Shown here piece after piece: positions 1 through 31,243 of a stretch of DNA of 31,243 nucleotides. Origin of the DNA: Chlamydiia bacterium. Lineage in GTDB: Bacteria > Chlamydiota > Chlamydiia > Chlamydiales > Parachlamydiaceae. Under the pieces are notes generated by a model. That model was not told the DNA's origin. It was given only the letters and a program-made list of their open reading frames with translations, and ran no database searches. Each line of letters starts with the position of its first letter. Positions within the stretch are counted from its first letter, which is position 1. A program made the position numbers and the translations under genes. The stretch spans positions 1 to 31,243 of the forward strand of contig JBBSJT010000013.1 in NCBI GenBank assembly GCA_038257035.1. The letters are read 5' to 3'.

Positions 1-615
1 ATTATCTGCAAGATTGCTGATGCTCTTTTTATTCAATTTCCAAAATTTGTCTTTAATTCCATTCTAGCACCTGCTGGTGGTGCATTAAAAAATGTTGCTA
101 TCTGGACTTACAATAATATTTTAACTCCTATTGGACGTGCAATCAAGACTGTTGTCCTTGCTGTTTTCCAAAAAATACTACCGGCAATTGGAAATGCATT
201 TAAGAACTTTACAAAATGGACCTACAAGAACGTACTAACACCAATTGGGAAAATTATCTGCAAGATTGCTGATGCCATTTTTATCCAATTTCCAAAATTT
301 ATCTTCAGCGAAGTCATCACACCAAGTTATTTGGCAATCAAGGGATTTTCTGTATGGACGTATGATGAAATTTTAACTCCACTTGCAACTACTATCAAAA
401 ACATCGTGAATGCCATGCTTTTTGAGATGCCAAAAGCTTTTTATGATACTGTCTTAGCTCCATTAGGAATAAGCATACAAGCCAATAAAAAATGGACAAA
501 AGATCAAGTCCTTCTTCCGATGTTGGATATCGCTAAGGAATTTTTTACAGAGACAATTCCTGCAGGATTTAACACAATCACTGATGCGGTTAAAAGAAAA
601 ATAGCATTTGCATAA
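1..615 (+). CDS. C-terminal part of an amphipathic helical repeat protein (tape-measure/apolipoprotein-like); 5' end lies outside the window
   Basis: Frame 1 is open from base 1 to TAA at 613-615 (IICKIADALFIQFPKF...KRKIAFA). WT(Y/K)xx(I/V)L(T/L)P recurs at aa 35, 73, 119 and 165. ATTATCTGCAAGATTGCTGATGC repeats at 1 and 253 (84 aa period). The ORF-track start at 331 is internal. Confidence 0.8.
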   Translation: MICKIADALFIQFPKFVFNSILAPAGGALKNVAIWTYNNILTPIGRAIKTVVLAVFQKILPAIGNAFKNFTKWTYKNVLTPIGKIICKIADAIFIQFPKFIFSEVITPSYLAIKGFSVWTYDEILTPLATTIKNIVNAMLFEMPKAFYDTVLAPLGISIQANKKWTKDQVLLPMLDIAKEFFTETIPAGFNTITDAVKRKIAFA

Positions 616-657
616 TGCTTAACGTCGGTTATGAATTCTTGATAAAAAAATCACAAG

Positions 658-714
658 GATCTAAGCCGGTCTTAAGGAGATTTCTAAAACTTGCTCGATA
701 AGACCGGTTGGATT
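658..714. repeat. Inverted repeat / stem-loop
   Basis: CCGGTCTTA (666-674) pairs with TAAGACCGG (699-707), with imperfect extension; lies between convergent genes. Confidence 0.6.
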
Positions 715-717
715 TTA

Positions 718-823
718 TTGGGGACGGTTCTCACATAAGTGAATAACTTCTAATCGACAATTTTAGCATTATAAAACAAATTTTTCGATTAAAAGTTATG
801 CACTTATGAAGAACTGTCCCCAA
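718..823. repeat. ~105 bp imperfect palindromic element (REP/MITE-like, type A)
   Basis: TTGGGGACGGTTCT-CA-CATAAGTGAATAACTTCTAATCGA pairs with TCGATTAAAAGTTATGCACTTATG-AAGAACTGTCCCCAA. Confidence 0.85.
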
Positions 824-877
824 ACGAACATACACCTATGTAATTTTTTAAGAAGAAAAATGCTACAAAAATAACAC

Positions 878-1047
878 CCTAGTACATCATGTCATTTAAA
901 TTGATAGGTAATATGCTTGGATTTTGCCTCTAGTTTAAGAATTAAATTTCAATACCATACATTGTTGTAGGATTGAAATTTAATTCTTAAAATAGAGGTG
1001 AAAGACAAGTATAGTACCTATCATTTTAGATGACATGGTGTACTAGG
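878..1047. repeat. 170 bp imperfect palindromic element (MITE-like, type B)
   Basis: Arms of about 76 bp: CCTAGTACATCATGTCAT...TTAAGAATTAAATTTCAAT and ATTGAAATTTAATTCTTAA...ATGACATGGTGTACTAGG, with an 18 nt loop. A half copy occurs at 20337-20418. Confidence 0.9.
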
Positions 1048-1091
1048 TATTGGCTACAAAGTGAGAGGTCCTCCGGACCTTAGCAAGGGTA

Positions 1092-2192
1092 TTACTGTAA
1101 TCCTTTTTTTTCTTGGAGCAGGCTAAGCCCCAATTGTTCTGGCCATCCTTCGGTGGAGTTTGATAACACGACGACGCCTTTCTCATTTTTTCGATCGAAC
1201 CCAATGAAGCTACGAAAACCACCCGTGCCTCCATTATGCCATATGATATCACCATTTTCTGACTTTGAAAGAATCCATCCAAGGCCGATTGAAGTGTTGG
1301 AATCTATTGGATAAAGTCCCATATGGCATTCTTTTAAAGATGGGTTTAAGGATGATTTTAAAAGACTCATATTTGCCTCTAAAAATTTTAACAGATCCCT
1401 TACATTTGATTTAAGGGCACCTGCCGCTACAATAGCTTCTGTAAAATCCCAATAATTTACTTGTCTACCTAAATGGTGCCCTTTTGCAAAGAGACGTGGT
1501 TTTTCTTGATCTTGAAAAATTCTGGTATCATGCATTTCTAAAGGATTTAATACAGAATCTAAAAGCCATTGTTCATAAGGCTTGCAAGCTTTAAGAGATA
1601 AAATATGCCCTAATAACCCCATGCCTACATTAGAATATTCAAATGTATCACCAGGAGTTCTTGTTAACTCATAATTATTTAAAAACTCATAAAGATTTTC
1701 CAGAGTATAATCTTCAAACGGATTCAAAGGATTTTTCGGATTGAAATTTGTTGGCATGCTAGGAAGGCCTGAATGGTGTGTTGCCAAATGTGCAAGAGTA
1801 ATTTTTTCGCCATTCATTTCAGGTATTTTCACACCATGTAAATGCAGCTCGACTGGATCGTCTAATTGGACAATTCCCTTAGCTACCATCTCCATTAGGC
1901 CAAGCGTCGTAAAAACTTTTGTAATGGAGCCGACCTCATAGATTGTTTTTTCATTAACTTTTTCATCGTCTATCAATGAATTTGTTCCATAGGAATAGGT
2001 TTTGACAATTCCATGATCTATGAAACCTACAACGACTCCCGTCGCAGCTTTTTGATCGACATATTCTTGAATAAGCTCTTGTATATTCATGGTATTCTCC
2101 ATTTTATTTTCATTTTCGGCACCGGCAAAGACAGCACTAAAACCGATTAGGAAGGCACTCAATATAAATTTAAAGCGTCTGATTACGTTCAT
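1092..2192 (-). CDS. Serine hydrolase, class C beta-lactamase/AmpC-like family
   Basis: SITK (SxxK), YSN (YxN), HNG motifs; LATHHSGL; N-terminal signal peptide (AVFAG). Confidence 0.92.
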   Translation of the reverse strand: MNVIRRFKFILSAFLIGFSAVFAGAENENKMENTMNIQELIQEYVDQKAATGVVVGFIDHGIVKTYSYGTNSLIDDEKVNEKTIYEVGSITKVFTTLGLMEMVAKGIVQLDDPVELHLHGVKIPEMNGEKITLAHLATHHSGLPSMPTNFNPKNPLNPFEDYTLENLYEFLNNYELTRTPGDTFEYSNVGMGLLGHILSLKACKPYEQWLLDSVLNPLEMHDTRIFQDQEKPRLFAKGHHLGRQVNYWDFTEAIVAAGALKSNVRDLLKFLEANMSLLKSSLNPSLKECHMGLYPIDSNTSIGLGWILSKSENGDIIWHNGGTGGFRSFIGFDRKNEKGVVVLSNSTEGWPEQLGLSLLQEKKGLQ

Positions 2193-2193
2193 A

Positions 2194-2637
2194 TCATTTC
2201 TTTACTTTGGTAAATTTCATATATTTTTTGATTAAAATTTCAAGTTCTGCTTCTAAAAAAATGCAGTAGTTGTCCATTTCTTGTAAATGTTCGAATTTTT
2301 CAAGTTCATTCAGTGGAATTTCTTCAATGATGACGCGTAATTTTCTAACTTCTTTAATTTTTTCATTTAGATTCATACCCCACATATTTTTCTTTATCTG
2401 GTAAAAATCTGCACGCTTATCGGCAAGCAGCACCTTTTCTATGACACCCGTTGCTAAAAGCCTTCTTAATTCTGTACTGGCAGTACTTTTACTTATTTGC
2501 AAATTTTCTACCAACTGCCCCATGGAAACAGGTTCTTTTGCTGTCATAAAGAATCCAAACATTCGACCGTAAGTTTTACTTAAACCAATCTCATCAAAAT
2601 AGATTCCAAATTTATCCATCAATTTATCAAAGTCCAT
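2194..2637 (-). CDS. GbsR/MarR family transcriptional regulator
   Basis: GLSKTYGRMFG...LQISKSTASTELRRL winged-helix. The ATG at 2637 lies downstream of the promoter and follows GGGGGA. The stop is adjacent to the hydrolase start. Confidence 0.88.
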   Translation of the reverse strand: MDFDKLMDKFGIYFDEIGLSKTYGRMFGFFMTAKEPVSMGQLVENLQISKSTASTELRRLLATGVIEKVLLADKRADFYQIKKNMWGMNLNEKIKEVRKLRVIIEEIPLNELEKFEHLQEMDNYCIFLEAELEILIKKYMKFTKVKK

Positions 2638-2666
2638 TATCCCCCAAAGTTTTATTAGTTCGATAT

Positions 2667-2713
2667 GTTCGGTCCACACAGAACATTATATAACATTACT
2701 TTTTTACTGTCTA
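2667..2713 (-). promoter_or_regulatory. Sigma70-type promoter with overlapping palindromic operator
   Basis: Minus strand TAGACA (2713-2708)-N17-TATAAT (2690-2685), followed immediately by GTTCTGT-GTGG-ACCGAAC (2684-2667). Confidence 0.75.
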
Positions 2714-2827
2714 CAAGAATAGTACTGGTATTTTTGGAGTCTGTTTTTTTTAAAAATCAGTTTTTGTAGAAATTCATTGAAAGGTTAGAGAACAATGTCC
2801 CCTTTTATCATTTTAGTAGCTAAGAAA

Positions 2828-3619
2828 TTAAAAGGATAAACCTAATATCCCTGATTCCAAGAGCAATTGCTTGACTCTTGGAATTCTTTGATCAAGATTT
2901 ATTTTCTTATCGAGAATAAGATAGGCGAACGGATAAATATTTTGATCATTTTCAATCCAACCCACAAACCATGCATGTTCTAAAGTTTTTCCGTCTTGAG
3001 TTATACTCGAACCACTCCATCCTGTTTTCCCGTACAACCTATAACCATTTGATAATTCTTCTTTAAAAAGAATTGCTTTTGTCATTTGAGTTGAAAAAGT
3101 GGAAATCGGAAGCTTACCAAGGATCATTTTTTGAATGAAAATAACCTGCTCTTTCGGAGATATTTTTAAAGAAGAGTTTATCCAGGCAACGCTTTCGGCC
3201 CCAAGTTTTCCTAGCCCTCCGCAAATATCCTTATTTCCATAGTCCATAATATTCAAATAGCTTTGAATTTTTTCCACACCTAATTCTAAGGCAATGATTT
3301 TGGAATACCAAATACAAGAATAGCGCATCCATGATTGTGGGGTTATGGATGCTTTCCATGATTCCATATAGTCATCATACCCTTCTTTAAATTTTAGAAC
3401 CGGAAGATTTTCGTCTTTTAAAAAGCCGGCATCATACCCCATCAGGCTTAGAGCTATCTTAAAAGTCGAACATGGACTTATTCTATCATCTAGCCTTTGA
3501 CCAAATTCGACAACGACTTCATTTGTCACACCATTTATAAGAAGAAAATTCTCTTCTGCAAAAAGAGAATTACAAAAAAAAAAGCAAACGATTAATTTGA
3601 TAGACAACTGAAAATTCAT
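2828..3619 (-). CDS. blaOXA: Class D beta-lactamase (OXA-like)
   Basis: PCSTFKI (STFK), SCI (SxV position), YGN, W...SLKISP and KTG motifs; signal peptide (SLFA). Confidence 0.88.
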   Translation of the reverse strand: MNFQLSIKLIVCFFFCNSLFAEENFLLINGVTNEVVVEFGQRLDDRISPCSTFKIALSLMGYDAGFLKDENLPVLKFKEGYDDYMESWKASITPQSWMRYSCIWYSKIIALELGVEKIQSYLNIMDYGNKDICGGLGKLGAESVAWINSSLKISPKEQVIFIQKMILGKLPISTFSTQMTKAILFKEELSNGYRLYGKTGWSGSSITQDGKTLEHAWFVGWIENDQNIYPFAYLILDKKINLDQRIPRVKQLLLESGILGLSF

Positions 3620-3724
3620 TCACAACCTATTAAAACATGATTTTGATAAAAATTTTAACAAAACTAATGATTTTGTCAACGAAATAAATTAAATGGTGTT
3701 GTAATTTTATTCATTTAAAAAAAA

Positions 3725-4123
3725 TCAGTGTTTTAAGATTACATCAACAACAGATTTAAGAGGAATAGTGCCTTCATAAAGATGATAAAATTTTGTAGCA
3801 CCGTTAGGATTTGCCTCATAGATTAGACGACCGACCAACTTGTTTGTAATCAGTTTTAAAATGATATAATCTTTATCTTTCCAAAACTTTTCTGCAATAC
3901 GCGGTAGCTGCTCTTCTGTTGCAAGATGAATAAAATCCTTATCCATTGCCGAATTGACGATCTCTTTTTGAGATAAGCTCTTCTGCCAATCTTCAGAAGA
4001 GACAATTTTATAAAGAAATTCCGGTTGTTCTTGGATTTGGCTCTGCTCAACCATTTTTAATTCCTCATTTGAATGCCCACACATCGATAAAAACATAGAT
4101 GCAAATAAAACAACTCTTTTCAT
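3725..4123 (-). CDS. DUF952 domain protein with hydrophobic N-terminal leader
   Basis: LYKIV...W...DKDFIHLAT...LIYE...FYHLYEGTIPL pattern; GGGGG RBS upstream. Confidence 0.85.
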   Translation of the reverse strand: MKRVVLFASMFLSMCGHSNEELKMVEQSQIQEQPEFLYKIVSSEDWQKSLSQKEIVNSAMDKDFIHLATEEQLPRIAEKFWKDKDYIILKLITNKLVGRLIYEANPNGATKFYHLYEGTIPLKSVVDVILKH

Positions 4124-4270
4124 AACCCCCCTTTATCTTATCTTAAAAGTATACACTTTCTAATTCAAAATAAAATCTTTTAAATAATTTTTCCCTAAAA
4201 GCTCGTTGGCATTCATACATTCATTTAGAGAAATTGGCATTCGGTGTATGCTGTACCAAAAGGAAATAAA

Positions 4271-5218
4271 ATGATTTACCTGACTGCTCTTACTGATTTA
4301 TTACTTTCTAAAGTTTTTTCTAATCTTGACAAGTCCAATCAAAAAAGCGCTTCATTAGTTTGTAAGATTTTCCAAAACATTATAAATAACAATGAAGCTG
4401 GGTATACCGCGCTTATTATAAGTCGTCAGGGATTTATAGACAAATTTTTCTTAAAAAAAGTCCCCGGATTAAATATAAGCTACGGCCAAATTTTTGATAT
4501 TTTCAATAAAAACGGAATAGACATTTACGTAAGTGGCGGCGCGATAAGGGACTTGCTAGGCATAAGATCTTCAAGTGTTATAGATATCGATTTTTCATTT
4601 ACCGGAAATGTTGAGAAGATCGTTGAAATTGCTAAAGAAAACTTTTGGCAATTTAGTAAAAGACCCGATTTTCCCGTGATTCAAATAGGGATACGAAAGG
4701 ATTGCTGCTTACAAGGCATCTCTGTAGATTACACTTTAAAAGCCCCAATAGAATCACTTGATTTTTGTTTAAATAATATTACCTACCACTACAATGCAAA
4801 GCAATTAATTGACAGAACAGGCAAAGGGTTTGATGCTATCTTTAAGCAAAAGTTAAATATTCCTTTAGAAGACAGGGAGAAATGGCTTGGTGGTGAAGTC
4901 TTTGGCTCGATCTACAACAAAATCTTTCGTACTTGGAAAATGCTAGGCCGTGGATATGGATTAGAGCCATCCCTACATTCCTTTTTGTATTCAAAAACTA
5001 TCAAATTTCTCCAAACTGATAGACAAGAGTTTCTAGAAAATATGATTTTCTATCTTGGAAGGGATTATGACGATTACGATAGTTATCTGATAGGATCAGG
5101 TTTACTAATGGGTAACAAGTGGAAAAATGAAGTAATAACACCTTTAGAAAATGAGATTTTATCCTCTTTTAAAAATAAGGAAGAACTTTGGGAAAGTTAC
5201 ACATTCAATAATAAATAA
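4271..5218 (+). CDS. F-box-like N-terminus fused to a class II (CCA-adding/poly(A) polymerase-like) nucleotidyltransferase head domain
   Basis: LTDLLLSKVFSNLD...SASLVCKIFQNII matches the F-box pattern. IYVSGGAIRDLLG...DIDF and DFCLN...LIDRTGKGFD match the NTase. AAGGA RBS precedes the ATG at 4271. Confidence 0.78.
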   Translation: MIYLTALTDLLLSKVFSNLDKSNQKSASLVCKIFQNIINNNEAGYTALIISRQGFIDKFFLKKVPGLNISYGQIFDIFNKNGIDIYVSGGAIRDLLGIRSSSVIDIDFSFTGNVEKIVEIAKENFWQFSKRPDFPVIQIGIRKDCCLQGISVDYTLKAPIESLDFCLNNITYHYNAKQLIDRTGKGFDAIFKQKLNIPLEDREKWLGGEVFGSIYNKIFRTWKMLGRGYGLEPSLHSFLYSKTIKFLQTDRQEFLENMIFYLGRDYDDYDSYLIGSGLLMGNKWKNEVITPLENEILSSFKNKEELWESYTFNNK

Positions 5219-5249
5219 TAATTTTTTTACAACCCAATAAAATAATTTA

Positions 5250-5279
5250 TTGACATAAATAACTTTACGCTGATAGTCT
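5250..5279 (+). promoter_or_regulatory. Sigma70-type promoter
   Basis: TTGACA (5250-5255)-N18-TAGTCT with an extended -10 TG. Confidence 0.55.
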
Positions 5280-5309
5280 CATCGCCAATGCACTGAAAAA
5301 GGTCTTCTT

Positions 5310-7058
5310 ATGAAAATCAAATTTATTACCCTTGTTTTAATTACCGCTACAGTCAATCTATTTGGCGATTACCATTCATCTTCACCCTATCGATGTAAGA
5401 TGTCGGGTGATGAACTAGAAGCTGATATCATAGTTATTGGTGCAGGAGCTGCAGGATGCGTTCTGATGAGCGAGCTTTCACAAAATGGTCAATTTTCAGT
5501 TTTAGGAATAGAGGGTGGCTTAAACCTAACAACTGATCCTGAAATAGAAGCTGTAGGACTTCCCGCTTTTCTTTTAGCCGGCACAGGAAAAGCTAGGTAT
5601 TTTTGGCCGGGATGGAATCAAACCTTGGCAATGCCCGGTCTTAATGGACGTACAAGTGATTGGACTACCGGAATGCTTCTTGGTGGTGGCTCATCAATTA
5701 ATGGACTTTATTATGGTCGTGGGTCAAATGAAATGTATTCTCGTTGGGAAGGAATTTCCGGCAGCAGTAATTGGAGTCTTGCCAATATTCTTGAAACTTT
5801 TAAAAGACTTGAAAACTATCAAGGCTTGACAATTACCCCCGGAGCCCGGGGCAGCAATGGTCCTGTCAACATTCTTCAAACACCTACTATCTCAGATATT
5901 ACAGCAAACGTACTTTTACCTGCGACACAAGCAGCTTTTCCCGGAATTCCGGTTGTAGCCGATTACAATGACCCTACCGTACAAAATTGCATATGCCCTC
6001 GTTCTCAATGGTTTATCGACCCTTCAGGTACAAAACGAGTAAGCAGCGCTACGGCTTAATTAAATCAGTCGATCATGACACCTGAGGGTCAGGGTGTTAA
6101 TGGACATAAACTATTTATGCTTTTTGGTTCGGTAGGTGTGAAAATACTATTTGACAAACATGGCACTGCTAAGAAGGTAAGATACATGAAAGATGGTAAG
6201 CTTTTTGAAGCAAAAGCTAAAAAAGCTGTTGTTTTGGCAAGTGGCATTAACAGTAGTAAATTGCTACAACTTTCAGGAATTGGCCCCTCAGCAGCATTAG
6301 AAAATGCTAATATCGAACCTGTTTTCATTAATGAAAACATGGGAAAACATCTTCAAAATCATCCGCTTATTTTTATTACAATGTTAGCAGATCCTGCTCT
6401 TAGCGGTGTTCCTGCCGGGGCTCCGTATGCATTTACGATCAATAGTGTCTATTTGCCGGTAGTTGGAGGGGGTGCGAATGATCCAAGAATGCTACAAATG
6501 CTGTTCGAATTTATACCTGCAACCGCAACAACTCCAGCAATTTTAGCCGTTGGATTTGATCTTTTGAACCCGATAAGTGAAGGTAGTGTAACGATTCAAA
6601 GCGATAATACTTATCAAATTGCAGCAGCAGATGATGGCTTTTATCAAAATCCCATAGACCTTGAAAATATGAAGGGAGCCGTCTCAGTCTATATACGCGC
6701 TCTTTTAGATCAGCTAGAAATCATGTACCCTTTTCCTTCGCCTTGGTTTAGACCTATATTAAGTGATCCGATCAATTTAGTCATCCTTTCAGGTTATAAT
6801 GACGACATCGTGACCCAGTATGTTAAAAATAATAGCAATCTTTCATTGGATATTCATCATTTTGTTTCACATTGTAAAATGGCAGCTTTTGAAGCAGGTG
6901 GTGTTGTAGATGGTAATACTCGTGTTTATGGTACCAAAAACGTGTTTGTAGCAGACAACTCCATTTGCCCTGTAATACCTGATATTAACACTACAGGGCC
7001 TGCTATGATGATTGGATTGCGGACTAGCGAAATTCTTAAAAAAGTACTAAAAAAATAA
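5310..7058 (+). pseudogene. GMC family oxidoreductase (choline dehydrogenase-like) interrupted by a single in-frame TAA at 6057-6059
   Basis: GAGAAG, GGGSSING, SKLLQLSGIG, IHH...CKM, GVVD, VADNS and NT motifs. Both ORFs are in one frame, reading RVSSATA*LNQSIM where GMCs usually have SxATAYL. Confidence 0.88.
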
Positions 7059-7067
7059 GATCATCAA

Positions 7068-7667
7068 ATGAAAACAAATATTCTTCTGTTACTTATGTCT
7101 CTTTCAATTTTCATGGCTGCTGATGCCTCCTGCTATGGAGGGAGCTGCTATTATGCAAAGTTTTTTAGCGGTGCAAATTTTATGCAAACAGCTAAAAAAA
7201 TATCGGCAAATAAACCTACATATCAGACAGGGTATAATATATCCGCCTCCTTAGGTTATTGTTGGCAATATGGTCTTCGTTTAGAGGGTGAATATGCTTA
7301 TAGAAAAAATACCATTAGAGAAATCGATTTCTTCGGTGAAGGTTTTTCAAAACATGGACAAGTCAAAGTTTCCTCATATATGGCCAATGTACTTTGGGAT
7401 TTGCCTTTATCTTTATGGGGATGCCCCTTTTTGAATATCAAACCCTTTGTTGGAGCAGGATGTGGCTATGATTATCGACAAATGCACTCTTCAAATTCTC
7501 GTATTCGTTTTACAGAAAAGTGGCATCATTTTTCTTGGGCTCTTATGGCAGGTCTTGCTTATCCTGTCATCTTTAACACAGAAGTAACTTTAGAATATAA
7601 ATTTCATCAAGCAGGCTGTCGTTTTAATGACCATACTCTCGGAGCTGGACTCTTGTATAAGTTCTAA
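7068..7667 (+). CDS. Outer membrane beta-barrel protein (8-stranded OmpA-like/OMP_b-brl family)
   Basis: Signal peptide; LRLEGEYAYRKN, YMANVLWD, PFVGAGCGY, LMAGLAY; C-terminal aromatic strand ending LLYKF. Confidence 0.85.
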   Translation: MKTNILLLLMSLSIFMAADASCYGGSCYYAKFFSGANFMQTAKKISANKPTYQTGYNISASLGYCWQYGLRLEGEYAYRKNTIREIDFFGEGFSKHGQVKVSSYMANVLWDLPLSLWGCPFLNIKPFVGAGCGYDYRQMHSSNSRIRFTEKWHHFSWALMAGLAYPVIFNTEVTLEYKFHQAGCRFNDHTLGAGLLYKF

Positions 7668-7733
7668 CATTCAACAACGTTAAGCAATCTCAAGACGTCG
7701 AGATTAATCTTCCCGATCCTTACTTAAATTTTA

Positions 7734-7763
7734 CAAGGCCAATAAAACAACTTATTGGCCTTG
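7734..7763. terminator. Intrinsic terminator between convergent genes
   Basis: CAAGGCCAATAA-AACAAC-TTATTGGCCTTG, a perfect 12 bp stem. Confidence 0.8.
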
Positions 7764-7777
7764 AAGTTTTATGAGTG

Positions 7778-8515
7778 TTATTTTTTCCAGACTTGATAAA
7801 AATAATCATAGCATGGACCAAAGCCGCCTGCTTGGTTGTAGACGAGTTTTAACCCATTTTCTTTAAATAGATTTTGTACATACTCCATGTGTGCGATGTC
7901 ATCAAAATCATTCTCAATGATGATTGTATGAATATTTTTTAACATTTCTGGTTCATCCTTTAAAATGCCATATAGAGCACCTTCACAATCTACGACAAGC
8001 GTATCAAATTTAATCCCATACTTTTTATTGAGCTTATTAAAACTAATCGTTTTAACTCTAGTGTAGCCTGGTAAATCAATATTGCTAGGTATTGTTTTCC
8101 AACCATTTTGAACAAGGGCAACTTTTGAAATAGCGGATGCTTCAATTTGAAATCGCAATCCGTTTGCATCTCTATTTTCCTCTAATAATTTTGCGGATTC
8201 TAAAGATGATTCAACAACTACAAGATTTTCAGATTTTTTCAAAATAGAAGCAATTACGCAACTATTTCTGCCAACATTTCCACCAAGTTCCAAAACTTTT
8301 GCACGTTTTGAAACATACATGGCAGCCATGAGCTGTTCCGGATACTCTTCTGCTAAACTTCCATGAACCAAATGCAATTTAGAATGAATAGCTTCTAATT
8401 TTGTATTGGCACGATCCATGGTTATAGCTTCCAAAGGCGCTGTATGGATTTGTGCTATCCCGATTAGAGAAAAGAAGATAGGGTAAATCATTTTCTTAAA
8501 TATATTTTTTTTCAC
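7778..8515 (-). CDS. FkbM family methyltransferase with N-terminal signal/anchor
   Basis: VLELGGNVG SAM motif, VVVE, FDTLVVDCEGA, IIIEND; GTG start with AGGAG RBS. Confidence 0.85.
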   Translation of the reverse strand: MKKNIFKKMIYPIFFSLIGIAQIHTAPLEAITMDRANTKLEAIHSKLHLVHGSLAEEYPEQLMAAMYVSKRAKVLELGGNVGRNSCVIASILKKSENLVVVESSLESAKLLEENRDANGLRFQIEASAISKVALVQNGWKTIPSNIDLPGYTRVKTISFNKLNKKYGIKFDTLVVDCEGALYGILKDEPEMLKNIHTIIIENDFDDIAHMEYVQNLFKENGLKLVYNQAGGFGPCYDYFYQVWKK

Positions 8516-8745
8516 TTTTGAACTCCTGTTTTTTTCGTCTACTGTAAATTTACACGATTAAATTTTCCATATAATAATGATAATTTTTTTAAAACCCACG
8601 AACTGATATGTTTGATTGCCATCATCAAAATTTACAAAAATTCGATCTCTGATAATAAAAAAAACAAATGTAAATTAAAAATTAATTATATATATGTAAA
8701 ATTAATAGAATACTATTTAAAAAACTGTAATAACTTGGAAAATTT

Positions 8746-9759
8746 ATGAAAAATTCTAATTTCTGGTTTCTTGCATCCCTTGGTTTAATGGGATTTGGTA
8801 TTAAAAGACTGATTCAAGAAAAGCGAGCTTTTAATCTTAGAGGGAAAGTCATTCTTGTAACTGGTGGGTCACGCGGACTTGGATTAGTCTTATGTCGCTA
8901 CCTAGCAAAAGCTGGGGCAAAACTTGCTATCTGTGCGCGCAATAAAGAAGAAGTGAAGCGTGGCTGTGAAAATCTTGCGGCCGATGGTATTGAAGCATCA
9001 GGTTTTGTTTGCGACGTTACTGATCCAGACCAGGTCAAGATACTTATCGCAAAAATTGAGAAAAATATAGGGCCAATTGACGTACTAATCAATAATGCAG
9101 GAGTTATCAAAGTCGGGCCGTTTGACTGCATGTTGCATGAGGATTACGAGGAAGGGATGAATACTCATTTTTATGGTCCATTGAACTTGATTTTGCAAGT
9201 TCTTCCTGCTATGCGAAAACGAGGAGTTGGACGTATCGTGAACATTTCATCAATTGGTGGTAAAATTAGTGTTCCTCACTTACTCCCCTACTCTGCAAGT
9301 AAATTTGCATTGGTCGGGTTGTCAGAAGGGTTGCGCAATGAACTTGCTAAAGATGGAATTATAGTTACGACTGTATGTCCTGGACTTATGCGGACGGGAA
9401 GTTTCCCAAACGCCTCTTTTAAAGGCCAACACGAAAAAGAATATGGTTGGTTTGCAATTTCAAGCACACTACCGGGGATTTCCGTCAGTGCAGAGCGTGC
9501 TGCACGCCAAATTATACGAGGCATCAGATACGGTGAGGGGCAAGTCATTATCACACTTGTTGCAAAGCTTGCGATCCGATTTAATGCTTTATTTCCAAAC
9601 TTAACCTCGACCTTTATGAGCCTCACTAATCGCTTACTTCCAGAATCAGATGAAAACGGCACAAGTTCAAAAAAAGGTAAAGAAATCGGATCGCAATTTC
9701 CTTACTCGTTGATTCGTAAACTCAATGAAAAAACCATCATACGCAACAATGAACTTTGA
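8746..9759 (+). CDS. SDR family NAD(P)-dependent oxidoreductase
   Basis: TGGSRGLG, NNAG, NISS and YSASK motifs. Confidence 0.95.
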   Translation: MKNSNFWFLASLGLMGFGIKRLIQEKRAFNLRGKVILVTGGSRGLGLVLCRYLAKAGAKLAICARNKEEVKRGCENLAADGIEASGFVCDVTDPDQVKILIAKIEKNIGPIDVLINNAGVIKVGPFDCMLHEDYEEGMNTHFYGPLNLILQVLPAMRKRGVGRIVNISSIGGKISVPHLLPYSASKFALVGLSEGLRNELAKDGIIVTTVCPGLMRTGSFPNASFKGQHEKEYGWFAISSTLPGISVSAERAARQIIRGIRYGEGQVIITLVAKLAIRFNALFPNLTSTFMSLTNRLLPESDENGTSSKKGKEIGSQFPYSLIRKLNEKTIIRNNEL

Positions 9760-9920
9760 ATTAGCAAACACCATGATCAAAAAAAAATCCAGCCCTTTGT
9801 AGCTTTATAAAGTAGATTTTGTCATTACTAACTTCAGTATACCGCAGGGGAAGTAATATAAGCTTTGTAATTTTGAAGCCATATTGGGTATTTAAAAAAT
9901 TAATAAAGTTTTGAACCACT

Positions 9921-10841
9921 TCACTCTTCATTTATTCCTGTCCTCTTTTTATCATTTCGATGATCGGAAATGACTTCATCAATTATATGCCAACATTTAA
10001 CTGATTCGGCATTACTTGGACTCGTTAAATCAGCTGCAGTAATTAGGGCTTTCCAGAGTGCCCAAGCACGACCTCGTGCCCATGTTTCAGAATCTAAGGA
10101 AAGTGTTTTCCTAAAAGCTTCACGGCTCTTTCCATTAAATAGCGTCCATGCAATAGCAAGATCGCAGGAAGGGTCTCCAATACTAAGCTGCCCAAAATCA
10201 ATAACACCCGAAAGTTTTCCGTCTTTTACAAGCAAATTACCTGCACTGATATCTCCATGAACCCAAACCGGTGGGTTTTTCCATGTTGTGGTAACTGCAT
10301 TTTCCCATATTTCAGTTGCAATATCGACATCAATTTTACTTTTAAGAGCTAAAATTGCATTTCTCGTCTGCATATCATAATTTGTTAAAGATCCACCACG
10401 GTAAAAACTATGTAATCCAGCTGTAGGTCCATTTTTGACATCAATATTTTGTAAAGCGATAAGAAATTGTCCAAGAGATGTGGCAAAGTCGCATAAATCA
10501 ACGATGTGTCCTGTTGCGGCAGTATCGCCTTCAAGCCATGCGTATATAGACCATTTCCAAGGATAACCATTTGAAGGTATGCCCATAGCTAAAGGGACTG
10601 GAATTTGAAGAGGTAAAAGAGGAGCAAGTTTAGGCAACCACTTCTGTTCTTTTTCAACCTGTGAAGCATACCTTAAAGCACTTGGCATACGAATGAGCAT
10701 TGAGTTGCCTAAGTGAAAGGTTTTGTTATCCCAACCACTTGAGGCTACCGCAGAAATACTCAAATCTTTCCATTCCGGAAACTGATCAGCAATTAATTTA
10801 CGTACGGTTTCAATATTTATAACTATTTTATTATCATCCAC
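9921..10841 (-). CDS. Aminoglycoside phosphotransferase (APH) family protein
   Basis: SSGWDNKTFHLG, KEQKWLP, HGDISAGN, IDFG and GDPSCDL motifs. Confidence 0.93.
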   Translation of the reverse strand: MDDNKIVINIETVRKLIADQFPEWKDLSISAVASSGWDNKTFHLGNSMLIRMPSALRYASQVEKEQKWLPKLAPLLPLQIPVPLAMGIPSNGYPWKWSIYAWLEGDTAATGHIVDLCDFATSLGQFLIALQNIDVKNGPTAGLHSFYRGGSLTNYDMQTRNAILALKSKIDVDIATEIWENAVTTTWKNPPVWVHGDISAGNLLVKDGKLSGVIDFGQLSIGDPSCDLAIAWTLFNGKSREAFRKTLSLDSETWARGRAWALWKALITAADLTSPSNAESVKCWHIIDEVISDHRNDKKRTGINEE

Positions 10842-10858
10842 CGATAAACCTTAACTAA

Positions 10859-11728
10859 TCACAAAAGATTTTCAAGAATACTGCGATTTAATTGGTATAA
10901 ACTAGCATTTTTATTTGCCCAAGTTCCACGTTTAACTGTAAAGCCTATTGTAGCAATCGCTTTATTGAGGCGCAAGAAAGGAATGATGAGATTGTAATCG
11001 GGAACTTTACGCACAGTTGCATAACCTGACAAGAAAGATGCTTTGTTGTTTGGATTAATTAACCATTCTCCATGCTCTAATGAGCAAAAATCCTCTTCTG
11101 CAAAGCTTGCACGAGCACTTGCCCAATCGATGATCCCCTGCAACTTACCTTCATGGACAATTAGATTCCCGGGTCGAAAGTCCCGGTGCACAATGCAAGG
11201 TCCATCCACAAACTTTAACAAATCAACATGTGTCTCAAAATAAAGGCGACATTTTTCTATCAAATTCTTCGGTAAGTGATCCTTACACTCCTCTAAACCC
11301 TCTTCAAACTTGGCAGTAAAATAAACTCCAGCATCCTTACTTAAATTATCCTTTAGTGGATCACCATATCCTTGCAAACGGTTAAGATGGATGATTGCAA
11401 GAGAAGACCCAAGCTGATAAGCCAAAGATTCATTAAGTTCTTTTGGTTGAAGAAGATCACCTCTTAAGCATTCCATCAAGATCGCACCATGTATACCTTC
11501 GCTTGGGTTCACAACCTCTAAAATTTTTGGCACTGGTATTTTATCTGCAAAAAATTTTAGGAAATGCACTTCTCTTAAATAATCATCAACACGATCGCAT
11601 ATTTTTAAAATAAACTCCTTGCCATCGGACTTAAGTATTTTATAGACAACAGCGACCATTGCATCTTCATGATCAATTCGTGAAAAATTAGCAGTCTGAA
11701 GATTTAGAATTTTTTGGTAAGGAGTCAT
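10859..11728 (-). CDS. Aminoglycoside phosphotransferase (APH) family protein
   Basis: FILK...RE, IPVPKI, HRDFRPGN and IIDW motifs. Confidence 0.9.
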   Translation of the reverse strand: MTPYQKILNLQTANFSRIDHEDAMVAVVYKILKSDGKEFILKICDRVDDYLREVHFLKFFADKIPVPKILEVVNPSEGIHGAILMECLRGDLLQPKELNESLAYQLGSSLAIIHLNRLQGYGDPLKDNLSKDAGVYFTAKFEEGLEECKDHLPKNLIEKCRLYFETHVDLLKFVDGPCIVHRDFRPGNLIVHEGKLQGIIDWASARASFAEEDFCSLEHGEWLINPNNKASFLSGYATVRKVPDYNLIIPFLRLNKAIATIGFTVKRGTWANKNASLYQLNRSILENLL

Positions 11729-12285
11729 TTATTCACCTCATACTTCAATTGTACTAGACCGCTAGGATAAGCCTGCGAACTCACTAAACGACATGAATTT
11801 TCTCTATTCATAACGCTAAATAATGGGATTCCTGACCCGAGAATGGTAGAAATTATCGAGATTGTAATTTCATCCACTAACCCTAATTCAATGAATTTTG
11901 AGGAAGTAATTCCTCCGTCAACCCATATGTGCCTGACATTTTCAGATTTAAGTTTCACTAGAAGATCGGGTAACTCTCCACTATACAACTCAGTTTCTTT
12001 TCTAACTTCGTTTAAAGTTTTGCTAAGAACGATGACTCTTTTTTCTTTATATGGCCATTCGTCAAAACTAGAAACAAATTGGTAGGTATTTCTCCCAAGA
12101 ATCAAAACATCAATGCTATCTATGAATTTCTTAAAACCATAATCTTCATCACCTGTATGGCCGTGTTGCAGCCAATCTAAATTGCCATCCTTACGCGCAA
12201 TATAGCCATCAATACTTGTTGCAATATAAACAGAAACTTTAGGACGTGAAGTCGATAAATTATCGTCAATTATTTTGTTATTCAT
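11725..12285 (-). CDS. Dihydrofolate reductase family / RibD C-terminal domain protein
   Basis: IATSIDGYIA, LGRNTY, WVDGG, VDEI and LGSGIPLF motifs. Confidence 0.93.
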   Translation of the reverse strand: MNNKIIDDNLSTSRPKVSVYIATSIDGYIARKDGNLDWLQHGHTGDEDYGFKKFIDSIDVLILGRNTYQFVSSFDEWPYKEKRVIVLSKTLNEVRKETELYSGELPDLLVKLKSENVRHIWVDGGITSSKFIELGLVDEITISIISTILGSGIPLFSVMNRENSCRLVSSQAYPSGLVQLKYEVNK

Positions 12286-12826
12286 CTTTTACCCATTCAT
12301 TAATTCCAATCCTATAAAGAACGTGCCTGCTTAGTTTATGTTCGTTAGAAAGCTTAGGATGGTTAAAATCATCTTTAGGATCATGATGCATTCCAATACG
12401 TTCCATAACTGCCTGTGATCTAATATTAGAAACAGAAGTAAATGAGATAATTTCCGGTAACTTTAAAACTTTAAATCCATAATCTAAAGATGCAATAGCT
12501 CCTTCTGTAGCATACCCTTTACCCCAATAGTCAAACTTAAGCCTCCACGCTACTTCAATAGCAGGTGTGAACGGGGCCGGGAAATCAATATACCTTAAGC
12601 CTATAAAACCAATAAATTTTGTTTTATCTTTCTCTGAAACTGCCCACCAGCCATACCCATGTGTCTTAAAATGCTCTTGAATAGATTCATATTCCTTAAC
12701 AGTTTCTTTAAAAGTTCTTATGGAGGGAAAATGTTCCATTACGCGTGTATCTGCATTAAGTTCTGCAAAGGTTTGAAGATCACCTTCGTGCCAAGGACGT
12801 AAAATGAGCCGGTCGGTTTTTATCAT
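12278..12826 (-). CDS. GNAT N-acetyltransferase (RimJ/RimL family)
   Basis: TDRLILRPW, FIGFIG, EVAWRL, WGKGYATE and NIRSQAVMERIGM motifs. Confidence 0.95.
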   Translation of the reverse strand: MIKTDRLILRPWHEGDLQTFAELNADTRVMEHFPSIRTFKETVKEYESIQEHFKTHGYGWWAVSEKDKTKFIGFIGLRYIDFPAPFTPAIEVAWRLKFDYWGKGYATEGAIASLDYGFKVLKLPEIISFTSVSNIRSQAVMERIGMHHDPKDDFNHPKLSNEHKLSRHVLYRIGINEWVKDE

Positions 12827-13123
12827 TGTTTATCCAAGTATATGAGTTTTTTATGTTATGCGTTTCAAAGACTAACATTGTGGAAAAACGGTCTCTCAAT
12901 TAGAAAACTTAAAAAAAATTTACTTTTACTTATATCGATCATTCAAGATTAATTTTTTTTAATAAAAAAATGGACCAAAACTTACATATTAGCTTTAAGT
13001 AGCAAAAGAATTTTTATTAAAATTCTTGATGGAAATACATTTCAAACGAACTTATCAGAATATACACTTTGACTAAATTTATATCTAGCCAATTTGTTGC
13101 ATCCAATTTGATAATTTTTAATA

Positions 13124-13220
13124 AAACGTTCCTATCTAAATAAGAAATGAAAAGCGCCCTTTCGTAAATTTAATAATATTATTGCTTGATAAATTAGCTT
13201 TTTAGGTGGTTGGAACGTTT
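13124..13220. repeat. Imperfect inverted repeat (~97 bp)
   Basis: AAACGTTCC-TATCTAAA pairs with TTTAGGTG-GTT-GGAACGTTT. Confidence 0.55.
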
Positions 13221-13262
13221 GGGACGGTTCTCTCACCTAACTTAGCTAACAATTTAGAGTTG
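13219..13262 (+). repeat. Left-end fragment of the type A palindromic element
   Basis: GGGACGGTTCTC is identical to 721-732, followed by weaker similarity. Confidence 0.5.
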
Positions 13263-13338
13263 TCTTATTTGATCATTTGAAGTATGATCCCCATTAAATA
13301 ATTTAATTTCATAAATTATATGCTACATCGGAGTACAA

Positions 13339-14043
13339 ATGTTTAGATATATTTTAAATAAATTCGTGGTCTTCAACATATTCATTTCTATCCTTCACAT
13401 AGACTTGTATGCTGAACAAATAAACCCTACTAAACAAGAGATGTGGGACAATATGTCCATAGAAGTTGAGGGTTGGATTGATGGAATAGGCTGTTCCATA
13501 GATCCAGAGATTAAAGATACAGTTATAGCTTTGAATCTGATGGGAATAGAGACCAGAGCTTCATGCGAGGGACATTTAGACCACGGTTTATCATATCCCT
13601 GGATAGATATCCAAATTGATTCGTCGGAATTAAAAAAAATAACAGATGTATTTTCAGACATTAAAGAACAGATTAGCACTGAAGAAATATTGCTAAAAAC
13701 AAAATTCCCTAATCTTTCTTACAATGATTTTTTTTATATCCCAGAGGGCGAAAATCTAAAAAATCTTTATAGGAAGTATCGGTTAATTACAGATTCGATT
13801 ACTCAAATCGAAATCAAATGTGCGGAGCCATTAAACCAACTTCTTAACCAATTTTATGAAAATCGTATGACTTCTTATGATAAAACATTGATTATTCCAC
13901 GGGATTCTCTTGTTCGTCTACGCAGTATCGGAGCAGATAGACAAGAAATTAGATCAGCAGAGCAGCAACTCCACTATTTAAATGAATATCGAGAAGAAAT
14001 GAAAGCTTTTACCCTTTTTTTGAAACATAAATTTTTGAATTAA
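13339..14043 (+). CDS. Exported hypothetical protein with an ID...LN..GI.T.ASCEGH motif
   Basis: 234 aa ORF with GGAG RBS and hydrophobic leader. Confidence 0.8.
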   Translation: MFRYILNKFVVFNIFISILHIDLYAEQINPTKQEMWDNMSIEVEGWIDGIGCSIDPEIKDTVIALNLMGIETRASCEGHLDHGLSYPWIDIQIDSSELKKITDVFSDIKEQISTEEILLKTKFPNLSYNDFFYIPEGENLKNLYRKYRLITDSITQIEIKCAEPLNQLLNQFYENRMTSYDKTLIIPRDSLVRLRSIGADRQEIRSAEQQLHYLNEYREEMKAFTLFLKHKFLN

Positions 14044-14191
14044 ACTTTAAGGTCAGTATTTCTAGATCAAGACTAGCTTTATACGGAGATTCCTTAGATG
14101 ACTTTCTAAGTAAATTTAAAGAGGGTTTTCGATCATAAAAATATCTTTCATCTATTTTGGATGCTACCGCACCATTTTTTCTGATAACAAA

Positions 14192-14734
14192 CTATTTTTT
14201 GATATTGGCAAATTTAGTAAGAAGACAAAGAAATAGTCCCCAGCTGATTCCAATTATGATCCAAGTTTGGAAAATTGGATATGGAAAAGTTAATCCTCCA
14301 AGAGAAACACCCGCAACATAGCTGAAAGGGGCTAAAAGAAACCCGAATAGAAAAGATACTAAGCAATTTTTTTTAATTATTTTTAATGAGTGATTTATCA
14401 GAAGTGAGAATAATGGGTAAAGCAAAACAATCCAAATAGGAGGGAACATCTTGGCATTATTGGCATATTGAACAATGTTTATTTGAATAAAAAACATTTC
14501 TAAAAGTAATCCTAGAGGAATGCTCAACAAACTTAAGATTAAGTCTTGGATAAACAAACCTACATCTTTAATTTTAGTACAATAAAGCTGAAGTATAATT
14601 AAAAAAATAGCCCCGCTTGACGCTATAATGTAGTGACCATTAATACCAAAAAGGACACACCAAAACCAACCTGCTGAGTAACAAAGGCTGTTAAGTATAG
14701 ATAGATTCATCGATAGACCTTTATCAAAACCCAT
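14192..14734 (-). CDS. DUF2878 membrane protein
   Basis: N...Y.AGWF..V, PPIWIVLLYPLF...NHSL, APFSYVAGVSLG. Confidence 0.85.
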   Translation of the reverse strand: MGFDKGLSMNLSILNSLCYSAGWFWCVLFGINGHYIIASSGAIFLIILQLYCTKIKDVGLFIQDLILSLLSIPLGLLLEMFFIQINIVQYANNAKMFPPIWIVLLYPLFSLLINHSLKIIKKNCLVSFLFGFLLAPFSYVAGVSLGGLTFPYPIFQTWIIIGISWGLFLCLLTKFANIKK

Positions 14735-16192
14735 TTATTTGGTTTCTCCTGCGAGAGCCCTTGCCATTTTTTTAAAAATGAAGAAATGAAAAGGGAAAAG
14801 AGCATACCAATAGGCGCGACCAAAGAGTCCCCTTGGCCTAAATGTCGCTGTTTGAACAAGAAAAAACTCATGATTTTTTTCCTCAATCTTATATTGAAGC
14901 CAAGCTTCGCCAGGCACTTTCATACCGGCATAAAGAATTAAATGACCTGTATCTTTATCAGCAAATATGACCCTCCAAAAATCGATCGAATCCCCTACTT
15001 GGATCTCGGAAGGGTGCCGTCTTCCTCTATTCAGACCGACTCCCCCAATCATTTTATCCAGTAACCCTCGTAAATTCCAAGCCCAGTTCAAAGCATAATA
15101 ACCGGTCTCTCCACCAATACTCCAAACCCTTTCGATTGTAGCGCCTTTTGAATCTTTGATCAAAATTCTTCTTTCATCTTTTAAACATCCTTTATCAGGG
15201 ACTTCGATAAAATTTTCTATGTTTGGGTCAGTTCCATGGATTTCCCAGGAATCCATCCAACTGGAGACAACCTCATTTTGTGAGATCGATTGAAAGGCTA
15301 ACTCAAGAGCTTGATTGTAGGTCAAGGAAAGATGGGGGATAATTTTTTTGATTTCATCTAAACGTACCACAGTGCTTGTTTTCATGCTTTCGACTAAATA
15401 AAAGCAAAGCGAATAGCGGACGGATGTAATAAAAACTAACCAATAGCTTGATAAACGAGGAGTAAGAATAGGAAAAAAAACAGGAACACTTATTATCCAT
15501 CTTTTAAGATTTCGAAATTTTGAATATCTAAGCATCACCTCTTTAAAAGTAAAGCTTTCCGGCCCTCCAATGTCAAAAGTTTTATTCATACATTTTTCAT
15601 TGAGAAGTACGTTTGATAAGTAAAATAGGACATCAACAATCGCTATTGGTTGACACAATGTGCTGACCCACTTCGGAACAATCATTATAGGTAACTTTTC
15701 GCATAGATCCCTTATGATTTCAAAAGATGCACTTCCTGCCCCAATAATGATGCTCGCACGCAAAACAGTGTAAGGAATACCGCTATCTTTTAAAGCCTTT
15801 TCAACTAATAATCGGGATTTAAGATGTGGTGATAACCTTTTTTCATCATTTACAATTGCTCCTAAATAAATAATTTGCTTTATTTTAGTTTTTTTTACAC
15901 CTTTTAGAAACTGTTCTACTATCTCCATTTCAGTTTTGACCAAATTACCGACGATATCGGACATAGAGTGGACAAGGTAATAAGCTGCCTCAATATCTTC
16001 CGGAATTTTTTTTAAAATTTCTGAATTTCTTAAATCTCCAAAAATATAGTGAAGATTGGGCATCTCTTCAGCAAAAACTTGTGTACCCTTAATGCGGCAC
16101 AAAGCATAAATTTCATGACCTTGTTTCAAGAGATCAATGATCAGTCTTTTTCCAACAAACCCATTAGCTCCTGTAACCAAAATCTTGCTCAT
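14735..16192 (-). CDS. ybjT: NAD(P)-binding SDR + DUF2867 protein (YbjT-like)
   Basis: TGANGFVG, YYLVHSM, HLKSR, GSASFEI, IDFWRV, MKVPGEAWL, GRAYWY. Confidence 0.9.
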   Translation of the reverse strand: MSKILVTGANGFVGKRLIIDLLKQGHEIYALCRIKGTQVFAEEMPNLHYIFGDLRNSEILKKIPEDIEAAYYLVHSMSDIVGNLVKTEMEIVEQFLKGVKKTKIKQIIYLGAIVNDEKRLSPHLKSRLLVEKALKDSGIPYTVLRASIIIGAGSASFEIIRDLCEKLPIMIVPKWVSTLCQPIAIVDVLFYLSNVLLNEKCMNKTFDIGGPESFTFKEVMLRYSKFRNLKRWIISVPVFFPILTPRLSSYWLVFITSVRYSLCFYLVESMKTSTVVRLDEIKKIIPHLSLTYNQALELAFQSISQNEVVSSWMDSWEIHGTDPNIENFIEVPDKGCLKDERRILIKDSKGATIERVWSIGGETGYYALNWAWNLRGLLDKMIGGVGLNRGRRHPSEIQVGDSIDFWRVIFADKDTGHLILYAGMKVPGEAWLQYKIEEKNHEFFLVQTATFRPRGLFGRAYWYALFPFHFFIFKKMARALAGETK

Positions 16193-16240
16193 CGATCACT
16201 CCTATTTCTACCATTACTTCATTTCAGCTTAAAAGACCTT

Positions 16241-17317
16241 TTAAAACTTGTGCTTACAAATCGCTCTGTAAAAGAAGATAACTAACGTAATTAATGTTAA
16301 TGGAATCACAAACCAGATCATAATCATGCTTACCATAGGTAAAGAATCGTGATCTTTAGCTGCCATTATCAAATAACTAGTATAAGCCACATAATACCCT
16401 AAAAACAGAAATCCTTCCCATCTTGAAATTTTATGCCCAGTAAAAAAAATTGGAAGGCAAGCTACGCAAGCTGCTATTGCCACGGGCAAATCAAATCGTA
16501 AAACAGAAGGAGCAACAGTTATTCCATCCGGCGCTAGTAATCCTGCCACCCCCACAATACCAAGAATATTAAAAATATTACTTCCGACAACATTTCCAAC
16601 TGCAATATCTCTTTGTCCGCGGATCGTTGCAACCACTGAGGTGGCGACTTCTGGAAGTGAAGTGCCTGCAGCAACGATGGTCATCCCTATAACAAGCTCA
16701 CTGACTCCCCATGACCTGGCTAAAATCACAGCACTATCCACCAACCAACCTGCGCCTAACACACACAAAATTAATCCTAGTACAATTAGCCCGATCTGCT
16801 TCCATATAAATACCGCATTACCATTCGATTTTTCTGAAAAAGCCTCTTGGTACTCATTTGCTATGGTTTCAGCTTCTCGGCGACCCTTAATTATTGCAAA
16901 AATTGTGTAGCTTACAATACCCATGACTAAGATGAGAGCGTTTAACCTATTTATCTTGCCATCAAAAGAGAGTGCAAAAAGTAATAAGCTTGCCGCTATC
17001 ATTATAGGCACCTCATACCAAATGAGTTGCTGAGATATCTTAAGGGGCGAAACAATTGCGCAAATCCCTAAAATAAATAGGATATTAAAAATGGTGCTAC
17101 CAACATTCGTGCCAATGACTATGTCCGGATGATTTGCTAGTGCGGCTTTCACGCTCACTGCCATTTCAGGTGAGCTTGTTCCAAACGCGACAATTGTTAA
17201 ACCGACAACTAAGGGAGAAATACCGATTGCTAACCCCAAACGCGAGGCTCCACGAACAAGTAATTCCGCTCCTGCCACCAAAAAAGCTAAACCTAGGAAC
17301 AACATTACGAACGTCAT
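16241..17317 (-). CDS. yrbG: Calcium/sodium antiporter (YrbG, CaCA family)
   Basis: Alpha repeats AFGTSSPE and AAGTSLPE; GNVVGSNIFN. Confidence 0.95.
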   Translation of the reverse strand: MTFVMLFLGLAFLVAGAELLVRGASRLGLAIGISPLVVGLTIVAFGTSSPEMAVSVKAALANHPDIVIGTNVGSTIFNILFILGICAIVSPLKISQQLIWYEVPIMIAASLLLFALSFDGKINRLNALILVMGIVSYTIFAIIKGRREAETIANEYQEAFSEKSNGNAVFIWKQIGLIVLGLILCVLGAGWLVDSAVILARSWGVSELVIGMTIVAAGTSLPEVATSVVATIRGQRDIAVGNVVGSNIFNILGIVGVAGLLAPDGITVAPSVLRFDLPVAIAACVACLPIFFTGHKISRWEGFLFLGYYVAYTSYLIMAAKDHDSLPMVSMIMIWFVIPLTLITLVIFFYRAICKHKF

Positions 17318-17398
17318 GATTTAACTCCAATAAGTTTTTTCACTTTAAGGGGGATCATTAACAAGATTGGAGTTGGCATTTTTATCATTGATGAGTCT

Positions 17399-18001
17399 CT
17401 ATAATTTAATTTTTGATACATCTTTAATTTCTAACATTATTTCATTTCGGCGTAAAAAAGGAAGTGTCCATGGTGGATTATAAAAGGCAAGAATAGGCTC
17501 TCCAATTGGCTTCATTTTATTAGATATAATATATGCTTTAAGTTCATCTGTATGCCGCTTAATATTTTCATCATCAGCAAGACCTGTAAATCGAATAACC
17601 GCAAAACGAGTAGCCGGCAATTGAATTAAAATGACCTCTTTAAAATTTGGTTTTGGAAGAGTTTCAAGGCTATATTTTTTTGGCATAACAAATCTGACTT
17701 TCCATTTATCCATATGCTGCTGCTGTAGCACAGGTGCAGTCATCTCCATTTTTTGGGTAGGTTTGTTATTTCCAAAAATATAATCTGCCAAAATTTTAAA
17801 CCCTTCAGTAATGGCTTGTTTTCTTTGGCCCAAAACTTCAACTTCAGCTATAATTATAGAAGGATAGTCGCGAATTTCGATATTCTCATCTGATGTAACC
17901 AGTGTATAATCGGGTTGTTCAACATTACTCATGATGTTACCTACTAGTACGCTTAAAATGATGATTCCAACGAAGATTACTATTAATTTTTTCAAAGCCA
18001 A
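17399..18001 (-). CDS. SOUL heme-binding protein
   Basis: EQPDY, EIRDY, GFKILADYIFGNN, MTAPV, FVMP, YNPPWTLPFLRRNE. Confidence 0.93.
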   Translation of the reverse strand: MALKKLIVIFVGIIILSVLVGNIMSNVEQPDYTLVTSDENIEIRDYPSIIIAEVEVLGQRKQAITEGFKILADYIFGNNKPTQKMEMTAPVLQQQHMDKWKVRFVMPKKYSLETLPKPNFKEVILIQLPATRFAVIRFTGLADDENIKRHTDELKAYIISNKMKPIGEPILAFYNPPWTLPFLRRNEIMLEIKDVSKIKL

Positions 18002-18128
18002 ATACCTATTGATAAGTTCTTAAATGACACATCTTGCACTATGACATGAGGTATACAATAATCTTAAAAAACCGGTTATAGCATAATGAAGAAGATTAGG
18101 CAAGTCACTTAAAAGACCAGCTCTCATA

Positions 18129-18860
18129 TTAGCGAAATTCATCTCGCTTGCCGGGAACAAGCCACCATACGCTAACCAACTTTGCGATGATAACAGCAAC
18201 AAATAACTGTCCGAACATTGCTTCTAGGGCGGTGAGGGATTTTGCTAAATGGCTAAGAGGCGTAATGTCTCCCATTCCCAAGGTGGCCAAAGTTGCGTAG
18301 CTATAATATAAAAAATTAAACTGTTGTTCATAAGCATTATGTAGAGTCGTGCTATCAAAATTCAATATCCCTGCTCCATGGAAACTTCCGGGATTCAACA
18401 TATTCTCGATGAAATAAAAATTTGCCCATAGTATGCCTGATAGTAGGTACACCATTAATGCTCCGAAGATAAGATAAGCATTGACAAGGCCTGCATATAA
18501 GATTTTTCTCATTAAAACGACAATAGCAAGTAACGTAAAAGCCAAAGAAAATCCATATGCAATAATCATATAAGGCAAAGAATGATTAAGAAAACTTAAT
18601 GAATCAAAATAAATGAATGGGATCAGAAAAAAAAGTCCCTTAATCAAAAATGATCGTTGACCATCGATTGCGTAAACGGAAGAGAGAATCAATAGAATAA
18701 AACTGCATTGAAGAAGTGAATGGGTATAGAAATTTTTTTCAAATATAGGAACGATAAAAAAAATAGCTATAACGGCTAAAAATGCTCCAAAAAATCCCCC
18801 AACATGCCAGTTGCTTGTTTTATTACTATTAATGTTATATTCTTCTGTTTTAGTCTCCAT
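18129..18860 (-). CDS. Potassium channel family protein (Ion_trans_2)
   Basis: FLYYSYATLATLGMGDITP pore region and EAMFGQLFVAVIIAKLV; ATG at 18860 with AAGGAG RBS. Confidence 0.88.
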   Translation of the reverse strand: METKTEEYNINSNKTSNWHVGGFFGAFLAVIAIFFIVPIFEKNFYTHSLLQCSFILLILSSVYAIDGQRSFLIKGLFFLIPFIYFDSLSFLNHSLPYMIIAYGFSLAFTLLAIVVLMRKILYAGLVNAYLIFGALMVYLLSGILWANFYFIENMLNPGSFHGAGILNFDSTTLHNAYEQQFNFLYYSYATLATLGMGDITPLSHLAKSLTALEAMFGQLFVAVIIAKLVSVWWLVPGKRDEFR

Positions 18861-19108
18861 ATTACTCCTTTTGTCCATTATATTGGTAAATGCAATAAGT
18901 CTCGCTAATTGCAAAGCTAATTATAGCAATCGTCTTATTTAAAGATAAGAAAGAAAATCGTTTGAGGCTATTTCTCAAACATTTGTATAATCAAGCAAAA
19001 ATTTTTTCTTCATTTACTTTAAAATAAAGGCATTCAGGCATTCTTTTGATTCCATCCTTCTTTTTGGCATCTCAAAAATCAGTTTTATATCTTATTGAAA
19101 AAGCATAA

Positions 19109-19137
19109 TTGACTTTAAGAAGGCGACAAGATACGCT
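19109..19137 (+). promoter_or_regulatory. Sigma70-type promoter
   Basis: TTGACT-N17-TACGCT. Confidence 0.5.
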
Positions 19138-19236
19138 AATTTTTTACTTTTATTGCTACCGCTCTCGCCGGTTATCAATGATGATCACGAACAAACTTTA
19201 TTAAAAAATCGACCTCACTTTAGGATAAAAAAACAA

Positions 19237-19698
19237 ATGTTAAAATTCATAATTGGATCACTTGGCACAATGATGCTAGCGACTATTTCACTTTTTTCTG
19301 AAATTTCTTTGGGAGAAACACTCGAGACACAAATGTGGGAAGATATGAAGCATGCGAACTACAAAGCTATTGAAGAGAAAATTGCAAATGAGTTCCAGTC
19401 CGTTCACACCTTTGGTACATTGACCCGCGATGCAGAGATAGAACTCATAAAAAAATTGTATCTTGGAAACTATGAAATCAGCGATTTAAAAACCACAGAA
19501 AACCAAGATACAATTGTTGTCACCTATCTTATTTCTGTAAGGGAAAAAATCGACAACCATCAGCTTTCTGAAAAGCCTGCACCCCGTATGAGTGTGTGGA
19601 AAAAAAATAATGACAAATGGCAATGGATTGCTCATGCAAACCTTAAGGTGATCCCGGCGAATCAGATAAAATCAAACCTACCGGTGCCCAAGAAATAA
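19237..19698 (+). CDS. NTF2-like / DUF4440 exported protein
   Basis: Signal peptide from the ATG at 19237; F.SV..G, IVVTY, RMSVWKK...WQWIAH. Confidence 0.8.
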   Translation: MLKFIIGSLGTMMLATISLFSEISLGETLETQMWEDMKHANYKAIEEKIANEFQSVHTFGTLTRDAEIELIKKLYLGNYEISDLKTTENQDTIVVTYLISVREKIDNHQLSEKPAPRMSVWKKNNDKWQWIAHANLKVIPANQIKSNLPVPKK

Positions 19699-19721
19699 GA
19701 CTCATAGTTAACTCTTCGATG

Positions 19722-19773
19722 CTTTTTAAAGGATATGCACCGCCACTTCGTGGTCATGCATATCCTAAAAAAG
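19722..19773. terminator. Long stem-loop after the DUF4440 gene
   Basis: AGGATATGCA-CCG-CCAC-TTC-GTGG-TCA-TGCATATCCT, flanked by CTTTTT and AAAAAAG. Confidence 0.6.
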
Positions 19774-19825
19774 TTACAGACCAAAAGTAATCTTATAGCT
19801 TTCGTCAAACGAGAAAAATAATATT

Positions 19826-20299
19826 ATGAAATCATCAGAAAAAAAAACTAAACTTGAAGTACTTCTAGCATTTTGGGAAAAACTTGCGAATGTAAAGCAA
19901 CTTAACTTTAATGCAAACTCCAACGCTAACAGTGAATGGAATGGCAAAGGAGAAGTCATCTCTACAAGCAGCAGTAGGGATGTATTAATATTTAATGAAA
20001 AAGGGACTTGGGCCTGTAAGCCGGGGGTAGATGTGGAGTTCAGTAATGTATTTCGCTGGACTCTTGACCGAGATGCTCAAATGATTTCTCTAGAACACCT
20101 ACGCTATGGATCCCTTAATCCGGTTTTTCTTTTTCACCTTACACCTTCTGGCAACCACTCCTTATCATCTGTTGACCCACATCTTTGTTGTAAAGACTCT
20201 TATTTTGGACAAATTCATTTTAACAGTCATACCATTCAATTCAATTGGAAAGTGATCGGTCCTAGAAAGAATGAAGAACTCTATTACTGCTACTCTTAA
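19826..20299 (+). CDS. DUF6314-like protein
   Basis: G.GEV, F.EKGTW, NVFRW, F...FHL, HLCCKDSY.G, WKVIGPRKNE pattern. Confidence 0.75.
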   Translation: MKSSEKKTKLEVLLAFWEKLANVKQLNFNANSNANSEWNGKGEVISTSSSRDVLIFNEKGTWACKPGVDVEFSNVFRWTLDRDAQMISLEHLRYGSLNPVFLFHLTPSGNHSLSSVDPHLCCKDSYFGQIHFNSHTIQFNWKVIGPRKNEELYYCYS

Positions 20300-20336
20300 A
20301 AGTATGTTCAATTTGCTTTTTTGACTTAATGTAATT

Positions 20337-20418
20337 TATGGTAATGAAATTTAATTCTTAAACTAGAGGCAAAATTTAAAGCTATTACCTATCAAATTAA
20401 ATGACATGATGGACTTGG
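20337..20418 (-). repeat. Half copy of the type B palindromic element
   Basis: TATGGTAATGAAATTTAATTCTTAAACTAGAGGCAAAAT...TATTACCTATCAAATTAAATGACATGATGGACTTGG closely matches the reverse complement of 878-959. Confidence 0.88.
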
Positions 20419-20621
20419 CCTATTTGCTCCGGTTCTTCTGTAATGATTGACGAAAAAAATCGGAATCATTGGTTATCAATGATTTGAATGTTTAATTTTT
20501 TTTTATTGCTAAAATTTATTTTAAAATATACAAATAGATTTCCCTTCAGGGTTCAAACAAAAAAACGGTTGAACAGATTTTTTTTTTATTTAGTTGTGTA
20601 AACCTAAAAGATAAGGTAACC

Positions 20622-22568
20622 ATGAGATATTCTCGTACTTTAAGTTTATTTATTTCTCTTTCACTAAGTAACTTTTGCCTGCAGGCTGTTACTGCAGAGT
20701 CAAAAACAAACGATTTTTCAAAGCTATCATTTGTAAAAAAAGATGATTATTCAGCTTTTCCCCTTCTTGACAGAACGATTATTATTTCAGATGAGTTTTC
20801 CGAAATCAATGTTTCAGACCATAAGTCAATGAAAACAGAACCCGTAAAAACAATTCTAAATGGTGGGTTATTATCGGTTGTTTGGGAAAATCAAGAAGAA
20901 ACTTTTCTGATTGTAGATTCCTTCGAATACGATTCAAAAATGAGATCAGAACAAAACTTTGATGAAGCTCTAAAAGATAATCTCAATATGATCGGAAGTT
21001 ATTCTTGTCATCATCGAAGCTGTTTAACCGGTCCTACAGGCCCAACAGGAAACACTGGTTTAACTGGATTTCCAGGTTCAAATGGCTTCGCAGGCACCTT
21101 CGGTAGTGCAGGTATTACCGGTGCTACAGGGGCAACAGGTTTAACCGGTTTAAATGGTGCAACAGGTAGAACGGGTGCAACAGGTGCAACGGGCGCAACA
21201 GGTGCAACGGGTGTCACGGGCCTTACAGGATTTCAAGGGGCAACCGGTAATACCGGTGTCACTGGTATTTTAGTTAATGGTGTAACAGGAGAAACAGGAC
21301 CCACCGGTATTAATGGTCCGGGGGTAATCGGTCAGACGGGCCCAACGGGTGCTACAGGTTTAACTGGCGCTGATGGACCGACAGGCGCAACAGGCGCAGC
21401 AATTAATGGACTTGTAGGGCCAACGGGTCCAACGGGTACCTCAGACGCCTGGTTACTCGAAGGTAATGCAGGAACAGTACCCGGAACAAACTTTCTTGGA
21501 ACCACCGATAATAACGCACTTCTTATTGCAACTAACAATAATACAACAGCCGGAACGCGGTTTGATGTTAACGGCCAAATCGAAACATTAGGAACAGGTA
21601 GAAGTGTATTTTTTGGCGAAGGAGCTGGGCTTAATACAGTTATTAATTCGGGAGTGGATAATACATTTGTAGGGTTTAATTCGGGCACAGCGAACACAAC
21701 AGGCGACTTTAACACCGCCGTCGGCTCTCAAACACTTCAAACAAATTCTACGGGTGTAGCAAATACAGCTCTTGGAGGTCAGACGCTATTATCTAATACT
21801 AATAGCAATAATACAGCTATCGGTACTCAGTCTCTTTTAAACAACAGCACCGGATTCAATAACACCGCCGTCGGATTTCAGCCACTTATAAACAATACAA
21901 CAAGTTTCCAAAATACTGCTATCGGATACCAGGCTCTTCAAACTAATGTTACTACGGGCACTAACAATACCGTCCTTGGGTTTCGTGCGGATGTATCGGC
22001 AGATGGTCTAACTAATGCTACGGCTATAGGTTATTTTGCTATCGTCGACGCATCAAATAAAGTTCACATTGGTGGACCCAATACATCCGCCATCGAGGGG
22101 CAAGTAGCCTATTCATTTCCTTCTGATAAACGTATTAAAAAGGATGTTGCAGAAAATGTACCCGGTTTATCATTCATTACCAAACTACGCCCTGTCACAT
22201 ACCATCTTGATACGGAACAAATGGCAATCATCATGAAGATTCCGGAAGATAGAAGATTATTCGATGCAGAAACTTCGCAGGCACAAATTTTGAAAACCGG
22301 ATTTATTGCGCAAGAAGTTGAGGCCGCTTCCAATAGAATCAACTATGATTTTGATGGCATTAACAAACCACGCGATGAAAACACTTACTACAGTTTAGCT
22401 TATTCAAGTTTTGTGGCCCCCCTGGTAAAAGCAATTCAAGAACAACAAGAGATGATTAATGCTTTAAAGATTACCCGCCAACAGCAGCAAGATGCCATTA
22501 ATGCATTAATGAATAGATTGGAGCAACAGCAAGAGATAATTAATGCATTAAACAATGTTGCCGGTTAA
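20622..22568 (+). CDS. Collagen-like / beta-helix fibre protein with C-terminal peptidase S74 chaperone (paralog 1)
   Basis: Signal peptide; GXT triplets at 21030-21440; [21 protein letters not shown] repeats; SDKRIK (22122) and GFIAQEV; Q-rich coiled coil. Confidence 0.92.
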
Positions 22569-22586
22569 ATTCGGAAAAAAAGTTTA

Positions 22587-22622
22587 GAAAAGATTATGGC
22601 AGTTGGAACACCATAATTTTTC
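22587..22622 (+). terminator. Stem-loop / terminator after paralog 1
   Basis: GAAAAGATTATGG...CCATAATTTTTC. Confidence 0.55.
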
Positions 22623-22728
22623 ATTAGGCAATTAAACAGCCCTTATTTGGGGTTATAAAAAATTAAACCGAACAAATAATCAGGTCTAATTTTATAATTT
22701 GATTAGGTTGACATTAAGAAGGATGATT

Positions 22729-24678
22729 ATGCGATATTTTGATAGTTTAAGTCTATGTTCGTTTTTGTTGATTAGCGGGTTCTCTTTAAATCCAGTTTCC
22801 GGGGAATTAAAAAAAGTTGATTTTACATCTATTTCATCTTTTGAAAATGATGATTTTTCAGAATTCCCACTTTTGGACAGAACAATTATTATGTATGGGG
22901 AATCTTCAGATAAAATTGTCTATGATCCCAATAATGTAAAAAGTGAACCTATAAAAAAAGTTCTAAATAAAGGGCTTTTGTCTGTTGCCTTTGAAAACGA
23001 AGAGCAAACTTATCTGATTGTCGATTCCTATGAGTATGATTTAAACATGACGTCGAGGGATAATTTAGGCGAAGCTATTGAAAATAATCTAGACATTATA
23101 ACAAACTATTCATGCCGCCGACGGGTACAAGCACCCTGCATGACTGGCCCTACAGGACCAACAGGATCAACAGGACCAACAGGTACTGCTGGTCTGCCGG
23201 GCGTAACAGGAATAACCGGCACAACAGGTTTAAGAGGCCCAACAGGTGCTAGAGGTCCAACCGGTTTGACGGGTAATAATGGCTCTGCCGGCCTAGCCGG
23301 TATCACAGGCGTAACGGGCGTTCAAGGCGCTACAGGAACCACCGGTCTTACAGGAGCAGTGGGAGCTACAGGTCCTACAGCGATTGGGGCTGTTGGGGCA
23401 ACAGGAGGAGTTGGTCCTACGGGTATTGGAGGGTCAGGTGCGCTAGGTCCACAAGGAGCCGTAGGTGTTACTGGAGCAACCGGCTTAGTCGGTGCTACAG
23501 GCCCTACAGGCATTGCGACTAATGGTGCAACAGGTCCGACCGGGGCCAACTCTAGCTTAAACGCATGGTCGCTCTTCGGTAACGCAGGAACAAATCCGGG
23601 ACCAAACTTTGTCGGAACAACCGATAATGTTGCATTTCTTATTGCAACCAATAATAATACAACAGCAGGAACGCGTTTTACTGTTAACGGGTTAATTGAG
23701 CCCTTAAACACAGGAAGAAGTGTATTTTTAGGAGAGGGTGCTGGAATTTCCGATGTCATTAATTCCGGAGTCGATAATACATTTATAGGTTACCAATCAG
23801 GTACAGCCAACACAACAGGCGACTTTAACACCGCTGTCGGTTCACAATCACTTGCCACAAACACAACCGCAGTAGCAAATACTGCTGTAGGGTATGAAGC
23901 ACTATTCCTTAATAATGCTGATGGTAATACAGCAGTCGGTTACCAAGCTCTTAGAAACAACACTAGCGGCACTTTTAACACCGCCGCAGGATATCAGGCA
24001 CTTTTTAATAACGACTCAGGAGAACAAAATACGGCTTGCGGTGTACTGGCACTTTTTGATAATACAACGGGTAGCTTTAATACTGGCTTAGGGTATTCAG
24101 CGAATGTTTCATCTGGGAGCCTTGTGAATGCTACAGCTTTAGGTGCTATTGCAATTGTAAATGCAAGCAATAAAGTTCGTATAGGAAACACTTTAGTGAC
24201 CGTTGTCGAAGGTCAAGTCGCCTACACTTTCCCTTCAGATGGACGCATTAAAAAAGATGTAAGAAATAATGTACCGGGTCTATCTTTTATTATGAAATTA
24301 CGTCCGGTTACCTACCATCTCGATATGGATAAAGTGGCGGAATTGATGCAAACCCCCGAGAATCAACGATCAACAGTTGACGAAAGTTTTCAGGCTCAAA
24401 TATTGAAAACAGGTTTTATCGCCCAAGAAGTTGAAATTGCGGCCAATGAAATCAACTATGAGTTTGATGGAGTTATTAAGCCGGAAAGTGAATCTGGATA
24501 CTATGGATTATCTTACTCAAGTTTTGTGGTTCCCTTGGTTAAGGCTGTTCAAGAGCAACAAGAGATGCTTAACTCATTAAATGAGAGCGAACAACAACAA
24601 CTGGAGACCGTTAATTCACTGATAAACAGCGCACAAAAACTGCAATTGATAGTTAATGAATTAAAATTCGCTGGTTAA
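22729..24678 (+). CDS. Collagen-like / beta-helix fibre protein with S74 chaperone (paralog 2)
   Basis: AAGAAGGA RBS, ATG 22729 (MRYF); GXT triplets at 23146-23550; NTAVGYQAL repeats; SDGRIK (24235) and GFIAQEV. Confidence 0.92.
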
Positions 24679-24694
24679 TACTACAAACAGCTAA

Positions 24695-24743
24695 GTTCTA
24701 AGAAAAATTAGGTTGCTGAGACTTCATAATTTTTCTTTAGAAC
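24695..24743 (+). terminator. Stem-loop / terminator after paralog 2
   Basis: GTTCTA-AGAAAAATTA...TAATTTTTCT-TTAGAAC; homologous to the 22587 hairpin. Confidence 0.55.
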
Positions 24744-24845
24744 CAAAAAAACAGGCCCTCCGTGCGGGTTCTAAAAAAATTAAGCCAAAGAAACAATGAT
24801 GTCTAAATTTAAAAGTTAAATAAGTTGACATTAAGAAGGATGATT

Positions 24846-26813
24846 ATGCGATATTTTGATAGTTTAAGTTTATGTTCTTTTATAATAATTGGTGGTGTCT
24901 CTTTAAATCCACTTTTGGGAGAATCCAAAAAAAATGATGTTTCCATTATATCATCCCTTGAACGAAATGATTTTTCAAATCTTCCTTTGATGGACAGAAC
25001 CATCATTACTCTTGATGAATTTATCGATCACAACATTTCAGACCCAAAAAAAACCAAACAGGAACCAATTAAAACCCTTCTGAATAAAGGCCTTCTGTCA
25101 GTAGTTTTTGAGGATGAAGAACAAACTTATCTGATTGTCGATTCTTACGAATATGATTTAAATATACTTTGCGAATACGACAAGATTGAGGTATTAAAGA
25201 ATAATCTCGACATTATCGGTCATAACTCCTATCAACATCTATCTCAAAGGATGGGCGCAACCGGAGCCACTGGCGCAACGGGTCCGATGGGCCCTCAAGG
25301 CGCTCTTGGTTCAACAGGTGCTACAGGCGCTACTGGTGCTATAGGTCCTACAGGTCGTACTGGTGCTACGGGTGCAAGAGGGCCAACAGGTGCGACCGGA
25401 ATTGATGGACAAACAGGTGCAACAGGAATTACAGGTTTGACAGGCTTAAGAGGTGCAACGGGTGTTACTGGTGCTACAGGACAAACAGGAGCTTCCGTTA
25501 CCGGGGCTACGGGCCCAAGGGGTCCAACAGGAGCACAAGGTGGTAGTGGCATCGGTGTAACCGGTGTAACAGGTATTACAGGAGCTACAGGAATAACAGG
25601 AGCTACGGGTGCCCAGGGAGCTACTGCAATAGGAACTATTGGGCCAACAGGTCCAACAGGAAGCTCTGATAACTGGTTGACTACAGGAAACACCGGAACA
25701 AGCCCTGGGACAAACTTTATAGGGACTACAGATGCCAATGCGTTCCTTATAGCAACCAATAACAATACAACAGAGGGAACTCGTTTTACTTTAAAAGGAG
25801 CGATTGAACCCTTAGGATTTAACCAATCTGCCTTCTTGGGCGAAAGAGCTGGATTTAATGCTACCGGTTTAGGAAATAATACCCTTATTGGCTACGAATC
25901 GGGTTTGGGGATATCATCAACCTTTAACAATAACAACACAAGTGTCGGTTCACAGAGTCTCTCTTTGGGTCTATTTAACGAAAATGTTGTTTCTGTAGGG
26001 CACCTATCATTGTACAGGCATGGAAATAACGCATCCACCGGTGTTGGTTATCAGGCGGGTTTTAACATGATTAATCCATCTGGATTTTCTTCATCAACAA
26101 ACGTTGCTTTTGGATATCAAACTTTTGGTTTCAATCAATTTGTCAATAATAGCATTGCTTTTGGTTACCGTACACTTTCAAACATTAATGCCACTCTTGG
26201 AGCTAATGGAGAGGTTGACGGATTCGGTGCTACCGCAGATACTTCCGGGAATAACATTAGATATTGTAGCGCAATTGGTTATGGTGCTATTACCAATGCG
26301 ACCGGTAAAATTCGCATAGGGAATACTGCTGTTACTGTTATTGAAGGTCAAGTTGCCTATACAGTATCATCTGATGGTCGTTTTAAGACAGATATTGCAG
26401 AAACCGTTCCGGGCTTATCTTTTATATTAAAGTTGAAACCTGTGACTTATCATCTTGATATGGATCAAATGGCAGCCCTTATGCAAACACCCGACTCTTT
26501 AAGGATGCCTGAGGCAGAAAGCTTGCACGGTCAAATTTTGAAAACAGGTTTTATAGCGCAGGATGTTGAGCTTGCAGCAAATGAAATCAACTATGATTTT
26601 GATGGGATAAATAAGCCGCATGATGAAACAGGTTATTATACCTTAGCCTATGATAGCTTTGTAACTCCTTTAGTAAAAGCAGTCCAGGAACAGCAGGAGA
26701 CGATAGATCAGCTAAGCAAACAGACAGAGCAAAGACAAGAGATTATCAATATGTTAACAGATATGTTGCAACAGCAGCAATTAACGATTAACGCGTTAAA
26801 TAATTCTCTTTAA
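24846..26813 (+). CDS. Collagen-like / beta-helix fibre protein with S74 chaperone (paralog 3)
   Basis: Same RBS and start as paralog 2; GXT triplets at 25254-25667; diverged beta-helix; SDGRFK (26370) and GFIAQDV. Confidence 0.92.
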
Positions 26814-26827
26814 ATTCTATAGTCAGC

Positions 26828-26856
26828 ACCCCTGCTAAAACTTTAGCAGGGGTTTT
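26828..26856 (+). terminator. Rho-independent terminator
   Basis: ACCCCTGCTAAA-AC-TTTAGCAGGGGT-TTT. Confidence 0.85.
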
Positions 26857-26916
26857 CCAATGCCGTCTAAATGTCATAAGATTTAATTATTAAAAGATTT
26901 CTCCTTAAAAAAACAA

Positions 26917-27453
26917 TTAGAGAATTAATTTCAAAATAGAATTCACTCTTTCAGGAAGTGGTTTTGTTGAGATTTTAAGACATTCATATCCAAAACTGGC
27001 ATATATTTCTTCATGGATCTTTTCAAATGCTAATGACTCTTCATAGCTTATTTTTCGAACATTAGTAGGAGTACAAAATCCTAAATTTTCAATAAAGAAT
27101 ACTTGTTTTTGGTAGACCTTTGTATTTTCTATTCTTGCAATTTCTTCCAAAAGTGCAACTGAGGGGGTAAAGCCTAGATAAGTCATTAAAGCATATGTAC
27201 AAATGGGTGAACGATCATAGAATTGTAGATTTGATGAAGCATTTTCTACCTGTATTTGCCGTTGTTTTTGTAGACGTACGATATCGTCTATAAAATTAGG
27301 ATACTTCCATGGCTCTTCATTACCCAGTACTTGTTCATAAGCAATAATATCAGTCGCTGCTTCACTGACAATCAAATGTCCTTTCATTTCCAAAGTTCGT
27401 ATAATTGATGTTTTTCCGCAGCCGGGCGTACCTGTTAAAATATAACGTTTCAT
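26917..27453 (-). CDS. AAA_28 (NadR/Ttd14-like) P-loop NTPase
   Basis: ILTGTPGCGKTS, EAATDII, FYDRSP, R..S.EE....E....Y...GY. Confidence 0.9.
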   Translation of the reverse strand: MKRYILTGTPGCGKTSIIRTLEMKGHLIVSEAATDIIAYEQVLGNEEPWKYPNFIDDIVRLQKQRQIQVENASSNLQFYDRSPICTYALMTYLGFTPSVALLEEIARIENTKVYQKQVFFIENLGFCTPTNVRKISYEESLAFEKIHEEIYASFGYECLKISTKPLPERVNSILKLIL

Positions 27454-27810
27454 ATGTTATTCCTAGTCAGATCCAAATTCAAAAGGATATAAGTCATTTT
27501 CCCTATTTTTTATGTTATGTTTGTTGCTTTACAATTTCGTAATTGGCATGGCAAGTATTTGAAAATTTTACTACAAGAAATTTCTTTATCTATGACAATG
27601 AAGAGAGGGATTCCTGAACCAAGAATTACAGAGGTAAGGTTTTACATTTTTTTCTCTATGTTCTTCTTTTTGGAAAGAGTCTTAATTATATTGAAAAAAT
27701 AGGAATTTTTTTAACAATAATCCTGACGTCGTTAAATCTCACCAGAGATGAATTTCGTTCTAATGCTAATAGACAAAAGAAATGTATTTTGAAAAGATCC
27801 GGCGACAAAT

Positions 27811-27846
27811 AAAAAGAATCGCGAAGCCATGCTCGCGATTCTTTTT
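27811..27846. terminator. Bidirectional intrinsic terminator (serves the WGxxGxxG gene)
   Basis: AAAAAGAATCGCGA-AGCCATGC-TCGCGATTCTTTTT. Confidence 0.88.
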
Positions 27847-27855
27847 TAGCAAATA

Positions 27856-28116
27856 TTAACGGTTCACTGGTCGGTTTGTGTCGTTACGATCACGCTCGTC
27901 TCTACGATTTCTTGGTAAAAGACCAGCAAGCCCAGCCAAGCCGAGTAGACCGATCCAACCCCAATCTCTATCATGATCTCTGTCCGCCGATACGTTTGTA
28001 TCACGGTTTACAGTTGTTGTTGTAGCGGGTCTTGTATTGTCATAAGTTTGAGCACTGAGGGCACCAGCTGATAACATTGCGACCGACGCCAAAATACTTA
28101 AAGATAAAAATTTCAT
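27856..28116 (-). CDS. Small exported WGxxGxxG family protein
   Basis: Signal peptide (ALSA-Q), T/D/R-rich linker, DWGWIGLLGLAGLAGLL, then a basic tail. Confidence 0.9.
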   Translation of the reverse strand: MKFLSLSILASVAMLSAGALSAQTYDNTRPATTTTVNRDTNVSADRDHDRDWGWIGLLGLAGLAGLLPRNRRDERDRNDTNRPVNR

Positions 28117-28516
28117 ATTATTCCCCTTTGTTGGTTCATTTTTGAACTATATATTTTTTAGCGAAAATTTCAATTAAAATTTATCACGCCAATCCTAGTA
28201 AAATGAATAATTATCTGATTTACAACATGTTATAAATTTTAAAAAGAAGAATAGATGCTATTGTTGTTTTTATGCAATTCTGAACAACCTTTAATCTATT
28301 AACCCCTAATAAATGAAAGCTCGATTGATCGATGAGGAAATGTATCTAAAAAAAAGTGAGAGTTTACAAAGCTTGTCAAAATCTTTAATGTGAATAGCTT
28401 GAGCTAGATAGCTTTATGAGAGTTCAGAAGTGGGGGCAAAGCAACAATTTAAATTAGACGTCAAAAATCTACATTAAATATTTGTAAGCCATTTACTACA
28501 TTGTTAGAGAGTGACC

Positions 28517-28565
28517 AAAAGGATCAGGCAACCAGAACTTGAACAAAGGGGGCGACGGTTATGTG
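28517..28565 (-). mobile_element. Degenerate duplicate of the tRNA 3' half (att-site scar)
   Basis: AAAAGGATcaGGCAACCaGaACTTGAAC matches 29009-29036 at 24/28 positions; similarity continues through CGACGG-TTATG (anticodon loop). Confidence 0.75.
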
Positions 28566-28927
28566 CGCGACCACCTTTCATATTACCATTACCACACCCA
28601 TCAGCTATAGTTAAGATGATAACTAAAATCTACTGGAATGAGTTTTTTGCATTTACAAAATTAAATGTAAATATTTGTATAACACAGAAAAAAAACAAAC
28701 CGAAAGAATAAGAAGTGGAAAAATTAAGCAAGTAAGGCTCCTGATTTTTGAAGATTTACTATCTTGATACATACAAATAACTTTAGCCGCCAAAAACGAC
28801 ATTATATAGGCATAAGGGAAAAAAATAAGAAAAAACATTTTAAAAAACCTTTATAGGTAAGTTTTTATACATTGAGGACTTGTTTTTGGTTCAAGCTTGG
28901 ATGATGGTTGTAAAGATTGTTTTTCAA

Positions 28928-28946
28928 TGCACCGCCATTGCACCGC
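28928..28946. repeat. Tandem direct repeat resembling integrase arm-type sites
   Basis: TGCACCGC-CAT-TGCACCGC, about 70 bp downstream of the tRNA 3' end. Confidence 0.55.
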
Positions 28947-29015
28947 GAAGACATTTTTACTTAAAATATTTTATTTAATCAAGCTAAATGTGGTTCACAG
29001 ATGATGGAAAAAGGA

Positions 29016-29089
29016 TGGGGCAACCTGGACTTGAACCAGGGACCGACGGGTTATGAGTCCGTTGCTCTAACCGACTGAGCTATTGCCCC
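29016..29089 (-). tRNA. tRNA with CAT anticodon, probably tRNA-Ile2 (elongator Met not excluded); CCA not encoded
   Basis: GGGGCAATAGCTCAGTCGGTTAGAGCAACGGACTCATAACCCGTCGGTCCCTGGTTCAAGTCCAGGTTGCCCCA folds as a cloverleaf. Paired G1-C72 and the lack of three G-C pairs in the anticodon stem exclude fMet. Confidence 0.93.
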
Positions 29090-29102
29090 AATAAGAGACG
29101 TG

Positions 29103-29131
29103 ATCATAACATTTGTCGTTTTGAAAATCAA
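29103..29131 (-). promoter_or_regulatory. tRNA promoter
   Basis: Minus strand TTGATT-N17-TATGAT with an extended -10 TG. Confidence 0.75.
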
Positions 29132-29203
29132 GAACTCCATGAAACATAATCGTAAGTTTTAAGAAATCAATGACTTAAGTGGTGGGTTATGGTAATGTTA
29201 TCA

Positions 29204-30442
29204 TTAAAAGTGGGTGACTAAGATGGCTTTTATAAAGAGTTCTAATGTTAGAGGTAGCGTATTTTCATTATAAAGGTTTAGGCTATCGCTTGGATTATTC
29301 TTATCAAAGGAGTCAATTAAATTTAAAAGTGCTTTAGCTGACCGAAAAGGGATTGTTGATCCTGATCCTGTCAGCGGATGACTGCCGCAACGTGCGTCTC
29401 CCCAAAGGATTAATGGCTTACCGTCATATAAAATAGCTCCCTTTTTAGCAATTGAGGGAACAGCTTGAAAATATGAAATGTGATTTACAGGACCAAGAAA
29501 CGGTAAATCTATTTTAGTAGAGTTATTAAACCCAAATAAGAACCATACGTAAGCAGGATTCTCTGTTTTTATATTAATTTGCTCTGGAACAGGGTTGAGG
29601 AGGGCTAATCTTGTGGCCTGCGAGGCCACACCGGCGCCTACCACTGTTGACTTAAATCCCCACCGAAACTTTTGATCTGCAACTTTTAGCCTTTCCTTGT
29701 GAAATCCGTCTGAAAGTTCAGTTGTTGGCACATAAGCTATTGCAGCTACGCCTGTCGTAAGGTATACAGGAAAATTTTCAAATTCGAAACTATTTACTAA
29801 CTCTTGATCTTCCAATTCTTGAAGTCCATTTGCTCCATTTGCTAAAATGGTGATATCAGTATTGGCTAGTTTTAAAGGAGAACAAATTTCACCAAAGTGA
29901 AATTTAACCCCTACTTGTCGACATAAAGTCACTAAAGCCTCTTGCAAATCGCCGATCGCAATTCTTATTGAACGAATTTTTTTGGGATCATCTAGTTCCA
30001 TCTCATATTGAATCAGATGTTCTCTTTCTAGGAGCTCATAGAGTTCATGATATTCTTCTTGAATTAGATTTGGACAATTAATAGAAATATTTTGCCAGCG
30101 TAAAGAAAATCCTTCAACTTTCCGTTTTTCATAAATAGTAACTTCGTGGCCTGTTCGTGCTAATGCATAAGCCGCTAACAAACCGCTAGGACCCGCACCA
30201 ATAACAGCAACACGATGAATTTGATATGTAGGCGTTCTATTTGTTTCTTTTGATAAAGAGGCTAAATATTCAGGATTCTGTCGAAAAAACTCTTTAATTA
30301 AATCACGGTTATTAAATTGAGGATGCTCTTGCATAATCTTTTCAGATTTGGCAACAACTTCCAAAACAAGGTCCTTTGTTGTTGTACAATGAGCAAAAGA
30401 AAAAAAAGATAACAAGATTATAACGCCGAAGAATTTTATCAT
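29204..30442 (-). CDS. FAD-dependent oxidoreductase/monooxygenase with signal peptide
   Basis: VAVIGAGPSG...YEKR, ILANGANG (DG motif variant), WGDA...HPLTGSG (GD motif). Confidence 0.85.
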   Translation of the reverse strand: MIKFFGVIILLSFFSFAHCTTTKDLVLEVVAKSEKIMQEHPQFNNRDLIKEFFRQNPEYLASLSKETNRTPTYQIHRVAVIGAGPSGLLAAYALARTGHEVTIYEKRKVEGFSLRWQNISINCPNLIQEEYHELYELLEREHLIQYEMELDDPKKIRSIRIAIGDLQEALVTLCRQVGVKFHFGEICSPLKLANTDITILANGANGLQELEDQELVNSFEFENFPVYLTTGVAAIAYVPTTELSDGFHKERLKVADQKFRWGFKSTVVGAGVASQATRLALLNPVPEQINIKTENPAYVWFLFGFNNSTKIDLPFLGPVNHISYFQAVPSIAKKGAILYDGKPLILWGDARCGSHPLTGSGSTIPFRSAKALLNLIDSFDKNNPSDSLNLYNENTLPLTLELFIKAILVTHF

Positions 30443-30631
30443 AAAAACCTTGTATCATAAGTTGAAGTATATCTTAACATGTATGCACTTTAGATCACAA
30501 CTAACCTCTTAAGTTTTTTCTGGTTACATTGTCGATGTTTTAGATGTAAGAGAATTTTTTTCATTATTCTTGCAATATTCGTTTTGAGCCTGCATAATTT
30601 TTTTTTAAGATTATACAAATAAGGTTAACAT

Positions 30632-31078
30632 ATGAAGAAATTATTATTGAATTTAGTACTTTTAGGTGCTTTAAGCACTATGAATGCACAAGAAATCCCC
30701 TATTACCTTCCGGAAGATTTTGCAGTTTATACCGATGGTGAAACGCTTATAAATTGGCAGCCCTCGCCTCAATATGAAGAAATCAAATTACCAACATTCA
30801 ATTTCTATCAAGGAGATAATGGCGGTTATCTAGCAATATGTACCCGTGAGCAAGAAATGGGTGTCTATAGCGTTGGTGATGGTATTTATGTCATGGGCCA
30901 AATAAGAGTAGAGGGCCACTATGAAGGGCGTATATTTATTCCAAAGGGTTTTAATGCGGGTGACGATATTACTCAGCAAATTGAATTTTTACAAATTTGT
31001 GAGATTTATTTCCCCAATATGAGAGGCCTTATGTGGGTAGGTGGAGATACCGGCGGTTGGTTCGGAATCCAAGAGTAA
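30632..31078 (+). CDS. Exported hypothetical protein
   Basis: Signal peptide (MNA-Q), AAGG RBS, C-terminal WVGGDTGGWFG. Confidence 0.8.
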   Translation: MKKLLLNLVLLGALSTMNAQEIPYYLPEDFAVYTDGETLINWQPSPQYEEIKLPTFNFYQGDNGGYLAICTREQEMGVYSVGDGIYVMGQIRVEGHYEGRIFIPKGFNAGDDITQQIEFLQICEIYFPNMRGLMWVGGDTGGWFGIQE

Positions 31079-31243
31079 CTTCAGGAATGATCTTTGTTGC
31101 ACCAGATCCGTGGTGCAGCGAGTTTTATTCAACCGGTGGTTTGGACACCCGCTAACGATAATAAAACGCACGGGGGTGGTATTAAATGATATTAAAATTT
31201 TTTTAATAAAGGATGTATTGTAGAAATGTTGACGGGGGTGTTA

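Follow-up and report, generated by a model that had tools for sequence, protein, structure and literature searches.

An F-box joined to a divergent class II nucleotidyltransferase in an environmental chlamydia

F-box effectors, class II nucleotidyltransferases and their fusion in one gene

F-box effectors are a route by which several intracellular bacteria take over the protein-degradation machinery of their hosts. The C-terminal domain of classical F-box proteins is a substrate binder and not an enzyme, and nearly all F-box effectors known to us join the F-box to a target-binding repeat domain. Legionella AnkB, for which a structure with human Skp1 is available (PDB 5k35), carries a small N-terminal F-box and a C-terminal binder made of ankyrin repeats. 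Amoeba-associated chlamydiae possess a massive expansion of F-box proteins, and a surrogate assay identified chlamydial F-box proteins as substrates of type III secretion, as described by Domman et al., 2014 (PMC4209131). The same text describes the NEX2 family of Neochlamydia, in which an F-box is combined with DUF294, a putative nucleotidyltransferase (NTase), and TPRs, in some members also with OTU. A related architecture is found in the 'cluster 7' proteins of Pandoravirus, where a BTB domain (a Cul3 adaptor) is joined to a class II NTase in which the third carboxylate is missing, a conserved Gln lies nearby, DFD takes the place of RRD and no EDxxR motif is present (10.1101/2023.12.02.569716).

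The gene analyzed here lies in a window, the whole stretch of DNA under study, of 31,243 nucleotides on contig JBBSJT010000013.1 of a Parachlamydiaceae genome (GCA_038257035.1). The initial annotation had claimed a fusion of an F-box with a CCA/poly(A)-polymerase-type NTase. This holds, with both Pfam domains exceeding their curated cut-offs, and the motifs it had listed (GGAIRD, DID, SLD for RRD and a missing EDxxR) are all confirmed at the places it gave. Like NEX2, as far as the source describes that family, the protein combines a chlamydial N-terminal F-box with a putative NTase in a genome with massive F-box expansion; unlike NEX2, its NTase is of the PolyA_pol and not the DUF294 type, and it is a single-copy protein without repeats, as opposed to the TPRs and many paralogues of NEX2. 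It likewise differs from the expanded chlamydial F-box families presented in that text (Domman et al., 2014) in having neither C-terminal LRR or TPR repeats nor paralogues. With Pandoravirus cluster 7 it shares the combination of a cullin-ligase adaptor with a divergent class II NTase devoid of the third carboxylate, RRD and EDxxR. It resembles AnkB in its small N-terminal F-box, but its C-terminus is an enzyme fold.

The closest solved relatives are class II CCA- and A-adding enzymes and bacterial poly(A) polymerase (PDB 3h39, 4wby/1vfg, 1miv, 3aql). Compared with class II CCA enzymes, the chlamydial protein is shorter (315 versus approximately 400 amino acids), lacks the body and tail, carries an added N-terminal F-box and shows a Gln third carboxylate position, SLD, no EDxxR and a 4-residue loop. 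The non-canonical poly(A) polymerases of the FAM46/TENT5 type (PDB 6w36, 7cqz, 6jyj, 8exe) resemble it in fold, are not among the 20 PDB sequences matching the family profile with E ≤ 0.01 and, to our knowledge, do not carry an F-box. The family of phage Gad2 (anti-Gabija, a predicted NTase, PF26128) is precomputed on one member of the F-box clade (P0003) and on 12-13% of the three nearest Atlas clusters.

The names given to fold matches in BFVD include F-box, BTB, RING and ankyrin, with 'F-box domain-containing' proteins of Klosneuvirus (331 amino acids) and Cedratvirus (322 amino acids), three BTB-named proteins and one RING-named protein. These giant-virus proteins are much more distant, matching in fold with E-values from 2e-6 to 2e-4 at 10-21% identity, and their adaptors are known by name. 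We found no earlier F-box and PolyA_pol fusion in print, although a listing in supplement file 1 of PMC4209131 is possible; one supplement file of that paper contains none of 'PolyA_pol', 'PF01743' and 'polymerase head'. We tentatively read the protein as an F-box effector that an environmental, amoeba-type chlamydia would direct at its host, in which the F-box would aim the protein and the NTase would be a working, NMP-transferring payload, and we hold this reading at somewhat less than even confidence.

A class II nucleotidyltransferase head with replaced specificity residues

The listed open reading frame (ORF; 4244-5218, + strand) begins at a GTG codon, and an ATG start is present at 4271, with which the starts of homologues coincide (Table 1). 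The gene is single copy in its genome and is absent from 72 other genomes of the same family and from both same-genus genomes. A scan for promoters and terminators around the gene yielded sites no more frequently than shuffled sequence. Among the sequencing runs listed, the stretch or part of it is present in two soil-metagenome DNA runs and in none of RNA.

Table 1. Features of the F-box-NTase gene, with positions numbered within the window.
Feature	Position	Strand	Basis
Whole ORF, F-box-NTase protein (P0001)	4271..5218	+	315 aa + stop
Shine-Dalgarno-like AAGGA	4260..4264	+	6 nt 5' of ATG, direct sequence reading
F-box domain, residues 7-41	4289..4393	+	Pfam PF00646; genome scan gives same span
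Helical linker, residues 45-61	4403..4453	+	Secondary structure of both models
Class II NTase head, Pol beta-type fold, ~residues 62-200	4454..4870	+	Pfam, profile vs PDB, Foldseek, VIA
Motif A: GGAIRD (89-94) and DID (105-107), two catalytic carboxylates	4535..4591	+	Family alignment
Gln148 at third metal-binding carboxylate position	4712..4714	+	Aligned to Glu of E-x-T-T-F-R strand
Motif B remnant SLDFCLN (162-168) for RRDFTIN	4754..4774	+	Profile alignment, family columns
All-helical 'neck'-like domain, residues 201-312	4871..5206	+	AF2 secondary structure
Motif D remnant SIYNKIFRTWK (213-223)	4907..4939	+	Profile alignment, family columns

The PolyA_pol model of Pfam (PF01743) matches from residue 85 and scores 28.4 bits (cut-off 23, E 2.3e-6), and the family profile matches solved class II enzymes with E 2.3e-16 (PDB 4wby, A-adding enzyme). 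A single-sequence phmmer search of the PDB is marginal (E 0.21), the profile being required for a clear match. The AF2 model of the NTase has a pLDDT of 92.7, and VIA alignments include model residues 45-305 in all cases and 42-305 at the widest. Both the model and these alignments indicate that the protein ends after the neck, with body and tail domains absent. Weak matches to tRNA nucleotidyltransferase families are found in PHROGs (E 3e-4).

The register of the motifs was set by profile alignment to solved CCA/A-adding enzymes together with the family columns. Within motif A, all 111 sequences share G89, G90, R93 and D107 without exception, and D105 is present in 109 of them. Motif B has lost both arginines, with SLD at residues 162-164 replacing RRD, and D/E164 and N168 are kept family-wide. 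SIYNK (213-217) occupies the place of motif D where EDxxR is expected; no EDxxR is present, and R220 and K223 are conserved. RRD serves ribose recognition and EDxxR acts as the base template, according to PMC2910056 and PMC11784652. The loop that links the E-strand to motif B is shortened to 4 residues. Net charge was considered as a hint of RNA binding and dropped because the head and neck of the genome's canonical enzymes are equally neutral or acidic.

The third carboxylate position sets the F-box clade apart, with Gln found in 8 of 9 clade members and Glu or Asp in 98 of the 102 remaining sequences of the family. The Glu is kept, for example, in P0010, a member of the clade with the signal-peptide-like N-terminus. 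This clade-specific Gln, which coincides with the F-box, could weaken catalysis, and because it is specific to the F-box clade the NTase domain may be an enzyme of reduced activity or a module for binding. In a second reading, which we consider possible but rather doubtful, SCF docking would be the same and the NTase-like domain would be a catalytically crippled enzyme turned substrate receptor, holding a nucleotide- or RNA-end-bearing host target, perhaps the substrate of the ancestral enzyme, for ubiquitination. An F-box followed by a C-terminal binder is the canonical layout of F-box proteins, the position is non-acidic in just 4 of 102 sequences outside the clade, and the BTB and NTase proteins of Pandoravirus cluster 7 likewise lack the third carboxylate (10.1101/2023.12.02.569716). 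However, 9 of 9 clade members retain G89, G90, R93, D94, D105, D107, N168, R220 and K223, which comprise the two motif A aspartates and the other residues of the nucleotide and metal site, and a pure protein binder would have no need of them. Class II enzymes moreover require just the two motif A carboxylates according to Hou et al., 2005, as cited in 10.1101/2023.12.02.569716. The ankyrin, TPR and EF-hand partners found in relatives also fit better with the NTase as the payload.

An F-box lacking two hallmark residues and variable N-termini among relatives

The N-terminal region matches the F-box model of Pfam (PF00646) and scores 23.0 bits (cut-off 20.5, E 7e-5), or 26.1 bits in the genome scan; the F-box-like model PF12937 scores 17.8 bits, below its cut-off of 24.3. 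An HMM made solely from the genome's 53 remaining F-box regions recovers the ORF with E 1.8e-4, at rank 85 of the 88 genome ORFs with E < 1e-3. By hhalign the N-terminus aligns with the F-box in register at E 0.0019 but with a probability of 14%. The AF2 model of residues 1-62 has a pLDDT of 82.9, rising to 90-95 across residues 11-40, a fold that is partly inherited from paralogues because the genome's own F-box paralogues are in its alignment. It contains three F-box helices (9-17, 21-28 and 32-43). Among the Foldseek matches listed for the 62-residue model, 38 of 43 name Skp1, SCF or F-box complexes, every one with an E-value of at least 0.32, and the model superimposes on Skp1-bound F-boxes in the PDB with an rmsd of approximately 1 Å over 32-41 residues in these listed matches. 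AnkB (5k35_A) is the rank 7 fold match and a weak one (E 0.47, rmsd 7.9 over 58 columns). The claim of an F-box was borne out by the HMM match above cut-off, the paralogue HMM match and the three-helix fold.

The hydrophobic core residues L7, L12, V15, F16, L19 and V30 as well as the C31-K32 pair agree with the paralogue consensus, and the N-terminal motif is kept in six clade members at 44-65% identity. All six retain the hallmark Leu of the 'LP' pair, while its Pro is present in none of them (T, N, N, N, G and D instead) versus 22 of 30 paralogues. In other F-box proteins this Leu-Pro pair is important for binding to Skp1. The hallmark Trp of helix 3 is Phe in all six members and Trp in 19 of 30 paralogues. 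The missing Pro and Trp are a detail that the initial annotation did not contain. C-terminal to the F-box, the helical linker runs into a VPGL motif (64-67) conserved in the alignment columns of the family.

The family comprises 317 representatives at E ≤ 0.001, and its tree was built with FastTree. The nearest relatives are chlamydial proteins of approximately 300 amino acids in which a signal-peptide-like N-terminus replaces the F-box; the ancestral enzyme may therefore work outside the host cytosol. GT8, WWE, TPR and EF-hand were identified as further N-terminal partners in 147 representatives scanned, the NTase being constant and the N-terminus variable across relatives. The exchange of a signal-peptide-like N-terminus and an F-box resembles a clean, natural swap of domains, by which a single catalytic module is sent to a different compartment. 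No conserved neighbors were found for the chlamydial sister genes, with PolX-like, AI-2E transporter, SnoaL and GDPD genes differing between loci. Profile searches of genome contigs and metagenome contigs found no further F-box-clade members with DNA. Clade members P0005-P0007 are 261-276 amino acids long, lie on contigs of 1.2-2.7 kb and have an F-box that is absent or cut off. A search of viral contigs with the alignment of a distant subgroup (A5) found one locus, on a 107,850-bp IMG/VR contig; a cryptic F-box was considered for this subgroup and rejected (hhalign match of 23 columns at the C-terminus, E 0.0044, probability 8%).

These N-terminal features also bear on a third reading, in which the protein would not bind Skp1. 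The N-terminal region would be a degenerate F-box-like bundle with another use, as a chaperone or secretion signal or for a bacterial partner, and the NTase would act alone, in the bacterium or the inclusion. The missing hallmark Pro and Trp, the low rank by the genome's own F-box HMM, the low hhalign probability and the signal-peptide-like N-terminus of the sister clade are all consistent with it. We nevertheless judge it improbable in view of the Pfam score above the gathering cut-off, the agreement of core hydrophobics and C31-K32 with the paralogue consensus, the retention of the motif in six clade members and the predominance of Skp1, SCF and F-box entries among the fold matches listed.

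Genome context, proposed mechanism and implications

The 2.37-Mb genome contains 54 Pfam F-box matches, 39 of them above cut-off, 88 F-box ORFs by the paralogue HMM and one FHIPEP export-gate gene (752 bits). Of the candidate host-directed F-box effector proposed initially, the F-box stands on HMM and fold, and host-directedness is suggested by context, namely the 54-88 F-box ORFs, the chlamydial origin of the MAG and the published surrogate secretion of chlamydial F-box proteins. Elsewhere the genome encodes two canonical class II enzymes (409 and 423 amino acids, 118 and 117 bits), both carrying RRD and EDxxR-type motifs, and their presence argues that the F-box-NTase gene is not a housekeeping gene. 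Together with the absence of body and tail and the scores from the full-length NCBIfam models (TIGR02692 and TIGR01942), which at 11.3 bits versus a cut-off of 438.8 and 10.3 versus 305.65 fall far short, this upholds the earlier statement that a housekeeping role as a CCA enzyme does not apply. The PolyA_pol head match and the CCA/A-adding enzymes among the best solved relatives might suggest an ordinary enzyme of tRNA CCA addition or a poly(A) polymerase with an odd N-terminus. This is hardly conceivable and is refuted as far as sequence allows, given these enzymes and scores, the loss of RRD, EDxxR, the flexible-loop region and body and tail, and the absence of the gene from the family and genus genomes given above. 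The domain layout, fold, motif state, genomic background and phylogenetic position of the protein are established by these analyses.

In the effector reading that we prefer, the protein would be exported, most plausibly via the type III system, and its three-helix F-box would dock on host Skp1 and so on the Cul1-based SCF ubiquitin ligase. The C-terminal module would act as a minimal class II NTase made of head and neck, free of the body and tail that hold tRNA. Since motif A with its NTP-Mg site is kept, the ribose- and base-choice residues of CCA/poly(A) enzymes are replaced and body and tail are absent, the module may carry out a re-specified NMP transfer to a non-tRNA acceptor met at or near the ligase. 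The more specific proposal of an SCF-tethered nucleotidylating enzyme that AMPylates or UMPylates protein is purely inferential. Counting against the effector reading are the Gln at the third carboxylate position, an F-box devoid of Pro and Trp, the Foldseek E-values and the hhalign probability given above, the F-box paralogues in the alignment of the 62-residue model and the substrate-binding C-terminus of classical F-box proteins. Overall, this rare fusion gene of an environmental chlamydia likely encodes a host-manipulating injected protein of new design.

A wider pattern is conceivable, if unlikely, in which amoeba- and protist-dwelling microbes have several times, and independently, joined the divergent, minimal class II NTase to modules of the ubiquitin system, namely to an F-box in the chlamydial clade, to WWE in an uncharacterised relative and, in giant viruses, to F-box, BTB and RING. 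If so, it would represent a device for host manipulation not recognised so far, in which either a module recognising nucleotides or RNA ends steers a cullin-RING ligase or an NMP transferase parked at the ligase modifies the ubiquitin machinery or its substrates. The change from Glu to Gln at the third carboxylate would then be a signature of conversion, with a Gln also lying close to this position in the BTB proteins of Pandoravirus. In the chlamydial protein the partner of the F-box is an enzyme fold of RNA 3'-end biology with rewritten specificity residues. With an active NTase the protein would be a novel type of ligase-tethered modifying enzyme, and with an inactive one a novel type of SCF substrate receptor; in both cases, D105/D107 and Q148 provide a testable active site for a family of 317 representatives without a characterised member.

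Domain organization and nucleotide site of P0001

P0001 combines an N-terminal F-box with a nucleotidyltransferase (NTase) domain of the PolyA_pol type, and both domains score above their curated Pfam cut-offs. The initial annotation had proposed this layout from the sequence, and the motif states it named, namely GGAIRD, DID, SLD in place of RRD and a missing EDxxR, are all present as described. ATG 4271 is the likelier start over GTG 4244 because AAGGA, read directly in the sequence, lies six bases 5' of it and the homologues start at the matching point.

Features of the P0001 gene and protein (nucleotide positions in the window, residues in the 315-aa form)
Feature	Position	Strand	Remarks
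P0001 ORF	4271-5218	+	ATG start; 315 aa
Longer ORF form	4244-5218	+	GTG start
F-box (PF00646)	residues 7-41	+	Pfam 23.0 bits, curated cut-off 20.5
PolyA_pol head (PF01743)	from residue 85	+	Pfam 28.4 bits, curated cut-off 23
GGAIRD	residues 89-94	+	motif A
DID	residues 105-107	+	motif A
SLD	residues 162-164	+	at the class II RRD position
SIYNK	residues 213-217	+	at the EDxxR position; no EDxxR

An AF2 model made with a 111-sequence alignment reached a pLDDT of 92.7 and a pTM of 0.83, and Foldseek ranks class II A-/CCA-adding enzymes highest among the fold matches of the NTase (4wby, E 3.1e-10). The family profile likewise matches 4wby in the PDB at E 2.3e-16, together with 19 more class II sequences at E <= 0.01; FAM46 is absent among the PDB sequences matched at this threshold. 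These profile and fold matches place the domain within the PolyA_pol head superfamily at the level of sequence. The P0001 NTase consists of head and neck, with the tRNA-holding body and tail missing.

The roles of the class II motifs have been described (PMC2910056, PMC11784652). Motif A is nearly invariant in the family alignment, with G89, G90, R93 and D107 in 111 of 111 sequences and D105 in 109. The third-carboxylate position, the Glu of the E-x-T-T-F-R strand, is occupied by Gln148. Eight of the nine members of the F-box clade (P0001 and its nearest relatives) carry Gln here and 98 of the 102 other sequences Glu or Asp, marking the Glu-to-Gln change as specific to this clade. The stretch between this strand and motif B is shortened to four residues, and motif B itself retains only the acidic residue of SLD and N168. 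Motif D has lost EDxxR, whose Asp and Arg are reported to tolerate no replacement for CCA repair (PMC11784652), and R220 and K223 directly after it are conserved. No residue of the nucleotide site varies among the nine clade members.

NTase family, sister clade and possible gene turnover

Searching 1.84 billion representatives with the family profile yielded 317 proteins at E <= 0.001, of which 106 reached <= 1e-10 and 18 reached <= 1e-30. Hydrophobic N-termini that resemble signal peptides, called by eye, replace the F-box in the group next in distance (E 6e-63 to 1e-32; lengths of about 270-340 aa), and three genes of this group are found in Chlamydiota, Waddliaceae and Chlamydiae MAGs. Eight of 400 sampled genomes of the phylum, the window's own included, contain matches at E <= 1e-8. 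The other seven belong to two other families (4/6 and 3/5 genomes), their matches are confined to profile positions 41-313, and all ten locus ORFs (eight distinct) have a hydrophobic N-terminus. We built a FastTree phylogeny of 117 rows and 257 kept columns from those 111 of 156 proteins that are 200-460 aa long (150 of the 156 came from the profile search), four locus ORFs and, as outgroup, the two housekeeping enzymes of the P0001 genome. This quick method recovers a nine-member F-box clade (support 95) and, as its sister group, a signal-peptide clade of 18 members (99), with a support of 98 for the node that unites them; 88 rows make up the remainder. Six of the nine F-box-clade members carry the F-box, while the other three begin later; their contigs measure 1.2-2.7 kb, and these proteins may be incomplete.

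A domain scan of 147 of the 150 listed representatives (all but P0001 itself, P0007 from the F-box clade and P0034, a protein of 7704 aa) found GT8 (1), WWE (1), TPR (1) and EF-hand (2) as partner domains and no F-box or BTB outside the F-box clade. P0034, a metagenomic protein, has a proline-rich repeat N-terminus and four stretches matching the NTase profile (E 9.7e-22). In the Atlas the nearest clusters are placed in Rotifera and Nucleocytoviricota, as leads only. A distant subgroup of the NTase family (alignment A5) shares a conserved extension of ~100 aa at the N-terminus that Pfam does not match; a relative with 47% identity is found on a large viral contig of IMG/VR (L054, 107,850 bp, match at 2001-2837).

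Close relatives of P0001 comprise seven proteins (46-65% identity), all from metagenome assemblies; none were found in genomes of 185,579 species (one genome per species) or in JGI metagenome contigs. The orthologue is missing from 72 other genomes of the window's own taxonomic family, among them the two of the same genus (86% and 96% complete). These genomes yield only weak matches (E 1.4e-4 to 9.4e-4), located in reading frames of 378-436 aa that we interpret as their own class II enzymes. In the same-genus genome G053 the neighboring GMC oxidoreductase gene is kept, the DUF952 neighbor lies on a different contig, and the 1.5 kb upstream of the GMC oxidoreductase gene contains no P0001-like gene. 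The GC content of the P0001 gene equals that of its neighbors. P0001 is encoded by a lineage-specific accessory gene, a status that fits birth-and-death turnover.

Several other genes of the window were recorded. The GMC oxidoreductase gene (5310-7058, +) is split by an in-frame TAA (6057-6059) into 249- and 327-aa ORFs, which makes it a pseudogene unless the assembly is in error; its G053 counterpart is an intact single ORF of 585 aa. Three tandem ORFs of 648-662 aa (20622-26813, +) each combine collagen triple-helix repeats with Peptidase_S74 (endosialidase chaperone) at a GC of 0.46-0.49 compared with 0.33-0.39 in the surroundings. On the minus strand, a beta-lactamase-family ORF (PF00144, 193 bits), a MarR-type regulator and a 263-aa penicillin-binding transpeptidase-fold ORF follow in a row (1092-3619), and two APH-family phosphotransferases, a RibD_C reductase and a GNAT acetyltransferase occupy 9921-12826.

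The F-box and its genomic background

Massive F-box and BTB expansions are reported for Parachlamydiaceae, with type III secretion of representatives in a surrogate system (Domman et al., 2014, PMC4209131), and the P0001 genome (2.37 Mb, 210 contigs with the window as contig C13, 95.8% complete) is in the same situation. It contains 54 Pfam F-box matches at E <= 0.01, 39 of them over the cut-off, and an HMM built from 53 Pfam-matched regions, P0001 excluded, picks out 88 ORFs at E < 1e-3 from the 7144 present in six frames. The F-box usually spans residues 10-45 of 230-450-aa proteins. Among 29 scanned paralogues one has a second Pfam domain over the cut-off, an ankyrin, and 27 stay without a further Pfam match when the threshold is E <= 0.01. 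The genome, which belongs to the Chlamydiota, also encodes one FHIPEP export-gate protein (752 bits), and its Chlam_OMP6 match is below threshold (31.4 vs 34.1 bits). Two class II enzymes are kept as well, one a poly(A) polymerase of the PcnB type and the other a canonical CCA-adding enzyme (C37:8928-9287 and C67:3997-4359).

Four lines of evidence, each not strong alone, agree that the P0001 F-box is real. The HMM match expected from the initial annotation was obtained with Pfam and with the paralogue HMM (E 1.8e-4), where P0001 ranks 85th of the 88 ORFs and is therefore a divergent member of the set. Clade and paralogue F-boxes align in register with hhalign (residues 6-41 to 9-44, E 0.0019, probability 14%). 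An AF2 model of residues 1-62 (pLDDT 82.9) contains helices at 9-17, 21-28 and 32-43, and 38 of its 43 listed Foldseek matches name Skp1, SCF or F-box complexes at an rmsd of about 1 Å over 32-41 residues, all with E-values >= 0.32. The alignment behind this model included F-box paralogues, so its fold is partly inherited from them.

Possible roles at a host ligase

We infer that P0001 would be exported and dock on host Skp1/SCF, where its NTase might still transfer NMP with a changed specificity, the F-box directing it to the ligase. We favor this reading tentatively, at somewhat less than even confidence. It draws on the invariance of the nucleotide site and on an NTase that stays constant across relatives with the N-terminus as the variable targeting part. 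In addition, Gln need not abolish class II catalysis: two motif A carboxylates are described as sufficient (preprint 10.1101/2023.12.02.569716, citing Hou et al., 2005). That preprint also reports 23 Pandoravirus proteins combining BTB-BACK with a class II NTase that is without the third carboxylate and has a conserved Gln nearby, DFD for RRD and no EDxxR.

Somewhat unlikely, and next in rank, is a weakened enzyme serving as an SCF substrate receptor, which would follow classical F-box logic and agree with the restriction of the Gln to the F-box clade. An N-terminus that does not bind Skp1 seems improbable. Two features speak against the F-box: the Pro of the 'LP' motif occurs in none of six clade members (22/30 paralogues), and the helix-3 Trp is Phe in all six (Trp in 19/30 paralogues). 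The hydrophobic core positions fit, and Skp1 binding is plausible. A housekeeping role is very hard to credit, as the initial annotation had held, given failing NCBIfam scores (CCA, 11.3 bits, cut-off 438.8; PcnB, 10.3 bits, cut-off 305.65) and the two canonical class II genes elsewhere in the genome (409 aa, 118 bits; 423 aa, 117 bits), one with RRD, EDRLR and FEVSTFR and the other with LIGRRFRLAHI, a poly(A) polymerase signature (PMC2910056).

F-box effectors of amoeba-associated chlamydiae are already known, and one family, NEX2, joins an F-box to DUF294, a putative NTase of another kind than that of P0001, and TPR repeats (Domman et al., 2014, PMC4209131). No earlier fusion of an F-box with a class II NTase of the PolyA_pol type was found in the literature searched or in the one supplement file of PMC4209131 covered. 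Fold matches in BFVD, giant viruses included, range from E 1.4e-7 to 3.6e-4. By the names given in the library, they include 'F-box domain-containing' (Klosneuvirus, 331 aa; Cedratvirus, 322 aa), 'BTB' (Hyperionvirus, Fadolivirus, Faunusvirus), 'Zinc finger RING-type' (Fadolivirus) and 'Ankyrin repeat' (three giant-virus proteins) proteins. Overall, the swap from signal peptide to F-box, the clade-specific Gln and the viral F-box, BTB and RING look-alikes make P0001 a good entry to an uncharacterised NTase family.
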